Virus record (IMG/VR): IMGVR_UViG_3300026549_002453
DNA length: 64,000 nt
Reading direction: 5' to 3' (one strand)
From: a virus
Lineage: Duplodnaviria; Heunggongvirae; Uroviricota; Caudoviricetes
The number at the start of each line of letters is the position of its first letter. Within the stretch, counting starts at the first letter, position 1. The position numbers and the translations under genes are program-made. Below are positions 1 through 64,000 of the stretch, piece after piece. Under the pieces are notes generated by a model. That model searched no databases, was not told the origin of the DNA, and saw only the letters and a list, made by a program, of their open reading frames with translations.

Positions 1-48
1 GTAAGTTCAGAAATAGCTGATAAAAAATGGACTGAGATATTAGAAAGA

Positions 49-390
49 ATGTCTTTCTTAGCAGGTGAACTAAATGAAGAAACTTGCTCTATGAATAAAG
101 AAAAAGAAGAACTTACTAATAAATGGTGGGCTTTTCATGAACAATTTGAAAAAGAGTATGGAAATGGTGATAGTTTAAAATCACAAGAAGAATTGGATTA
201 TGAGAAAAAGCATAATGTTCATATTGCTGTGTTTCCTCACAGACATCCAGATAAAAATTTTGTGAAAGAGTATAATAAGGCTTGGAAAGAACTATCAACA
301 TTTGAAAAGAAAATGTTTAATTATCAAAATAAGTGTAAGAATGAATTATTTGATATGTTAAAAAAGTATTACTGGGACTTATGGGATTAA
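49..390 (+). CDS. hypothetical phage protein
   Basis: 113-aa ORF with AGAAAG RBS-like sequence; no recognisable motif. Confidence 0.7.
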   Translation: MSFLAGELNEETCSMNKEKEELTNKWWAFHEQFEKEYGNGDSLKSQEELDYEKKHNVHIAVFPHRHPDKNFVKEYNKAWKELSTFEKKMFNYQNKCKNELFDMLKKYYWDLWD

Positions 391-408
391 GTAGAGAAAG
401 AAGGAGCT

Positions 409-1314
409 ATGCTAAATAAGCCAAGACATGGATGGACAGATATAGAGTATAACGGCACATACTTAGGATGTGCCTCTTACTTGGACAACGTACCCCTGCT
501 CATACTAACAGCCCTGTATGAGAGACTAGTAAATAAAACAAATAAATTTGAAGTATCCTTTGATGCTGAAGGCTATTATTTTGGGTTATCAGAAATTTTT
601 TATGGTCTATATGCTTGGAAAGAGGGAGATAACCTAGAAATTATTAGCGACGACCTGTGCATTGGTGAAGATGGTGATATTGATAATATAGAGACGGTTT
701 TAAGAAATATTTCCAAAGAGGTAATTTCAGACATAGAAGAGAATTTCGAAGATTGGTCAAAGTTTTGTGTATATGTAGACAAAGAATTAGATAAAGAGAG
801 TTATAATAAAGAATTACAGGAAAATACAAGACAATTACAGGAAGCTCTAGATAAATTAAAGGAACAAATAGACAAGCCTTATCATGAAATGGAACTGGGC
901 AATATGATATTTGGTCACAGCAGAGGAAAGTATCCAATACCTAGAGGTGAATGGCAAGATAAATTCGGTGAATTACTAACTCTTGGTTTTGATAGCTATG
1001 GACACATAACTAGTGACATCTTAGACAAAAAATATGGTAAAACCAAAGAGTCAAAGGAAGGGCCCATAAAATTTATGGATGAAGAGTATACTCCGTATAT
1101 ACATTACTTTGATAATGGTACATTTATGCTCAATGCCTACTATTGGGGAGATGAAGAGGACCTAATAGAATTTCCTAATTTTATATATTATCCAATTAAT
1201 TATCAAATGAATTTTTATAAATACCCATTAAGGGATAGTTATGCAAATCAAGAGTTGACTTATAAACAATTCTGTGATATGATAGATAAGTGTAAAGAAA
1301 GTTTAGTTAAGTAG
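409..1314 (+). CDS. hypothetical phage protein (possibly two fused domains)
   Basis: 301-aa ORF with GAAGGAG RBS; acidic; no motif recognised. Confidence 0.75.
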   Translation: MLNKPRHGWTDIEYNGTYLGCASYLDNVPLLILTALYERLVNKTNKFEVSFDAEGYYFGLSEIFYGLYAWKEGDNLEIISDDLCIGEDGDIDNIETVLRNISKEVISDIEENFEDWSKFCVYVDKELDKESYNKELQENTRQLQEALDKLKEQIDKPYHEMELGNMIFGHSRGKYPIPRGEWQDKFGELLTLGFDSYGHITSDILDKKYGKTKESKEGPIKFMDEEYTPYIHYFDNGTFMLNAYYWGDEEDLIEFPNFIYYPINYQMNFYKYPLRDSYANQELTYKQFCDMIDKCKESLVK

Positions 1315-1331
1315 AAAGGAATATATAAGAA

Positions 1332-2087
1332 ATGAAAAAGTTTATAAGTATTGTACTAGTAATAGTATTAGTGTTAGGAGTTACCGCCTGTGGTAAGCAG
1401 GAGACTGCTCCCCAGGTAGAAAAGGGTCAAGAAATTGGAATATGGTCCCTAAAAGACATTGAATTTAGTGAGGACGTTATTAAAGAAATGTCTGAAGACG
1501 CTTCTGGGAATCCTGAAGAACAGGCAAAATCCTTGAGAGATATGTATATATCATTTATGGCAGGATTTTATTTCGATTTCGACGAAAATGGAACTTGTAA
1601 ACAAGGATTTTATTCTGAAGAGCCCCTTGATGAGGCTGTAAGTGAACCCCTAAAGTATGAAAACGGACTCATCTATGTTTCAGAAGAGGATACTGTTACA
1701 TACACTTTTAATAAAGAGGGTAACTTGTGTATTGATGAAGACGGTGTTATAATGATATTCGAGAAAGTTAAAGCAGTAGAGGACATTCCACAGACAACAA
1801 CTTACAAGGAAGCACAACAATTGAACGAACAAATTATGAATGAAATGGAGGCGGAGGCTGCCACCACACCTGTACTGGAAGACAAGATTGATGATGTAAC
1901 AGCAAAAGAAATTGCTCTTGCAGAAGCAGGTTTGACTGAAAGCCAGGTTACTGAACTTGAAGTCGAATATAACCCCGACGAGTCAAAGTATGAAGTTAGT
2001 TTTAAGGCTGATGGACAAGAGTACGATTATGATGTAGATAACTTTGGGTCTGTAACTATAAGAGAAGTAGAACCTGATAGAGACTAA
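1332..2087 (+). CDS. lipoprotein with C-terminal PepSY-like domain
   Basis: Lipobox LGVTAC after a hydrophobic signal; C-terminus AKEIALAEAG...YEVSFKADGQEYDYDVD resembles a PepSY repeat. Confidence 0.7.
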   Translation: MKKFISIVLVIVLVLGVTACGKQETAPQVEKGQEIGIWSLKDIEFSEDVIKEMSEDASGNPEEQAKSLRDMYISFMAGFYFDFDENGTCKQGFYSEEPLDEAVSEPLKYENGLIYVSEEDTVTYTFNKEGNLCIDEDGVIMIFEKVKAVEDIPQTTTYKEAQQLNEQIMNEMEAEAATTPVLEDKIDDVTAKEIALAEAGLTESQVTELEVEYNPDESKYEVSFKADGQEYDYDVDNFGSVTIREVEPDRD

Positions 2088-2142
2088 TATAATTTATAGT
2101 TAAGATGGTCAATACTGTATAATATATGATTAGGAGGATTTA

Positions 2143-2508
2143 ATGCCAAAAAAATCTTTACCTAAAAAGAGGAAGACCACGGGTCAAGAAGAAATAATAA
2201 AATTATTGAGAAAAAAGCAATGGAACCACGTATGGGAAAAAGTAAAGTACGTGGGATATGGGCAGGAACCTGATATAAATAAGAGGTACCTGTTATTTAA
2301 AAAAGCATGCCAAGATTTTAACGCCAAAAAATATGATAATTTTATCTTATTTTATAAAAATTATATCAAATACTACGGATTTGATAAGAACCTGACGTTT
2401 ACTATGACAAGTAATGAGAATTTTATTCACGAACTAATAAATGAAAGCATCTCACCTACTGACGATGCTCATCCTATGGTTCAACAGTTGAAACAAATAA
2501 ATCCATAA
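2143..2508 (+). CDS. hypothetical protein
   Basis: 121-aa ORF with AGGAGG RBS. Confidence 0.7.
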   Translation: MPKKSLPKKRKTTGQEEIIKLLRKKQWNHVWEKVKYVGYGQEPDINKRYLLFKKACQDFNAKKYDNFILFYKNYIKYYGFDKNLTFTMTSNENFIHELINESISPTDDAHPMVQQLKQINP

Positions 2509-2523
2509 CTCTGTAAAAAAAGG

Positions 2524-2552
2524 TTTACACCGTCAGCTTGTGGTGATATAAT
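2524..2552 (+). promoter_or_regulatory. sigma70/sigmaA-type phage promoter (TTTACA-N17-TATAAT, extended -10) heading the replication operon
   Basis: TTTACA 2524-2529, 17-nt spacer ending TGA, TATAAT 2547-2552. Confidence 0.8.
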
Positions 2553-2572
2553 TATATAGAGGTAGTAGAAGT

Positions 2573-3274
2573 ATGTTTAAGATAAAGCAAACTAAAAATA
2601 CATATGTTACAATAACCAATTATCATCTGAAAGATATTAATCTTTCATTAGAGGCTAAGGGATTACATTCTTGGCTTCTTTCTAATGATGGAAATTGGTC
2701 AGGTAACTTTAATGACATACTAGATTTTCATTACGGTCTTACTCAAACTCAGTTGATAACCATATTAAATGAGTTACAGATAAATGGATATATTGAACTT
2801 AAGGCTGATGATTATGTTGTGTATGATAAACCAATCAATGTAAGTAAGAAAGACTTAAAACCCATTGAACTAAATGATACTGCAAATGACACAAAGAGAA
2901 AGCCAAATTTGTTTAATAAATGTTTAGACTTTATTAATGAATATACGGATGATGAGCACCTACGAAAAGCTCTTACTGATTATTTGTCACTAAGGTTAAA
3001 TCCAGGCCAAGACTCAAGATTAATGCAGTATAAATTACAGTATTTTAATCAATGGCGAAATCTTTTATTGACTCTTGACACCATGACAGGTGACAAAGTA
3101 AAGATAGTAGAACAAAGTTATACAAAACAATGGGGTAAGTTCGTAGATATTACACCTAGTAAAACACTAGATAATGTAAAGAGTGGTTCTTATACAAAAG
3201 AAGAAATGGAATCATTTAGAAAGAAATTAGAAGAAGCAAACAAGAAAACTGTAATAGATGAAATACCATGGTAG
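2573..3274 (+). CDS. putative replication initiator (N-terminal wHTH, DnaD-like C-terminal region)
   Basis: N-terminus YVTITNYHLKDINLSLEAKGLHSWLLS is typical of phage replisome-organiser HTH proteins; directly upstream of the DnaC-like and DnaB genes. Confidence 0.65.
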   Translation: MFKIKQTKNTYVTITNYHLKDINLSLEAKGLHSWLLSNDGNWSGNFNDILDFHYGLTQTQLITILNELQINGYIELKADDYVVYDKPINVSKKDLKPIELNDTANDTKRKPNLFNKCLDFINEYTDDEHLRKALTDYLSLRLNPGQDSRLMQYKLQYFNQWRNLLLTLDTMTGDKVKIVEQSYTKQWGKFVDITPSKTLDNVKSGSYTKEEMESFRKKLEEANKKTVIDEIPW

Positions 3275-3283
3275 AGGTAGAGG

Positions 3284-3952
3284 ATGACAAACATTAGAGA
3301 ACAATGCTGGTACGGGGAAGTATGTCAGCAAGAGTGTTCCGAGGGTTGTGTGAGGTACAATGAAGTAAAGTACCTGATGGACAGTAGTGGAATACCTAAG
3401 GCTCAGCAAACCCCTAAACAGCTCATACCTTTAAATAGTGAAGACAAAAAGGTTTTCATAAGATTAAGGGAAATTAAGGACGGTATCCTTGATTATGTAA
3501 ATAACGGGAAGAATTTATATCTCTGCTCTGATTCTCCAGGTAATTCAAAGACAAGCTGGGGATTTAAGATGCTATTGAAGTATATAGATTCTGTTTGGTC
3601 TGGGAACGGCTTTAGGACTAGATGTCTATTTATCCACGTTCCCACCTTTTTACAACAGCTGAAGAATTTTGATAGTCCATTGTCAGATGAATACAAGGAA
3701 CACATAAAAACTTGTGACCTAGTATTTTGGGACGACATAGCAGCGAGTAAACTGACGGATTTTGAGTACAATCAGTTACTTGCTTTTATTGACGCGAGGA
3801 TGCTTGAAAATAAATCAAACATTTATACAAGTAACATTGTAAGTAAAGACCTCTTAGAAACAATTATAGGAGGAAGATTGACTAGTAGAATATACGGACA
3901 GTCTGAGGTACTAACTATTACCGCGGACGACATGAGAGAAGGAGTCAAGTAG
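3284..3952 (+). CDS. DnaC/IstB-like AAA+ helicase loader
   Basis: Cys-rich N-terminus, variant Walker A SPGNSKT, Walker B VFWDDI, IYTSN sensor, RLTSRI; sits between initiator and helicase. Confidence 0.8.
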   Translation: MTNIREQCWYGEVCQQECSEGCVRYNEVKYLMDSSGIPKAQQTPKQLIPLNSEDKKVFIRLREIKDGILDYVNNGKNLYLCSDSPGNSKTSWGFKMLLKYIDSVWSGNGFRTRCLFIHVPTFLQQLKNFDSPLSDEYKEHIKTCDLVFWDDIAASKLTDFEYNQLLAFIDARMLENKSNIYTSNIVSKDLLETIIGGRLTSRIYGQSEVLTITADDMREGVK

Positions 3953-3957
3953 GAAGT

Positions 3958-5247
3958 ATGGTACAAGTTCAAATTTTGTCAAAAATACTTGCAACTAAAG
4001 ATTATTCAATTATAGAGGATAATGCCTTAGATGTATCATATTTTCTAGGGTACGAGGCAGAATATGAATACATCAAGGACCATTATGAGAAATACAAAAA
4101 TGTTCCTGATGAATTAACGTTCTTAGAAAAGTTTGACGACTTTGAACTAGTTTCTGTTTCAGAGTCTGATAAATATCTTGTAGATAAGATTAGAGAAGAA
4201 AAACTATATAATGAGTCAGTTCCCATTTTGGAGAGAGCTGCAGAGTTGTATAAGGAAGATGCTAACAAGGCTGTAGAGTTTATAGCTTCTAACCTAAAGA
4301 ATATTCAACCTAATTATAACATAGGTGGAGTGGATATTGTAAAACAGGCTTCTAAGAGATACGATAATTACATTGACCGTAGTAAAAATCAAGACAAATA
4401 TTATTTTTCTACTGGGTTTAAAGAATTAGATGAACTTACCCACGGTATACAGCGCGGAGAAGAACTCTTGGTTATATTTGCAAGAATAAATCAAGGAAAG
4501 AGCTTTGTGAGTGAAAAATTCGCTATATCTGTATGGGAACAAGGTTACAATGTAGGTTACTTTTCTCCAGAAATGACCGCAGAAAGCATAGGGTACAGGT
4601 TTGATACATTACATAGAAACTTTTCTAACAAACAGCTCATGTGGGGTAAGTCTTCGGGAGACTCCGAGTATAAAAAATATATAAATGAACTTCAAAAGAA
4701 AGATAATAAGTTTATTGTAACCACCTTGTTAGACTTTAATCGCAAGGTTACAGTGTCTAAACTTAGAAATTGGATAAAACAAGAAAAGTTAGATATGATA
4801 GTTATTGATGGTATAACTTACCTTACTGATGAAAGATATAAAAAAGGCGACAATAAGACTATTTCTATAACAAATATATCAGAAGACCTAATGAGTTTAT
4901 CTGTTGAAATGGGAATTCCTATCATAGCAGTGGTTCAAGCTAATAGAAATGGAGTTCAGGATGAAGAAGATAAGGTTCCTGAGTTGGAACACATTAGAGA
5001 TTCTGATGGCCTAGGTATGAACGCCTCTAAGGTGTTTTCCATTAAACAGAAACATGGAATTCTAGAAATAGGCATAAAAAAGCAACGTCAAGGTAGAGTG
5101 GGCGATATACTTAAATACACCTGGGATATTGATAAGGGCGAATTTACTTGGATACCTACTAAGACCGAGAATTTAAATGATGCAACCGTCGAGAATGCCA
5201 TTGAGCAGCAAAGAAATCAATATGATGATTTAGAAAATATATTTTAA
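3958..5247 (+). CDS. dnaB: DnaB-like replicative helicase
   Basis: STGFKELDELTHG, Walker A ARINQGKS, FSPEM, IVIDGITYL, VVQANR, IKKQRQG motifs. Confidence 0.9.
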   Translation: MVQVQILSKILATKDYSIIEDNALDVSYFLGYEAEYEYIKDHYEKYKNVPDELTFLEKFDDFELVSVSESDKYLVDKIREEKLYNESVPILERAAELYKEDANKAVEFIASNLKNIQPNYNIGGVDIVKQASKRYDNYIDRSKNQDKYYFSTGFKELDELTHGIQRGEELLVIFARINQGKSFVSEKFAISVWEQGYNVGYFSPEMTAESIGYRFDTLHRNFSNKQLMWGKSSGDSEYKKYINELQKKDNKFIVTTLLDFNRKVTVSKLRNWIKQEKLDMIVIDGITYLTDERYKKGDNKTISITNISEDLMSLSVEMGIPIIAVVQANRNGVQDEEDKVPELEHIRDSDGLGMNASKVFSIKQKHGILEIGIKKQRQGRVGDILKYTWDIDKGEFTWIPTKTENLNDATVENAIEQQRNQYDDLENIF

Positions 5248-5270
5248 TATAAAAAAAAGGAGAAATTATA

Positions 5271-5897
5271 ATGTCTTATGAAGAAAGAATTAAAAAGCTA
5301 AAGGCTGACTATCAATTTTATTCAGAGGGGCTTTCAAAATTTTATAGGATATTAAACCCTAAGGATGTCAGTATATACAGAAAAATTGCCAAATGGCCTA
5401 GAGACTCAATCCAAGCAGAAGAAAATCTTAAAATTCTACAAAGACTATATGAAAAGTATGAGCCAAAATATGAGGAACAACAAAAATTAGACCATATACG
5501 GGAGCTCGTTACTCCTAAAGAAATAGATAGAGAAGATGAGCTTGGTAAGGAACTAACTATTGAGGCGTGGTTAAACCTGTATGTAAGAGCTTGTGAAAAC
5601 TTACCTAGAGAGTACGGGGAGAGTCGAGCGGTAGTGGTTAATGAAAAACTATACTGTAATGCCTCAAGAGCCCTGGTTGCCAACGGTATGGGTAGAAGAA
5701 GGTCTCAATGGGATGATACCCTAGCAGGCAAGGATGGGGACAAAGTCTATAAACTTATAGAAGATGAAGATAGTGACATAGATGCAAATTATAAAGGATT
5801 ATTTTGTAAGTATGCTACTCCTCAAGAATTAGATAGAATGTTAAGACCGCTGTACGGAGATGAATGGGAAAGGTTAAAATCAATTCAGAATATATAA
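5271..5897 (+). CDS. hypothetical protein
   Basis: 208-aa ORF with AAAGGAGAAA RBS, inside the replication operon. Confidence 0.75.
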   Translation: MSYEERIKKLKADYQFYSEGLSKFYRILNPKDVSIYRKIAKWPRDSIQAEENLKILQRLYEKYEPKYEEQQKLDHIRELVTPKEIDREDELGKELTIEAWLNLYVRACENLPREYGESRAVVVNEKLYCNASRALVANGMGRRRSQWDDTLAGKDGDKVYKLIEDEDSDIDANYKGLFCKYATPQELDRMLRPLYGDEWERLKSIQNI

Positions 5898-5944
5898 AGA
5901 ACATATAAGTAGAACTCAAGTTTAAACAAAGGAAGGAAGTCAAC

Positions 5945-7015
5945 ATGAAATTTACAATAAGCACCGCAGAATTTCAAAAACTATTAAAAAATGCATCCAG
6001 AGTGGTTACCAACAATAAACTCGTTACCTTAGGAAGTTATATCTCGCTATCCTCTTCAGGTAATGAATTAACTACTATTACTTCTGATGGTAATAACTAT
6101 TTGTATCTTACCACTGCAAGTAGTGGTGATGCCTTCACAGTAGTGGTAGATTTTGAAAAACTTAATAAGCTCGTTTCGAAGTTTACTTGCGAGAATATAA
6201 CTGTAGAGGAAAAGGACCATCAATTAAAAATCAAGGGCAACGGTAATTATACGCTTAATATCCTTGTAGATTCCTTGGGTAATAAGGTAGAATATCCAAA
6301 TCCCTACGTAGATGCACCCATAGATGTAGAGTATTCTGAAACAATTAATTCAGAAATTATAAAAAGAGTTATAAATATCTCTGAGTCTTCTTTAGCTCTT
6401 CCAAACAGTTGTATCTATGAAAACTATTATCTAGGAGAATGTTCCATTGCTACTGATAGTTATAGAATTACTAAGATTGACAATTCTCTGTGTAGAGAAT
6501 CCTTCATTATCCACCCCAAAACTTTATCCCTTATAAATATTGTAGACAAAGAGGATGTATCTGTAGAATACAACAAGGAACAAATTCAATTTATAGCTCC
6601 AAATTTTATAGTGTATAGCACTCTTCCCAAAAATTCAAGCGAATTTGCATTGGATGCTATTCAAGATGTGTTGAGTTCTTCCTTTAAAGATTCTGTAGTA
6701 GTAGATAGAAAACAACTTATTTCTGCGTTGGACAGATTAGAATTGTTTATAGATTACTATGATAAAAATACTATTACTCTCCACTTTAAAAGCGATTCAC
6801 TAGAAGTAATGACTCAATCTGAAGAAAATGTAGAACAAATACCCTACTCAGAGGGTACATCTAATGACTTTACCTGTAAGATTGATATCACTCTGCTATT
6901 GTCTCAACTTAAAACCTTGGAAAGTACTGATATTACAATTGAGCAGGGTGAAAATACGGGAGCCATAAAACTCTTAGATAACGATATAATTAAATATATC
7001 GCTTTGGTAGTGTAA
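5945..7015 (+). CDS. dnaN: DNA polymerase III beta-type sliding clamp
   Basis: 356 aa, three-domain length; MKFTIST start, IATDSYRI, KQLISALDR motifs typical of beta clamps. Confidence 0.8.
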   Translation: MKFTISTAEFQKLLKNASRVVTNNKLVTLGSYISLSSSGNELTTITSDGNNYLYLTTASSGDAFTVVVDFEKLNKLVSKFTCENITVEEKDHQLKIKGNGNYTLNILVDSLGNKVEYPNPYVDAPIDVEYSETINSEIIKRVINISESSLALPNSCIYENYYLGECSIATDSYRITKIDNSLCRESFIIHPKTLSLINIVDKEDVSVEYNKEQIQFIAPNFIVYSTLPKNSSEFALDAIQDVLSSSFKDSVVVDRKQLISALDRLELFIDYYDKNTITLHFKSDSLEVMTQSEENVEQIPYSEGTSNDFTCKIDITLLLSQLKTLESTDITIEQGENTGAIKLLDNDIIKYIALVV

Positions 7016-7030
7016 CATAGGTAAATAATT

Positions 7031-7954
7031 ATGGAATTAAACAAAATATACATAGGAAATAATATAGAAATTCTCAAAACATTTCCAGACGAAAGTATAA
7101 ACTGTTGTATTACTAGTCCTCCATACTATGGGTTACGCGACTATGGTACTGGAACTTGGGTAGGAGGCGACCCTTCCTGCCCACATAAAAGAATCACTCA
7201 TCGCAGTGATAATTGTGGCACGGGTCATGCTCAACCGGAGTTACAAGGTAATGTGGCTGGGGACATATACAAAAAAGTTTGTCCCAAGTGTGGAGCTGTT
7301 AGAAAAGATAACCAGGTAGGGCTAGAAGAAACTCCCGAAGAATACGTATCTCGTCTAGTAAGTATTTTTAATGAGGTAAAGAGAGTCCTTACCAAAGATG
7401 GTACTCTCTGGATTAATATTGGGGATAGTTATTCTTATATTAATGAAGGTGGCCTTAAAAAGAAAGATATGATAGGTATACCTTGGATGTTGGCTTTAGC
7501 CTTAAGAAAAGATGGGTGGTATCTTAGACAAGATATTATTTGGCATAAGCCTAACCCTATGCCTGAACCTGTAGAAGATAGATGTACTAGAGCACATGAA
7601 TACATCTTCCTACTATCCAAGTCACCATACTATTACTTTGATTTTGAAGCCAATAGAGAACAAACAGTAGACAATAAACTGTATGAGAGTCGTACTAGGA
7701 GAGATGTATGGTCAATTCCTGTAAGCACCTTTAAGGATGCACACTTTGCAACTTACCCAGAAACTTTGGTAAGTAATTGTTTGCTGGTAGGATGTCCTAA
7801 GGATGGGGTAGTTCTTGACCCATTTATGGGCAGTGGTACCACAGGAGTAGTGGCTAAAAGAGAAAACCGAAATTATGTAGGTATAGAACTCAATCCTAAG
7901 TATGCTGAAATGGCAAACAAGAGATTGTCTACTATTAGTAAAAAATTATTTTAG
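7031..7954 (+). CDS. DNA methyltransferase, N4-C/N6-A beta class
   Basis: Catalytic CITSPPY precedes SAM-binding VLDPFMGSGTT; WYLRQDIIWHKPNPMPE, HFATYP. Confidence 0.92.
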   Translation: MELNKIYIGNNIEILKTFPDESINCCITSPPYYGLRDYGTGTWVGGDPSCPHKRITHRSDNCGTGHAQPELQGNVAGDIYKKVCPKCGAVRKDNQVGLEETPEEYVSRLVSIFNEVKRVLTKDGTLWINIGDSYSYINEGGLKKKDMIGIPWMLALALRKDGWYLRQDIIWHKPNPMPEPVEDRCTRAHEYIFLLSKSPYYYFDFEANREQTVDNKLYESRTRRDVWSIPVSTFKDAHFATYPETLVSNCLLVGCPKDGVVLDPFMGSGTTGVVAKRENRNYVGIELNPKYAEMANKRLSTISKKLF

Positions 7955-7995
7955 CTTTGAAGACATAAGGGTTATAATATATTAAAGAGATATAT

Positions 7996-8841
7996 ATGGA
8001 GAAAAATATGAACGTACAAATTTTTAATGAAGATTGTAGAGAAACAATGAAAAATCTTGAGCCTCAATCTGTAGATGTAGTTCTTACTTCCCCGTTTTAC
8101 AATACTTCTGGGACATCAGCCTTACTCAATGAAGCTGAAATCTCTAAGTTTAAAGGGAATAATAGAAATCATCCCCAACAAAGATATGATATCCATGTAG
8201 ATAATATGACCTCTGATGAGTATAGAGATTTTTCTTTAGAACTATTTAAAGGTTTTGATAGGATTCTCAAACCCAATGGTGTTGTATTGTATAATATAAG
8301 TTATGGAGTATCTAATACTACTGACTTATTTTTGGTTATTAGTGACCTCATTACTAAGAGTAATTTTACAGTGGCTGATGTTATATGTTGGAAAAAACCA
8401 ACCGCAATTCCGAACAACATCAATCATAATAGGTTGACTCGTATATGGGAATTTGTATTTGTATTGTGCAGAAAAGCTGAAATAAATACTTTCCACATGA
8501 ACAAGAAGGTAGTACATGTATCAGATAAAGGTCAAAACTTTTATGAAAACATTCAAAATTTTATAGAAGCTCCTAATAATGATGGCCCTTGTGATTATAA
8601 CAAAGCTACTTATTCTTCCGACCTTTGTATACAACTTTTAACTTGGTATGCCCCATCCTCTGCAACAGTTTATGACCCGTTTAATGGCACAGGTACAACC
8701 GGAGTAGCCTGTAAGATGATGGGTTTTGACTATATAGGCAGTGAGATTAGTCCTACTCAAGTTAAATTCTCACTAGACAGAATTAATGGAGTGGATGTCT
8801 ACTCTAAAAAGAAAACTACAGCGAGTTCAAAATTATTTTAA
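7996..8841 (+). CDS. DNA methyltransferase, N4-C/N6-A beta class (variant SPFY)
   Basis: VLTSPFY ... VYDPFNGTGTT; YIGSEI. Confidence 0.88.
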   Translation: MEKNMNVQIFNEDCRETMKNLEPQSVDVVLTSPFYNTSGTSALLNEAEISKFKGNNRNHPQQRYDIHVDNMTSDEYRDFSLELFKGFDRILKPNGVVLYNISYGVSNTTDLFLVISDLITKSNFTVADVICWKKPTAIPNNINHNRLTRIWEFVFVLCRKAEINTFHMNKKVVHVSDKGQNFYENIQNFIEAPNNDGPCDYNKATYSSDLCIQLLTWYAPSSATVYDPFNGTGTTGVACKMMGFDYIGSEISPTQVKFSLDRINGVDVYSKKKTTASSKLF

Positions 8842-8891
8842 TGTTATATTTGGAGGAAAGAATTAATAAAGAAAGGAAGAAGGTAATATAA

Positions 8892-9695
8892 ATGTTTGAG
8901 AAAGTTAACATGTCACACCCAGACAAGATGGCTGACAGAATAGCCGGGGCTCTTGTAGATGAAGCATATAGATTAAATGACAATCCTAAGATTGCTGTAG
9001 AAGTCCTTCTTGGACATGGTGTTTGCCACATTATAGCGGAAACTTCTGAAACTCTCAATAAAAACTTCGTTTACGATACAGTACATCGCATTTGCGAAGA
9101 TGATAATATTTATGTATTGTATGATGAATATGAGCAGGATAGGCATTTGGCGGACAATCAGGAAAATCAAGTAAGATGTGGAGACAATGGTATATTTAAA
9201 GGAATGCCTGTGACTGCTGAACAACAGAGACTAACACAGATTGCTAAAAATATCTACGAGCATTTTCCTAAAGATGGTAAGTATATTCTTCAAGAGGATA
9301 CCTTGACTATTTGTCAGTCCAACGCTACTAAAAAGGATATTCACGCATTGTTTGATAATGATGATTATAATCTAATAATTAACCCTTTAGGTTTTTGGAC
9401 AGGTGGGCCTTCTGTAGATACAGGTGCTACCAATCGTAAATTGGGTTCTGATATGGGCGATAGTGTAACTGGTGGAGGCTTGATGGGCAAGGATATTTCT
9501 AAGGCAGATGTTAGTGTCAATATCTATGCTTGGTTAAAAGCTCAGGAATTGGGTCATCCTGTAGAGTATTGGTGCTCTATAGGCGATGAGATTATTGACG
9601 GAAAGCCCTATTCAGAGATTGTTAAAATTGCTAAGGACTATATTGATAGTCTTGGCGGCTTTGAAGCTTTTGCTGAATGGGGATTAATTAGGTAA
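8892..9695 (+). CDS. metK: compact S-adenosylmethionine synthetase (MetK-like)
   Basis: SHPDKMADRI, GDNG, GGPSVDTGATNRK, GGGLMGKDISKAD motifs; only 267 aa. Confidence 0.85.
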   Translation: MFEKVNMSHPDKMADRIAGALVDEAYRLNDNPKIAVEVLLGHGVCHIIAETSETLNKNFVYDTVHRICEDDNIYVLYDEYEQDRHLADNQENQVRCGDNGIFKGMPVTAEQQRLTQIAKNIYEHFPKDGKYILQEDTLTICQSNATKKDIHALFDNDDYNLIINPLGFWTGGPSVDTGATNRKLGSDMGDSVTGGGLMGKDISKADVSVNIYAWLKAQELGHPVEYWCSIGDEIIDGKPYSEIVKIAKDYIDSLGGFEAFAEWGLIR

Positions 9696-9699
9696 TATT

Positions 9700-10674
9700 A
9701 TGAGAGAAACATTAGCTACAAAATATAGACCAACCACTTTTGAAGAGGTTGTGGGTCAAGAGACCATAGTAAAGATTCTTAAGCATCAAATAGATACAGG
9801 CACCTATAAGAATGCTTATATATTTATAGGTAGTCAAGGAGTAAGTAAAACAACTTTGGCTAGAATATTTTCTTCTTCTATAGGGGGTCATATTCTAGAG
9901 ATAGATGCTGCAAGTAATAATAGTGCTGACAGTACCAGAACATTGGTAGATAATATTAGAAATAACACTCTTATAGGAACCTCTAGAGTTATTGTAATAG
10001 ATGAGTGTCACGCTTTTTCTCCCCAGGCCTGGCAAGTCATGCTTAAAACTCTGGAGGAGCCCCCAACTAATGTGGTATTTATATTTTGTACTACAGATGC
10101 CCACAAAATACCTAAGACCATATATTCCCGATGTCAAACTTTTAATTTTCAAAGAATCAGGCCTGACCTAATTGTAGCTAGACTAAAATACATTTTGGAT
10201 AACGAGGGAGTACATACGTACACGGATGATGCCCTCCAATATATTGCAACCTTAAGTAATGGGGGTATGAGGGATGCAATTACATATTTAGATAAATGTT
10301 TATCTTTTTCTAACAATATAACAATGGATTCCGTTCAACAAGCATTAGGGAGGGTGCCCGAGCAGGCTTTTATCAACCTTACCTCTAGTTTGTTTGAAGG
10401 CAAGTCAGATAATGTTTTAGCATTACTTAATGACCTCTTTTATGAAGGACAAGATATGAAACAGTTTATTTCTGACTATACGGGGTATGTACTACACTTA
10501 AATGAGCTCATGGTTACAGAGGGGGAGGTGCCAATTAAAAATATTGATAAACAATTTTTAATTGAACTACTCTCAACCTTAGTGAAGTTGGGGTCAGATA
10601 TTAAATACGACCCTAATCCAAGATTCTATATTAGTTCTACCCTGTTATTATTTGGAGAAAAGTATGGTAATTGA
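9700..10674 (+). CDS. dnaX: clamp loader subunit gamma/tau-like
   Basis: LATKYRPTTFEEVVGQE, Walker A variant GSQGVSKTT, EIDAASN, VIDECH, LKTLEEPP, SRC, GGMRDA. Confidence 0.92.
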   Translation: MRETLATKYRPTTFEEVVGQETIVKILKHQIDTGTYKNAYIFIGSQGVSKTTLARIFSSSIGGHILEIDAASNNSADSTRTLVDNIRNNTLIGTSRVIVIDECHAFSPQAWQVMLKTLEEPPTNVVFIFCTTDAHKIPKTIYSRCQTFNFQRIRPDLIVARLKYILDNEGVHTYTDDALQYIATLSNGGMRDAITYLDKCLSFSNNITMDSVQQALGRVPEQAFINLTSSLFEGKSDNVLALLNDLFYEGQDMKQFISDYTGYVLHLNELMVTEGEVPIKNIDKQFLIELLSTLVKLGSDIKYDPNPRFYISSTLLLFGEKYGN

Positions 10675-11434
10675 CCTTATTGATAAAAGCATACAATCAC
10701 AAACCTTAGCTTCCAGTATTCTTATTTGTGGAAATAGCTCCATCAAGAAGAGGGAAATTATTTCTTATATTGCGAATAAGCTAAGCCGAGAGGTCCAATA
10801 TATAGATTGTAAAATGACATCTATAAGAAATTTATTAGATACCATACAAACTATTAGTACTGATATGATATATGTTTTAACTGAGATAGACGAAGCTCAG
10901 TTCAGGGTAAAATATAGTATCTTGAAAATTTTGGAAGAGCCTCCTGCAAACGTGATACTTATACTCACTTGTTCTAATCTTGAAGGACTGTATCCCCCAA
11001 TATTGAGTAGATGTCAAGTTTATTACCAGGACCCTATATCCAAGGAAGAATTAAAGTCATATACAGATAAAGACACAATTCTTGATGTTTGCGAGACTCC
11101 TGATGAAATACTAACTATGGAAACTTACAATATTCAAGAATTTTTGGATTATGTCCAATTGGTTATTGATAATATTACTAAAACTAGTATTTCTAATATA
11201 TTTAAAATAGGCCAAAAATTACAGATAAAAAAAGATGAAGAGGGTTATAATTTGGCATTATTTTTAAAAATCTTTAGCAGGGAACTAATGAAGCATCCCT
11301 CTAAAGATAACTTGCAAAAAGTACAAATTACCAGCAAATGGTTAGAAGTGTTATCTTACCCATCTGTAAATAGACAAATGGTATTAGATGGGTGGCTCTT
11401 AGAAATTAGTGAGCAGGAGAGTAAATGGAATTAA
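10664..11434 (+). CDS. holB: clamp loader subunit delta-prime-like
   Basis: ILKILEEPP and PILSRCQ motifs, degenerate Walker A; ATG 10664 follows GGAG. Confidence 0.75.
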   Translation: MVIDLIDKSIQSQTLASSILICGNSSIKKREIISYIANKLSREVQYIDCKMTSIRNLLDTIQTISTDMIYVLTEIDEAQFRVKYSILKILEEPPANVILILTCSNLEGLYPPILSRCQVYYQDPISKEELKSYTDKDTILDVCETPDEILTMETYNIQEFLDYVQLVIDNITKTSISNIFKIGQKLQIKKDEEGYNLALFLKIFSRELMKHPSKDNLQKVQITSKWLEVLSYPSVNRQMVLDGWLLEISEQESKWN

Positions 11435-12327
11435 AGGATTTAAAGCACCACCTACAATCAAATAAGGTTCGTCACTTATACATATTCAGTGGTGAAGAGT
11501 TGGGAATCAAAAATAAGTATATAGGTGAACTTATCTCTACATTAAAGGTGCCTGTAGTAAGGTCTTTTTCTTATCAAGAGGTTGCTTCTAAAATTTCAGC
11601 TATTTCTCTATTTGAAACCACCCCCACTTTATACATTATATATAACGACGACTTTATCATAAAAGAAAATATTAACATAGTTCCCTCTCGCAACTATGTT
11701 ATTTTAGTATTTAATGATATAGATAAAAGAAGTAAATATTATAAGAGTCACAGACAAGAAATTTTAGAGTTTAACAAGATTAGCACAGAGATTTTAACAC
11801 AAAAATTAAAGATAGATTATAAAATTACTATAGATAAAGCTCTAAGGTTAATTTCGTATTGTGATAATGATTATGCAAGAATCTTATCAGAAATAGATAA
11901 AATTCAAAGTATTAGTGAAGACATGAACTCTGGGTTTGACTACATAGAACCTACTATATATAAGCAACCTCAAGGAAATGCTTTTCAACTTGTGGATGCC
12001 ATATTAAAAAAAGAGTACACCTTGGTTTATACTCTATTAAAAGATTATGAAAAATTAGAGGAATCTAACATTGCATTATTAACAAATCTTTACAACACAA
12101 CTAAACAAGTATTACAGGTTCAAAATTGTAAGTCAAAAAATATTTCACAAATTACGGGAATTAATCCATACGTTATAAAGCATCTGACCGATAAACTTAA
12201 TATATGGAGTAATGCAGAACTATTATATATTATGAAAACAATTCAACAGGTAGACACTAATATAAAGAAAGGTGTCATAGACGAAGAAATATCAGTTAGA
12301 TATGCACTAAGTTTAATTTTTAGGTAA
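11425..12327 (+). CDS. holA: clamp loader subunit delta-like
   Basis: LYIFSGEE N-terminus, ILSEIDKI, FQLVDAIL, IQQVDTNIKKG; 300 aa; third gene of the loader cluster. Confidence 0.75.
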   Translation: MELKDLKHHLQSNKVRHLYIFSGEELGIKNKYIGELISTLKVPVVRSFSYQEVASKISAISLFETTPTLYIIYNDDFIIKENINIVPSRNYVILVFNDIDKRSKYYKSHRQEILEFNKISTEILTQKLKIDYKITIDKALRLISYCDNDYARILSEIDKIQSISEDMNSGFDYIEPTIYKQPQGNAFQLVDAILKKEYTLVYTLLKDYEKLEESNIALLTNLYNTTKQVLQVQNCKSKNISQITGINPYVIKHLTDKLNIWSNAELLYIMKTIQQVDTNIKKGVIDEEISVRYALSLIFR

Positions 12328-12340
12328 TGAGGAGGTCCAA

Positions 12341-14653
12341 ATGCCACTATTTGAAATTAATAATTCTAAATCTAAAGACAAAAGTATTATTGATAAACTA
12401 AATAAAAAGAAAGAGACTCCAATAAAAAAGTCTAATTTATTAATAGATAAAATTCACGACATAGAGGTTGCTGTAAATAATAATTTGGGTCATTTAAAGG
12501 ACCAGTATAGAATTATTACTTCAGAGGAAGAATTGAAAAACTATATACAAGCAGCAAACGAAAATAATATCCTATCAATAGATACTGAGACTACAGGCTT
12601 AAACCCACTTATAGATAGTATTGTGGGATTGTGTCTTTATACTCCAGGGGAAAAAGGAGCTTACGTTCCGATTAATCATATAGACTATATAACAGAAAAG
12701 AGAATTCCCAATCAATTAACTTCAGAACAAGTGCGCGATGTATTAAACATGGTAACCGCTGACATATATATGTTTAATGCTACGTTTGACATTAGAGTAC
12801 TGAGGCATCAAGTGGGTAGTTATTTAACCTGTTATTGGGATGCCTATATAGCTGCAAGATTGATGAATGAAAATGAGGAGAGTAATGGACTTAAAGCTCT
12901 TCACGAAAAGTACATTTTAAAAGGTGAAGACAAGGAGTTTTCATTTAGTGCTTTGTTTAAGGGTATTACTGCTGACAAAATTCCTGTTGATATCTTTTAC
13001 ATGTATGCTGCTCATGATGCTGTTATTACATACGAATTGTGTGAGTTTCAAAAAAAGTTTCTCAATCCTATGGGAAAGAACGGGATGAACGAGGTATACA
13101 ATGTATTTATGGATATAGAAATGCCTATTGTTGAAGTAGTATGTGATATGGAAGACCAAGGTTTTAGACTTGACTTTGATTATATTGCAAAGCTTACCCC
13201 CAAATATCACAAGTTAGCGGAAGAAAAGCTTTCTCAATGCTATGAAGAAATAAATAAATATGCCGATAAGATTGACGAGTACAATCAAAGACACGGCGAA
13301 AATAGTAAATTGAGCAATCCCATTAATTTAAGTTCACCCTCTCAATTGGCTATCCTATTTTATGACATTATGGGTCTTCCTCCTATTGACCCCAAGTCAC
13401 CTAGAGGAACAGGTGAAGCCATACTTAAAAAAATGGATATTCCACTCACCAAGTTACTATTGGAATATAGAGCTGCAATAAAACTAACATCCACGTATCT
13501 AGACAAAATGCCTGAAATAGCTCTTAGTGATGGCAAGGTACACTGCAGGTTTAACCAGGTTCATGCTCAAACTGGTAGATTTAGTTCTGACAGCCCCAAT
13601 CTTCAAAACATTCCTTCTAAGAATAAAGAGATTAGAAAAATGTTTATCGCGGACCCCGGTTATGTACTAATGAGCAGTGACTATAGTCAACAAGAGATAA
13701 AAGTTATGGCTGAAATGTGTAAAGATCCCTTTATGAAAAAAACTTTTGAAGAGGGTAAAGACTTTTACGCTCAAATAGCTTCCGCCTCTTTTAATAGGAA
13801 GTATGAGGATTGTTTAGAGCATTTTCCTAAGGGTTCACATATTAAGATGAATGAGGATGGTAAGTCTTGGAGATATGCTACTCGAGATGAAATAGAACAG
13901 GACCTATATGATAAACTTGCTGATGGAGATAAGGATACGTTTGATGAAGGTAAAAAATATAGGTCACAAGCTAAAGCTATTTTATTAGGAATTCTGTATG
14001 GTAAGGGAGAGAAAACTATCGCTGATGAATTAAAGTGCACTAAAGAAGAAGCCAGAGCTATTAAACAATCTGTGTTTGAAAATTTCCCAGCTATAAAACA
14101 ATTTGAATACGATAGTTTACAAATGGCTAGAACCAAGGGGTACGTAACTACTCTATGGGGAAGAAAAAGAAGGCTTCCTGACATAAATTTACCGCCTTAT
14201 GAATTTAAATCTAAGGATGGTTCCACACTGTCTCTATACAAAGTGGAAAAATACACAAAGTTACTGAAGAAATGCAAGTACAGAAATGAAGTGGATAAAG
14301 TTTCTAATGAGGCTATAAAAGAAGGAGTAGTTATAATTAATAATAGCTCTAAAATTGCCCAGGCAGAACGTCAAACTGTCAACGCCAGAATCCAAGGAAG
14401 TGCTGCAGATATGTCTAAAAAAGCACTAATAGCTATACATAGAAATCAACGACTAAAGGAGCTTGGGGCCAATATTATAGTACCCATTCACGATGAGATT
14501 ATTATACAATGTCCATTAGAAAATGCCAAAGAGGTGGAAAAAATCTTTGTTGAAATGATGGAAAATTGTGCTAAAGACAAATTCACTATGGATATTAAGT
14601 GTGATGTCACAGTCTCTAAAGAATGGTACGGTCCTGAAATAGAATTAACTTAG
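12341..14653 (+). CDS. polA: family A DNA polymerase with 3'-5' exonuclease and no 5'-3' exonuclease domain
   Basis: ExoI IDTETTG, ExoII FNATFD, ExoIII YAAHDA; TGRFSSDSPNLQNIP, motif A SDYSQQE, motif B RSQAKAILLGILYG, motif C PIHDE; no intein or intron. Confidence 0.95.
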   Translation: MPLFEINNSKSKDKSIIDKLNKKKETPIKKSNLLIDKIHDIEVAVNNNLGHLKDQYRIITSEEELKNYIQAANENNILSIDTETTGLNPLIDSIVGLCLYTPGEKGAYVPINHIDYITEKRIPNQLTSEQVRDVLNMVTADIYMFNATFDIRVLRHQVGSYLTCYWDAYIAARLMNENEESNGLKALHEKYILKGEDKEFSFSALFKGITADKIPVDIFYMYAAHDAVITYELCEFQKKFLNPMGKNGMNEVYNVFMDIEMPIVEVVCDMEDQGFRLDFDYIAKLTPKYHKLAEEKLSQCYEEINKYADKIDEYNQRHGENSKLSNPINLSSPSQLAILFYDIMGLPPIDPKSPRGTGEAILKKMDIPLTKLLLEYRAAIKLTSTYLDKMPEIALSDGKVHCRFNQVHAQTGRFSSDSPNLQNIPSKNKEIRKMFIADPGYVLMSSDYSQQEIKVMAEMCKDPFMKKTFEEGKDFYAQIASASFNRKYEDCLEHFPKGSHIKMNEDGKSWRYATRDEIEQDLYDKLADGDKDTFDEGKKYRSQAKAILLGILYGKGEKTIADELKCTKEEARAIKQSVFENFPAIKQFEYDSLQMARTKGYVTTLWGRKRRLPDINLPPYEFKSKDGSTLSLYKVEKYTKLLKKCKYRNEVDKVSNEAIKEGVVIINNSSKIAQAERQTVNARIQGSAADMSKKALIAIHRNQRLKELGANIIVPIHDEIIIQCPLENAKEVEKIFVEMMENCAKDKFTMDIKCDVTVSKEWYGPEIELT

Positions 14654-14671
14654 TGGGTCCATAAAATTTAT

Positions 14672-14700
14672 ATTACAGAAAAATGAAAATGTGATATAAT
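14672..14700 (+). promoter_or_regulatory. phage promoter (ATTACA-N17-TATAAT)
   Basis: Matches the consensus repeated across the window; extended -10 TG. Confidence 0.7.
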
Positions 14701-14735
14701 TATAATGTAAGATAATAAGAGGAGAAACTAAATCT

Positions 14736-15554
14736 ATGGATAAAACTCAATTATTGGATAGAATATCTAAAAAAGAAGTTCAAATTGAAAAAATTAACAA
14801 GAGAATTATCAAATGGAGTAAGGAACTTACGGAGGAACAAATTTCTTTTGTAGAGGAAAGTATAGACTCATTGTGGAGTGAATACAGGACCTCTATTCAA
14901 GAAAAATTTGGCAAGTATAACTCTAATATGGATGAACTGAGAAGAGCTCATCAAGATTTAGCCGAAGCAAAAGTGATTCTTAATAAATATAAGAATCAAT
15001 TGGAGTTAGTGGAGAGTAGAGAGGGTCAAGAAAAAATTCCTGTACTGGTTGAATTTTTTAAGAGATACAAAAAAGAAGTAACTAGATATATCGAGTTCAA
15101 TATGCCAACCTTAGTTGAGTATTATAGGATTAATAGTGAATATTGTGACTGGCATAATCACAGAAATTCTATTATGAGAGAAGAAAACTTAACTGAAGAT
15201 GAATGGAAGAAAAAGTTATACCAACTTAGAGAACGAGAGGACGAATTAAAATCTATGGTTCATCCAATTACATTTTCAGTTTATGATAGAAGAGCAGAAG
15301 ACAATATAGATAGAGAAAAATTAGATAAAATATTAGACAAAGATATAGAGGCTAAATATTATAATATGGTCGAAAGAGTTACTAAAATCACAGGAGAAAT
15401 TATAGATGCAGACCATATTGATATCGGCGGCGATGGAAATCTAAATGGTGTTATAAAGGGTACTGAAGGCACTGCTAAATTGGAAACAATAGGAGCGGGA
15501 GGATACAATATCCAGTGCTACCATTATAGACTATTGGTTCACCCCGTAAGATAG
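14736..15554 (+). CDS. hypothetical phage protein (coiled-coil N-terminus)
   Basis: 272-aa ORF with GAGGAG RBS; C-terminal TIGAGGYNIQCYHYR. Confidence 0.75.
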   Translation: MDKTQLLDRISKKEVQIEKINKRIIKWSKELTEEQISFVEESIDSLWSEYRTSIQEKFGKYNSNMDELRRAHQDLAEAKVILNKYKNQLELVESREGQEKIPVLVEFFKRYKKEVTRYIEFNMPTLVEYYRINSEYCDWHNHRNSIMREENLTEDEWKKKLYQLREREDELKSMVHPITFSVYDRRAEDNIDREKLDKILDKDIEAKYYNMVERVTKITGEIIDADHIDIGGDGNLNGVIKGTEGTAKLETIGAGGYNIQCYHYRLLVHPVR

Positions 15555-15555
15555 T

Positions 15556-15987
15556 ATGCAGTGGTTAGAATATAGATTATACGAAAAACAAGATATACAG
15601 GACACCTGGTCAGTTGAGCAATGGAGAGAACTATGGGCTCAACTTGTTAAAGTGCTGGAAGAAGGATTATCTACCATGACTCATGAAATAGTAAATGATT
15701 GTACTAATCCTAGACAAAGAGCTGTATACATTATGACTCTAGAAAAAAAAGAAGCTGCAGAACAAGAAATAAAGACCTGGGACCTGTCTAGAATGTCATA
15801 CAGAGTAAAGTTACTTATAAAAGCGCAAATTATGCAAAGAGTGAGATATAAGTATGCTTTAAAGACATTTAGCAATCTCCGAGAGTTGGAAGATATAAGC
15901 GCTCCATCTGAACCTTTTGACATAAGGTTAAATGACAATACTTACAAAAATTTAAAAGCTTACTATAACTTAAATATATATGTATAG
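15556..15987 (+). CDS. hypothetical protein
   Basis: 143-aa ORF abutting the upstream gene. Confidence 0.65.
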   Translation: MQWLEYRLYEKQDIQDTWSVEQWRELWAQLVKVLEEGLSTMTHEIVNDCTNPRQRAVYIMTLEKKEAAEQEIKTWDLSRMSYRVKLLIKAQIMQRVRYKYALKTFSNLRELEDISAPSEPFDIRLNDNTYKNLKAYYNLNIYV

Positions 15988-15996
15988 AGGAGAAAT

Positions 15997-16629
15997 ATGA
16001 ACAATACAAAATTAAATTTTGAGCAATTTATTAAAATATTACATGAACTGGATGAGGGAGTTAACCAAAGAGTGCTTATAAGGGCAATAGGTGGATTTTC
16101 AATTATCCTTAATTCGGCTGTAATGGATCTAGGCATAGATAGAATGAGTCAGGATATAGATTCTCTTACAAAGGTGTGGTCTAATAGGCGAGATGATTTA
16201 ACTCACTATGATGCTGATGAAATTAATAGATTAAACAGGCCCGTTGACGAAGTTATACGAGAAATAGGTGAAAAATATGGAATAAATGGAAAATACAGTT
16301 CTTGGTTAAACAATAGTTGGTATGATACTCAGATGTATTATGACGAATTAGAAGAATTTATAGAATGGAAAACCTATGTTGATGAACAGTTTAAACATAT
16401 AAAGTTGCAGTACGCTGATTTGGAAAGTGTATTTTTATTTAAGATGAGGGCTATCAATGATACTGTGAAGTATGATAGACCTAGAGATAATGATTTGTAT
16501 GATGTATTAAACATTATGAGGGTATTTGAGGAAAAAGACTTTTATGATATACGAAATGCTAAAATGGCAAATGCGATGGATATGTATCCCGATGCGATAA
16601 ATTGGCTAAAAAGGAATGCTGAAATGTGA
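15997..16629 (+). CDS. putative nucleotidyltransferase (pol-beta fold; DUF6036/AbiEii-like)
   Basis: AIGG followed by R-x-S-x-DID, the GG...DxD signature; C-terminal K...R..D..D. Confidence 0.6.
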   Translation: MNNTKLNFEQFIKILHELDEGVNQRVLIRAIGGFSIILNSAVMDLGIDRMSQDIDSLTKVWSNRRDDLTHYDADEINRLNRPVDEVIREIGEKYGINGKYSSWLNNSWYDTQMYYDELEEFIEWKTYVDEQFKHIKLQYADLESVFLFKMRAINDTVKYDRPRDNDLYDVLNIMRVFEEKDFYDIRNAKMANAMDMYPDAINWLKRNAEM

Positions 16630-16646
16630 ACGAAAGAAAGGAAACA

Positions 16647-16919
16647 ATGATGTACAGTGATATTTGTGTAAGATTGGTAGATAACAAAACAGAAAAAATG
16701 ATAAGAGCTTACCATACGACTAATCTGAGTGAAACTCTAAAAATGTATGAATTTATGATTGATAAAGAAAATCTCATGATAGATATTCCGTACCAAGATA
16801 GAGAAGATAACTACGAGGATGGATACGGTGGTTTAGAAGGTAGAGTGAGAGACGTACGAGTTAATTTTGGAGATGAAATTAATCTGCTTAGTATAAATGT
16901 GTATATAGATGTATATTAG
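16647..16919 (+). CDS. hypothetical protein
   Basis: ORF with AAAGGA RBS before ATG 16647. Confidence 0.6.
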   Translation: MMYSDICVRLVDNKTEKMIRAYHTTNLSETLKMYEFMIDKENLMIDIPYQDREDNYEDGYGGLEGRVRDVRVNFGDEINLLSINVYIDVY

Positions 16920-17155
16920 TATATAGCCTGCGAGTCTAAACTCCGAAAGTTGCACTTTCACAGGCACAACTTAAAGGGTTTGATGGAGAAGGACGCACTT
17001 ATATAAAATAATCTCAATTTTTTCAAAATTTTTGTTTACAGAATACCAATTTTTATGATGAAGTTTTAGACCCAACTTACAAATATTACAATGATTTTGA
17101 AAAAGGTATTAGTGTAGTGGCATTAAACTTTTCTCAGTTAATTTAGGTGTAAATT

Positions 17156-17608
17156 ATGATATATTTAATGAGTGGAATAATAGGAAGTGGAAAAAGTACA
17201 TATATAAAACATCATGCTGCTCCATTTGATGTAGTAATAAGTAGAGATAAGATTAGATATTCTCTTTTACAGGATGGGGAAGATTATTTTGCTCATGAGA
17301 AAGAAGTAATAAAGAAGTTCAAAGAATATATTAGACTTTCTGATGAAAATACTGAATGGGGTAATATCTGGATAGATGCTACTAACATAACAAAGAAAAC
17401 AAGAAGGAGATTACTTAATTATATTTCTCATAATGATGTCACTTGTGTATATTTTAAGCCTGATATAGAAAAAGCAATAGAACATAATAACAAAAGAACA
17501 GGCAGAGAAAAAGCACCTGAAAGAGAAATTATCAGACAAGCCACAATGTATGAAGAACCAAGTTTTGAAGAGGGATTTAAGTATATAGTTGAGGTAAGAA
17601 ATGAATAA
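17156..17608 (+). CDS. P-loop kinase, polynucleotide kinase-like (AAA_33)
   Basis: GIIGSGKST, SRDKIR, IDATN, and HNNKRTGR lid resemble the T4 Pnk kinase domain. Confidence 0.8.
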   Translation: MIYLMSGIIGSGKSTYIKHHAAPFDVVISRDKIRYSLLQDGEDYFAHEKEVIKKFKEYIRLSDENTEWGNIWIDATNITKKTRRRLLNYISHNDVTCVYFKPDIEKAIEHNNKRTGREKAPEREIIRQATMYEEPSFEEGFKYIVEVRNE

Positions 17609-17870
17609 TAAATTAAAAGGTAAAATTAATTTTGGACCAATAAGTCTAAAAGAAAGGCTATTCTTATATTGTAAAGCACAAAAAGTTGCAATTGAAGATA
17701 AGTATTGTAATGTATGTGAACACTATATGTATGATGAAACTCAAAGTATGGGTATGGATAGAGGAGCTTGTGATTTAGGTCTCCCTGTTACTGTATTGTT
17801 TGAAGAAAAATCACATACTTGTGAAGCTTGGGAATGGTACCCCATACATATAGAGGAGATTGTGATGTAG
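17601..17870 (+). CDS. small Cys-rich hypothetical protein
   Basis: CNVC...C...C; overlaps the upstream stop. Confidence 0.6.
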   Translation: MNNKLKGKINFGPISLKERLFLYCKAQKVAIEDKYCNVCEHYMYDETQSMGMDRGACDLGLPVTVLFEEKSHTCEAWEWYPIHIEEIVM

Positions 17871-17937
17871 GTCAATATCTTTCTCCCAAAGAGTTGAAGA
17901 GTTGGTACAAAAAATATAAGAATTCATAAAAATTTTA

Positions 17938-17966
17938 TTTGCATGAGAGCTATTCTATGATATAAT
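17938..17966 (+). promoter_or_regulatory. phage promoter (TTTGCA-N17-TATAAT)
   Basis: Consensus match preceded by AAAATTTTA tract. Confidence 0.7.
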
Positions 17967-18356
17967 AATATAAAGGAGAATGTCTATGCCAAAATTTACT
18001 GATTGCAGAAATTGTAAACATTTGCTATTTTCTTTTGTTGATGCAGAGGGGAAAAATGATTTCTTGTATTCAAGATATTAAAGAATACTACTGTGGAAAC
18101 GAAGAAAGTGAGAATTACAATTATCAAATAGAATTACATAATTGTTGTAAGGGGTTTGAAAGGTTTGAAAAATGAAAATCATAAATGCTGACGAGCTAAT
18201 AGTAGAGGTTGAAGAGCTCGAAGAGGATGGAAAAATAACAGAGGAAGTAGCCGAACTAATTATATATTTAGTTGAAAATACGCCTGAATGGACAGCAAGT
18301 AGAGAAAATGCATACTGGGGCATATATAGTTAATTATAAGAGCCGAGGGGAATTAC

Positions 18357-18806
18357 ATGAATAAAGTTAAGAAGTTATTTATAGTTGGTTTGTTAGTTTT
18401 TCTATTAACAGGATGCAGCTATGGTACTCTTGATACTATATATTCTGGTAGTACGGAGTTTACAGAATTTGACAATTGGCTGATGGAAGAAGTTGGTATT
18501 AAGGCTACTCCTGCTCATATAATAGTAAAAGATACAATAACTAACTATACAGACGAAACAGTTAGTTATACAGAATTGGAAAAGTTATTTAAGAACGATA
18601 AGATAAATGTAGAACTTTGGCAAGAAAAACTATCTAACGATAAGTATGTCAAAGATTACGATTTAATTATAGTTAAAACAACAGATTGTAGTGCTTGTGA
18701 ATATCAAGAAGAGCACTACGAAAAAACTATACTTGCAAACTATAAGAATAAAAACATACTGATATATTGGATTAAAACTGAAGATTGTTTAGGTGGTTGT
18801 GATTAA
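18357..18806 (+). CDS. lipoprotein with CxxC (thioredoxin-like?) motif
   Basis: Lipobox LLTGC; DCSAC. Confidence 0.55.
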   Translation: MNKVKKLFIVGLLVFLLTGCSYGTLDTIYSGSTEFTEFDNWLMEEVGIKATPAHIIVKDTITNYTDETVSYTELEKLFKNDKINVELWQEKLSNDKYVKDYDLIIVKTTDCSACEYQEEHYEKTILANYKNKNILIYWIKTEDCLGGCD

Positions 18807-18807
18807 T

Positions 18808-19362
18808 ATGATATATTTTACGTCAGACCTTCATTTTTCACATAATAAAGAGTTTTTATATGGTCCTCGTGGCTTTAGCTCTGAAGATGAGATGAATGAA
18901 GCAATAATTGAAAATTGGAATAATATAGTAACTCCCGAAGATGATGTATATATTCTTGGGGATTTAACGTTATCTAATAACGATGAAGGCTTAAAGTGTA
19001 TTAAACAACTAAAAGGAAAATTGCATATTATAAGAGGAAACCACGATAGTGACAATAGAATAGAACTATACAGAAATTGTTGGAATGTAGTTGAAATATC
19101 TGAGGGGAAGTTTTTTAGATATGGTAAATATCATTTCTATCTTTCGCATTATCCATGCCTCACTTCAAACTTAGATATGGATAAACCTCTTCATGTAAGA
19201 ATGATAAATCTTTGTGGACATACGCATACACAGGATAAATTCGCAGATTTTGATAAAGGACTTATCTATCACGTAGAATTAGATGCTCATGAGTGTAAGC
19301 CTGTAAATATAGAACAAATTATTGAAGATGTGAAAGAAGAGTGCGAAAGGAGAGTAATATGA
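18808..19362 (+). CDS. calcineurin-like metallophosphoesterase
   Basis: TSDLHF, LGDL, RGNHD, LSHYP, CGHTH. Confidence 0.9.
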   Translation: MIYFTSDLHFSHNKEFLYGPRGFSSEDEMNEAIIENWNNIVTPEDDVYILGDLTLSNNDEGLKCIKQLKGKLHIIRGNHDSDNRIELYRNCWNVVEISEGKFFRYGKYHFYLSHYPCLTSNLDMDKPLHVRMINLCGHTHTQDKFADFDKGLIYHVELDAHECKPVNIEQIIEDVKEECERRVI

Positions 19363-19707
19363 CTGAAATCACAAAATGTAGAACAAATAGTTGTCCTATG
19401 AGAGAAGAATGTTATAGATACACCGTAGAACCTAATTGGCCTTGGCAGTCTTATGCAGATTTTACGCAGGAATGTAGCGGAGTTGAAGGATTTCCATATT
19501 TCTGGGGAAATGGAGTAAAAAGTGATAAATCTGAGTAGATGGATACATATGTCTATAGCAGAATTAAATCAAGAATTGGAACAAATGCGAAAGATTGCTT
19601 CTCTTTTAGGCAAGGAAAATAGTTTTATCTGGCAATTTAGAATTGGTTACTTGGAAAATTATATCAAAGAAAGAGTTAAACAAAGAGAGGAATTAATTCC
19701 AAGATAA
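19359..19707 (+). other. two small hypothetical CDS (19359-19538, 19522-19707)
   Basis: Overlapping co-oriented ORFs; the first is Cys-rich. Confidence 0.55.
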
Positions 19708-19721
19708 GTGAGGAGAAATAG

Positions 19722-20153
19722 ATGATAAACATAAGAGAGTCAAAGTATTACCTTTTGGCGGAGCGAGATTATAAATGTTTAAGTAAGGCGTTTGAAGTAA
19801 AGTTTTACGACAACATATTTTTACAAGTAGCGACTCAATGCGTAGAAAAATATTTGAAAACAATATTATATTACAAAAAACCAAAAGCTGGAAGAATTAT
19901 GGATTCACACGATTTAACAGAGTTGAAGAGGGCAGTTAGTAGAGTCGGATTTACCACTCCTGACCTTGAAAGTATGCTAGGAATTTCTGAAATTTATAAT
20001 CGGGCCAGATATAATATGAATGAAAAATATTGGAATTTTGATTACGATGAAGCTAGTAAAATATACAGCGACGTAACCCTTATAAAGTCTATGGTAGAAG
20101 AAAAGATAGATGAATTAGAAGAAGAGGAACGTAAGCAATGGATAAACGAATAG
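19722..20153 (+). CDS. HEPN domain protein
   Basis: LAERDY...QCVEKYLK...SHDLTEL...YNRARY pattern of the HEPN family. Confidence 0.75.
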   Translation: MINIRESKYYLLAERDYKCLSKAFEVKFYDNIFLQVATQCVEKYLKTILYYKKPKAGRIMDSHDLTELKRAVSRVGFTTPDLESMLGISEIYNRARYNMNEKYWNFDYDEASKIYSDVTLIKSMVEEKIDELEEEERKQWINE

Positions 20154-21769
20154 AATTATTAATAAAATATTATGATGAAGGAATAGTAGTTCCGGCAGGT
20201 ACATTAATTTCACTAGCAGAGCTATATCCAGTTAAAGATAGAAGTTTATATAAAATATTTTCTTTAGATGAAGAAGATGAAATATCATTAAGTGAATTTA
20301 AACAGTATATACAAGAGTTAATTAAGATATCCAGGGAAACAAAATGCTAACAATAGAACCAATTGAAAAATCAATCTTATTAAAGGAAAATATAGGACTA
20401 ATCAAAAAAATAGATGTGCTAAGAGCAATTCTTATATGTGATGAAACAGGTTCAGACTTAAGCTATTTATATCAAGTGATGGAGAATATGAAGCCTCGTA
20501 CTTGTGGTGGATGTGTACATTGGAATTCCGAAACTAATGGCTGTAAGAGAAATCCAAGTGTAGAAGGTTGGAAAGAAGATGATTTTTGTAGCTATGCGGA
20601 AGGTAGGTGAAGAATAAAATATGACATCAGTAAAACTAAGAATAATTATACAGAACTTCATAGTAAGAAAACGCATAAAAAGACTAAGACAAAAATTCAC
20701 AGATTATGATTTTAGGTAGTTTCAGTGAGGCATAGCTATGAAATATTATATCATTAAACCACAGAATAGACCTATAGACAGTAAAATTATAGAAGGGTTA
20801 AAGAAAGTTGATAGAGAATATAATATAGTGGATTCCTTGGATAGTTGTGATATTGCCGTACTTCAAAGGGGATGGACTCGCTCTAAGGTTTGTGTTGCAG
20901 ATTGGAAAAAGCAAGTTAATGAGAGGCATAAACCTTGTAAAGAAGGTTATCTCTTTACGAATAAATTCAAGGTACAGTTGAGCAAGGAGGAATAAAATGA
21001 AGAAAGATTTTGATACTGAATTTGAGGTCGCTAGAGATAGATTTAATTTAAGACTGTCAAAAAAGAAAAAGGAAAATTGTAGATACTGTAAATATTGGTA
21101 TGATGTCTATGGGGATGCTCATTGTCAGAATGAGGATGTCTTAGATGTCTTGGACAGATATGAATTTTACGATTTGTATTCAGACCCCGATGAAGTGTGT
21201 GATAAATTTGAAAGTGCAATAGACGATAAGCATGACAATATTCCTATTGATAATTGTGAGGAAAATAAAATAAGTAAGGAAATCTTACTAAACGAAAAAT
21301 ATGCTATTATATCTATTCCAGAAACAGCAGTAGAAGTAGAACTTAATGTTAAAGTATTTACTGGTGGTGGAGTAGAAAAAGTAAGTAGAATACTATCTAT
21401 GGAAGAAATAAGAGAAGCATTTAATGGGTATGAAGAAGCTGAAGATTGTGGCTATATTCCTCCAGATGCTACTTTTAGACTTACTGATAAAGGCAGAGAA
21501 ATGTTAGAAGCAATGCTGTAATTATGGAAAAAATCAAAGGAGTAGTACAAAATTATAAATTTGATTTAAATGACTTAAGAGCAGGATTTACGGTGCTTAA
21601 TCTTGTTCTTGTTATTCTATTTGGAGCAGCTGGATGTTTGCTCGGATTTTGTATTGCTCTTGTTGGTGTAATTAGAGATATAGTTAAAAAAAAGAAAGTT
21701 AATAGCTATATCATTCATGTAAGTAATTGCATACTGAATATATATTTGATGATATTGTTGACAAGATAA
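20138..21769 (+). other. run of small hypothetical CDS (20138-20350, 20344-20610, 20738-20995, 20997-21521, 21524-21769 membrane protein)
   Basis: Co-oriented, translationally coupled ORFs; no functional motif beyond CxxC pairs and TM segments. Confidence 0.6.
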
Positions 21770-21779
21770 GGAGAAAAGA

Positions 21780-22136
21780 ATGAAAAAAGTTTTAGTAATT
21801 ATTAGTGCTTTGGTATTAACATTATCGATGACAGCTTGTACAAATACTATTGAAAAGCAAACTAATACAGTAACTAATCAGGAGAGTGTAACTACATTAC
21901 CTGCAGAGAAACCAATAGTTACAAGTGAACAATTAACAGAAGATACGATTAAATCTATAGTATATGAGCATGCTCAAGTAAAGCCAGAAGAAGTTAATCA
22001 CATTATTATAGAAAAAGATTTTGATGATGGTAGAGAAGAAATAGAAGTAGATTTCTGGGTAGGTAAGACTGAATATTCTTATACATTAGATTTGGGTGGA
22101 AATATTTTAGAATTTGAAGTAGAGAGAAATGATTGA
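21780..22136 (+). CDS. lipoprotein with PepSY-like domain
   Basis: Lipobox SMTAC; EIEVDFWVGKTEYSYTLDLGGNILE resembles PepSY. Confidence 0.65.
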   Translation: MKKVLVIISALVLTLSMTACTNTIEKQTNTVTNQESVTTLPAEKPIVTSEQLTEDTIKSIVYEHAQVKPEEVNHIIIEKDFDDGREEIEVDFWVGKTEYSYTLDLGGNILEFEVERND

Positions 22137-22902
22137 TAAAAAGTCTAAAATTTATATAACAGGAGATATGCACGGAGAAATTGGCATATCCAAGTTTAAT
22201 TCCGACAATTTTCCAGAAGGTAAAACTTTAACCAAAGACGACTATGTAATTGTTCTTGGTGATTTTGGTTTAGTATGGAATTATAAAGAAACAGGCTGTT
22301 CTGTACCCTCTAATCCTAATGATAAATGTTGGACAAGAGAAGAATACTATTGGCTTAAATGGTTAAATAATAAACCTTGGACAACGTTATTTATTGACGG
22401 AAATCATGAAAATTTCAATAGACTAAAGACCTACCCTATTACTGAATGGAATGGCGGGAAGGTACAAAAAATATCTGACTCAGTTATTCACCTTCTGCGA
22501 GGTGAAGTCTATACGATAAATGACACTAAGATATTTACATTTGGTGGAGCAAAGAGTATAGATAGGGGAACAGTTACAGGAACAGAGGAAAAAGATATAA
22601 ATAAGATTTGGTGGAAAGAGGAGCTACCTTCACAAGAAGAACTTGATAATGCTATATCTAATTTAGAAAAGCATCATTTTAATGTAGATTATATATTAAC
22701 TCACGCATTACCTAATAATTTACATATGAGATTAGGTTATTCTGATTTTGATACTCTTACTTCTTTTTTATGGAATGTGCATGACATGACTAAGTTTAAA
22801 GGTTGGTACTGTGGGCATTATCATAGAGATGAGCAGATAAGTTATGCCACAACAGTTTTGTTTAATAAAATAATACCTTTAGGTGATATCGTAGAAGGAT
22901 GA
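22129..22902 (+). CDS. calcineurin-like metallophosphoesterase
   Basis: TGDMHG, LGDFG, DGNHE, LTHA, CGHYH. Confidence 0.9.
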   Translation: MIDKKSKIYITGDMHGEIGISKFNSDNFPEGKTLTKDDYVIVLGDFGLVWNYKETGCSVPSNPNDKCWTREEYYWLKWLNNKPWTTLFIDGNHENFNRLKTYPITEWNGGKVQKISDSVIHLLRGEVYTINDTKIFTFGGAKSIDRGTVTGTEEKDINKIWWKEELPSQEELDNAISNLEKHHFNVDYILTHALPNNLHMRLGYSDFDTLTSFLWNVHDMTKFKGWYCGHYHRDEQISYATTVLFNKIIPLGDIVEG

Positions 22903-23134
22903 CATATGAAAAAGAAATACAAAGAAGAAATAGAAACAGTAAAAATGGTATGTGTTATATACCTACCTCTTGTGGGATTTGTATGGCTACTTGCTCTTAT
23001 CTTGGGGAGGTTTGCATGATGTATAGTCTTATAGAGTATGTAAGTTCTCTACCTAAAGTCAATCTTATTGGTACAGGGCTATGGATATTAGCGTGTGTTG
23101 GCATACTTATTTTTACGGCGGTAAGGGAAAATAG

Positions 23135-23311
23135 ATGAAAAAGACAATAGAAGAGAAAATAGAAGAAGTATTAGAAAACTGTGACTATAAAGTCAGCAAA
23201 GATAGAGTAGACGAAGATATTTGTAGGTTAGATTGTTTGCCTTGTCAAGTAGTTATTGATATGGGTCAATGTTTAGCCTTAATTGAGTTTTTTAAAAATA
23301 TAGATGTGTAA
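23135..23311 (+). CDS. 58-aa Cys-containing protein (absent from ORF track), paralog of 32416-32610
   Basis: Hand translation MKKTIEEK...ICRLDCLPCQVVIDMGQCLALIEFFKNIDV*. Confidence 0.6.
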   Translation: MKKTIEEKIEEVLENCDYKVSKDRVDEDICRLDCLPCQVVIDMGQCLALIEFFKNIDV

Positions 23312-23330
23312 AATAATTCTCTAAAAATTG

Positions 23331-23359
23331 TTTACAGAAAGATAAAATTGTGTTATAAT
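23331..23359 (+). promoter_or_regulatory. phage promoter (TTTACA-N17-TATAAT)
   Basis: Consensus match. Confidence 0.75.
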
Positions 23360-23403
23360 AGATATATAAATTATAGCACATTTTTTATAAGGAGTAAGGA
23401 CTA

Positions 23404-23667
23404 ATGTTAATAGATTTTGAAGATATCAAGCACAAACTTAATAATAGTAAGTGGTACGGAACTCAAGCATGGTGTGAGATACTGGATATTATAGGCAATT
23501 GTGATGACAAGAGCAGACCAAAAGGCGAGTGGATTCTTGAATGTGATAGCGAAGGTGAAGGAGATAATTTGTATCGTTGTTCTAAATGTGGCTGCAGATA
23601 TGGTTGTCAAGAATATGACAAGCCAAACTACTGCCTTGTCTGCGGAGCAGAAATGAGAGGAGAATAA
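23404..23667 (+). CDS. zinc-ribbon hypothetical protein
   Basis: KGEW...CSKC...CLVCGAEM; similar module in 36103-36648. Confidence 0.65.
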   Translation: MLIDFEDIKHKLNNSKWYGTQAWCEILDIIGNCDDKSRPKGEWILECDSEGEGDNLYRCSKCGCRYGCQEYDKPNYCLVCGAEMRGE

Positions 23668-23791
23668 ACGGAGATGTGGGACGATATATACAACGAAATA
23701 GATGAAAACATAGCCCCGTGCAAAGGCTGTGGTGATTACGATGGCGGTGAGTGTATAAGTAAAGGTGGTTGTGCAAGAGAGGTAAAAAATA

Positions 23792-24097
23792 ATGAATGTC
23801 AAACAGATGAAAAAACTAATTATTTCTGATAATCCTATTATTGTTATTTATGGAATTAGAAATATATGTGAATATATCTCTCGTAACTACGGTGTTAATA
23901 TAGATTTTTATCCTACTACAGAGCAACTAAAAAATATTATTAAAGATTTTGAATATTATTTTGAGTATTTTGACTCATTTGAGGGTATATGGCTTTATGA
24001 ATATGATGAGAACAATGTTTCTAATTTAGAAGTTATTTCTTTAGATACACATGGTGATAGGATAGTTATAAACTGTGGCTATAAAAGTATTTCATAG
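23792..24097 (+). CDS. hypothetical protein
   Basis: 101-aa ORF with GAGGT RBS. Confidence 0.6.
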   Translation: MNVKQMKKLIISDNPIIVIYGIRNICEYISRNYGVNIDFYPTTEQLKNIIKDFEYYFEYFDSFEGIWLYEYDENNVSNLEVISLDTHGDRIVINCGYKSIS

Positions 24098-24115
24098 AAA
24101 GAGGGCATAAAAATA

Positions 24116-24688
24116 ATGATAAAGACATTATATCCAAGTTTTCAAAGATGGTCTGAAAAAGGAAGCGTATATCTTATCAGTGATAGTCATCTTTTTGATT
24201 CTGATAGGGCATTTATGGGATATGATATTTCTGAAAGAGAACAGATTGGCATATTGAAAAAGAGATGTCATAAAGGAGATACACTTATTCATCTTGGGGA
24301 TGTGGGTGACCCCTCTCTTTTTTCTGAATTAAAGTGTCATAAAGTTCTTATTATGGGCAATCATGATGAAGCAGCAAGTAGATTTGAAGAGTACTTTGAT
24401 GAGATATATACAGGACCTCTTTGGGTTGCTGAAAAATTAGTTTTATCTCATGAGCCTCTATGTTTAGAAAGCGGAATAACAAGAAATCCCATAGCATTTA
24501 ATATACACGGGCATGACCATAGTGGAGAATATTATAGCGATGATTATCATCTTAATGTGTGTCAGAATGTTTTTGGCTACGAGCCTCTTTCTCTTAAAGA
24601 GTTCATAAATGATGGACACTTAAAAAGAATAAAATCAATACATAGGGAGATTATTGATAGGGCAACAGAAAGAAAAAAGTCTAAATAA
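24116..24688 (+). CDS. calcineurin-like metallophosphoesterase
   Basis: ISDSH, LGDVG, MGNHD, LSHEP, IHGHDH. Confidence 0.9.
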   Translation: MIKTLYPSFQRWSEKGSVYLISDSHLFDSDRAFMGYDISEREQIGILKKRCHKGDTLIHLGDVGDPSLFSELKCHKVLIMGNHDEAASRFEEYFDEIYTGPLWVAEKLVLSHEPLCLESGITRNPIAFNIHGHDHSGEYYSDDYHLNVCQNVFGYEPLSLKEFINDGHLKRIKSIHREIIDRATERKKSK

Positions 24689-24760
24689 TTTGCTGAATCA
24701 GAAACTAATTCCACACTTAAATATGAACTATTAAAAGGAAAATAAAAGGAAAATAATAAG

Positions 24761-25531
24761 ATGAAAGATATTAAAGCTTATAACAAAATAAAAAAATTTG
24801 AAAAACCAAACTACAAAGTAAATACATCTACAAGGGATATTGTAGTATCGTTTTTTCATGATGGTAAACTCGGAATTACTGCATATGTAGATAATAATTA
24901 TATTTATTGGCACTCAGTAACAACTGTAAAAAATGATAAAATTAATACTGAAATATTTAATCACATATGCAATAAAGACTATGATTTTAGCATGGGGTAT
25001 GGGAGTAGCTATGATTACAAGCAATCCTATAAAAAAGTTATAGGTAACCATTATGAAGTACACTTTGACCTGAACATAGAAAAAATGGAAGTCACTAGCC
25101 TTAGTGCTGAGGGATATTCGCATAAATATTCTGATTCTTGGGTTCATAATGGGGATGTAATAATTCCTCCTGGTAACTCATCTAATTGGGGAAAATTCTT
25201 TGTAAATGATATTAGAAGTATATTTAATTTTACTAAAGAAAAATGTAAGTTTAGAGAATTAGATGGAAAATATTTACAGACACTAAAACATTATAGAAGA
25301 ATGCTTACAGAAGCAGGTTATGATAATGAATTTGAATATGAGGGAAAAACATATAGAGGATATACTTCTGACCCAGTAGAAATATATCATAAATTTAATC
25401 CTCTTAGCAAAATTATAAATGAAGAATCTTATATATTATGTTCAGATAACGAAGAAATAAGGGAAACATATTTAAACCTAAAAAATGACCTTTACAGTAT
25501 ATATTGCACATATATGAGTATTGTGCGTTAA
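24761..25531 (+). CDS. hypothetical protein
   Basis: 256-aa ORF. Confidence 0.7.
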   Translation: MKDIKAYNKIKKFEKPNYKVNTSTRDIVVSFFHDGKLGITAYVDNNYIYWHSVTTVKNDKINTEIFNHICNKDYDFSMGYGSSYDYKQSYKKVIGNHYEVHFDLNIEKMEVTSLSAEGYSHKYSDSWVHNGDVIIPPGNSSNWGKFFVNDIRSIFNFTKEKCKFRELDGKYLQTLKHYRRMLTEAGYDNEFEYEGKTYRGYTSDPVEIYHKFNPLSKIINEESYILCSDNEEIRETYLNLKNDLYSIYCTYMSIVR

Positions 25532-25538
25532 ATTTTTG

Positions 25539-25567
25539 TTTAAAGAAATCTGTTTTTATGATATAAT
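25539..25567 (+). promoter_or_regulatory. phage promoter (TTTAAA-N17-TATAAT)
   Basis: Variant of the window consensus. Confidence 0.6.
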
Positions 25568-25590
25568 TAATATAAGGAGAAATACGGTGA

Positions 25591-26430
25591 ATGATAAATA
25601 TAAATAATTTGGGAGATTGTTCTAATAAAGATTTTATAGATATTAGAGATAATATAGAAAAGTATTTTCCAGAGTATACTTCTTCCCAACAATCTGATAT
25701 AAAAGAGTTATTTAAACTTGTACTCAGAGATGGATTTCCAATACAATTCAAATTAGATAAAGTGTGTATAGACATATATGAAGACAAACTGTGCTTTAAA
25801 AATTCTTATAATCAAGTATGTTATGAAGAGAATGATATATTAGAATGTATGCCTATATTTTATAAAGTAAATGGAAAGGAGTTTAAACTTTCTTTTACAG
25901 ATTCTAGAAACTCCCAGCCTGTAAACATAAGGTGGAGGGTGGATGATGGATACTCTGAAAAAGATTATGAAGATTTTGATAACTATATAACAGAATATGG
26001 AAGTACAGTATCTATTCATGATGGAGATATTATAAGTGTATGTAAAAATTTATCTGATAGTACAACTAAAGGATTACAATTATTAAAGTACGCGGTAAAA
26101 CATGGAGGTAACAAACTAGATGCGTATTCACACTTATATAGATTTTATGTAACCTCTGGGTTTACTCCCATATCGGTGTGCAGGTGGGATGATGAGTTTG
26201 CACTTCCTGACTGGTTAGAAGCTAATAGATTTAAAGATGATTCTTGGAAAGAGTTACCAGACACTAATTTTAATGTTAAACGTGAAGATATTATTTTCTT
26301 TATATATACTGAAACAACTAACGTTACATTAGATTATGAAGAATGGGTAGAACAAGTAGAATATAGTAAAGACTATAATGAAGCAAAGTTTAAGCGTGAT
26401 AAAATTTTAGAAGAAATGGGAGGGAACTAA
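25591..26430 (+). CDS. protein with C-terminal GNAT-like acetyltransferase domain
   Basis: DGDIISVCKN...GLQLLKYAVKHGGNKLDAY...LYRFYVTSGF resembles phage GNAT-fold domains. Confidence 0.5.
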   Translation: MININNLGDCSNKDFIDIRDNIEKYFPEYTSSQQSDIKELFKLVLRDGFPIQFKLDKVCIDIYEDKLCFKNSYNQVCYEENDILECMPIFYKVNGKEFKLSFTDSRNSQPVNIRWRVDDGYSEKDYEDFDNYITEYGSTVSIHDGDIISVCKNLSDSTTKGLQLLKYAVKHGGNKLDAYSHLYRFYVTSGFTPISVCRWDDEFALPDWLEANRFKDDSWKELPDTNFNVKREDIIFFIYTETTNVTLDYEEWVEQVEYSKDYNEAKFKRDKILEEMGGN

Positions 26431-26431
26431 A

Positions 26432-26950
26432 ATGACTAAAAAGAACTATGAAAAAGAAGTAAAGAGAAGATTATATGAGGAATGTAATTCTTCAACTAAA
26501 CAAGAAATTGATACATTTATTGAAAATAATCAAGATTTTTTCTATAGCTATTATTTTGATACACAAAAAGAAAGTTACAAATATAACGACGAGTATGCTA
26601 TTCAATCAGCTGTGGATAATTTTTTGATGGCACTGTAAATTATGGATAGACAAACATTTTTTGAACGAGTAATTAATAAGACACAAGTTAAAAGACCCAT
26701 ATATACTTTAGAACAGGTTAAGAATGAAGCAGAGGAGTAATTTATGAAATATTTTGATACACCCGAAGCTAGAGATATTTTAAAGAAAGGTCTTGATGAG
26801 GCTGAGAGGGGCGGATATGCCAAGGCTATCAAAGACTTGAAAGAGGTTATCATAGAGTTAGAAGATGCAGGCATAGAAGTTCCATGGGAGGCTCAAAACA
26901 CGTTAGAGTATATGTATGTAAAGAGATATTGTAGGAGAGAAGGAATATGA
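26432..26950 (+). other. small hypothetical CDS (26432-26638, 26744-26950)
   Basis: Co-oriented ORFs with RBS. Confidence 0.55.
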
Positions 26951-27658
26951 GTCATTATGCGGTAGCAGTTATTCACAAGGAAAATCAAGATATTGATGAA
27001 ATGTTAGCTAGATATAGCGAACACCTTGAGGTAGAACCTTATATTCAACGTACTAAAGAGGAAGTAATACAAGATGCTAAAGACCGTAGGGATAGAATGA
27101 TTGCACAAAATAGGCAAGACGAAGAATGGGTGCAAGTATACATTAACGCAAAAACGGATGAAGAATTGTATAAATGCGAAGTTGACGACTATGTTGATGA
27201 AGATGGCAATGAACTTTCTACATATAACCCAGACTCCAAGTGGGATTGGTATGTAGTTGGTGGTAGATGGGGTGGTTTACTCAAGAGTAAAGAAGATGGA
27301 GAATATTATGATGAACTCCCTATGACCGACATAGATTTTTCTCGTAACGAAGAAGAATATAAAAATGCTCTTGAAGAATGGGAAGATATTATGGCAGGCA
27401 AAACTTTCTATAGACCAGAATATTATCTTGAAACTTATGGCACAAAGGAAGAGTATGCTCGTAGAGTATCTGAGTTTAGTACTTATGCTATTCTTACCCC
27501 AGAAGATGAATGGATAGAACCAGGAAAAAATGGGTTGGTTTGGTGTAAGTAACGCTTCTTCAGAAGATAAAAGGAAGTATGAAGAAGGATATATGGATAT
27601 TATTAACAGATATATGTCTGATGAATATATTATGACTATAGTTGATTGTCATATTTAG
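26947..27658 (+). pseudogene. hypothetical phage protein interrupted by a frameshift in an A6 run
   Basis: Removing one A from 27525-27530 gives ...EPGKMGWFGVSNASSEDKRKYEEGYMDIINRYMSDEYIMTIVDCHI* ending at TAG 27658, just before the next RBS. Confidence 0.65.
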
Positions 27659-27670
27659 GAGGTGGTTATT

Positions 27671-28173
27671 ATGAATCACCTTATTGAAATAGAAAATAAA
27701 TTATATGAACATTTTAACAGATTTAGAAATAGAGAACAAATTACAAAATTTGTAGGTAATTATAAAGATATAATAGAAGATTTGTACAACAAAGGTTATT
27801 CTATGGATAAAATCTATAAGGACCTTAAATCTGAATTAGAAGAATGTATAGCATTAGATAGAATATTTCATGCAATAGAACAACAGGAGCGGTAAAATTG
27901 TTAGGGTATACCATATTTATAGTATTATGTTATTTCATATTATTATTACTTGGGTTTGATAATTATTCTGCTAGTATGTCTTGTATAACTGTATGGGTAT
28001 TTTTACCAGTGTTTATATACGCTTATAAAGAAATAACAAGCGGAAATGACCATACTTGTAGAACTTGTGGGCACAGGGCAATGTGGTGGTGTAAACTGAC
28101 GAGAGATACAGTGGATGAAAAGTGCAGTTGTGAAAAATATATCGGCATATTTGAAGAAAAGAAAAAATTATGA
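27671..28173 (+). other. two small hypothetical CDS (27671-27895; 27898-28173 membrane/Cys-rich)
   Basis: Co-oriented ORFs. Confidence 0.55.
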
Positions 28174-28229
28174 ATGCGCGCTCAGTTAAAGACTTAGTAC
28201 TTTTCTTGGCAAGTAGCTATAAATTATTG

Positions 28230-28275
28230 TTTACAAGGTCTCCTTTTTATGATATAATATTATCAAGAAAGGAGA
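28230..28275 (+). promoter_or_regulatory. phage promoter overlapped by an RBS-sequestering hairpin
   Basis: TTTACA 28230-35, TATAAT 28253-58; TCTCCTTT 28239-46 is complementary to AAAGGAGA 28268-75. Confidence 0.75.
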
Positions 28276-28284
28276 TTTTTATTC

Positions 28285-28506
28285 ATGAAGTTTGATTTTT
28301 CCAGTAAGTCATTTTCCAGGTACTGTAAGACTGGGGATGTTCGCTCTTTTGAAAAGAAAGAGATTTGTTGTTTTTGTAAAAAAGAAATTACTGGCTATAG
28401 AAATAATCCTGCGCCTGTAAAATCTTCTGTTCACACCTGCTGCGATATGTGTAATAAAGAAATAGTTATTCCCGCTAGATTAAGGAGGTACCACAATGAA
28501 TCCTAA
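28285..28506 (+). CDS. small zinc-binding hypothetical protein
   Basis: CCFC...NNPAPV...CCDMC. Confidence 0.7.
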   Translation: MKFDFSSKSFSRYCKTGDVRSFEKKEICCFCKKEITGYRNNPAPVKSSVHTCCDMCNKEIVIPARLRRYHNES

Positions 28507-28945
28507 TAGATATCCTGCAGGGCAAAGTAATGGAGGACAATTTGCTCCTAAAAATAGTGGGCTTTCTTCAGAAGTAAAGCAATCTCTATCTAAAAAGTCT
28601 AAAACTAGGAAAAAGTTAGAAAATTTAGAAATGAAGAGTATTTCCTCTAAACTTGATGGAAAGATAGATAATGACCTGAATTCTTTATATCATGCAATAA
28701 AGCATGGACACTCAAAGATGGTATCTAAGAAAAATCTTAACAGAGTAAAATCCACTCTTGAAGACCCAGACTTTGTGTATAAAGGAGACAACAGTTGGAA
28801 TTGTTACTATAAGAAATATCCAGGAATTACTAAAAGATATGATTATGTAAAAGTCGTAGTTAATCCTAAAAAGAAAAGAGTAGTAACATTTTTTGGAGCT
28901 AAAATTACAGAGGAGGAAAAAGATAAACTCTATGAAAAACAATAA
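28496..28945 (+). CDS. putative BECR/RelE-like RNase toxin domain protein with N-terminal RxPAGxxxGGQF motif
   Basis: NRYPAGQSNGGQFAPK; H-x-x-x-x-H, TLEDPDFVY, YVKVVVN, VVTFF strand pattern. Confidence 0.5.
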   Translation: MNPNRYPAGQSNGGQFAPKNSGLSSEVKQSLSKKSKTRKKLENLEMKSISSKLDGKIDNDLNSLYHAIKHGHSKMVSKKNLNRVKSTLEDPDFVYKGDNSWNCYYKKYPGITKRYDYVKVVVNPKKKRVVTFFGAKITEEEKDKLYEKQ

Positions 28946-29210
28946 AAAAAATATTGCAGTATATTATGACGATGATAACGATGTAATGTCTATTTATACT
29001 GGAAACGAAGAAGAATATTACGGAGAACAAGAAGGGGATTATATAGAACTGCGAAGCGCAGAGACTAATAAACCTGTAGGCTATATTATATTTAATTATG
29101 AAAAGCATTTAGAAGATGAATCTATATTAAAGATGCCTTGGAGAAAAATAGATTTTGTAGTAGAAATAGCTCCCGTTATTGCTAAATATTTTGAGGAAAA
29201 TTATGAATAG
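28932..29210 (+). CDS. DUF2283-like protein (putative antitoxin/immunity)
   Basis: VYYDDDNDVMSIY...IELRS...KPVGYIIFNY; overlaps the toxin-like gene. Confidence 0.65.
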   Translation: MKNNKKNIAVYYDDDNDVMSIYTGNEEEYYGEQEGDYIELRSAETNKPVGYIIFNYEKHLEDESILKMPWRKIDFVVEIAPVIAKYFEENYE

Positions 29211-30679
29211 TATTTTTATGGGTCCGTTTTTTATTATATTTCTTGAATTGATGGGTGGTTGTTTAATGTGCGGTTTTCTTTATGTTATGGCCACTAAGAT
29301 ATCGGATTTAAAAGAAGAACAGTTTATAAACGAATTAAAGGCCGCGTTTAAAGAAAACTTTGGAAGTGAGGATGTTGATATCAACTAGGAGGTAAAATTA
29401 TGACTGACCGTGAATGGATAGCAAATTATAATTACAGTAGACTAATGTACATAAAGCCCAATGGTTTAAAATATATACGCGAAGAATCAGATATTGATAT
29501 TACTAACATTATAACGAGATTCTTTGGTAAAAACACGGTGCATAAAGCAATTGTTACACTATCAAAAGATACTTCAGAAAAAGAGATATGGAATCCTGAT
29601 GCGTTTAAAATATTCACTTTACGCTATGAAACTGAAATAAAGACAGAATCCTGGGAAACATTTAAGCACTTTACATTTGATGAAAATCCAATTACAATTT
29701 ATTTTACTAGTGGTGATATCGTAAAATTTATAGATGGCACAATGTTTAAAATAAAGTAGGAGGGAATTATGGGTTGTTCAAAATGTTTACATGTAGAAAC
29801 TTGTAGAGATGCAAATAGTGAAGTGACACAACATTGTAATAATTATGATAATGAAATGCTTGGTAAAATAACAAGAGTAGTAAGGTTACTTACGAATTAT
29901 ACTACCCCTTTTATTTTTTATAAGTATTCTACTCAAAAGTTAAAAGAATTTAGTGACAGGGAGTGTGTAGTTTGTGAGGCGTATGAATCTAAGGAACACT
30001 TTGATGATGTGGCATTTACTCACTGCAGCAGGTCCGCTTATGAAATTGTATTCCCTGTAGATTATCTTGAGTGGCAAAATGATAAAATAATTCAAGATAT
30101 GTTTGAATCATTGACTATACATGACGAATTATTATATAATACTCGAATTAGTAGACTAAAAGAGAGAAATGATAAACTACAGGTATCTGTTACTGTAGAC
30201 AAAGAACAATTTGATAAATTAGTGGAAATGAAACTAGTAAAACCTGAAGTATGGAACTATAACTTTGAAAGTTTGTATCCAGATAGATTGTTTTCTACTA
30301 GGAACAGATTTGAAGAAAAATTTGACAAGGATAAACAATGAAGAATAAATACAGTAGTAGAAATGTATCATATAGATATAGTTGTAACAATTGGTGTTGT
30401 CCTTGTAATGATGGTACTAAAGGTTGCTATGCAGAAGAAAGTATTATGGATTTATGCGATTTTGATGATGCGGGTTTTACTAAACATCTAAATAAGTGCT
30501 ATAATGATATGCTAAAGGGTGAAGAAGAATATAATCTTGCTTGTAAAGATTTTTATTTCTATTGCGATACAGTATATGAACCTTGTCCTGCTAATTATAA
30601 AGGATATTGTAGTGAACTGGAAGATGGGTGCATAAATCCTAAAGAATGTGATATAAGATTAGAGTTATTAAAGGAGTAA
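29203..30679 (+). other. run of hypothetical CDS (29203-29388, 29400-29759, 29769-30341, 30338-30679)
   Basis: Co-oriented ORFs with GGAGG RBSs; two are Cys-rich. Confidence 0.6.
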
Positions 30680-30682
30680 GAT

Positions 30683-31246
30683 ATGAATATATCAAAGCAC
30701 GCTGAAGAGCGCTATGCTGAAAGAATTATGTCCTATGATGAAAAGATAGATAGAAGCATATTTATTACCCAGCATAAAGAAAAGATAGAAAAAGACCTTA
30801 ATAAAATGAGAGAGTTTGGAGAGTTAATTTATTCTGGAAAATCTCTTAAAGAGAGTAACTCTAATATAGATATTTATCTCAAAGATACTTGGGTACTAAT
30901 AGTTGATAAAGATAAAGATTTATTAGTTACTGTATATAAAATTGATTTGCAGGTAGGCGAAGACTTTACTAAAGAGTATATTTCTAAGGTGCTTGATAAA
31001 TTGAGTGAAGCTAAGAAGGAATATCAAAATTCAGTAAAAGATATGGATAAACAAACCCAAACTTACAGGGAGCTCATAGCGGCCAATGACCTAGAAATAA
31101 CCAATTATCGAAAAATGGCAAAAACTCTAGAAGAACAGAATGAAGCTTATAAATCTTTAATTAGTCAATCTATAAATACTAAAAAGATATTAGATGAAAA
31201 GGTAAGGGAGACAGTAAAAATACTAACAGGCGGTAAAAATTGGTAA
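30683..31246 (+). CDS. hypothetical protein (ISKHAEERY N-terminus plus coiled coil)
   Basis: 187-aa ORF; N-terminus loosely recalls RelE/DUF4258-type folds. Confidence 0.65.
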   Translation: MNISKHAEERYAERIMSYDEKIDRSIFITQHKEKIEKDLNKMREFGELIYSGKSLKESNSNIDIYLKDTWVLIVDKDKDLLVTVYKIDLQVGEDFTKEYISKVLDKLSEAKKEYQNSVKDMDKQTQTYRELIAANDLEITNYRKMAKTLEEQNEAYKSLISQSINTKKILDEKVRETVKILTGGKNW

Positions 31247-31252
31247 AATAAG

Positions 31253-32101
31253 ATGATTACACAAGAACAATTTAACAAATTAACAGAGCAAAATAATGAA
31301 ATATTGACTAGAGAACAAGAGTACGATGTTTTTGAGTTTTATAATGCTAATAAAACAATAGAGAATAGAAATAAAATAGCTCTTAAAAATTATAAACTCA
31401 TATTTAAACCGGCATGGGAATATACTAGATTTGGCTCAGAAAGGGAAGACCTGGAACAAGAGGCTTTTCTAGGATTGTTACAAGCCATAGACAAGTTTGA
31501 TTACACCAAGGGGGTTAAGTTTAGCGTGTACGCTTATACTTGGTTTAATAGTTACTTACAAAAGTGTACCATAGATGATGGAATTATTCATATACCATTT
31601 AATATTATATGGCAATTAGAAAAAATGAAACGACTTAGTCGTGAGTATGAGGATAAGTATGGGGAAGGTCCTAGTGACATATATCTACTAAAAATAATGG
31701 GCATAGACAGGTCCGAGCTAGGTCTATTAAAACAATATGAAACAAGGACTGGTGTACTGTCAATGGACTATAGTTATAAATCTGATGATGGAGAAAGTTT
31801 AACCTTTCATAATTTTATATCGGATGAAGAACAAGAGATGGACAATCTTATAGATAGATTGGTAGCGGAAAATGTAGTAAATGTTATCCTCAAATATGTA
31901 CCCCAAGACAGAAGAGAGCTGATTGAAAGAAGGTATGGGTTAAATGGAAACCTGCCTCACACTTTTAAAGAATTGTCAGAGATATATAAAATAAGTGAAA
32001 CGGCCCTTAAGATGAAATTGAAAAGAGCTCAATACACAATACGAAGAAATCCAAAGATTAGAGCCATGGCAAAAGAGATTGCTGATTTAAATATACATTA
32101 A
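31253..32101 (+). CDS. RNA polymerase sigma70-family factor
   Basis: Region 2 EDLEQEAFLGLLQAIDKFDYTKGVKFSVYAYTW; region 3 IIHIP; region 4 RRYGL...TFKELSEIYKIS. Confidence 0.9.
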   Translation: MITQEQFNKLTEQNNEILTREQEYDVFEFYNANKTIENRNKIALKNYKLIFKPAWEYTRFGSEREDLEQEAFLGLLQAIDKFDYTKGVKFSVYAYTWFNSYLQKCTIDDGIIHIPFNIIWQLEKMKRLSREYEDKYGEGPSDIYLLKIMGIDRSELGLLKQYETRTGVLSMDYSYKSDDGESLTFHNFISDEEQEMDNLIDRLVAENVVNVILKYVPQDRRELIERRYGLNGNLPHTFKELSEIYKISETALKMKLKRAQYTIRRNPKIRAMAKEIADLNIH

Positions 32102-32119
32102 AATAGAAAGGAACAGCCT

Positions 32120-32610
32120 ATGATTATATTATCTGAACTATTAGCTATTCTTAGTAAAGACCTAAATATACTCTTTGTAGATGAGAATGATAACGAATAT
32201 ACTCTGTACACCTTACCAGTAGAACTATTAAACAGGTACGTTCAAATTATTTTGCCTGTTACTGACGGTATAGAGATAAGATTATTCGGAGAAGTTAATG
32301 AATATATAGTTGAGGATGGCTACGGAAACCATTTTGAGTATTGGACGGATGGTGAATATGATATTGCCAACATGCCTAACCATGATGTGGACAGTTCACG
32401 CTTGAACTAAGGGAGATGAAAATAATGAGAAACAAACCGATTTCTCAAGAAACAATCAACAAAAAGATTGATACTTGTGAATGGGCTATCAGAGCGTATA
32501 ACATACCTGTATGTCGTGCCCTCGCATCTCCTTGTACAAGAGTGATAGATAAGGGTCTCTGCCCTATGCTGATTGAATTTTTTAGTGGAAGTATAGAAGA
32601 AAAGGAGTAA
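32120..32610 (+). other. two small hypothetical CDS (32120-32410, 32416-32610)
   Basis: Co-oriented ORFs. Confidence 0.55.
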
Positions 32611-32613
32611 AAA

Positions 32614-33909
32614 ATGAAAAAGATAACTATTATATTATTCAGCTTAATCCTTTGTCTAGTTTTAGCTTCTTGTGGCAATAAAACGACATCGAATAATGAT
32701 AAGAGTGAACCCAGTCTTATAGAAGAAATTCAGGAAGAACCCTCAAACATTGAAGCACAAAAAGAGGAAAACATCTCAGAAGAAATTACGGAAGAAGAGA
32801 CTCTTTATTCTACATTACTAACAATATGTAAGAAACACGTTTCCCCAGACACAGATGAAAACAAAGTAAAAAACTTTGTGGAAGGTCTAAGTAAGGGGAA
32901 TTATACTTATCAGATAGTAAATACAGAAACAGGCGTATCTATTCCTTTTTCTCTATATGCTTTTGGCCCTAATGGAACGATGTATAAGGTTAACATGAGC
33001 CTTCTCGGTGATACTAGCAATTATAAGGTGAAGTATTACACGTATGACTGCCCGTATATTACTGGGCAAGGAAATAAGACTGTGGGGGTAACAAATCCAA
33101 GTAACCTTTTCTGGTACCGCTCTATAGATATTGAGAGTAGTAAAACCTCTGAACCTATTTATATTGGGCATATGGGTTTTAGTTATTGGGATTACACGGA
33201 TTTTGAGAACGATAAAGATAAGAGGGACATCATTATACAAAATGACACTATATTTTGGAAAAAATATGATTATAACCATGAATATGTAACATCTTATGAA
33301 ATACCTATTATGCTTGAGAATGAAGAGCTCGCATTAGAAATAGGTCTTTATTATCCTAATGACACAAAAGATATTATTGAACAAATAAGATTAGAAAGTA
33401 TAGAACCCGTTCAAGAGTTTGTAGGTGTAGATAATTTTGAATTTGATTTCCCAATTCATGGAAATGTTACATGGAAACACTGGATAAATCTAAAATACAA
33501 TAAATCTCCGAAGTACAAAATAACAAATGCTAACTTTGGTTACGGAGTAGGCGAAGGCGTAGGATTTGATATCAAGTCAGAAGACAATGAAAAACGCCTA
33601 AAGTTTTCATTTGAATTGATGCACGATGCCTATTTTAAGGGAACAATGGGCGGTGCTTATAACCTCACACTTAAAGATACATACAAAGATTGGTCTATAT
33701 ATGAATATAAAGACAATAATGACGGGCGAGACTTATTTGTAGTTTACGACGATACAGTTTTTAAAACCCCAACCGATATAGGTTCTATGGATGCACATCC
33801 TGTTGTACACGTAATACCATATACTCAAGAAACAATAGATATTGGGACAGTGTGTGAAATGTTAGAACAGTTCACTATTGCTATGGGAGATGAAATTACT
33901 AATGATTAA
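32614..33909 (+). CDS. lipoprotein of unknown function
   Basis: Lipobox LVLASC, acidic linker, 431 aa. Confidence 0.75.
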   Translation: MKKITIILFSLILCLVLASCGNKTTSNNDKSEPSLIEEIQEEPSNIEAQKEENISEEITEEETLYSTLLTICKKHVSPDTDENKVKNFVEGLSKGNYTYQIVNTETGVSIPFSLYAFGPNGTMYKVNMSLLGDTSNYKVKYYTYDCPYITGQGNKTVGVTNPSNLFWYRSIDIESSKTSEPIYIGHMGFSYWDYTDFENDKDKRDIIIQNDTIFWKKYDYNHEYVTSYEIPIMLENEELALEIGLYYPNDTKDIIEQIRLESIEPVQEFVGVDNFEFDFPIHGNVTWKHWINLKYNKSPKYKITNANFGYGVGEGVGFDIKSEDNEKRLKFSFELMHDAYFKGTMGGAYNLTLKDTYKDWSIYEYKDNNDGRDLFVVYDDTVFKTPTDIGSMDAHPVVHVIPYTQETIDIGTVCEMLEQFTIAMGDEITND

Positions 33910-34150
33910 ATGGATAAACGATATGATTACCAAGGAAAAGATTGACAAGCTACGAGAAAAGATTAAACCAGAAGTGGAAAAACTTATGATAGAGGAATTT
34001 CCTTTTGCGGTTGATGAAAATGGAAACTATCATCCCTTTATGGGTTCTTGTCATTCATTTTGGACATATGAGAAACAAATTCTAAAAGAAAGGTATAATA
34101 TTGACTGGAAAACTCCTGCAGAGGAGCACCCAGAAATACGATATGATTGA
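33902..34150 (+). CDS. hypothetical protein
   Basis: MGSCHSFW...W motif; couples to both neighbours. Confidence 0.6.
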   Translation: MIKWINDMITKEKIDKLREKIKPEVEKLMIEEFPFAVDENGNYHPFMGSCHSFWTYEKQILKERYNIDWKTPAEEHPEIRYD

Positions 34151-34922
34151 TATGAAAGATTATAGTACAATACAAAAAGATATAAAGTCTAACTGGACAA
34201 AGAAAGATGAAAAGAGAAGACAAGCAGTGGCACATCATTATAAGATGATGATTAACGAAGAAGAAGCTATAAAACTATCAGTTAGAGATAGTGATATACA
34301 TGGAGCTAACTTTTCTTTTCCTATAGATAAAGGAAATCCAGAGCATATATTTGTAAATACAGACACAGTTAGTGCTATTAAGCAGTTTAATACTGTTGAT
34401 ATGTGTGCTCTTAATTTTGCTTCATATAAGCATCCTGGTGGTGGTTTTCTTAATGGCAGTATGGCTCAAGAAGAAGCTCTCTGCCACGAAAGTACACTAT
34501 ATGAAGTATTATCTAATGAAAAATTTAATAAATACTATGAATGGAATAAGAAGCATTTAAATAATAGTTTATATCTTAATAGAGCAATATATAGTGAAAA
34601 TATAAAGTTTGATGATGTTTATTGTGATGTTCTTACGTGTGCTAGCCCTAATTGGGGTAGTGCTATGAAATATCACAATGTAAGTAAAGAAGAAAATAGT
34701 AAAGCATTAAGAGAAAGGTGTCAATACATAGCAGAAATTCTTAATTATCATAGCATTGATACTTTTATTACAGGAGCTTTTGGGTGCGGCATTTTCGGGC
34801 AGGACCCAGAAGAAGTTGCTAACATATGGAAAGATATAAATTGGGGAAATGTAGAAAAAGTAATATATGCCGTTCCTGGTGATAATGATAACGCTAAAGT
34901 ATTTAGGAGAATATTTGGATGA
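34143..34922 (+). CDS. macro-domain protein (TIGR02452-like, ADP-ribose-related)
   Basis: LNFASYKHPGGGFLNGSMAQEEALC, LTCASPN, GAFGCGIFGQDP. Confidence 0.85.
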   Translation: MIDMKDYSTIQKDIKSNWTKKDEKRRQAVAHHYKMMINEEEAIKLSVRDSDIHGANFSFPIDKGNPEHIFVNTDTVSAIKQFNTVDMCALNFASYKHPGGGFLNGSMAQEEALCHESTLYEVLSNEKFNKYYEWNKKHLNNSLYLNRAIYSENIKFDDVYCDVLTCASPNWGSAMKYHNVSKEENSKALRERCQYIAEILNYHSIDTFITGAFGCGIFGQDPEEVANIWKDINWGNVEKVIYAVPGDNDNAKVFRRIFG

Positions 34923-35530
34923 GAATACTCTTATTATCTGATACTCATTATCAATACACTTGGAAACATGTAGATGATATTTTTAAGACTAAATTTGATT
35001 ACTGTGTTTGTTTAGGTGATGTTGAAAATTTAATGATAAATTACTTGGCGGAGAAGTGTAAAGAACAAAATATTCCTATATATGTATTAGACGGCAATCA
35101 TGATAACTATATAAATTTGGAAAATGAATATGTAAACTTAATACACATGAAGTCTTTTAGATTAGGAGATTACAATTGCTTTGGTTTTGGAGGTTCATAC
35201 GCTTATAAACCTAAGAATAACTCAGAGATGCTATGGACTCAAGAAGATTCTATACAATTACTAAATAATATTGATAATGTTGACATATTGTTTACGCATG
35301 ATTCTATTAGTATTAATAAACTGAAATTCACTAATAGAAAACTAAGGAATATGTTGCTAAATACTTTTCTTAGTGCATATAATCATCCAGGTTTGATAGG
35401 AATAACTAATCTTGTCAAAAAATGTAATCCTAAATATCATTTTCATGGACATCATCACTGTAATCTTATATATAAGTATAAGAATACACAATGTCAATGT
35501 ATATACGGATTTAAAATAGTTGAAATTTAA
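34919..35530 (+). CDS. calcineurin-like metallophosphoesterase
   Basis: LSDTH, LGDV, DGNHD, FTHDS, FHGHHH. Confidence 0.9.
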   Translation: MRILLLSDTHYQYTWKHVDDIFKTKFDYCVCLGDVENLMINYLAEKCKEQNIPIYVLDGNHDNYINLENEYVNLIHMKSFRLGDYNCFGFGGSYAYKPKNNSEMLWTQEDSIQLLNNIDNVDILFTHDSISINKLKFTNRKLRNMLLNTFLSAYNHPGLIGITNLVKKCNPKYHFHGHHHCNLIYKYKNTQCQCIYGFKIVEI

Positions 35531-35543
35531 TGTGAAATTTTTG

Positions 35544-35592
35544 TTTACAGACTCTCCTTTTTATGATATAATAGTAATATCAAGAAAGGAGA
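35544..35592 (+). promoter_or_regulatory. phage promoter overlapped by an RBS-sequestering hairpin (second copy)
   Basis: TTTACA-N17-TATAAT with TCTCCTTT...TGATAT/ATATCA...AAAGGAGA; near-identical to 28230-28275. Confidence 0.75.
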
Positions 35593-35601
35593 TTTTTATT
35601 T

Positions 35602-35976
35602 ATGAAGATTTATTTAGAAAAAGCCCCCGAAGAAACAGGTGGCATTTCATATTGGGGAGTTAACGATAACGGATTGCATACTTGGGAAACTCAAGATTGT
35701 GCTACTGATTTAGATGCATTTAACAAAATAGTCGAAAAGTATCCCAGTAAAACACTTGAGAAAATTTTCTATACTTCTCCTGCTCAATATGAAGCCCGTA
35801 AAAAGAGAAATATTCGAGACTTTGGTACTGATTATTACTCTACAGAAATTTTAATAGAGTGTGATACAAAAGACCTACCAAGTATTACAACAGTAAAAAG
35901 TAATCTTGAAAAAGAAATTCACAAATTAACCAAAAAGATAGATGCTCTCAAACAACAACTTGATGCATTAAAGTAG
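35602..35976 (+). CDS. hypothetical protein
   Basis: 124-aa ORF behind the promoter/RBS cassette. Confidence 0.7.
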   Translation: MKIYLEKAPEETGGISYWGVNDNGLHTWETQDCATDLDAFNKIVEKYPSKTLEKIFYTSPAQYEARKKRNIRDFGTDYYSTEILIECDTKDLPSITTVKSNLEKEIHKLTKKIDALKQQLDALK

Positions 35977-36102
35977 GATAAATATAGTTAATAATAGGAG
36001 TAAAAATTATGGATATAATCACGGCGTTAAAAGAATTGGAATCTTCTTTGAAGGTGCATTCGTCTGTTACAACTATCTTCAGAAATGAGAGGTGAACGAT
36101 AA

Positions 36103-36917
36103 ATGAGTATGATTTTGCGTATAGAATATGACGTAGCAAGTTGTAAAGATTGTCCTCTGCTTGGCAGGGACGGTGTCAATTACACTTGCATGCTTATATG
36201 TTCTAAACATCTTGATTTTCTTATGTTAGACCAAAAAAGGGACGAAGAGTGTCCGCTTATGAATGTCGAGAACAGACAAAAGGGTAAGTGGATAGGGATA
36301 GGATACGACGGATACGCAGATGGAAATCCTGTATATGATGAGTGGGAATGTTCTAATTGTGGGCACGAGATAAAAACAGAGGACACTCCACCATATTGTG
36401 AAATGTGCGGAGCAAAAATGGAAATGACTGAAAATGAACCATTAATGACAAATAAAGAAGTAATTAACAACATGTCAACTGAAGAGTTAGCAAAATACTT
36501 ATTTAACAGAGGAAACTGTCAGGAATATTGTTATGGAATATGTGCTTTTCAAGATGATTGTGTGAATCCTTATGTCAAAGGAGAGGGTTTTTGTATAGAG
36601 CAAATATGTAAGTGGTTAGAATCAGAAAACGAGGAAGAATTAAGATGAGAGATAAGATAACAGAAATTTTAGAAGCAGAATTTTATAGTGTATATTGTGA
36701 TAACTGCGCTTATATATACGGACCAGAAGAAGAGGATTATAACCCTTGTGAAGATTGTCATAGAAAGAGTATGCGGTGGAGATTATCTCATGCATGTGCA
36801 GAAGAATTAGCGGATAAGATTCTTAATTGCATAAAAGAAGTTGAGGCTCAAGAACTGAAGGAACGCTATCAGGAATGTTTAGAAGTACTTGATAAAAAAT
36901 TAGAAGATTATATGTAA
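36103..36917 (+). other. two Cys-rich hypothetical CDS (36103-36648, 36645-36917)
   Basis: Multiple CxxC pairs; KGKW...CSNC...CEMC module. Confidence 0.6.
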
Positions 36918-36940
36918 AAGTTCACTTTGAGGGTAGATAT

Positions 36941-37957
36941 ATGGATTATAATTGTTTATTGGAATCAAAAGAATATGAGTTTTTAAGAACAAGTGAACAT
37001 TTAGGTAGTAATATTTGTATGATTGCTCTAGGTGGAAGTCATGCATATGGTACAAATATTGAAACTTCCGATGTTGATATTAGAGGATGTGCATTAAATA
37101 CAAAGGAAGAGATTTTAACAAATCAAAAATTTGAACAGTTTGTAGATAATGAAACGGATACCACTATCTATGGTTTTAATAAACTTCTTAAACTGCTTTC
37201 TAATTGTAATCCAAATACTATCGAAATTTTAGGATTAAAACCTGAACATTATTTATATTTGTCTGAAGAGGGAAAAGAACTTCTTAAAAATAGACACATG
37301 TTTCTTTCAAAGAGAGCATATTATTCATTTGGCGGATACGCTTACTCTCAGCTTAGAAGATTGGATAATAAGTCTATGAGAAAACTATCTCAGCCTGAAA
37401 AAGAACAACATATTCTTAATAGTATTTTTAATGCTAGTACAACATTTGAGGAAAAGTATTTTGAAGTACCTGAAGATGCTATTAAACTTTACATTGGAAA
37501 ATCTGAAACAGATGAGCTTGAAGAAGAAATCTTTATGGACATAACTTTAAAACATTACCCGCTTCGTGATTACAAAGGAATGTGTGCTGAAATGAATAAT
37601 ATTGTAAAAGAATATTCTAAACTTGGTCATAGAAATACAAATGCAATTAAGAGAGGAAAACTCAGTAAACATGCAATGCATTTAATTCGACTTTATATGA
37701 TGTGTCATGATATTTTAATTAATGAAGAGATTATTACATATCGTGATAAAGAACATGACCTTCTTATGGATATTAGAAATGGCAAATATTTGGATGATAA
37801 TGACCAACCAACAAAAGAGTTTATGGAAATGGTTGAGTATTACCAGGAAAAGGTTGCAAGAGCATATAAAATTTCTGATTTACCGCATTCTCCAAATTAT
37901 AATAAAATCAATAAATTTATAGCCGATATAAATGAAAAAGTTATTTTACGAGGTTAA
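36941..37957 (+). CDS. pol-beta-fold nucleotidyltransferase (RlaP/PF10127-like)
   Basis: GGSHAYGTNIETSDVDIRG, NCNPNTIEIL, KHAMHLIRL. Confidence 0.85.
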   Translation: MDYNCLLESKEYEFLRTSEHLGSNICMIALGGSHAYGTNIETSDVDIRGCALNTKEEILTNQKFEQFVDNETDTTIYGFNKLLKLLSNCNPNTIEILGLKPEHYLYLSEEGKELLKNRHMFLSKRAYYSFGGYAYSQLRRLDNKSMRKLSQPEKEQHILNSIFNASTTFEEKYFEVPEDAIKLYIGKSETDELEEEIFMDITLKHYPLRDYKGMCAEMNNIVKEYSKLGHRNTNAIKRGKLSKHAMHLIRLYMMCHDILINEEIITYRDKEHDLLMDIRNGKYLDDNDQPTKEFMEMVEYYQEKVARAYKISDLPHSPNYNKINKFIADINEKVILRG

Positions 37958-38039
37958 TTATGAATATGAGTAGTGGAAACACCTGTCCTACAGCAATTAT
38001 GTGGATATATGTATAAATTAATTTTTTAAAAGGAAATTT

Positions 38040-39440
38040 TTATAGAGTTTGCCAAGAAAAGGGGTAAGTCGTTAGCTTAGCACATGAATTGGCTTTTAAT
38101 TAATATTTAATTATAAATATCCTAAAAGAAAGGAGGTTAAAATGTTAGTACAAAGAACAGAGCAACACATTATAGATAGACAATCTAAGTGGTACAAAAC
38201 GCTTGAAGAATTATGTCATAAAGCTAAAAACACGTACAACCAAGGTAATTATCTTATTCGGCAGGAGTTTATTAAAACTGGCAAGTGGTTGAGATATAAT
38301 GAAGTTGATAAATTAATTAAGTATAGTGACGACAATGAAAACTATTATTCTTGGATTGCTAATGCAAATCAACAAGTGCTTCGCAGATTAGACTCAACTT
38401 GGAAATCATTTTTCAATAGTATTAAAGATTGGAAAAAGAATCCCACTAAGTATAACGGTATGCCCAAGTTACCTAAGTACTTAAAGAAAGATGGATTAAC
38501 CGAGTTTGGGTTAACTACTGTACAATGTAAATTGAAGAATGATAATTTAATACATTTTCATCAAGCAATGAAAGGGTTTACTATTCAACCACAGTTTATC
38601 TATGATGATAGACTCGTGCAGTTTAAGCATTGCAGAATAGTACCTAAAAACGATAGAATTATTGTTGAATTGGTTTACACTATTAATATTCCTGATTTTG
38701 TTAAAGAAACGGGTCCTATTGGAAGTATAGATTTAGGTTTAGATAACTTCGTAACTTTTGTTGATAATCTTGGAAATCACCCAATTATCATCAACGGTAA
38801 AGGTCTAAAATCATGTAATCAATATTACAATAAGCTTATTGCAAAAACAAAGTCAGAGTTGGATAGAAACGGTAATTCAAATAAGTATTCACACTTGTTA
38901 TATTCAATAACAAATAAGCGAAACGATAAAATTAAGCATTTTATGGACAAAGCGAGCAAATACATAGTTGAAAACTGTGTCGATTTAGGAATAAAAAATA
39001 TTGTAGTCGGTAAAAATGATAATCAAAAACAATATAACAAACTCAAAAACTTTGTTCAAGTTCCATATAATCTGTTTATTCAAAAGTTAGCTTATAAATG
39101 TCAAGAAGTTGGAATTGACTTGATTCTTACTGAAGAAAGCTACACTAGTGGGACAAGTTTTATAGATGATGAATTACCAATCAAAGAAAATTATAATATT
39201 GATAGACGGATAAAAAGAGGATTATTCAAATCAAATAATGGTAAGTTGATAAATGCAGATGTAAATGCGGCTTATCAGATAATGAAAAAGGTATTCTCCG
39301 ATGCTGTGAAGCCAGGAGATATAGGGTTAGTAATGAACCCAGTTCGGGTAAATCTTAGTTTCTAAGGTTGATAGAACAAAAAAAGACTGAAAGTGTTAAC
39401 AAAGATATAATTTGTATATATTTTTAACACTTGTTAACAG
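38040..39440 (+). mobile_element. non-autonomous IS200/IS605-type (IS1341-like) element; ends approximate
   Basis: tnpB without tnpA; subterminal palindrome AAGTGTTAA 39391-99 / TTAACACTT 39424-32. Confidence 0.6.
38142..39365 (+). CDS. tnpB: TnpB RNA-guided endonuclease (IS200/IS605 OrfB)
   Basis: N-terminal HTH, RuvC-I IDLGLDN, RuvC-II EESYTS, RuvC-III INADVNAAYQI; no CxxC zinc finger. Confidence 0.92.
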   Translation: MLVQRTEQHIIDRQSKWYKTLEELCHKAKNTYNQGNYLIRQEFIKTGKWLRYNEVDKLIKYSDDNENYYSWIANANQQVLRRLDSTWKSFFNSIKDWKKNPTKYNGMPKLPKYLKKDGLTEFGLTTVQCKLKNDNLIHFHQAMKGFTIQPQFIYDDRLVQFKHCRIVPKNDRIIVELVYTINIPDFVKETGPIGSIDLGLDNFVTFVDNLGNHPIIINGKGLKSCNQYYNKLIAKTKSELDRNGNSNKYSHLLYSITNKRNDKIKHFMDKASKYIVENCVDLGIKNIVVGKNDNQKQYNKLKNFVQVPYNLFIQKLAYKCQEVGIDLILTEESYTSGTSFIDDELPIKENYNIDRRIKRGLFKSNNGKLINADVNAAYQIMKKVFSDAVKPGDIGLVMNPVRVNLSF

Positions 39441-39513
39441 TTTTTTATATTATTAATAAATTTATGGCGTATATTAATGAAAGAATTGTATTAAAGGAAT
39501 AGTAGGAGGAAAT

Positions 39514-39942
39514 ATGATATTTAATGTGCCGATTATAACAATAGTGGGGTTTGGTTGTTTATTTGTGGTTATCACCTTTGGAATCTTTGTATTAAACCCT
39601 GCGGAGATGTTTAATGCAAAGCGTGAAAATGAAAAGTTTGTGAATTTAATGCTCACCATAATTGCATTTATAATAATATTTGGTAGTATAATCTGGTGGT
39701 ATAATGGAACCGAATCTGGAAAAAGAAGCGCAAAGACATGGCAATCAAATATAGATAGCGGTATAACAAGAACTGTTAGAGTATATGATATGGACGGAGA
39801 TTTACTTCAAGAATATACAGGAAAGTTTGATATAGATTTTAGTGATAATGAAAGAATTCTCTTTGACGATGAGGAGGGTAATAGACATGTGATATACTTT
39901 AAAACGGGAACGGTTATAGTTGATGAGGTAGATGATGAGTAA
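39514..39942 (+). CDS. membrane protein of unknown function
   Basis: Two TM segments plus a soluble C-terminus; AGGAGG RBS. Confidence 0.7.
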   Translation: MIFNVPIITIVGFGCLFVVITFGIFVLNPAEMFNAKRENEKFVNLMLTIIAFIIIFGSIIWWYNGTESGKRSAKTWQSNIDSGITRTVRVYDMDGDLLQEYTGKFDIDFSDNERILFDDEEGNRHVIYFKTGTVIVDEVDDE

Positions 39943-40077
39943 GAAAAAGGTAGCATTAGCAGCAGGATTAACAAGTGTAGGAATAGTAGGTATTTCATTA
40001 TCAGTTCTTATGTTTAAACTTGCTAAGATAGTATATGATTTAGAAGATTTTGATGAAATGTACTTTAGTGATTTTTA

Positions 40078-41043
40078 ATGAGAATTAATAACGTAAATTT
40101 TGATTGTACAATGGAAGAAGTACTAGAGAAACTCCAAACAGAGCTTAGGCATAGGGGTTCTCCTTTATTAGCCTCTTATAAAAGAAGTAAGGGATTTTTA
40201 ATGGTGCCCTGCGTTTATCACGGGAACGGGGTAGAAAATCATCCTAGCGCTGAATTTGCAGAGGATGGGTCTTTTTACTATTGTTTTACTTGTAAGGAAT
40301 CACACACTATTCCAGAAGTAATTACTGACTGTTTGCATGAAAATGGGTGGAATTGGCTTAGAAAAAATTTTCTCAATCACAGAGTTGTTGAAAGAAGTGT
40401 GGAATTTAACTTATCAAGAGGCAAGAAAATTAAAGATAAAAAAGAAACAGAAGAAAAATTAAAATATATAGATAAGTCAGAGTTGGACAAATATAGATAT
40501 ATCCATAAGTACCTTCTCAATCGGGGCATATCCAAAGAAATAATAAGGAAGTTTGACATAGGGTACGACAAGGAACAAGATTGCATAACGTTCCCCAATA
40601 AAGATGTGAACGGTAACATCTTATTTTTTGCAACCAGGCACACTAAGAAAAAGAGGTTCCATTATCCCCCGGGTGCTAAAAAGGTTGTCTATGGCCTTTA
40701 CGAAATAAAAAGGGAACTTAAAAAAGGTGCAAAGATAGATGAAATTTACTTAACAGAAAGTATGGTTGATGCTTTAACCATTTGGTCATGGGGAAAGTAC
40801 GCAGTGGCTCTTAATGGTACCGGAAACTCCAACCAAATAAAGGAATTAAATGAATTTCCTTGCAGAACATATGTCCTTGCCACCGATAATGATGACGCTG
40901 GGAAAAAAGCGAGAGATTTCCTAAAAAAGAATCTTAAAAATAAAATATTAAAGCAAATTAGCTACAAGTCTTACGGTGACTGCAAAGATATAAATGATAT
41001 GACAAAGGAACAGTTTGATAAGTGCAGGATTATTTGGGCGTAA
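40078..41043 (+). CDS. DNA primase (zinc finger + TOPRIM)
   Basis: CVYH...YYCFTC zinc-binding domain, YLLNRGI, LTESMVDAL, LATDNDDAG, KDIND. Confidence 0.9.
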   Translation: MRINNVNFDCTMEEVLEKLQTELRHRGSPLLASYKRSKGFLMVPCVYHGNGVENHPSAEFAEDGSFYYCFTCKESHTIPEVITDCLHENGWNWLRKNFLNHRVVERSVEFNLSRGKKIKDKKETEEKLKYIDKSELDKYRYIHKYLLNRGISKEIIRKFDIGYDKEQDCITFPNKDVNGNILFFATRHTKKKRFHYPPGAKKVVYGLYEIKRELKKGAKIDEIYLTESMVDALTIWSWGKYAVALNGTGNSNQIKELNEFPCRTYVLATDNDDAGKKARDFLKKNLKNKILKQISYKSYGDCKDINDMTKEQFDKCRIIWA

Positions 41044-41693
41044 ATAGAGAACAATTAAAGATTATTGCCTTAGTATCTATGCTTATCGACCATATTTCTG
41101 CTATATTTTTAGAATACGGTTCCATACTATATGACGCGGGGCGAAATATAGGGAGACTTTCTTTCCCTATATTTTTAGTATTGTTCATTTTTTCTTTTGA
41201 GCATGTTACTAATCATAAGAAGCATATTTTACTATTAACGGTTTCTGCTGTGGTATCAGAGTATTTTTATTTTGAGCTATTTAAACCTTATCACAACATT
41301 ATGATACAGTGGTTAATGATGTATATTTTATTTTTGGTGATTCAACATTTTGACGATAAAACTATGACTGTATCTGCCTGTTTTTTATTTGGAATTAGTT
41401 GCAGTTTATTAAAAATAGATTATGATATAATCCCTGCGGTGTGTATTATGATTTATTGGATATTAAAAAATAAACTTAGTAAGTTAGAGTTATCATTTAT
41501 AATTATTTCTTTTACTGCTTTATACACGATGCAACCTTGGTGTTTGTTCTCTGTTCCTTTATTTTGTGTATATAATGAAAAAGATTATACAAGATTAACT
41601 CCAAAATACCTGTATTACATTGTGTATCCTGCACATTTATCTGTATTTTGGTATTTGTCTCCGCTTGTACAAGGTCATATTGCTCTACAATAG
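41022..41693 (+). CDS. TraX-like membrane protein (acyltransferase-3 superfamily)
   Basis: LKIIALVSMLIDH, IGRLSFPIF, FELF...NIM, DY, YIVYPAHL. Confidence 0.8.
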   Translation: MQDYLGVNREQLKIIALVSMLIDHISAIFLEYGSILYDAGRNIGRLSFPIFLVLFIFSFEHVTNHKKHILLLTVSAVVSEYFYFELFKPYHNIMIQWLMMYILFLVIQHFDDKTMTVSACFLFGISCSLLKIDYDIIPAVCIMIYWILKNKLSKLELSFIIISFTALYTMQPWCLFSVPLFCVYNEKDYTRLTPKYLYYIVYPAHLSVFWYLSPLVQGHIALQ

Positions 41694-42793
41694 AAAAACG
41701 TATTTTTACCTCCTATACAAAATTGTATAATCAGAGCATTTTCCGTTCTCTTATGCATCATAGTCCATGCATCCTGACCTGTTGAAGTAAACACTATGTC
41801 GGCAAAACTCTTACTTCTAGTCTGAGGTTGAACTCTTTCTATAACTTTGTAATCTTGATACTGATTTTTAGCATTCATCAATCTTACTTTAGAGCCCACT
41901 TTTATTGTATTAATGTGACTCATTGCTCCTGGATTGTGCCCCGCTAAGTATTTAACTCCCTTAGTCATATCATCATTAGGATAACATATAATTTTTCCTG
42001 TGTCAATAATTGACTGTAGTTGAGTATACATTTGTTTAAGGCTCAGTACTGTAAATGTTTTTGGAGCTCCTCCGGGCAAGCTTAGATATTTAGCATGAAC
42101 ATCCTTTGAATTGGATGGTAACTTGATTTCTGGCCTTTTAATAGTTAATCCTTTCGTATCCCATGAACTTGTATAATACCTTTTATTTTTAGTTGTACAT
42201 CTCACTGAATATGTATATATTACTCCTGCTTGAGCTGTCTTGTCAATGTAGGATGTTGATGTTGTGTCTGTTATCTGGTACCATACACTACTTCCATTAG
42301 TTTTTCTAAATATCCTATAATTTTCAGCCTTGTTTACTTTATTCCAAGTAACTTGAATTCCGTTTGACACATTGGCAACCTTCTTCAATTTGGGCTCTGT
42401 AACTGGAGTAATGGTTATAGAGGCAGATAGGGGACTAGTATAAGACTTACCAGATTTATTTACACATCTAACAGCATACGTATACTTATTACCCGCTTTT
42501 GCTGTTAAATCAGTATAAGCAGTAAATGCAGTATCCGTGAGCTTTTTCCATGGACCTCCGTTAGTTTTTCTAAATACTCTATATTTTTCTGCCTTACTAA
42601 CGTTGTTCCAATATATGGATGCCTGATTTTGTTTATTGACCGTCAAACTTGATAATTTTGGAGCACTCACTTTTGTAACTACTGCAGCCTTTATAGCTGG
42701 TGTTGAAATTATCTCTTTAGTTTCAGCAAATGCACCAAGGGTTGACGAAAACATTAATAACCCAATAATTAATAATGATAATAATTTTTTCAT
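41675..42793 (-). CDS. secreted protein: two fibronectin-III-like repeats + sortase-like domain
   Basis: Signal peptide; two W...YR(V/I)FRK...YTY.VRC repeats; C-terminal YLAGHNPG...IIQFC...R. Confidence 0.7.
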   Translation of the reverse strand: MKKLLSLLIIGLLMFSSTLGAFAETKEIISTPAIKAAVVTKVSAPKLSSLTVNKQNQASIYWNNVSKAEKYRVFRKTNGGPWKKLTDTAFTAYTDLTAKAGNKYTYAVRCVNKSGKSYTSPLSASITITPVTEPKLKKVANVSNGIQVTWNKVNKAENYRIFRKTNGSSVWYQITDTTSTSYIDKTAQAGVIYTYSVRCTTKNKRYYTSSWDTKGLTIKRPEIKLPSNSKDVHAKYLSLPGGAPKTFTVLSLKQMYTQLQSIIDTGKIICYPNDDMTKGVKYLAGHNPGAMSHINTIKVGSKVRLMNAKNQYQDYKVIERVQPQTRSKSFADIVFTSTGQDAWTMMHKRTENALIIQFCIGGKNTFFYCRAI

Positions 42794-42808
42794 ATTTTCT
42801 CTCCTTTT

Positions 42809-43807
42809 TTATACCGCCCTACAATACCAAAGATTGTTTTGACCATTAATACAAAATTGGATAATTAGAGCATTTTCCGTCCCCCTCGTTAACATTGTCC
42901 AAGCATCATAACCTGAAGTAGAGAAGTATGCATCTGCAAAACTACCTGAAACATTCTGCAATCTTTCTATTACTTCGTAATCTTGATAGATGGCATCATT
43001 ACTAAATCTAACTTTAGAGCCAATCTTTATACTATTAATATGACTCATAACCCCAGGATTATGCCCAGCGAGATACTTGACTCCTTGGGTCATATCACAA
43101 CTCGGGTAACATATAAGATTACCCGCATCTATAATACCTTGAAGTTTATTTATGTCCATAAGAGTATCGTTACCTATTACTGTTATTTCCCTTCTAGTGT
43201 TATTAGGAAGTCCCAAATACTTACCAGTTACATCGGAAACATATTCAAACGTTGGTTCCAACGGGGCAAAGGTTATTTCTACTCCGTCTACTGATGACTC
43301 AGCTACCGCCGCGTCAATTGTCAGTACCTCATTGTTTTTCAATGCTTCAAGTTGTTCTGGAGTAAGTTCTGTGTCGCTTACTTCTGGGGATGTAATTTCA
43401 CCCTCATATATTTCTTGAGACTGAGTTTCTTCTGGATATTGTATTTCAAACTCTGTTTCTGTTAATTCATAAGTTGGACTTCCTTCTATGGAGTCTACTT
43501 CAAGTTCTTGAGCGATTGGCTCTTCAAGGACCTTTTCAATAACGGACTCTTGTTGAACAGGCTCCTCTATTATCTGAGCAACACTATTACTTTCTATCTT
43601 ATTTTCATTATCTTGGTTAGATGGATTAACAACCTTTATTGGTTCTTCTACTTTTACTTGTTTATTGGTTGTGGGATTAATGATATCTGGTTCATTAATT
43701 TTCGTATCATAACCTTGTGCATAAGAGGTTCCCTGTAAATTTAAGACTACACCTCCTACACATAATAGACATAATAGTACTATTATAATTACTATTTTCC
43801 TTTTCAT
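42809..43807 (-). CDS. membrane-anchored protein: acidic stalk + sortase-like domain
   Basis: N-terminal TM helix, E-rich linker, C-terminal YLAGHNPG...IIQFC...R closely similar to the neighbour. Confidence 0.7.
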   Translation of the reverse strand: MKRKIVIIIVLLCLLCVGGVVLNLQGTSYAQGYDTKINEPDIINPTTNKQVKVEEPIKVVNPSNQDNENKIESNSVAQIIEEPVQQESVIEKVLEEPIAQELEVDSIEGSPTYELTETEFEIQYPEETQSQEIYEGEITSPEVSDTELTPEQLEALKNNEVLTIDAAVAESSVDGVEITFAPLEPTFEYVSDVTGKYLGLPNNTRREITVIGNDTLMDINKLQGIIDAGNLICYPSCDMTQGVKYLAGHNPGVMSHINSIKIGSKVRFSNDAIYQDYEVIERLQNVSGSFADAYFSTSGYDAWTMLTRGTENALIIQFCINGQNNLWYCRAV

Positions 43808-43853
43808 ATCTAATTTCTCCTTTTAAAACTAATTTCCCCTCTTACAGCTGATG

Positions 43854-43940
43854 TAGAAGCACTTCAGTAGCACTTTCTTATAATTAAATACTTTTATAGT
43901 GGCACTTTAGTGGCGCTTCAGTTGCAGTTCAGTAGCACTT
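43854..43940. repeat. six 11-bp direct repeats (consensus YAGTDGCACTT) in two in-phase arrays
   Basis: Copies start at 43854, 43865, 43897, 43908, 43919, 43930. Confidence 0.85.
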
Positions 43941-43982
43941 ACTTATATGGAAGGGAGCACCTAAGACCAATCCAAAAATTTA

Positions 43983-44011
43983 ATTACAGGTAATAAATTT
44001 TATGATAAAAT
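43983..44011 (+). promoter_or_regulatory. phage promoter (ATTACA-N17-TAAAAT)
   Basis: Variant consensus upstream of 44037. Confidence 0.55.
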
Positions 44012-44036
44012 ATATCCCATTGGAGGTATATTTACT

Positions 44037-44717
44037 ATGAAAAGAAAAAATGAACAATGGAAATTATATAAGGTTACTTTTGCGGTACTGGTTGTACTAT
44101 TGGGATTACTCTCTTCTATTGCCTATACAAATGCAAAAGCAGAGTCCAATTATAAGGAAGTACTTGATGATGTTACTGAAGCAGTAAAAAGTGTAAGGGA
44201 GATTACCTCAGAAATATCAAAGCAAGGAGTTATTTCTGAAGTGGAACCAGCTGTAATAGGAGATGTAGAAGATAATAATGAAACCGAAGAAGTTTTAGAA
44301 GAACCTTTAGAAGAATACAGCGAGGAAGTTTATTCCATTGATGAATACTCAGATGAAATATACGAAGAACCTTTAGAGGAATACTATGAAGAAGAATATG
44401 TAGAGGAAGCTCAGGAAGAAGAGATATACGAAACGTACACCACCACTTATTCCCCAGAATATCTAAGAACTATGGGGGTAGTATATGATGGTGGCTTTAG
44501 ATATACCTGGTATAGCGAGAGGGTTCTCCCCGGTGGCGGGTTAAATATTCCAGGTCGTTGGAGCGATGGAAATTTTGTTAGAGATGAAAATGGATATATC
44601 TGTGTAGCCTCAGAGGACTTTGAGAAGGGAACAGTATTAGATACTCCATGGGGAGCATCAAAAGTCTATGACTGTGGATGTGCTCACGGAACTATAGATA
44701 TGTATGTTTCTTGGTAA
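44037..44717 (+). CDS. exported protein with acidic linker and C-terminal 3D-like domain
   Basis: N-terminal TM/signal; ICVAS...GTVLDTPWG...VYDCG...TIDMY resembles 3D-domain Asp motifs. Confidence 0.55.
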   Translation: MKRKNEQWKLYKVTFAVLVVLLGLLSSIAYTNAKAESNYKEVLDDVTEAVKSVREITSEISKQGVISEVEPAVIGDVEDNNETEEVLEEPLEEYSEEVYSIDEYSDEIYEEPLEEYYEEEYVEEAQEEEIYETYTTTYSPEYLRTMGVVYDGGFRYTWYSERVLPGGGLNIPGRWSDGNFVRDENGYICVASEDFEKGTVLDTPWGASKVYDCGCAHGTIDMYVSW

Positions 44718-44726
44718 TATATAGAA

Positions 44727-44762
44727 ATAAGATACACTTGTAACTTTGCAAGTGTATCTTAT
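44727..44762. terminator. 14-bp perfect hairpin, probable intrinsic terminator
   Basis: ATAAGATACACTTG / CAAGTGTATCTTAT. Confidence 0.65.
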
Positions 44763-44780
44763 ATTTGTAAGGAGAGAAAT

Positions 44781-45119
44781 ATGAACAGCACTAAACTAAA
44801 AATAGGGAATCTTATTTGGACAGTAAAGAAAGTAACAGAGAACAATAAAAATCTTATTGTTGATGATATCCCTTGTTATGGGGTATGCTATCCAGACAGT
44901 CTCGAAATTTATATAAGAGGAGACGGGTTAAACAAACAACTATATGTGTCTTATCTTATACACGAACTTACTCATGCCTATATATTTTCCCTTGGTTTTA
45001 CTTATCGTATGAATAAGAAATTTGATGAAGAAGAAGTTTGTTATTTTATGCAATACCATGCCAATGAAATATTAGACAGTGCAAATTATTGTTATAGAAA
45101 ACTTTTTCATAATAATTGA
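44781..45119 (+). CDS. HExxH metallopeptidase-like protein
   Basis: LIHELTHA...EEVC. Confidence 0.65.
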   Translation: MNSTKLKIGNLIWTVKKVTENNKNLIVDDIPCYGVCYPDSLEIYIRGDGLNKQLYVSYLIHELTHAYIFSLGFTYRMNKKFDEEEVCYFMQYHANEILDSANYCYRKLFHNN

Positions 45120-45128
45120 AAATTTTTA

Positions 45129-45157
45129 TTTACAGAATGCATTTTATATGATATAAT
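45129..45157 (+). promoter_or_regulatory. phage promoter (TTTACA-N17-TATAAT)
   Basis: Consensus match. Confidence 0.75.
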
Positions 45158-45354
45158 GTATATGTAAACAAAGAGGGCAGAATATAACAAAACGTTTGAC
45201 AACGGATAAGATGAGTTGGTCACTTTAACATCTACCTAAAAAAGGAGAAACAAATGCTATTTGAAATTTTTAGATATAGTTTAGCAATAGCATCAATGCC
45301 TTATGTTTACTACCTATATGTGAAGGTAGTACTGGCATTATTTAATGAGTAAAA

Positions 45355-45765
45355 ATGAACATTCTAAAAGGAATAAATAAAGCAAAAGAAGAAAGTAAGA
45401 AGAGCACCTATAAAGCTAAAGTGTCTCAACATCTTGGATGTGCTATATATTACAAAGGTAATCTTCTTGCTGTAGGACATAATTCAGATAAAACACATCC
45501 TCTACAACATTCATATAACAATGAGAGATATGATGATGAAAAGTGTCCACCAAAAATCCATGCAGAAATCATGGCACTAAGTAAAATAAAATACTTAGAT
45601 GTAGATTTTAATAAAATAGAAGTATTTGTATATAGAGAAACTTTTGATGGTACTTATGCAAATGCTAAACCGTGCGTCTCCTGTGAAAAGTGTATGAGAG
45701 ATATGGGAATAAGAAAAATACACTACACAGGAAATAAGAGTATAGTTAGTGAAAGATATATGTAA
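45355..45765 (+). CDS. cytidine/dCMP deaminase-fold protein
   Basis: HLGCAI, IHAE, AKPCVSC zinc motifs. Confidence 0.85.
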   Translation: MNILKGINKAKEESKKSTYKAKVSQHLGCAIYYKGNLLAVGHNSDKTHPLQHSYNNERYDDEKCPPKIHAEIMALSKIKYLDVDFNKIEVFVYRETFDGTYANAKPCVSCEKCMRDMGIRKIHYTGNKSIVSERYM

Positions 45766-45936
45766 GGAGAATAATAAGAATGGAAAATTTTGAAAGAGAA
45801 ATGCTAATGCTCCAAATTAGAAATCTTCAGGAGCAAGTGAGAGTTTTAAGAAAAGAAAAAGAAGAACTCATGCAGAGAGTGAATAACTTGGAACAGGCAA
45901 TTAACATGATTCTTCAGAATGAGGGTATGATAGATT

Positions 45937-47140
45937 ATGGAGAATAAAGATTATAAAAAACAAGTAAGGAACCACTATATTCTATGTGGAATTATTATTG
46001 TGGTAGGTTTAATTTTTATGCTTTGCTTTACATTAGGAGTAAAAGCCAAATTACAAAAAACATTTGAAAAGGAAGTAACGTACATAGACACACCTATTGT
46101 AACCAATGTTCAAATGTGTTAGGAGGAAGGATGCTTTTATCTGATATCATTTATACGTTAGACAAAGAGATGGTAATTAAATTTTCAGAAACAACTTCTG
46201 ATATTGAACATACTCTAGACACCCTACCGTTAGATTGGTTGAATAGAACTATTGTTTTTATTACTAGGGAAAATGACGAAGACTTGGACGAAGAACCACT
46301 GGTTATCTATACAGTTAACAATGAGGAGTTAAAACAATGAGTAGGCCAGTTATAATTCAACTCATACAATGTATAGGTTCATTAACATTTATAGGTCTAT
46401 GCGTTATTTTTAGGTTAAACGGTAATGAAGGGGTTGCTAGTGCATTATATGGCGCTTCATTATTTTTTCTTATAGGTTTACCACTCTGCTATATAATATG
46501 GGATAGATTTTTTAAAAAAGGTAAGCATGAACGTAAAAAATAGTTTACACCTCTCATACTATGAGATATAATATTAATATAGAGTACGGGAGGTAACTAT
46601 GAATTTAAAATTGTTTGAAAAGAGTAAAGAATTATATATATCTTATGATAAGATATATAGGGATGCCAAGAGTATATATGAAAACTTATTTAAACTTGTT
46701 CTAGTATTATTATTTTTGATGTTTGGTTTTATAGGAAATGTTGAGGTTGACCCCAATGCGAGTATTAAGTTGGCAATTATGGAATGCAGTGCGTGCCTAG
46801 TTCTTTTGGGCATCTGTACCTATTTTATCAACAGGTATCAAGATATTGCAGAAGAATATAAAGACAAGGCGTCTAAAGAATATATGGAACTAATTGATTA
46901 ATAGCGGATAGGAGGAGAATTATGAGTAACCCAATTAAACCTATATGGAAGGGTGAGATCCATCCTGACCACATGATGAAATGTAACGAAGCCCCCTATT
47001 GTCCGCAGTGTAATAAAGTAGCAGTAAGCGAAGACAACTATTATTACAATTATTGCCCGTGGTGTGGACAAGAGTTTGATTGGAGCGATATTAATTGGGA
47101 TGACCCCGGATTTTGGGAGCCTCCTAAATTTGTAAAGTAA
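45937..47140 (+). other. run of small CDS (45937-46122, 46131-46340, 46337-46543, 46599-46901, 46922-47140), several membrane proteins; internal promoter TTTACA 46544 / TATAAT 46567
   Basis: Co-oriented ORFs with RBSs; TM segments; last has CPQC...CPWC. Confidence 0.6.
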
Positions 47141-47160
47141 CTAGTATAAGGAAGTGTACG

Positions 47161-47826
47161 ATGCATAAAGTAAAAACAAATGCAAAAACACCTTGGTACA
47201 GTGGTAATAACAGACCAATCGTATTGTTAGATATGGACGATGTTATTACCAATACGTTGAGGAGTGCGGTGAAGAACTTTAATGAAGAACACGGCACCAA
47301 CTTTAATTATAAAGATTGTAATACTTGGAACCTTGAAGATTTCTTGGGAGTAGATACTGCTACAGTATTGTCATTATTTAGAGATGAGGGGTTCTTTGAA
47401 AATCTCGAACCAAAGAGGGGTAGCATAAGAGCTATAAATAAACTTATAAAATCTACTTTGTATGACATATACATAGTGACCGCAACCAGCGATGATGATG
47501 GCAGCGAATTGGTAGAAAAAATTAGATGGTTTAAAAAATATATACCAAACTTTAATACCAAGAGAATTATCAGTTGCAGAGATAAATATATTATAAGGGG
47601 AGACGTACTGGTAGATGATAAGGTAGACAACTTAGATGAATGCCGACCCTATATGCAGTGTATCTTAATGGACAGTCCTACTAATAAGGAGTGTAATACA
47701 TATATTCGTATTCGTAGTTTGAGTTCCCTCCCCGACCTTCTTGAGAGAATGTTTTACAGCGAGGATGGAATAAGAGAATTCGAAAAACGAGAACAGGACC
47801 AACTTATTCAAGAAACTAATAATTAA
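47161..47826 (+). CDS. 5'(3')-deoxyribonucleotidase (HAD, NT5C-like)
   Basis: LLDMDDVI, IVTAT, KIRWFKKY, LVDDKVDN. Confidence 0.88.
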   Translation: MHKVKTNAKTPWYSGNNRPIVLLDMDDVITNTLRSAVKNFNEEHGTNFNYKDCNTWNLEDFLGVDTATVLSLFRDEGFFENLEPKRGSIRAINKLIKSTLYDIYIVTATSDDDGSELVEKIRWFKKYIPNFNTKRIISCRDKYIIRGDVLVDDKVDNLDECRPYMQCILMDSPTNKECNTYIRIRSLSSLPDLLERMFYSEDGIREFEKREQDQLIQETNN

Positions 47827-48047
47827 AAGGAGAAAACTATGACTATACATACTTTAGAAGATTTCTATACTCAACTAGACCTTAAGTTTGACAAGGCTGA
47901 TGCTCAGTGGATAAAGAGTTATATAGAACAAAAAGATAAAAAGATTGAAGAATTAGAAGAATATATACAAGGAGTACAAGCCAGACTAGCAGATCTAAGG
48001 TAACTGTTTACAATTGTTAGTCAAGTACTAGTTCACATAAAAATATA

Positions 48048-48076
48048 TTTAGTAATATATTAAAATATGATATAAT
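48048..48076 (+). promoter_or_regulatory. promoter for the RNA island (TTTAGT-N17-TATAAT)
   Basis: Extended -10 TGATATAAT upstream of the ncRNA and tRNA-Leu. Confidence 0.6.
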
Positions 48077-48104
48077 ATATATGAACCAAATTTCTCCTTT
48101 CAAA

Positions 48105-48350
48105 GTATGTGAAATTCATAACGCTACACCGTGATAGTCGGTACAGAATTAATAAGAGCGCGGTTACTCAGCCTAAACACTCCGCAGATGGACGGCAACG
48201 CAAGAAGCGAGGTCTATAAAGACCGGGTAAGACCTATAAAGTTGAATCCAATCACGCGCTATATAAATAGTAAGGCAAAGACAACTCACAGCCTTTGAGA
48301 ATCACGTGGAATTCGTATTCAAGTGAGTGTGGACGGAGCGAAGGCAAAAA
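48105..48350 (+). ncRNA. candidate structured ncRNA, family unassigned
   Basis: ORF-free and GC-richer than flanks; helices AGCGCG/CGCGCT, TTACTC/GGGTAA, GGTCT/AGACC, AAGGC/GCCTT, ACCG/CGGT. Confidence 0.55.
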
Positions 48351-48357
48351 CAAATAT

Positions 48358-48446
48358 GCCGTTGTGGTGAAATTGGCAGACACAAGGGACTTAAAATCCC
48401 TCGATTGAAACATATCGTGCTGGTTCGAGTCCAGTCAGCGGCACCA
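48358..48446 (+). tRNA. tRNA-Leu (UAA)
   Basis: Cloverleaf; AGGGA-CTTAAAA-TCCCT anticodon arm, long variable arm, TTCGAGT T-loop, encoded CCA. Confidence 0.95.
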
Positions 48447-48535
48447 TAGACTAAAATAAGTCTAAATAAACTTATGGTGGTGGAAGTTTAGAAATTTTTT
48501 CAAATCACTATTTCTCCTTTTATATAGAGGTAATA

Positions 48536-49044
48536 ATGAGAAAGTTTTTAAATTACTATAAAGAAATAGTTGCCGAATTTATCTATGATGACAGAACAAT
48601 ATATCTTTTAACAGTACTAACCATTATATTTATTATGTTAGGCACATTTATAACTATTTCTGTCGGGTTTATTACAGCCTTATATGTAATTTTATCAACA
48701 TTGATAACTATGTCGGGATTAATTCTTATAGTTATACCTATATCAATGTTTATTGCTGACAGCATTATTGAATATAGGGACAGTAAAATTAAGGAAAAAG
48801 AACCAGAAGTATTTGATATAGAAGAATTATTATGAAAGTATATTTCTTAGATAGTTATGATAATAAAAGAGAAATTGCGGAAGTACAAACTACAAAAGAA
48901 GTTTGGTCTGTAATAAATAAATTCCTAGAAGAAAGAAATTATAAATCATACTATACAAGAATGTGGTATAAAGATAATATGACTTGGATAGATGTTGGTA
49001 GTCACAGTGAATTCTTTCTTGTAGATGAAGATATTGTTAATTAA
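48536..49044 (+). other. two small CDS inside the tRNA island (48536-48835 membrane protein, 48832-49044)
   Basis: GAGGT RBS; ATGA overlap. Confidence 0.6.
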
Positions 49045-49047
49045 AAA

Positions 49048-49285
49048 TAAGTGGTGGCGGAATAGGTAGACGCTAATAGGAGAAGATGCAGGAGTCCGTT
49101 AGCTTCAAAGGGTCTAATGGCTGGTATTGCGTTACGAGGGATAGACGAAACGAAGTTAAGTAGTTCGTGATACTTTAACGGAAACGTAACCCTCGGACAG
49201 CCCAACGAAAAACCAGACAACGAGGCGTCCACGAAACGCCTACAATGTCTCGACTTCATGTAGGGTGCAAATCCCTACCCACTTA
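49048..49285 (+). ncRNA. tRNA-like RNA with a ~186-nt multi-helix insert in place of the anticodon/variable arms
   Basis: TAAGTGG/CCACTTA acceptor-like stem, Leu/Ser-type D arm GCG-GAATAGGTAGA-CGC, T arm GTAGGG-TGCAAAT-CCCTAC; no CCA. Confidence 0.75.
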
Positions 49286-49315
49286 TTTTTAAAAATATTA
49301 TGTAGAGGTGTAAAT

Positions 49316-49846
49316 ATGAGAATTGTTGATGTAACAGAAGAAAAAATCATATTTGATAATGATTCTTATATTGAATTCTATCACAAAAGAGAATGTTGTG
49401 AGTGGAATTATGCAGATTTTTCTCAAATAGAGCCCCTTGCTATATCAACAGATTTTGCCTCTCCTATAGAATTTGAATCTGTGGAGTTCTATGGGTTTAG
49501 ATTTGGAAATAAACCTCTTAAGATGTTTTTTATTCCATGTTATACAGAACAAAATGGTTGTTATGGCTATGATTTAGAGATATTATATAAAGATAAAAAT
49601 GGTAATATTTTAAACAAACTTACTACAGAGTGTAACGATGAAAAGAATTGGTGGGCAAAAGAAGCCGAAGAAATGAATACCAAATGTTTCTTAGAGGAAG
49701 TAGAAAAAGTGTGTAAGAAGTGGAATAGGTCTATTGCACATGAAGATTTTCAGGGGGCTTTTCTTATAGAGGCATACAAAGAAGATAATATAGAGTGGCT
49801 TAAAAATGCCAAGACTGCGGTAATAGACAAACCTCCACTGAGTTAA
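49316..49846 (+). CDS. hypothetical protein
   Basis: GAGGTG RBS before ATG 49316; the longer GTG-started ORF runs into the RNA gene. Confidence 0.7.
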   Translation: MRIVDVTEEKIIFDNDSYIEFYHKRECCEWNYADFSQIEPLAISTDFASPIEFESVEFYGFRFGNKPLKMFFIPCYTEQNGCYGYDLEILYKDKNGNILNKLTTECNDEKNWWAKEAEEMNTKCFLEEVEKVCKKWNRSIAHEDFQGAFLIEAYKEDNIEWLKNAKTAVIDKPPLS

Positions 49847-49907
49847 TATACCCCTATATTTCAATGATAGAATATAAGTGCTAACCAAGAAGTAAGGCAC
49901 CGAACAT

Positions 49908-49983
49908 GATGATGTAACTCAGTAGGTAGAGTAACGGCCTTTTAAGCCGTGAGTCGTGAGTTCAAACCTCACCATCATCACCA
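49908..49983 (+). tRNA. tRNA-Lys (UUU)
   Basis: 76-nt cloverleaf; ACGGC-CTTTTAA-GCCGT; TTCAAAC T-loop; CCA. Confidence 0.95.
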
Positions 49984-50062
49984 TATAGGTTCAGAATGGT
50001 TGTTACTTCGAGTATGTCCTGTATACTAGTTGGGAACCTTATTAAAAACCATTGCCTTATAT

Positions 50063-50214
50063 GAAGAACGTAGCTCATTGGTAGAGCGCAGCGGGGTTTC
50101 CGTGGGTTATTCAAGGGATAGGCTCCTACTCAAATTCGGAAAGTGAGATGTTATGAATGAAATAACGCCCTATGGCTGGTCAGTAGCAGGTTCGAATCCT
50201 ATCGTTCTTCACCA
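50063..50214 (+). ncRNA. tRNA-like RNA (152 nt) with CCA end and a ~73-nt insert in the anticodon loop
   Basis: GAAGAACG/CGTTCTTC-A-CCA; D arm GCTC-ATTGGTA-GAGC; CAGC/GCTG; T-loop TTCGAAT. Confidence 0.75.
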
Positions 50215-50321
50215 TAGTAGTAAAATAAACTACTTAATAAATTTCTCCTTTTCAATTTTTCCTTATATAGGTTGATAGGAAGGACGCATCCATACTATCG
50301 TAAAATAGGGTGCTCTAACAT

Positions 50322-50395
50322 AGGCCCTTCGTATAATGGAAGTACATCTGACTTTGACTCAGACAGCCCCTGTTCAACTCAGGGAGGGCCTACCA
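50322..50395 (+). tRNA. tRNA-Gln (UUG)
   Basis: AGGCCCT/AGGGCCT acceptor stem; TCTGA-CTTTGAC-TCAGA; TTCAACT T-loop; CCA. Confidence 0.92.
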
Positions 50396-50779
50396 TACCT
50401 ACTCCTATAGAGGATGGATGAGGGATAGTTATCAACCTCCACGAGGTTTACATTGTTGGTTAATACTAATAGATAACTAAAATAATATTGAATAATATAT
50501 CATAAGGAGGCAACCTATGAGTTGTGAGTATAATCAGTGTGAGTATTGTAAAGATTGTGAATATAGTTATTTAGAAGACGATAAATACTACGTCTGTGAC
50601 CTACGCCTTGAGAAGGATTATATTAATTATATAGTTGACCAAGTATGTCAGGTTACAGTAGGTAGTGCTCATTTTTAAAGAAGTTAAAAGCATTTTATAC
50701 AATACGTAACCCTCATCATATACTGAGGGTTATAATTTTATATAGTAACATTATTTATTAATAAGGAGAGGATACAGTT

Positions 50780-50884
50780 ATGAAAAATTTTTTAGCTTTT
50801 GTGGGTGGTTGTACCATCATAGGAGTAGTAGGGTTAGTTGTCCTATTCCAAAGGCCCAATTATAATGTATGGAGAAGAAATTAG
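50780..50884 (+). CDS. 34-aa single-TM peptide (absent from ORF track)
   Basis: MKNFLAFVGGCTIIGVVGLVVLFQRPNYNVWRRN*; AAGGAG RBS; paralog at 57730. Confidence 0.7.
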   Translation: MKNFLAFVGGCTIIGVVGLVVLFQRPNYNVWRRN

Positions 50885-50885
50885 T

Positions 50886-51242
50886 ATGGCAGTTGATAGT
50901 CGTAACAAAGGAAAGCGGGGAGAACTTGAAGCGGTTCATTATCTTAAAGACAAAGGGTATGACACAGCGAGAAGATCCGTACAATATAGTGGAAAAGGTA
51001 ATGAAGATAGTGCAGATATAGTTGATGCTATTCCTGGAATTCACTTAGAAGTAAAGAGAACCGAAAAATGTAATCCGTACAAATACCTTGAACAGGCTAT
51101 AGAGGATAGTGGGTTAACAGGAAGGGGTGATATTCCTATAGTAATGCATAGACAAAATAGAAAAGAATGGATTGCTATAATGAAAATGGACGACTTAATA
51201 AATATACTAAAGGAGAAATATAAATATGATGCAGATGAATGA
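50886..51242 (+). CDS. Holliday-junction resolvase-like PD-(D/E)xK nuclease
   Basis: SRNKGKRGELEAV...ADIV...IHLEVKRTE. Confidence 0.8.
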   Translation: MAVDSRNKGKRGELEAVHYLKDKGYDTARRSVQYSGKGNEDSADIVDAIPGIHLEVKRTEKCNPYKYLEQAIEDSGLTGRGDIPIVMHRQNRKEWIAIMKMDDLINILKEKYKYDADE

Positions 51243-52134
51243 CTATTTGGAGGGGGATTACCTAAGTTTAATTGATAAGTATATGCCTGACTCAGGAGAA
51301 GGTGAAAATCAGGCAAGTCAGGCGTGCACTGCTATTAATAAACTTACGTACAAATGGTACAATGATGGAGATGTATTTGATAATACTCATTATTTAAGAG
51401 GTTGGTGGAACGACCTAAGTTCCTATGCCAATTGGTTATACAACCATGGTTTAGGAAAAGAAGTATTATCTAGGATTACCCAGATTAAAACTGACAAAGA
51501 GTATGAAGAATTATTGAATGACCTACAAAAAGAAGTTATAACTCCTAGTGTATTAGAACAACTGGAGAAAAAACCTCTCGACGGTTCAATATATTCAGAA
51601 AAAGGAATATTTAGATTCGTAGAAGACTTTGATGATGAGGAGGACGATTGGTAACACTCGTAGTTGACAATGTTAAATAAAGAACAATTTGCAGAATATA
51701 TGCAGGCATTTAAAGCCATGCAGGAAAAAGAGCTGAGTATCTATAACAATACTGATGGTGTGGTAGATTTATTAAATTTACAAGAGTACACAAATCTTAC
51801 AGAACTATACATAACTATGTTGGCTCGTTTACTGGAGTGTAGTGCTGAAGACCTGTGGTACTATAATTCAGAGTGTGCATTACCCAACGAAGTAAAAACA
51901 GTAGTAAAAAATAAAAAGGTCTATACCCTAGATAATTATGACAGCCTGTATGATTGGTTAGTTGCAAAAGATGAAATTTGTGATTGCCTTAGAACTTATT
52001 TTGGTCAAGATGGCCGGTTCTCTCATACAAGATGTGCGGGAACTAAAGAACAGGACTTTTGCGACTGTGACGGAGATAGAGCTAAATGCAATTTCTATTG
52101 GTTTGACAGAGAGGGCCATAGCCATATTAAATAA
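51226..52134 (+). other. two hypothetical CDS (51226-51654, 51670-52134)
   Basis: Co-oriented ORFs. Confidence 0.65.
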
Positions 52135-52161
52135 TTTTCTCTAAAAATCTTAAAATTTTTA

Positions 52162-52191
52162 TTTACAGGTGCCGACTTTTTATGTTATAAT
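52162..52191 (+). promoter_or_regulatory. phage promoter (TTTACA-N18-TATAAT)
   Basis: Consensus match upstream of the RNA ligase. Confidence 0.65.
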
Positions 52192-52335
52192 GATACTATA
52201 AAGGTTGGCATTTGTTTTAAGAAAATGAGGGGTAAAGATTTTATAGAAGAAAAATTAAAGGTAAGTTATAACCCCTGCACGTAAAAATGCTTCACTTTAG
52301 ACGAGTATAGTTATCAATGAATATTTATTAAAGAG

Positions 52336-53451
52336 GTGAGCAGAGTGAATAGAAACTCTTTGATATGTAAATATATACATAGTAATCCAATTACTTGGAA
52401 GAAAGATTTTGAAAACATAAATATACGAATAAAGGAACAGGACAATCTTTGTCTATTTAAATACGGCCTAGAAGCCGACTTTAACAATCCTTTAGTGCGA
52501 GAATCAAGAGGCATAATTATTGACCTTAATACTCTTGAGGTTGTTTGCATAGGATTTAATAAGTTTTTTAACGCACATGAGTCCTATGCAGATAGTATAA
52601 ATTGGGAGAGCATCAGAGTTGAAAATAAGTTAGATGGTTCAATTGTAAAGCTCTTTTACCACAATGAACAATGGAATTGGTCCACCAACGGAACAATCTT
52701 TGCTAAGGACGCTCCGTGTGAAGACCTTATTCATACCACTTATATAGACCTGATTAAGAGTGCAGTTAACTACAAAGACATAGATTATAATGTGTTAGAT
52801 ACAAGTAATACTTATATATTTGAAATTGTTGACCCTATTATGCACCCAGTAAAATATGATGAGGTAAAGCTTTATCATATTGGTACAAGAAGCAATATTA
52901 CCCTAGAAGAGAGCATTACATATATAGGCATAGAACAACCCGAAAGGTATGGGTTAAATTCTCTCGATGAAATTATTTCTTTTGTAGACCACATGAATGA
53001 GAATAAGGTCACTCAAGAAGGAGTAGTTATAGTAGACAATAATTGGCACAGAGTAAAGATAAAAAATATGAATTATTTGCAAATTCACTATTTAAAGGAC
53101 GCTGTCCTATCAAAATCAAGAGTAATAGAACTCTTGCACAATGATGACATCAATCTAGAAGAACTTACTAAGGATTATCCTCAGTATGAGCAAATATTTA
53201 ACTTTTACAGAAATAAAGAGATAGAATTATACTATGATTTACAAACGTATCTTAACTTTGTGAATCAAACGTATATTAATTTTAAGAGAGATAGAAAGAG
53301 AATTGCAGAGGTAATAAAGGATGATAAATACAAGTTTTTTGCTTTTGAATCCATAACTAGAGGGGATAATGCTCTGCAGTTATTGAAAAAATATAGACTT
53401 AAAAATATAAAAAATTATTGTAAACTGTTACCTGACTATAAAAATAGCTAG
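52336..53451 (+). CDS. T4 Rnl1-like RNA ligase
   Basis: RESRGII, KFFN, motif I KLDGS, IFEIV, EGVVI, RVKIKN..Y. Confidence 0.88.
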   Translation: MSRVNRNSLICKYIHSNPITWKKDFENINIRIKEQDNLCLFKYGLEADFNNPLVRESRGIIIDLNTLEVVCIGFNKFFNAHESYADSINWESIRVENKLDGSIVKLFYHNEQWNWSTNGTIFAKDAPCEDLIHTTYIDLIKSAVNYKDIDYNVLDTSNTYIFEIVDPIMHPVKYDEVKLYHIGTRSNITLEESITYIGIEQPERYGLNSLDEIISFVDHMNENKVTQEGVVIVDNNWHRVKIKNMNYLQIHYLKDAVLSKSRVIELLHNDDINLEELTKDYPQYEQIFNFYRNKEIELYYDLQTYLNFVNQTYINFKRDRKRIAEVIKDDKYKFFAFESITRGDNALQLLKKYRLKNIKNYCKLLPDYKNS

Positions 53452-53460
53452 GAGGGAAGT

Positions 53461-54087
53461 ATGCCTAAAAAGAGAAAAGAGTTAGAAAATATATCTTTTG
53501 CTGAATTTGAAAAGATAATCAATCAACTAAAAGACGCCTTTGACTTTGAAGATGATATGTTAGAACTAAGTAGAAAGTATATAAACAAACAAGTACTATT
53601 TGATTATATATCTACTTCTTCTACTTATCTTGCAAGTTCTGTATGGACACTACTTAATAAAGTATTCAATCTTCATGAAGATGACGATTTGTTTAGTTGG
53701 TGGTGCCTTGAATGTGAATTTGGTAATAAATTTAAAGTTGGAGATTTAGAAGATAAGAGTTTAAAGAAAAATCATAAATTTAGACAACCTGATTTAACAA
53801 CAATAGAAGGTCTTTATGATTATGCCGTTTTTTGCAGTAATAAGGTTAAGTAAGTGATGAAAGCTAAAACACTGTTTAAAAAATTAGGTTATACCCAAAT
53901 AGTAAACAAAAATGAAGAAATTTATTATAAAGAAACAAATTACGGGGATGAAGAAAGAATAGTATTTGATATTCTAAACAAAGTGGTATATAAAAAAGTT
54001 TTTATGTTTCCAAGAATAGATTTAGTTAATATATCTGAACAAGAAAAAGTTGCAGTTGGTTTAAGAGTAAAAGAACTTAACTGGTAG
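53461..54087 (+). other. two hypothetical CDS (53461-53853, 53854-54087)
   Basis: Co-oriented ORFs. Confidence 0.6.
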
Positions 54088-54146
54088 GTAAATGACCTTT
54101 TTACAGGAGAAAAATAGTAAAATTAATCTGTTTTCTCCTATTTTTA

Positions 54147-54175
54147 TTTACAAGAAAGAAAAAATATGATATAAT
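54147..54175 (+). promoter_or_regulatory. phage promoter (TTTACA-N17-TATAAT), preceded by an AGGAGAAAA/TTTTCTCCT hairpin
   Basis: Consensus match. Confidence 0.75.
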
Positions 54176-54190
54176 CATTGAAAGGAGCAA

Positions 54191-54799
54191 ATGATGAACT
54201 CAATAGAATTTGGGAAGAAATGTAGACCACTAAACATTCAATATAGGGAATTATTTGATTATGTACCTTGCAGAGGGAATTACAGATGTAGTCAAGAAGA
54301 ATATTTTGATGCATTACAAAAGAGTATATCTCTCGGTAAAGAATTAACTGAGTTTTTAGAACAGTATAGTACAGAAGTTAGAGACGGCATATTTACTTAG
54401 GGGAGAATAATGACACTTGAAGAAATAGATAATCTCATTGAACTTGTTGGCTCAATAAAAAAGATAAAAAGAAAAGATGGAATATGGCCTATATATCCAG
54501 AAGGTTTATATGAAAGTCTATACGAACTTGGTGGAGATATAAATTATATGGAGAACTATAAGCTATCTAAAGATATTCCTTTTGCAAATAAAACTATTGC
54601 TGAATTAAATACTTATTTTATGTGGCTTGTTAGAGGCGAAAGATTTTGTGATGGACTTATCACATGTGAAATAGAGAACAAAAATCTTTTAAGAGCACTT
54701 AAAAGATTTCGTGAATTATTTGTAGAAGAAATTGAGAAAGACTTAGCAAAATGGCATAATAAGATAATCCGTAGTGGTGAAAAGTATGAAAATCTGTAA
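54191..54799 (+). other. two CDS (54191-54400 hypothetical; 54410-54799 DUF6508-like)
   Basis: Second has VRGERFCDGLI...ALKR. Confidence 0.55.
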
Positions 54800-55310
54800 A
54801 CTTGCAACAATGTGGGATAAAGACATAATACGCAGGTGTCTAAATAGCGGAGATGCTGAGTTAGACAGTGAATTTATGGGATTTGAAGAAATCTATTTTA
54901 CTGTTGCTAAACATATTCCTAAAGACTTTACTATTGTTGATTTGGGTTGCTATATGGCCGCTCAAAGCATTATATTTAAGGATTATAAGAAGTATATTGG
55001 AGTAGATTGCTATGATATATCTAACATAGAAGGGTACACTCCACCTATTAGATTTAGTACAGAAAATACAGAGCATTATAGTATGACAATACAAAACTTT
55101 CTTATATCAAATGATATGAAGAAGTTAGACTTAGATAAAACATATTTTATTATGAGTTATGTTCCTGCTCATGAGGTAACTAATCAAGTATTAGAACAGG
55201 TAAAACACGGATTAATATCTTATTGTGGGGAACATAAAATTAAAGGGCTTAACGCAGACAAAATTAAACAAGATTTAGAAGATTGGTATAATGATAAGTC
55301 AAAGTGGTGA
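54786..55310 (+). CDS. possible SAM-dependent methyltransferase-fold protein
   Basis: IVDLGC...YIGVD motif I/II-like. Confidence 0.45.
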   Translation: MKICKLATMWDKDIIRRCLNSGDAELDSEFMGFEEIYFTVAKHIPKDFTIVDLGCYMAAQSIIFKDYKKYIGVDCYDISNIEGYTPPIRFSTENTEHYSMTIQNFLISNDMKKLDLDKTYFIMSYVPAHEVTNQVLEQVKHGLISYCGEHKIKGLNADKIKQDLEDWYNDKSKW

Positions 55311-55316
55311 AGAAAG

Positions 55317-55730
55317 ATGATTACAGAAGATAGACTAAAACACATGTTAGGCGTAGCAAGAAAATGTTACAATATAGCAAAAGAAAGAAAACATTCAGAA
55401 GATTTTTGTAAGAAGATGTGGTTTATTGGTTACACTCACGATATAGGTTACGAGTTTGTAGAGTCAGAAAATCATAGTACAGAAAGTGCAAGTATGTTAG
55501 CCTCATTTGGTTGTACTGATTATAATATTCTTACTGCTGTGAAATCTCATAGTAAGGCGATAAATACACATAATGAAGTGTGGGAAATTCTTACATTGGC
55601 TGATATGCAAGTTGACAGTCAGGGAAACGAAGTAACAATGGAGGAACGACTTGAAGACATAAAATCAAGATATGGAAAAGTATCTAAAGAGTATAAAACA
55701 GCATTAGAAGTTGTAGAGGGAATAGTATGA
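55317..55730 (+). CDS. HD-domain phosphohydrolase
   Basis: RLKHMLGVA...HDIGY...H...LADM. Confidence 0.85.
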   Translation: MITEDRLKHMLGVARKCYNIAKERKHSEDFCKKMWFIGYTHDIGYEFVESENHSTESASMLASFGCTDYNILTAVKSHSKAINTHNEVWEILTLADMQVDSQGNEVTMEERLEDIKSRYGKVSKEYKTALEVVEGIV

Positions 55731-56569
55731 AAAAAATTAATGTGGGATTATACGGCGGAAAAGGTATATTTGGAGGAAAAGAAACTCCTCTAACTGCTAA
55801 AATTATATATTGTGATAAATGTGAATCTTGTGGCTTATATAAAGAAAACAAGTGTTTAAATGTAACTGCACCGTTTTCTGCTTCTTGTAAATATGGTAAA
55901 GTAGAAAGTATTAAGGGATACACTTCCAGGGCAACAAAATATCATGAATTTAGAGAAAGATATAAGACTGATGAATATTATAGTAAGTTAGTTTACCCTA
56001 ATGATTTTTCCTTTGTAGAAATTGGTGATTATTATGTGATTAATATTGCTCATACTCAAATACGTTGGGACGACGGTAATGGTCCATATAGTTATAGAGC
56101 GGGCTGGGATATAGATGTTCCTTTTATGGGTACAAGTGTTTCTTTTATCCCTAAAGATGATTTTACTTTAGATTTATTGAATAGAATAGTTAACTTTACT
56201 CCGAGGTCTTTAAACGGAGGTAACCTAAGAGATACTAAATCTGTGAATAATTTCTTAGTAGAAGTAAGTAAAAACTTACCTGATTTATATAATGAATTTA
56301 TTAAAGATAATCCAGAATATAGTAATATAAAAACAGATTATGTAGGTAGAAAAGCGTACATAAATACCATAACAAATAACAGTGAATTAATTGACTCGCA
56401 TAAAAATAAATTTATACTAAAAGATGGTTATCTTTATTGTGATAACTATAAATCAAGCTTCCTGCCTTTTAATTCTAAAGTAGGAGAATTGAAAATTAAA
56501 GTAACAGATGATATGACATATACTATTACAGATAACAGTCAAGTTAATTCTAGTACAAAATTCATTTAG
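55727..56569 (+). CDS. hypothetical phage protein (N-terminal Cys cluster)
   Basis: 280-aa ORF; CDKCESC. Confidence 0.75.
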   Translation: MKKINVGLYGGKGIFGGKETPLTAKIIYCDKCESCGLYKENKCLNVTAPFSASCKYGKVESIKGYTSRATKYHEFRERYKTDEYYSKLVYPNDFSFVEIGDYYVINIAHTQIRWDDGNGPYSYRAGWDIDVPFMGTSVSFIPKDDFTLDLLNRIVNFTPRSLNGGNLRDTKSVNNFLVEVSKNLPDLYNEFIKDNPEYSNIKTDYVGRKAYINTITNNSELIDSHKNKFILKDGYLYCDNYKSSFLPFNSKVGELKIKVTDDMTYTITDNSQVNSSTKFI

Positions 56570-56590
56570 TCTTAAAATGGAGGAAAATCA

Positions 56591-57682
56591 ATGAGAAAAT
56601 TAGCAAGTATACAAATAATTAAAGATATTCGACCAATTCCAGATGCAGATAGAATAGAAGTTGCAACAATATTAGGATGGAAAGTAGTTGTAGAAAAAGG
56701 GAGATATTCTACCGGTCAAAAAGTGGTCTATTTTGAAATAGATAGTTTTTTGCCTTGTGTGGAAGAGTATGAATTTTTAAGAACATCAAGCCATGTAAAT
56801 AGTCCAATATTAGGTGAAGGCTTTAGATTAAAAACTCGTCGCTTAAAAGGAGTTTATAGTCAAGGACTTATCTTACCTATTAAAGTATGTTTTAAGGATT
56901 GTATGCCTTTATCTGAACTTGAAGAAGGTGAGGATGTTACAGAAATACTAAATATCAAAAAGTGGCAAGAACCAGAAAATGCAGTTATAGGTGGAAATCC
57001 TATTGGTAGACGACCTAATTTTATAAAGAAAACACACGAAGAAAGAATACAAAACTTTCCAAAGTTATTAGAAGAATTTTATGCTTGTGAATATGTTTAT
57101 GCTACAACTAAGATTGATGGAAGTTCTCACTCTATAGCGATTGATAGAGATAATAAATTCCGTGCTACTTCTCACAATATGGAATTACGAGATGAGGGAA
57201 GAAAAGGAAGTTTCTATGAATTTTGTAAAGAAAACAATTTGGAAGAAAAATTAAGAGCAGTAAAAGAAAAATACAACGCAAATGAGATAGTAGTACAAGG
57301 TGAGTATTATGGACCAGGAATTCAAAAAAATAAACTCGGTATGAAAAAACCTGCTTGGAGAATATTTACAGTAGATATAAACGGAGAAAGACAGGATTTA
57401 GATACAAGTAAAAATATAGCAGAAAAACTTTTTAATAAAGATAATTATTATGTTATTGCATTCGTTCCTATTGTTTGGTATGGCACGGGAGAAGAATTTA
57501 AGAAAGAGTTTCCTAATACAGAAACACTATTAAAAGCAGTAGAGGGGGATAGAGCAGAAGTATATACAAATCATCAAAATGAGGGGTGGGTTATTAGACC
57601 AACAGTTCCAAGATACTCATATACTATTCAAGGTGATTTGAGCATGAAGGTCATAAATAACAAGTATCTTCTAAAAGAGTAG
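56591..57682 (+). CDS. RNA ligase, DRB0094 family (N-terminal OB fold)
   Basis: MRKLASIQ...IPDADRIE, YFEIDS, TKIDGSS, VQGEYYGPGIQKN, EGWVIR, KVINNKYLLKE. Confidence 0.9.
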   Translation: MRKLASIQIIKDIRPIPDADRIEVATILGWKVVVEKGRYSTGQKVVYFEIDSFLPCVEEYEFLRTSSHVNSPILGEGFRLKTRRLKGVYSQGLILPIKVCFKDCMPLSELEEGEDVTEILNIKKWQEPENAVIGGNPIGRRPNFIKKTHEERIQNFPKLLEEFYACEYVYATTKIDGSSHSIAIDRDNKFRATSHNMELRDEGRKGSFYEFCKENNLEEKLRAVKEKYNANEIVVQGEYYGPGIQKNKLGMKKPAWRIFTVDINGERQDLDTSKNIAEKLFNKDNYYVIAFVPIVWYGTGEEFKKEFPNTETLLKAVEGDRAEVYTNHQNEGWVIRPTVPRYSYTIQGDLSMKVINNKYLLKE

Positions 57683-57711
57683 TTTACAATGTTGAACATG
57701 TGTGATATAAT
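57683..57711 (+). promoter_or_regulatory. phage promoter (TTTACA-N17-TATAAT)
   Basis: Consensus match. Confidence 0.75.
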
Positions 57712-57729
57712 TAAAAAGAGGTAGTGTAT

Positions 57730-57837
57730 ATGAAAAACTTTTTAGCAACAATAGGGGCAATTGCTCTTATAACTGGTGTAGGTCTTTTAGTATACTCTGC
57801 TAATAGGCCTAATTATAGTTTGTGGAGGAGAGGATAA
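57730..57837 (+). CDS. 35-aa single-TM peptide (absent from ORF track)
   Basis: MKNFLATIGAIALITGVGLLVYSANRPNYSLWRRG*; GAGGT RBS; first gene after the promoter. Confidence 0.7.
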   Translation: MKNFLATIGAIALITGVGLLVYSANRPNYSLWRRG

Positions 57838-57839
57838 GC

Positions 57840-59515
57840 ATGACTATTTTTTGGGATTACGAGTCTCTTACTGAAGAAGAAAAGAGAAGAGAAAATAAAA
57901 AGTTAGTAGAAAAATATCCATTCTTACTACCAAGAGATTGGAACGATGAAGAACTAAAAGATTATGCTTATTCTTGGACACTTATGGACGAAATTCCGAG
58001 AGGGTGGAGAATTGCCTTCGGAGAACTACTTTTTGATGAACTTAAAAAAGAATGTGAAAGAGTTAATTATCTAAATGACCTGCGATTAGTACAACTAAAA
58101 GAAAAGTTTGGCGGACTTAGGATATATACTAATGGTGAGCCTGAGGGTTCAAATATTAACGATATTATAGAAAAGTATAGCTTACTTAGTGAAAATATAT
58201 GTATTAAATGCGGTAAACCTGATGTAAGTATGGTTAACGATAGTTGGGTTAGTCCGTATTGTTTAGATTGTTGGATTGATATTGAGCAACAATATTGGGA
58301 AGATAGAAAAGAGCCTGAAGAAATTCTCGTTGATGCTAAGGAATCTTATAATGAACTTACGCATGGAGATAATGAGATGGTTGACAAATTAGTATGGACA
58401 AGATATAGTAAAGAAGGCAAGACGGAAGAAGTTATAGACATATCAGAAACCGCAAAAAAGATAAGAGAAAACTGGAATAATTATCAGAACACTGCGGCAG
58501 TTAATGTATTTGAGAAAGGATGTTAAACATGGGACTTGATTTTGGAATATATTACAAGAAAAAGAATGAAGCAATTCCAGACTGGGAGACAGACTATAAT
58601 GCTTATTATGAATGGATGAATAAGCACGAACTCTGTTATGGTAGAAAGAGTTGGGAACTTGTTCATGCTCTTAGGCTCCCTATTGATGATGGAGAAGACC
58701 CCATTGTAGAAAAAGAGTATTGGGATGAACTCATAGCTAGTATGAAAACATTTCTTGGTGATAATGATAGTTCTTATTTTGACATTATCAGAGACGATTA
58801 TTGTGCTATAGATAAGTATCATGAAATGGATGTAGATGTCCCGCCAGACATTCTTAATAGAGTAGTGCAGTATGAAGTATGGTATGATAAGACATTTGAT
58901 GAAACACCTCATCTTGGATATGATTTTGCTCTTGGGTATCTTGCAGAATTTTATAAGGCAGATGAGCAAATACAGAAATATTTTAATGATGAGTACGAGG
59001 TGAGAGCATATGTTAGTTACTAACGTTATAGAAGTAGTTGAAAGAAATAAGAATAAAGAAATAGAAACAGTAAGAACCAGAAAAGACTTTTATGATATAT
59101 TGGTGAAATATATGGGATATGAAGTCGCTAATTGGTTTGATAATTATGATAACAATCTTAAAAGTAGAGTGGAATATTTAGAGAGTGAGGTTGAAAGTCT
59201 ATATAGACTACCATAGGAGAGGATATGTTTACAAAAGATGAGCTTATAGAAAAGATATATACAGATAGAGAGGGTAGTTTAGAATTGCACTATGACGATG
59301 CCTGCACTGTACAAAAAATATTGGTGGATAAAGGTTATTGTGTCCTTATGTCAGGCGGAGATTGTGGTGAATACGAAATTACTTGGAATTATGCAGGTGA
59401 TACAGGTAATTTAGACTTTGCTGATAAAAATAACATGGTATTTTGTAGCAAAGACTATGTAGAAATGTTAATCTTTGGTGATTACGAGGAGGAAGAAGAT
59501 GAACCTACAGAGTAG
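57840..59515 (+). other. run of hypothetical CDS (57840-58526, 58529-59023, 59010-59216, 59225-59515)
   Basis: Co-oriented; the first has QLKEKFGGLRIY...CIKCG. Confidence 0.65.
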
Positions 59516-59628
59516 ATTGGCTGAATTACTAATGCAGTTAGACAGACTCATTTTAAGTTATGAGCATCAAATTGAAGTATTAAAGCAGGAAAACGAAAGA
59601 TTAAGAAAAAGTATGGAGGAGAAAAATA

Positions 59629-59961
59629 ATGACTGATGATAAATTAATTGAAATGGGTTATAACAAATATGAGCCTACACCTATTCATACGGACAATGTA
59701 GAAGCCTGTTTCCAGAAGAGAGTAGGGGATGATAGAGGTACAAAGTATTTTATTGACATAGAAAAAAGTAAACCCTGGATGCATCCTCATACAGGAGAAG
59801 AATTCCCACCTTCTTATGAATTCACTACACAGCTGTGCTATAAAGACAATGATTGTCCATTAAATCTTAGAATGTTTGCAGGGTGTACAGCCGAACAGTT
59901 TGAAGAATTTATGGAAAAACTGTTTAATACTGGAATGTTTGATTATTATGAGGAACACTAG
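59629..59961 (+). CDS. hypothetical protein; its stop codon is completed by the first base of the IscB element
   Basis: ...GAG GAA CAC TA|G TCAAC. Confidence 0.7.
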   Translation: MTDDKLIEMGYNKYEPTPIHTDNVEACFQKRVGDDRGTKYFIDIEKSKPWMHPHTGEEFPPSYEFTTQLCYKDNDCPLNLRMFAGCTAEQFEEFMEKLFNTGMFDYYEEH

Positions 59962-60240
59962 TCAACAACCCACCACTTAGAGCCTAACGACTCTTGAAGT
60001 GGGGGCTTTGGCCCTAGTTGACTAGCCTGAGTTCTTCGAGAACTACGTTATTTAGGTCATCACACCCTGAGATGTAGCACCTAGTTCCAGGCACTGTGGC
60101 TTAGTATTAAACAGTTTTGATGGGTAGAAACAGTGTGCTAAGTGTAAAAAGCCTAAATAACATTGGCGAAGGTATGACAACGGTAGATATGCACCGGCTT
60201 ACAGCATAAAGCATATCGAAATCTAACGAAAGGAGCCGTA
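59961..60240 (+). ncRNA. omegaRNA (HEARO-type) scaffold of IscB
   Basis: GTCAAC...GTTGACTAGCCTGAG, CTACGTT, TAAACAG...CAGTGTG, ACATTGGCGAAGG blocks typical of HEARO RNAs. Confidence 0.85.
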
Positions 60241-60243
60241 CTT

Positions 60244-61479
60244 ATGGTCTATGTAATAAGTAAATCAGGACATCCGCTTATGCCTACCATGAGATATGGC
60301 AAGGTTCGCAGGATGTTAAAAGAAGGTAAAGCTAAAGTAGTTAAGAGATGTCCTTTTATCATTCAGCTCTTGTATGATGCCGAAGAAAATATCCAGCCTA
60401 TATCTCTAGGAATAGACGCAGGTTCAAAGGTTGTCGGGGTGTCTGCTACGACTAAGGACAAGGTGTTATACGAAGCTGAGGTTGAGTTAAGAAACGATAT
60501 GTCCAAAAACCTTGCAACAAGAAAGGAGTTTAGAACATCAAGACGCAACAGAAAGACCAGGTACAGAAAGCCCAGATTCCTAAACAGAGTGAAGTCTAAG
60601 CATAAAGGTTGGCTTGCTCCATCGGTTCAAGCAAAGGTAGATACTCATCTAAGGGTAGTTAGGGATGTGCATAAGATACTCCCCGTGTCAAAGATTACAG
60701 TAGAAGTTGCGTCTTTCGATATCCAAAAGATTAAGAATCCTGAGATTAAAGGCATAGAGTATCAGCAAGGCGAACAGCTGGGTTTCTGGAATGTAAGAGA
60801 GTACGTTCTTTTTAGAGACGGCCATCAGTGTAAATGCTGTAAAGGAAAATCTAAAGACACTATCCTAAATGTCCATCACATAGAGTCGAGAAAGACTGGT
60901 GGAGATGCGCCCAATAACCTTGTCACTTTATGCGAGACTTGCCACAAGGATTATCACTTAGGGAAGATAGAACTTCCTAAAACCATTAGGAGGGGCGCAT
61001 CATTTAAGGACGCAGCCTTTATGGGAGTCTTACGTTGGAGTTTTTATAACAAGCTCAAGGAGTTATACACTGACGTTCATCTGACCTATGGGTATGTAAC
61101 CAAGAACATTAGAATTAAGAATGGCTTAGACAAAACCCATTACATCGATGCAAGATGTATTTCTGGCAATCCTTTAGCAAAGCCTTTGGGATATTACTTC
61201 TATCAAAAGAAAGTAAGATGTCACAATAGGCAGCTCCATAAGGCGACAATTCTGAAGGGTGGCTACAGAAAAATGAATCAAGCACCACACGAGGTTAAAG
61301 GGTTCAGGTTAAACGATACTGTTATGGTAAAAGGTAGAGAATGGCACATCCACGGAAGGCGAATTAAAGGCAGTTTTGTTCTTGCATCCCTTTCTGGTGA
61401 AAAACTGGAAGTAGTGCCAACCAAGCTAAAGTTCGTTAGCCCAGCAGGGCATATTATTACAGAAAGGAGAAGTGCGTAG
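60244..61479 (+). CDS. iscB: IscB RNA-guided endonuclease (RRXRR/PLMP, RuvC + HNH)
   Basis: PLMP, GIDAGSK, RRNRKTRYRKPRFLNR, VEVASFD, NVHHI...NLVTLCETCH, THYIDA. Confidence 0.95.
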   Translation: MVYVISKSGHPLMPTMRYGKVRRMLKEGKAKVVKRCPFIIQLLYDAEENIQPISLGIDAGSKVVGVSATTKDKVLYEAEVELRNDMSKNLATRKEFRTSRRNRKTRYRKPRFLNRVKSKHKGWLAPSVQAKVDTHLRVVRDVHKILPVSKITVEVASFDIQKIKNPEIKGIEYQQGEQLGFWNVREYVLFRDGHQCKCCKGKSKDTILNVHHIESRKTGGDAPNNLVTLCETCHKDYHLGKIELPKTIRRGASFKDAAFMGVLRWSFYNKLKELYTDVHLTYGYVTKNIRIKNGLDKTHYIDARCISGNPLAKPLGYYFYQKKVRCHNRQLHKATILKGGYRKMNQAPHEVKGFRLNDTVMVKGREWHIHGRRIKGSFVLASLSGEKLEVVPTKLKFVSPAGHIITERRSA

Positions 61480-61539
61480 CACCGTCAAGGTGCTCCTCCC
61501 CGCCTTACATAAGACGGGGTACCTACACTGAGAAAGTTG

Positions 61540-62091
61540 ATGGATAAAACTATACTGACAGCAGTAATAGTGGCGGCATGCTCTTTTATATTGCAAAAAA
61601 CTCTTAATAATTTATTATATGGGTTTGTTATTCTTGTGTCTAGACCATTTAAGAAGGGTGATAAAATCTCTATTAGACAGATGGATAGAGAACTTGCTTC
61701 TGGTACTCTTATTAAAAGAACCCCTCTTCACATATATGTAAAAAACTACGAGCGTGATGTGTTTATTATTCCTAACTCAGTATTAGAAAATTGTACAGTT
61801 AGGAACTCTAATTATAAAGATAAGGTAAATTATACCAATTACATAAAAATCAGTTTTGATTCTGATATAGAAAAAACAAGAGGTATAATTGAACAAGTAA
61901 TACTCAACAATGAAGAAACACTTAATACAGAAGAAAATACTCATGTCATACTAAAAACTAGTGATGGCGGACTTATCTTAGAGTATAATGTAAGAACGGA
62001 AGATGTAGATAAATCGTTTGATGTGTGCAGTAAAATAAAAGAAGATATCATAACAGAAATACAAAAACATAAAGATATACAATTAGTGTAA
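61540..62091 (+). CDS. short MscS-family mechanosensitive channel protein
   Basis: One TM helix, LLYGFVILVSRPFKKGDKI, IPNSVL, cytoplasmic beta domain. Confidence 0.8.
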   Translation: MDKTILTAVIVAACSFILQKTLNNLLYGFVILVSRPFKKGDKISIRQMDRELASGTLIKRTPLHIYVKNYERDVFIIPNSVLENCTVRNSNYKDKVNYTNYIKISFDSDIEKTRGIIEQVILNNEETLNTEENTHVILKTSDGGLILEYNVRTEDVDKSFDVCSKIKEDIITEIQKHKDIQLV

Positions 62092-62102
62092 GGAGAAATA
62101 TT

Positions 62103-62687
62103 ATGGAAGACAAAACAATCTACGGTTATGTTAATGGTGAGCCTGTATATTCGGCGGAAGAGTTTAAATACAAGTCGAGAGGGTTTGGAGAAATAAAGTC
62201 CGACGCCGAACTTCTTAAATATGCTGAAAAGGTTACAGGAGGATGGATGAACGCAGGTCATCAACAAAAATTTACTCACTTTTATTTAAGTGACTATGCT
62301 TTAAGCGAGCCTTATCGTTCCCTCACCTCCAAAGAATTTGTTCGTCTCAAAGAGTTGCAAGAGCAGGCTCGTGCAGAATGGGAAGCAGAACAGGCTAAGT
62401 ATAAGTATGAAAATTATGAGGGTAAACAACTAACTGAAACTGAAGTGAGGATGTTTCTAGATAAGCGTATAAAAGATGCTGAAGAACAATGGGGAGAGAG
62501 TCATTTTTATACAGAACAAGCTAAAGAGCATAAAGATAAAATTTTAGCAAAGTTTAAAGCTGGGGAAGTTGTGCCCGTGGATACCTACGATTATGTTGCT
62601 GGATATGGGAATGGTACAGGTTCCTATGATAAGACCCTATATAGTGATGGCACTATTAAAGATGGATGCTATGGGTATTTGGATTAG
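62103..62687 (+). CDS. hypothetical protein
   Basis: 194-aa ORF with AAGGAG RBS. Confidence 0.7.
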   Translation: MEDKTIYGYVNGEPVYSAEEFKYKSRGFGEIKSDAELLKYAEKVTGGWMNAGHQQKFTHFYLSDYALSEPYRSLTSKEFVRLKELQEQARAEWEAEQAKYKYENYEGKQLTETEVRMFLDKRIKDAEEQWGESHFYTEQAKEHKDKILAKFKAGEVVPVDTYDYVAGYGNGTGSYDKTLYSDGTIKDGCYGYLD

Positions 62688-62722
62688 AAAATACCATGAT
62701 AGGCGGATACGGAGAATAAACA

Positions 62723-63526
62723 ATGATATATGTTTGTAGCGATATACACGGTCAATATCGATTATATAAAGAGATGTTGGAAAAAATAAATTTTTCTGAT
62801 AATGACACCCTCTATATCCTTGGAGATATGATAGATAGAGGACCAGAGTCGGATAAATTAATGTTAGACATTATAAATAGACCTAGTATTATTTGTTGTG
62901 TTGGTAATCATGAAGTAATGATGTATAGTCACGAAATAGGTGACTATAAAAATAATTTTTGGTGCAATCCCTCTAATGGTGGAATAGAAACACTAACTCA
63001 ATTTGAAAAATTGACTGAAGAAGATCAAGAAAAAATAAAAGATTATATATTTAATAAAACATATTTACAAATAGAAATAGAGGTTAACAATAAAAAATAT
63101 CTTCTTTCTCATTCTGGATTTGTAGAAGGACAAGGTACAATAAAAGATTGGAAAGAATTATATAAGAGAAATAGTTCATTTTGGTATAGTGATGTCTTCG
63201 ATGTAGTGTGGAGGAGCCCTTGGAGATTTAATGAGTATAGAAGTAAAGAAAGCTACAATGACGGTAGAATACATATTATAGGACACGTTCCCGTACAAAC
63301 GGTTAGGTATAATGAAGACTACCAAAAAGAAAAATGTATAAGAGGACAAGAGTTAGATATAGAAGAAATAGAAGAACTATGCGATAAATTAGAGATTTGG
63401 CAAAATAACAATATTATAAATATTGACGGTGGGTGTTCATTTAAAAGCAAAAGAGAGGTAATATTTAAAAATACTGGTTTGTTGTGTATAAATTTAACAA
63501 CTGTAGATGTTGTAGGTATTAAGTAG
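62723..63526 (+). CDS. Ser/Thr phosphatase-like (PPP-type) metallophosphoesterase
   Basis: SDIHG, GDMIDRGPES, VGNHE, SHSG, IGHVP, NIDGGC. Confidence 0.9.
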   Translation: MIYVCSDIHGQYRLYKEMLEKINFSDNDTLYILGDMIDRGPESDKLMLDIINRPSIICCVGNHEVMMYSHEIGDYKNNFWCNPSNGGIETLTQFEKLTEEDQEKIKDYIFNKTYLQIEIEVNNKKYLLSHSGFVEGQGTIKDWKELYKRNSSFWYSDVFDVVWRSPWRFNEYRSKESYNDGRIHIIGHVPVQTVRYNEDYQKEKCIRGQELDIEEIEELCDKLEIWQNNNIINIDGGCSFKSKREVIFKNTGLLCINLTTVDVVGIK

Positions 63527-63552
63527 AGATGTGAAATATATCTCTACTTTTT
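63521..63552 (+). terminator. intrinsic terminator
   Basis: AAGTAGAGAT / ATCTCTACTT stem running into a T tract. Confidence 0.7.
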
Positions 63553-64000
63553 ATAAAAACTTATTTAATAATTGAGGGTATTGTGATATAATATATAAGT
63601 GGAAATAAAAGATAGGAGGAGACATGGCTAAAAAGAAAAAGAAACAGCACGTAGGAACTATTTCTGCATTAGAGCTGCTCAAGAAGTCTGCTCCTATGCA
63701 GGACATTCCTTTTAGAACAGGTAAACATATGACTAGAAAAGATAGACCTAGAAACAAGAATTGGAAAACTTGGAAAGAAGAGTAAAGGAGAAATAATATG
63801 ATAAAATTAGAAGTAGTTTCTGAAATGATTGGTACATTCGAAGTAATATTACCAAAAAGTCCCCAGACTGATGAAGAAAAAGAAATGGTACTACAAGAAT
63901 TTAGTAAATGGCACCTAGGTAATGGTGATAGATATACAGTTATAGAGGAAAAATAAAGTATGGAAGTTTTTTACAAGTTGATAGCCCCCGAATATGAAGG

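What the first reader, a model, noticed from the sequence alone, without database searches (positions are those of the whole stretch)
50063..50214. Second tRNA-like RNA: CCA-ended, 8-bp acceptor stem, ~73-nt insert in the anticodon loop
Seen: canonical D arm (GCTC-ATTGGTA-GAGC), CAGC/GCTG anticodon-stem base, TTCGAAT T-loop and encoded A-CCA. The acceptor stem reads 8 bp (GAAGAACG/CGTTCTTC), and 82 nt lie where about 9 are expected. The insert can pair GTTATT/AATAAC, TTCA/TGAA and CTCA/TGAG. Near its base, GGGG/CCCT with a 3-nt ATG bulge looks loosely like a bulge-helix-bulge splice site, but simple BHB cutting does not restore a canonical 5-bp/7-nt anticodon arm. Inference: either an intron-containing tRNA matured by a phage nuclease and ligase (two RNA ligases are encoded 2-7 kb away), or an aminoacylatable, non-decoding tRNA mimic. 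It shares no obvious sequence with the 49.0-kb RNA, which suggests the design arose twice.
Basis: partly seen in the sequence, partly recalled or inferred. Interest (0 to 1): 0.8.

Follow-up and report, generated by a model that had tools for sequence, protein, structure and literature searches.

The report
Conserved non-decoding tRNA-shaped phage RNA
This is a real, conserved phage gene for a roughly 150-base RNA with the upper half of a tRNA and a folded three-armed domain where the anticodon arm should be, so it almost certainly cannot read codons; what it does is unknown.

Summary
Window 50063-50214 has a canonical D arm, T arm, an 8-bp acceptor stem and A-CCA. Between CAGC and GCTG lie 82 nt instead of an anticodon loop.

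The element is not a one-off. The same RNA, insert included, occurs on four other distinct contigs from uncultured, mostly jumbo phages (five further fetched copies, two of them duplicates). These phages share almost no proteins with this one, yet the RNA is 89-90% identical. Ten base pairs show compensatory changes, in the acceptor stem and in one insert hairpin.

The insert folds as a three-way junction with a probable loop-loop contact. It matches no Rfam family. No excision restores a normal 5-bp/7-nt anticodon arm on the canonical frame. ARAGORN's intron mode gives a forced tRNA-Gly(UCC) model only by breaking the D stem.

My best reading is a non-decoding, tRNA-scaffolded RNA whose conserved insert is the working part, probably tied to tRNA damage and repair. 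The intron reading is weak, and charging was not tested.

This scan noted the same RNA in another genome, and similar tRNA scaffolds in many phages. The closest published analogues are T4 species 1 RNA and YrlA.

The parts
50063..50070 (+). 5' strand of the acceptor stem. G50063 is the 8th pair (position -1) and AAGAACG is positions 1-7.
   Evidence: Pairs with 50203-50210. All 8 pairs are kept in 5 homologues, and 7 pairs of the closing stem (acceptor plus flank extension) show changes on both sides.
50073..50087 (+). Canonical D arm: GCTC stem, ATTGGTA loop with GG, GAGC stem.
   Evidence: Rfam tRNA alignment. The stem is invariant in all 5 copies.
50089..50092 (+). 5' strand (CAGC) of the 4-bp remnant of the anticodon stem.
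   Evidence: Pairs with GCTG at 50175-50178. Invariant.
50093..50097 (+). 5' strand of insert helix P1 (GGGGT).
   Evidence: Pairs with GCCCT at 50167-50171. Found by RNAalifold.
50098..50141 (+). Insert helix A, a bent arm. It consists of TTCCG/CGGAA, a 4-nt bulge AATT, TGGGT/ACTCA, a 7-nt internal loop TATTCAA, and GGGA/TCCT capped by the loop TAGGC.
   Evidence: RNAalifold consensus. It equals the minimum-energy fold in four homologues. It is nearly invariant, with only G-C to G-U type changes.
50142..50149 (+). Conserved single-stranded junction AGTGAGAT between helix A and hairpin B.
   Evidence: One variable position (Y) in 5 copies.
50150..50166 (+). Insert hairpin B: a 5-bp stem (GTTAT/ATAAC) with a 7-nt loop GAATGAA. 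The loop can pair with ATTC of the helix A internal loop (50109-50112).
   Evidence: 3 of 5 stem pairs change on both sides. The loop-loop pairing is kept in 4 of 5 copies, with one mismatch in L008 (helix 7).
50167..50174 (+). 3' strand of P1 (GCCCT) followed by the conserved 3-nt bulge ATG.
   Evidence: Invariant except for R at the first position.
50175..50185 (+). 3' strand of the anticodon-stem remnant (GCTG) and a 7-nt variable loop GTCAGTA.
   Evidence: Invariant apart from one Y.
50186..50202 (+). T arm: GCAGG, loop TTCGAAT, CCTAT. The window copy has a C.A mismatch that the homologues lack.
50203..50214 (+). 3' strand of the 8-bp acceptor stem (CGTTCTTC), unpaired A, and the encoded CCA.
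   Evidence: The three ordinary tRNAs of the window also end N73-CCA-TA. The CCA is not conserved in the homologues.

Best explanation
This is a gene for a roughly 150-nt non-decoding RNA built on a tRNA frame.

Shown:
- The acceptor stem (8 bp), D arm and T arm are canonical, so the RNA should form the tRNA elbow.
- The anticodon loop is absent. A 4-bp stem remnant leads, past a 3-nt bulge, into a conserved 82-nt three-way junction made of P1, a bent helix A and hairpin B.
- The whole unit is conserved, with compensatory changes, in very different phages.

Inferred:
- The tRNA frame serves as a handle for processing and stability. It would allow RNase P and 3'-end maturation within the tRNA island, and CCA is encoded here.
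- The insert is held compact by a contact between the helix A internal loop and the hairpin B loop, and it is the functional module.
- The insert's stems are conserved in sequence, not only in pairing. This suggests it is read by a specific partner (a protein or another RNA).
- That partner most plausibly belongs to the conflict over tRNA damage and repair, in which these phages invest heavily (RNA ligases, RlaP, phosphoesterases, Ro60-like proteins).
- It is not an intron and it does not decode.
For: - tRNA frame: Rfam tRNA model at 30.6 bits with the anticodon arm replaced; canonical D and T arms.
- Family: 5 further fetched copies, 4 of them distinct in sequence, on contigs from IMG/VR, GenBank and ENA assemblies, 89-90% identical over 157 nt.
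- Divergent hosts: the window and L001 share only three proteins at 26-45% identity, and the window shares only one with L238. The neighbouring tRNAs are not alike.
- Structure: RNAalifold gives 47 pairs, 10 of them with changes on both sides. 98.5% of cells are paired against 42-47% when the partners are slid, and 0 of 500 shuffles reach the observed covariation.
- The consensus fold is the minimum-energy fold in L001, L009, L008 and L006 at about -50 kcal/mol.
- Insert more conserved than the acceptor stem: against L006 the insert is 89-95% identical while the acceptor is 19-31% identical and fully compensated.
- The insert matches no Rfam family.
- Context: the element sits in a tRNA island, at 45% GC in a roughly 30% GC background. 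The phage encodes an Rnl1-like ligase, an Rnl2/PHA02142-like ligase, RlaP and several metallophosphoesterases.
- The three ordinary tRNAs of the window end in the same A-CCA-TA context as this element.
Against: - There is no expression, end-mapping or binding data.
- Only four distinct sequences are known, and most insert helices are invariant. They are therefore neither supported nor refuted by covariation.
- High identity could partly reflect recent horizontal transfer rather than selection.
- The window copy is the weakest folder: -37.2 kcal/mol for the consensus against a minimum of -39.5, z-score 0.11, with a C.A mismatch in the T stem.
- The closing stem can extend 1-2 pairs beyond 8 bp, which is unlike a normal RNase P substrate.
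- No partner has been identified. No Ro60-like gene lies in this 64-kb window.
Confidence: 0.5

Rival explanations
1. It is an intron-containing tRNA. A 64-nt intron (about 50104-50167) is cut out and the ends are sealed by a phage RNA ligase. This leaves GGGG-TTTCCGT-CCCT, an anticodon-like 7-nt loop with U33, anticodon UCC (Gly) and G37.
For: - ARAGORN in intron mode returns this model for 4 of 5 copies at the default threshold, and for L008 at a relaxed threshold.
- The TTCCG of that loop pairs with CGGAA inside the putative intron, as anticodon-intron helices do.
- Two RNA ligases are encoded 2-7 kb away.
- Genuine short introns exist in tRNA-Lys and tRNA-Gln of the related contig L009.
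Against: - The ARAGORN model breaks the perfect GCTC/GAGC D stem. It ignores the invariant CAGC/GCTG helix, starts the anticodon stem with a C.A pair, and leaves 13 nt unpaired as a variable region.
- On the canonical frame the spliced product would have an 8-bp bulged anticodon arm, which is too long for the ribosome.
- The body does not resemble tRNA-Gly.
- ARAGORN misplaces the intron in the control tRNA-Gln, calling it Glu, and its call for the second control (Thr rather than Lys) is ambiguous by one nucleotide, so its calls are unreliable.
- There is no bulge-helix-bulge motif, no 12-bp minihelix with an NCCA tail like the L009 introns, and no group I signal.
- No insert-free allele was found.
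Confidence: 0.1
2. It is a relic without a function of its own. A tRNA received a nested tRNA-shaped mobile insert and then lost its anticodon loop. The dead unit spreads between phage tRNA islands by recombination, which would explain its high identity.
For: - The insert has the layout of the L009 mini-introns: a stem starting GGGG, a 5' linker, a hairpin with a 7-nt loop abutting the 3' strand of the stem, and a short 3' tail.
- tRNA islands are highly variable. Close relatives of the L001 ligase have no island at that site.
- A PD-(D/E)XK endonuclease gene flanks the island in the window.
- The conserved block ends within a few bases of the RNA.
Against: - Substitutions are not neutral. Six changes in hairpin B and up to 13 in the acceptor stem are all compensatory, and 98.5% of cells remain paired.
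- Loops and junctions are nearly invariant across phages whose proteins are under 45% identical.
- The minimum-energy fold equals the consensus in four copies.
Confidence: 0.15
3. It is a Y-RNA-like cofactor of the phage Ro60-like protein. Like bacterial YrlA, it would use tRNA mimicry to tether or gate an RNA quality-control or repair machine.
For: - The DUF2828+DUF7788 proteins of L001 and L238 fold like Ro60. Foldseek top hits are Ro60, Rsr and Thermus phage Ro60, at probability 1.0, E about 1e-6 and TM about 0.5.
- Bacterial and phage Y RNAs contain tRNA-like domains and are encoded near Ro60 genes (PMC4201824).
- From memory, the invariant GGCTGGTCAGTAG (50174-50186) matches 11 of 13 bases of the 5' Ro-binding end of vertebrate Y RNAs.
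Against: - The Rfam Y_RNA and YrlA models do not match.
- The bacterial motif GNCGAA(N)G is not conserved in the family.
- The RNA ends lie at the acceptor stem, whereas YrlA is closed there.
- Ro60-like genes are very common in large phages, with more than 6500 relatives. This RNA is rare, and it lies 7-17 kb from the Ro60-like gene rather than next to it.
- No Ro60-like gene is present in this window.
Confidence: 0.12

Closest known systems
Bacteriophage T4 species 1 and species 2 stable RNAs (rnaC, rnaD)
   Same: These are stable RNAs of about 120-140 nt encoded inside a phage tRNA cluster. rnaC ends in an 8-bp stem, a TTCGAAT T arm and an unpaired A. That is the same 8/5 arrangement as here. 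Their function is unknown.
   Different: There is no specific sequence or model similarity. The model built here scores rnaC at 16 bits, below ordinary T4 tRNAs. rnaC has a 46-nt 5' extension and no canonical D arm. Its middle part is unrelated to the three-way junction.
YrlA / bacterial and phage Y RNAs (Rfam RF02553; Chen et al. 2014, PMC4201824)
   Same: These are non-decoding RNAs with D-arm, T-arm and acceptor mimicry. Some are cut by RNase P and receive CCA. They are linked to RNA repair genes and Ro60. Ro60-like proteins are encoded by two of the phages that carry this RNA.
   Different: The topology is the reverse. YrlA has its ends in the Ro-binding stem and a closed acceptor stem. 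Rfam gives no match. The GNCGAA motif is absent. The gene is not adjacent to the Ro60-like gene.
tRNA-shaped short introns of phage tRNAs (Lak megaphages, Devoto et al. 2019, PMC6784885; also seen here in L009)
   Same: An insert at the anticodon position of a phage tRNA gene, with a closing stem plus an abutting hairpin bearing a 7-nt loop. The insert is highly conserved between genomes.
   Different: In those introns, removal of the insert restores a canonical anticodon loop, and the inserts form a 12-bp minihelix with an ACCA-like tail. Here the loop is not restored, the stack is 10 bp, the tail is ATG, and the insert is never seen apart from its frame.
Bacterial tRNA-Sec (8/5 acceptor/T helix)
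   Same: It has an 8-bp acceptor stem plus a 5-bp T stem (13 bp) with an unpaired discriminator before CCA. From memory, Baron and Bock (1991) showed that the 8-bp stem of tRNA-Sec blocks EF-Tu binding.
   Different: Here there is no 6-bp D stem, no long variable arm and no UCA anticodon. The Rfam tRNA-Sec model gives no match.
Phage tRNA-Leu-frame scaffold RNAs with variable cargo
   Same: The tRNA top half is kept and the anticodon arm is replaced by a folded insert. They lie in phage tRNA islands and co-occur with this RNA in the window and in L009.
   Different: They use a different, class II Leu-like frame with a TGCAAAT T loop, and their cargo varies. Here the frame is class I and the cargo is the most conserved part.

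Membership tests
Canonical decoding tRNA (Rfam RF00005) | Acceptor stem, D arm and T arm with conserved loop residues | tested here: met
   Rfam alignment at 30.6 bits against a gathering score of 29. D loop with GG and T loop TTCGAAT. The acceptor stem is 8 bp rather than 7.
Canonical decoding tRNA (Rfam RF00005) | 5-bp anticodon stem with a 7-nt loop, U33 and a purine at 37 | tested here: not met
   A 4-bp stem leads into an 82-nt domain. Standard ARAGORN finds nothing.
tRNA with a bulge-helix-bulge (archaeal/eukaryal type) intron | Two 3-nt bulges on opposite strands, separated by a 4-bp helix | tested here: not met
   Only the 3'-side ATG bulge exists. After GGGG the 5' strand runs directly into helix A.
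tRNA with a bulge-helix-bulge (archaeal/eukaryal type) intron | Excision restores a canonical anticodon arm | tested here: not met
   Inspection of every register on the canonical frame, plus ARAGORN intron mode, which succeeds only by abandoning the D stem and the CAGC/GCTG helix.
Group I intron in a bacterial or phage tRNA | Match to the group I core (Rfam RF00028) and a size of about 200 nt or more | tested here: not met
   No match at E up to 10. The insert is 82 nt.
tRNA-shaped mini-intron (Lak type) | Host tRNA is complete once the insert is removed; the insert forms a 12-bp minihelix with an NCCA-like tail | tested here: not met
   No loop remains after removal. The stack is 5+5 bp and the tail is ATG. 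The L009 Lys and Gln introns do meet these features.
tRNA-shaped mini-intron (Lak type) | The same tRNA is found with and without the insert | tested here: not met
   A pattern for the same frame with a 5-35-nt loop finds nothing in IMG/VR. This covers IMG/VR only, at exact-match stringency.
tmRNA | tRNA-like domain plus a tag reading frame | tested here: not met
   ARAGORN and Rfam give no tmRNA here. No short frame is conserved between copies.
YrlA / Y RNA | Rfam model match and the GNCGAA(N)G (or GGUCCGA) Ro-binding motif | tested here: not met
   No Rfam match. The motif is absent or not conserved (motif from PMC4201824).
YrlA / Y RNA | Encoded within a few kb of a Ro60 gene, on the same strand | tested here: inconclusive
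   Ro60-like genes lie 6.6 kb away in L001 and 17 kb away in L238. None is in the window, but the window is only part of a genome.
T4 rnaC-like stable RNA | Homology to T4 rnaC | tested here: not met
   The model built here scores rnaC at 16.2 bits, lower than T4's ordinary tRNAs.
tRNA-His-like acceptor (G-1:C73) | G-1 paired with C73, directly followed by CCA; GUG anticodon | tested here: not met
   The G:C eighth pair is present in 4 of 5 copies and is A:U in L006. An unpaired A or G precedes CCA or UCA. There is no GUG loop.
Aminoacylatable tRNA mimic | Charged by an aminoacyl-tRNA synthetase | not testable with these tools
   This needs an in vitro or in vivo charging assay.

The most novel reading that the evidence does not exclude
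The RNA is an active player in the conflict between phage and host over tRNAs. One form of this idea is a Y-RNA-like adaptor: its tRNA frame docks tRNA-handling enzymes, and its conserved three-way junction recruits the phage Ro60-like protein or an RNA ligase. The other form is a charged 8/5 tRNA mimic that EF-Tu ignores and that acts as a decoy or cofactor. Either would be a new class of phage RNA effector built on a tRNA scaffold.
Probability: 0.18. Interest if true: 0.85.

Novelty: new variant of a known kind. Interest (0 to 1): 0.6.

Why it matters
Phage tRNA islands are usually annotated only for decoding tRNAs. This element shows that they also hold strongly conserved RNAs that keep the tRNA handle and swap the anticodon arm for a dedicated folded domain.

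T4's species 1 and 2 RNAs have been known for fifty years without a known function. A compact, well-defined relative of that idea is a tractable entry point, because it is conserved across very different jumbo phages that also carry RNA ligases, RlaP and Ro60-like proteins.

If the insert binds a repair or defence factor, that would reveal an RNA layer in the contest between phage and host over tRNA. The RNA is also a natural counterpart of the engineered tRNA scaffolds used to express structured RNAs.

Tried and rejected
- Known RNA families. Rfam at gathering and permissive thresholds, on the region and on the insert alone, gave only the tRNA frame. There was no ribozyme, riboswitch, group I, Y RNA, tmRNA or tRNA-Sec match.
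- Bulge-helix-bulge splicing. Rejected because only one bulge exists and no canonical arm is restored.
- ARAGORN intron mode. It gives tRNA-Gly(UCC) with a 64-nt intron. I kept this only as a weak rival because the model is forced.
- Hammerhead-like core. By eye, the junction strands (0, 8 and 0-1 nt; AGYGAGAU) do not fit the CUGAUGA/GAAA core.
- Short reading frames starting at the conserved ATGs are not conserved between copies.
- Homologues in cultured phages, plasmids and E. coli: none.
- Homologues in species-representative genomes: none with the specific pattern. A looser pattern gave only chance hits.
- More IMG/VR patterns. One was mis-specified by one base. The corrected pattern and the junction patterns returned only L001.
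- 78 relatives of the L001 ligase were fetched and scanned with the model. The element was absent, and none of the ten closest relatives scanned with ARAGORN has a tRNA island next to the ligase.
- T4 rnaC homology: rejected.
- Ro60-like gene in the window: none.
- The genome search holds neither the window's genome nor L008's record.
- One look-up of encoding contigs found nothing.

Full report
**1. What is in the sequence**

Window 50063-50214 (+) reads as a tRNA with its anticodon loop replaced.
- The acceptor stem is 8 bp. G50063 pairs with C50210, and AAGAACG pairs with CGTTCTT.
- TA follows, then a canonical D arm (GCTC, ATTGGTA, GAGC) and a G.
- Next comes CAGC, then 82 nt, then GCTG.
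- A 7-nt variable loop follows, then a T arm with the loop TTCGAAT, an unpaired A, and CCA.

The Rfam tRNA model matches 50064-50210 at 30.6 bits (gathering score 29), with 91 nt inserted where the anticodon arm should be. Standard ARAGORN and the gathering-mode scan miss it. The stretch is 45% GC in a background of about 30%. It lies in a tRNA island between tRNA-Lys(UUU) and tRNA-Gln(UUG). All three ordinary tRNAs of the window end in N73-CCA-TA, as this element does. That favours reading the stem as 8 bp, followed by A73 and CCA.

**2. It is a conserved family, not a one-off**

Exact-pattern scans found the same RNA, insert included, in the following places.
- IMG/VR contig L001.
- Metagenome contigs L006, L008 and L009.
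- A 284-kb ENA contig, L238, which is the same phage as L008.

L001 and L009 are identical in the aligned core, and L238 repeats L008, so including the window there are five distinct sequences. BLAST identity to the window is 89-90% over about 157 nt, and the similarity stops at the ends of the RNA.

The genomes are otherwise far apart. The window and L001 share three proteins at 26-45% identity, and the window and L238 share one. The neighbouring tRNAs are unrelated in sequence. Nothing similar exists in cultured phages, plasmids or E. coli.

**3. Structure**

RNAalifold on the five sequences gives the cloverleaf frame plus a three-way junction.
- The 4-bp CAGC/GCUG stem comes first, followed by a 3-nt AUG bulge on the 3' side.
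- P1 is GGGGU/RCCCU.
- Helix A is made of UUCCG/CGGAA, a 4-nt bulge, UGGGU/ACYCA, a 7-nt internal loop, and RGGA/UCCU capped by UAGGC.
- An 8-nt junction, AGYGAGAU, follows.
- Hairpin B has 5 bp and the loop RAAUGAA, and it abuts the 3' strand of P1.

This fold is the minimum-energy structure of L001, L009, L008 and L006 at about -50 kcal/mol. The window copy is weaker: -37.2 kcal/mol against a minimum of -39.5, with a C.A mismatch in the T stem.

Of the 52 pairs counted (47 predicted pairs plus the 5 of the proposed loop-loop contact), 98.5% of cells are standard pairs, against 42-47% when the partners are slid. Ten pairs change on both sides, and 0 of 500 shuffles reach the observed covariation. 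The compensatory changes lie in the closing acceptor stem, including the eighth pair, and in hairpin B. The other helices are invariant, so they are neither supported nor refuted.

The internal loop of helix A (YAUUC) is complementary to the hairpin B loop (GAAUG). This contact is kept in four of five copies. I take it as a probable tertiary contact.

It is compatible in every copy, so a conformational switch cannot be excluded.

**4. Frame versus insert**

Against L006 the insert is 89-95% identical, while the acceptor stem is 19-31% identical and fully compensated. The insert's stems are conserved in sequence as well as in pairing. This points to recognition by a specific partner, and it makes the insert, not the frame, the likely working part.

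**5. Is it an intron?**

- On the canonical frame, no excision leaves a 5-bp stem and a 7-nt loop with U33.
- There is one bulge rather than a bulge-helix-bulge motif.
- There is no group I signal, and 82 nt is too short for one.
- ARAGORN's intron mode proposes tRNA-Gly(UCC) with a 64-nt intron, which uses GGGG/CCCU as the anticodon stem and UUUCCGU as the loop. That model breaks the perfect D stem, ignores CAGC/GCUG, opens with a C.A pair and leaves 13 nt unpaired. The same program also misassigns the control tRNA-Gln intron of L009.
- A search for the same frame with a short loop found nothing in IMG/VR.

In contrast, L009 holds real short introns in tRNA-Lys and tRNA-Gln. Their removal restores canonical loops, and they form 12-bp minihelices ending in ACCA. 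This is the type reported as enigmatic introns in Lak megaphages (PMC6784885). The present insert shares their general layout, so it may descend from one. It is no longer removable in any way that yields a tRNA.

**6. Context and likely role**

The window encodes an Rnl1-like ligase, an Rnl2/PHA02142-like ligase, RlaP, four metallophosphoesterases and a PARG-like protein. RlaP is a nucleotidyltransferase implicated in tRNA repair (PMC12776372).

L001 has an RNA ligase directly upstream of its tRNA island. L001 and L238 both encode DUF2828+DUF7788 proteins. I modelled the L001 protein and found it to be Ro60-like. Bacterial Ro60 works with Y RNAs that mimic tRNA (PMC4201824).

This makes a role in tRNA damage, repair or quality control the most plausible setting. 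No direct link was shown: no Y RNA motif or model matches, and no Ro60-like gene lies in the window.

**7. Comparison with known systems**

The nearest published analogues are T4 species 1 and 2 RNAs and YrlA. T4 rnaC also ends in an 8-bp stem, a TTCGAAT T arm and an unpaired A, but it is not homologous. The 8/5 geometry recalls tRNA-Sec. From memory, the 8-bp stem of tRNA-Sec blocks EF-Tu binding, which would fit a non-decoding role here.

Earlier notes of this scan report the same RNA in another genome, and many tRNA-frame scaffolds in other phages. I treat these as leads. My own data agree with them.

**8. Verdict**

- The element is real and conserved, and it belongs to no described RNA family.
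- It is most likely a non-decoding tRNA-scaffolded RNA (confidence 0.5).
- The intron reading is unlikely (0.1).
- The relic reading is possible (0.15).
- Function and expression remain untested.

Noticed in passing
L009:2292-2411 and L009:3215-3330 (also L001:1-110): There are two phage tRNAs with short introns in the anticodon. The first is a tRNA-Lys(UUU), with Thr(UGU) possible because of a one-base ambiguity, carrying a 47-nt insert. The second is a tRNA-Gln(UUG) carrying a 45-nt insert. Each insert forms a 12-bp minihelix (6+6 or 7+5 bp) with a 7-nt loop and ends in ACCA. This is the shape of a minimal RNase P substrate.
   Followed up: partly
L009:1817-1874 (same as L001:528-585): A 58-nt tRNA with acceptor stem, D arm, T arm and encoded ACCA but no anticodon arm at all. 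It lies 4 nt downstream of the homologue of this element. The Rfam tRNA model scores it at 40.6 bits.
   Followed up: no
window:49041-49292; L009 about 2880-3015 and 3090-3200: A second family of tRNA-frame RNAs. They have a tRNA-Leu-like D arm (GGCGGAATAGGTAGACGC) and a T loop TGCAAAT, with inserts of very different length. This family co-occurs with the present RNA in the window and in L009.
   Followed up: partly
window:36941-37957, 52336-53451, 56591-57682, 18793-19362, 22129-22902, 34919-35530, 62723-63526, 34101-34922: An RNA-repair style gene set: an RlaP nucleotidyltransferase, an Rnl1-like ligase, an Rnl2/PHA02142-like ligase, four metallophosphoesterases and a microbial-type PARG.
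   Followed up: partly
L001:7354-8919 (-) and L238:20360 onward: The DUF2828+DUF7788 proteins are Ro60-like (TROVE ring plus vWA) by predicted fold. Pfam's TROVE model does not match them. More than 6500 relatives exist, mostly on large phage contigs.
   Followed up: yes
L238:20074-20240: Another tRNA-like gene with an insert of about 90 nt, 120 nt upstream of the Ro60-like gene on the same strand. The region carries five copies of an ACAGCAA-containing motif. One copy of the motif also lies just downstream of the Ro60-like gene of L001 (about 7180).
   Followed up: no
L008:6410-7019 and L008:9110-9511: The jumbo phage that carries the homologue also encodes a ROOL RNA (279 bits) next to its tRNAs and its own tmRNA.
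   Followed up: no
window:50838-51242: A PDDEXK_15 phage endonuclease gene lies directly after the tRNA island. It is possibly a homing-type nuclease linked to the island's mobility.
   Followed up: no
window:59961-61479 and 38142-39365: An IscB gene (RRXRR plus HNH) with its HEARO guide RNA (141.8 bits), and a separate TnpB-like gene.
   Followed up: no
window:50174-50186: The invariant GGCTGGTCAGTAG matches, from memory, 11 of 13 bases of the conserved 5' Ro-binding end of vertebrate Y RNAs (GGCUGGUCCGAAG). No Rfam Y RNA match supports this, so it is only a lead.
   Followed up: partly
window:41675-43807 and L238:15361-17751: Sortase-like genes occur both in this window and in the jumbo phage that carries the homologue. 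In L238 they lie next to a Cna_B/SpaA pilin-like gene. This hints at Gram-positive hosts.
   Followed up: no

Follow-up and report, generated by a model that had tools for sequence, protein, structure and literature searches.

A transposase-less IscB element of the ISC2/OMEGA type beside an ATGG target in a phage stop/start gene junction

An IscB element between two phage genes

The window, as we call the whole 64,000-nucleotide (64-kb) stretch that was analysed, is part of a 253,880-bp contig whose tightly packed, same-strand genes, with tRNAs, two RNA ligases, a DNA polymerase, a helicase, a primase and a clamp loader among them, fit a large phage. Since the nearest named relatives of its proteins come from Bacillota, the phage host is likely to belong there too, as far as such relatives can tell. 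Searches of viral contigs with the proteins flanking the element returned no match, and the matches among annotated phages were distant and partial only. The RNA ligases (52336-53451 and 56591-57682) and three tRNA genes (48358-50392) of the window are typical of large phages that counter tRNA- or RNA-cleaving defences.

Near the end of the window, a selfish element of 1,579 bp (59961..61539, plus strand) separates 2 genes of the same strand. The upstream gene, orf110 (59629..59961, +), encodes a phage protein without a known family and contains a Shine–Dalgarno (SD) sequence, GAGG, at 59950-59953. The downstream gene (61540..62091, +; hereafter mscS) encodes a 183-aa homologue of small mechanosensitive channels (MscS-like; PF00924, E 2e-8; PF21082), the homologues of which are of the same length and begin at the same methionine. 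This phage-borne protein has one short hydrophobic N-terminal stretch, and its length is kept in approximately 30 clusters. The GC content of the element is 42%, compared with 32% in the flanks.

The sole gene of the element, iscB (60244..61479, +; 411 aa), is preceded by a strong SD (60228..60235, +; duplex energy −12.1 kcal/mol with an anti-SD that we take to be that of Bacillota 16S rRNA). Its product, a small RNA-guided nuclease that resembles Cas9, scores 382 bits against NF040563 (cut-off 175), matches the Pfam families RRXRR and HNH, and is laid out as PLMP, RuvC-I (D58), bridge helix, RuvC-II (E154), HNH, RuvC-III and a C-terminal TAM-interacting region; the set that characterizes IscB, namely PLMP, split RuvC, Arg-rich bridge helix and HNH in approximately 400 aa, is found by NF040563, PF14239 and PF01844. 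Both the layout and the catalytic residues align with those of OgeuIscB (PDB 7xht, 7utn; PMC9640706; E 7e-51), with D58, E154, H299 and D302 in RuvC and H211, H212 and H234 in HNH, which bears out the original prediction that the two nuclease sites are intact; D58, H211 and H212 correspond to D58, H209 and H210 of GstIscB. Unlike OgeuIscB, which has 496 aa, the window protein has 411, and its C-terminal TAM-interacting region could not be aligned to OgeuIscB by sequence.

[quoted passage not shown] Its 3' end may extend approximately 40 nt past 60181. In close ATGA-type relatives (L142:1030-1505, L145:9610-10000), the omegaRNA has a long insertion after the second stem, which carries short tandem repeats in L142-L144. 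The element contains no TnpA gene and so is not an autonomous ISC2Y/IS605 element, and no Y1 transposase (Y1_Tnp) was detected among the 64 window proteins scanned. The window contains another element with an RNA-guided nuclease, a 407-aa TnpB (38142-39365, +; PF01385 and PF07282), which has no adjoining TnpA and apparently lacks the C-terminal zinc-finger cysteines.

Element boundaries and the empty allele

Element-free relatives were found through homologues of the flanking genes. Two of them, L146 and L147, are sewage-type contigs from 2 ENA samples with the gene order of the window; they read GAGGAACAT TA|ATGGATAAAAC, with a 1-nt overlap of orf110 and mscS, and share 90.6% identity over 1,055 nt with the reconstructed empty allele, the junction being gapless. 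Seen against these alleles, the insertion is seamless beside a 4-nt target, with no target-site duplication. The original prediction had placed the element exactly between a stop and a start codon and had reconstructed the empty allele as a TAATG stop/start overlap; L146 and L147 carry that junction, and because they match without a gap, the reconstruction was exact.

The boundaries themselves, 59961 and 61539, are base-exact by 2 further observations. The HEARO match begins at the first base of the element, and a sister element from other samples (L090/L091; 83% DNA and 88% protein identity) at an unrelated site has identical first and last bases, with flanks that differ beyond them, so that identical ends occur at independent sites, as in IS200/IS605 elements. 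The sister copy has an SD-like AGGTG 5 nt ahead of it and is followed immediately by the ATG of an M23-like gene of 177 aa (L091). Its omegaRNA shows one compensatory change relative to that of the window, C-G to A-U, and dN/dS between the 2 iscB genes is 0.059, indicative of purifying selection. Such a low ratio between 2 copies that both sit at ATGG speaks for continued usefulness of the nuclease, although, because dS to the sister is 1.3, the signal is a long-time average and no proof of present activity.

Other siblings have other junctions: L141 has a 39-nt spacer with its own SD between orf110 and mscS, and intervening genes of 92, 51, 131 or 68 aa are present in L084-L089 and ERZ1029110. 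The orf110/mscS junction is thus a variable region among siblings. Comparison of window positions 59225-62687 with L084-L089, L141 and L146 shows small genes shuffled among siblings at approximately 90% identity in a modular fashion, with a 53-aa gene before or after orf110 and the 92-, 68- and 131-aa genes present or absent. The junctions of L084-L089 and L141 had suggested that the TAATG allele was unreal and that 40 nt were deleted after insertion, a possibility overturned by L146 and L147. A search of metagenome and viral contigs with a 19-nt junction pattern yielded 34 unrelated RBS-plus-start look-alikes, none of them with flank homology.

The Logan assembly of the sample from which the window comes (SRR7971122) breaks exactly at the left junction (L082 end/L081 start, window 59931-59960) with a 30-nt overlap and does not break at the right junction, so some reads probably diverge after the last flank base; a candidate cause is a sibling whose left flank is identical and whose right flank resembles that of L146, with the first difference at +30. 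In the same vein, L090:1-1643 consists of the element with 35 nt on the left and exactly 30 nt on the right, a bubble signature that suggests an empty allele in the same sample.

Collectively, these data confirm that the ISC2/OMEGA element is real, that it is intact and transposase-less, and that its empty allele exists.

The transposase target

In the IS200/IS605 family, the transposase recognizes its 4-nt target by means of a DNA guide, also of 4 nt, located at the base of the left-end hairpin; the first 2 bases of this guide pair in crossed order with positions −3 and −4 of the target (PMC5934647). At the left end of the element, a hairpin with a 9-bp stem in the single-stranded DNA fold (61498..61519, −) is the predicted TnpA binding site; the terminal 66 nt have a fold z of −2.1, and a hairpin occupies the same position in about 40 relatives. 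The DNA guide G_L, GGTA (61520..61523, −; TACC on the plus strand), predicts by the IS608 pairing rule the target CCAT, which reads ATGG in the plus-strand sense. ATGG is indeed found at 61540..61543 (+), where it doubles as the start codon of mscS, as well as in the empty alleles and beside the sister element. Many gut-phage IscB copies (among L002-L080, for example L008 and L016; approximately 62% identical) lack this hairpin: their ORF runs directly into ATGAA and is kept in full. TnpA could no longer move such copies; that they nevertheless keep their whole ORF is what one would expect if they were fixed elements of the homing type.

Guide and target covary in 41 distinct related element ends, for which the end was called as the first ATG after the guide, without an empty-site check and with the fourth base free to vary. 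The guide NNCC (plus strand) is followed by ATGG in 6 of 6 loci (7 of 7 with L091), and NNTC by ATGA in 32 of 35, the others being 2 ATGG and 1 ATGC (Fisher p 6e-6, uncorrected for kinship). A tree of 40 proteins implies approximately 5 changes of guide state, at least 3 of which are required by well-supported branches. Because GGTA predicts ATGG and because guide and target covary, the transposase target, judged from sequence, appears to be ATGG, which differs by one base from the published N|ATGA; the proposal of ATGG as the insertion motif thus gains support as a 4-nt motif. The longer target ATGGATAAA found no support beyond 2 or 3 loci. With ATGG both in the window and at L090/L091, the element falls outside the subgroup with N|ATGA targets, and this landing site, in place of the usual ATGA, is its sole unusual trait. 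A search of viral contigs with the left-end DNA pattern gave no match. Covariation of target and DNA guide has already been published (Meers et al. 2023, bioRxiv 10.1101/2023.03.14.532601).

Guide RNA and cutting of element-free siblings

The predicted RNA guide (59944..59960, +; approximately 16-17 nt), placed from IscB architecture, covers the terminal codons of orf110, in which the SD of mscS lies. The element is co-oriented with the operon, and no terminator-like site was found on the plus strand from 56000 to the element end; promoter and terminator counts showed no excess over shuffles. Co-orientation and the lack of a terminator-like site are consistent with a read-through omegaRNA that would take its 5' guide from the flank. 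The arrangement originally proposed, with a guide from the upstream flank and the target motif at the other end, is supported, the architecture being that described by Meers et al. 2023.

The excision joint of the element is by construction a perfect match to the guide, and no second target was found within the window. L146 and L147 differ from the guide by 2 synonymous mismatches, at positions 3 and 12 counted from the TAM; 2 mismatches are approximately the chance expectation at 90% identity and are not evidence of escape. Mismatches at positions 1-14 abolish cleavage by OgeuIscB (PMC9640706), and because positions 3 and 12 fall within this intolerant stretch, homing is likely, by analogy, to be limited to near-identical genomes. 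The earlier claim that the nuclease would cut element-free siblings is therefore weakened for the siblings observed and stands for near-identical siblings and the excision joint, which would be good targets.

A present-day main role as an inter-phage weapon or homing drive, cutting co-infecting element-free siblings to spread or to exclude them, would nevertheless suit several observations: element-free siblings with the same junction exist (L146/L147), the assembly break at the left junction and the end of L090, 30 nt past its own right junction, fit co-occurring alleles, and non-restorative homing between co-infecting phages has been discussed for OMEGA systems (PMC13565253). We nonetheless regard this role as doubtful, since the siblings observed mismatch the guide and others are without the junction altogether; furthermore, only one genome was found to carry the element at this site and empty alleles are commoner, so that the element has not swept, and the cut would fall at the 3' end of non-core genes. 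Restorative maintenance is the better supported of the two roles, with sibling competition possible but weaker.

ATGG at 61540..61543 is presumed to be the nuclease TAM, and in ISGst5, the TAM equals the transposase target (Meers et al. 2023). The C-terminal region of the window IscB (residues 345-405, window about 61276-61458) is of a minority type, which we refer to as W-type (HGRR motif), and stands in a mosaic relation to the remainder of the protein: P0057-P0059 share 85-87% identity with it over residues 1-340 and 36-39% over 345-405, and relatives at 70-75% identity carry the C-terminal type of the window, indicating that the region is swapped among close relatives. Mapping of the HGRR motif onto E460-G461-R462 of OgeuIscB was a guess that sequence alignment failed to support. 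All 5 W-type loci with DNA (window, L090/L091, L148, L149/L150 and L151) sit at ATGG.

It is conceivable, if improbable, that target and TAM have become uncoupled, the DNA guide now specifying ATGG and IscB still requiring ATGA, which would make the nuclease a passenger that leaves its own empty site uncut. P0178, a close relative, has the same C-terminal type with a flank inferred to be ATGA from its read-through tail, ATGG also stands beside the common C-terminal type (L152, L153 and L183), and GstIscB loses activity upon single TAM changes (Meers et al. 2023). Counting against uncoupling are the 5 of 5 W-type loci, the 2 ATGG copies that at a dS of 1.3 both have an intact iscB under purifying selection, and the tolerance of OgeuIscB (TAM NNRR) for any purine at TAM positions 3 and 4 (PMC9640706). 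On these comparisons, a relaxed ATGR TAM would be as likely as a true switch to ATGG, and the nuclease TAM may still be ATGA. That ATGA changed to ATGG repeatedly, each time through one DNA-guide base, and that one lineage fixed the switch through a matching C-terminal TAM module (W-type, HGRR), is a tentative idea with the odds against it. We found no paper on IscB with ATGG, a start codon or an RBS by title or abstract; the TAM survey of Altae-Tran 2021 may already report an ATGG TAM.

Placement at a start codon and cost of insertion

By crude gene calls, 449 of the 495 ATGG sites in the window (91%) lie inside genes, 30 are intergenic and 16 (3%) are gene starts. These figures speak against the suggestion that an ATG-containing TAM steers insertions to harmless gene starts; because most ATGG sites are intragenic, the start bias must come mainly from the survival of harmless, co-transcribed insertions. 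Survival of non-disruptive insertions, together with the need for same-strand read-through, is the simplest account of the placement.

Active steering to start codons by a feature beyond the 4-nt motif, such as more extended pairing, single-stranded DNA exposed at the borders of genes or a motif of more bases, for example ATGGATAA, seems to us a poor bet by comparison. It would draw on the 31 of 41 related elements that stand before an ATG opening at least 50 codons, compared with 24% of plus-strand ATGR sites, a count biased upward by the calling of right ends at the first ATG after the guide, and on the flanking bases that the window shares with L091 (9) and L148 (8). The remaining ATGG cases share only 4-5 bases, however, Met-Asp-Lys starts are common in AT-rich genomes, and selection with the orientation requirement predicts an identical pattern.

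Both reading frames remain intact in the occupied allele, as originally noted. The stop codon of orf110 is TAA in the empty allele and TAG when occupied, the G being the first base of the element, so the protein is unchanged. In contrast, mscS is deprived both of its SD, which in the empty allele is well spaced and pairs at −5.6 to −5.9 kcal/mol, and of its stop/start translational coupling with orf110, and for this reason it is uncertain that the insertion is harmless to the phage. A replacement SD at the element end, AGAAAG, is weak (−4.5 kcal/mol), ends 3 nt before the ATG and is unconvincing.

Relation to known systems and proposed mechanism

The examples of ISC2 transposons given by Kapitonov et al. 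2016 (PMC4810608) include ISC2-1_HM, ISC2-1_MS and ISC1-1_MA, which have 5'-GT(CA) ends and target N|ATGA. Like the elements described there, the window element has a single iscB, no TnpA, subterminal hairpins and a 5'-GTCA end, and is inserted just ahead of an ATG-containing 4-mer without duplication; it differs from them in its target, N|ATGG compared with GT|GG, GT|RA and N|ATGA, and in being phage-borne and located in a stop/start overlap. With ISGst5 and GstIscB of Geobacillus stearothermophilus (Meers et al. 2023), it shares a right-end omegaRNA, an external 5' guide (predicted for the window element), co-orientation with upstream genes, covariation of TAM (presumed for the window element) and DNA guide, and a donor joint that equals the target. 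The TAM there is TTCAT (ATGAA) and activity has been shown, whereas the window element is a single phage copy with an inferred ATGG. IS608 of Helicobacter pylori (PMC5934647) likewise has a 4-nt target and a 4-nt guide at the foot of the left hairpin, and its crossed rule gives CCAT from GGTA; unlike the window element, IS608 encodes TnpA and TnpB and targets TTAC.

A non-autonomous IS200/IS605 IscB (ISC2/OMEGA) transposon of the ordinary kind probably explains the locus. The element entered a pair of coupled phage genes at their TA|ATG junction with neither loss nor duplication, a step that the empty alleles document. TnpA, most likely supplied in trans from the host or elsewhere in the phage, would have placed it there by reading CCAT/ATGG through the DNA guide GGTA, a one-base variant of the ATGA guide of the family. 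Insertion at most ATGG sites would break a gene and the guide RNA would need same-strand operon read-through, two constraints that start-codon insertions would satisfy together. If the element behaves like GstIscB, read-through would yield an omegaRNA with the end of orf110 as its 5' guide, IscB would cut the element-free junction, and repair from an occupied genome would restore the element or spread it among phage copies with a near-identical junction, at the price, for the phage, of lower mscS translation. This restorative mechanism has been demonstrated for ISGst5 (Meers et al. 2023).

Earlier publications already describe this type of system, the target that contains ATG and the restorative mechanism, and ATGG is a minor target variant. 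What the locus provides is an occupied and an empty phage allele that form a natural pair resolved to the base, in which guide, target and insertion point can be read and which makes RNA-guided phage homing directly testable, including against naturally mismatched siblings. The one-base ATGA/ATGG guide switch offers a small testable handle on the co-evolution of transposase and nuclease specificity. Should the switch indeed have been repeated and fixed in one lineage, the switch lineages would be a natural series in which to test how the coupling between nuclease TAM and transposase target is maintained, and the W-type lineage would supply IscBs with an ATGG TAM.
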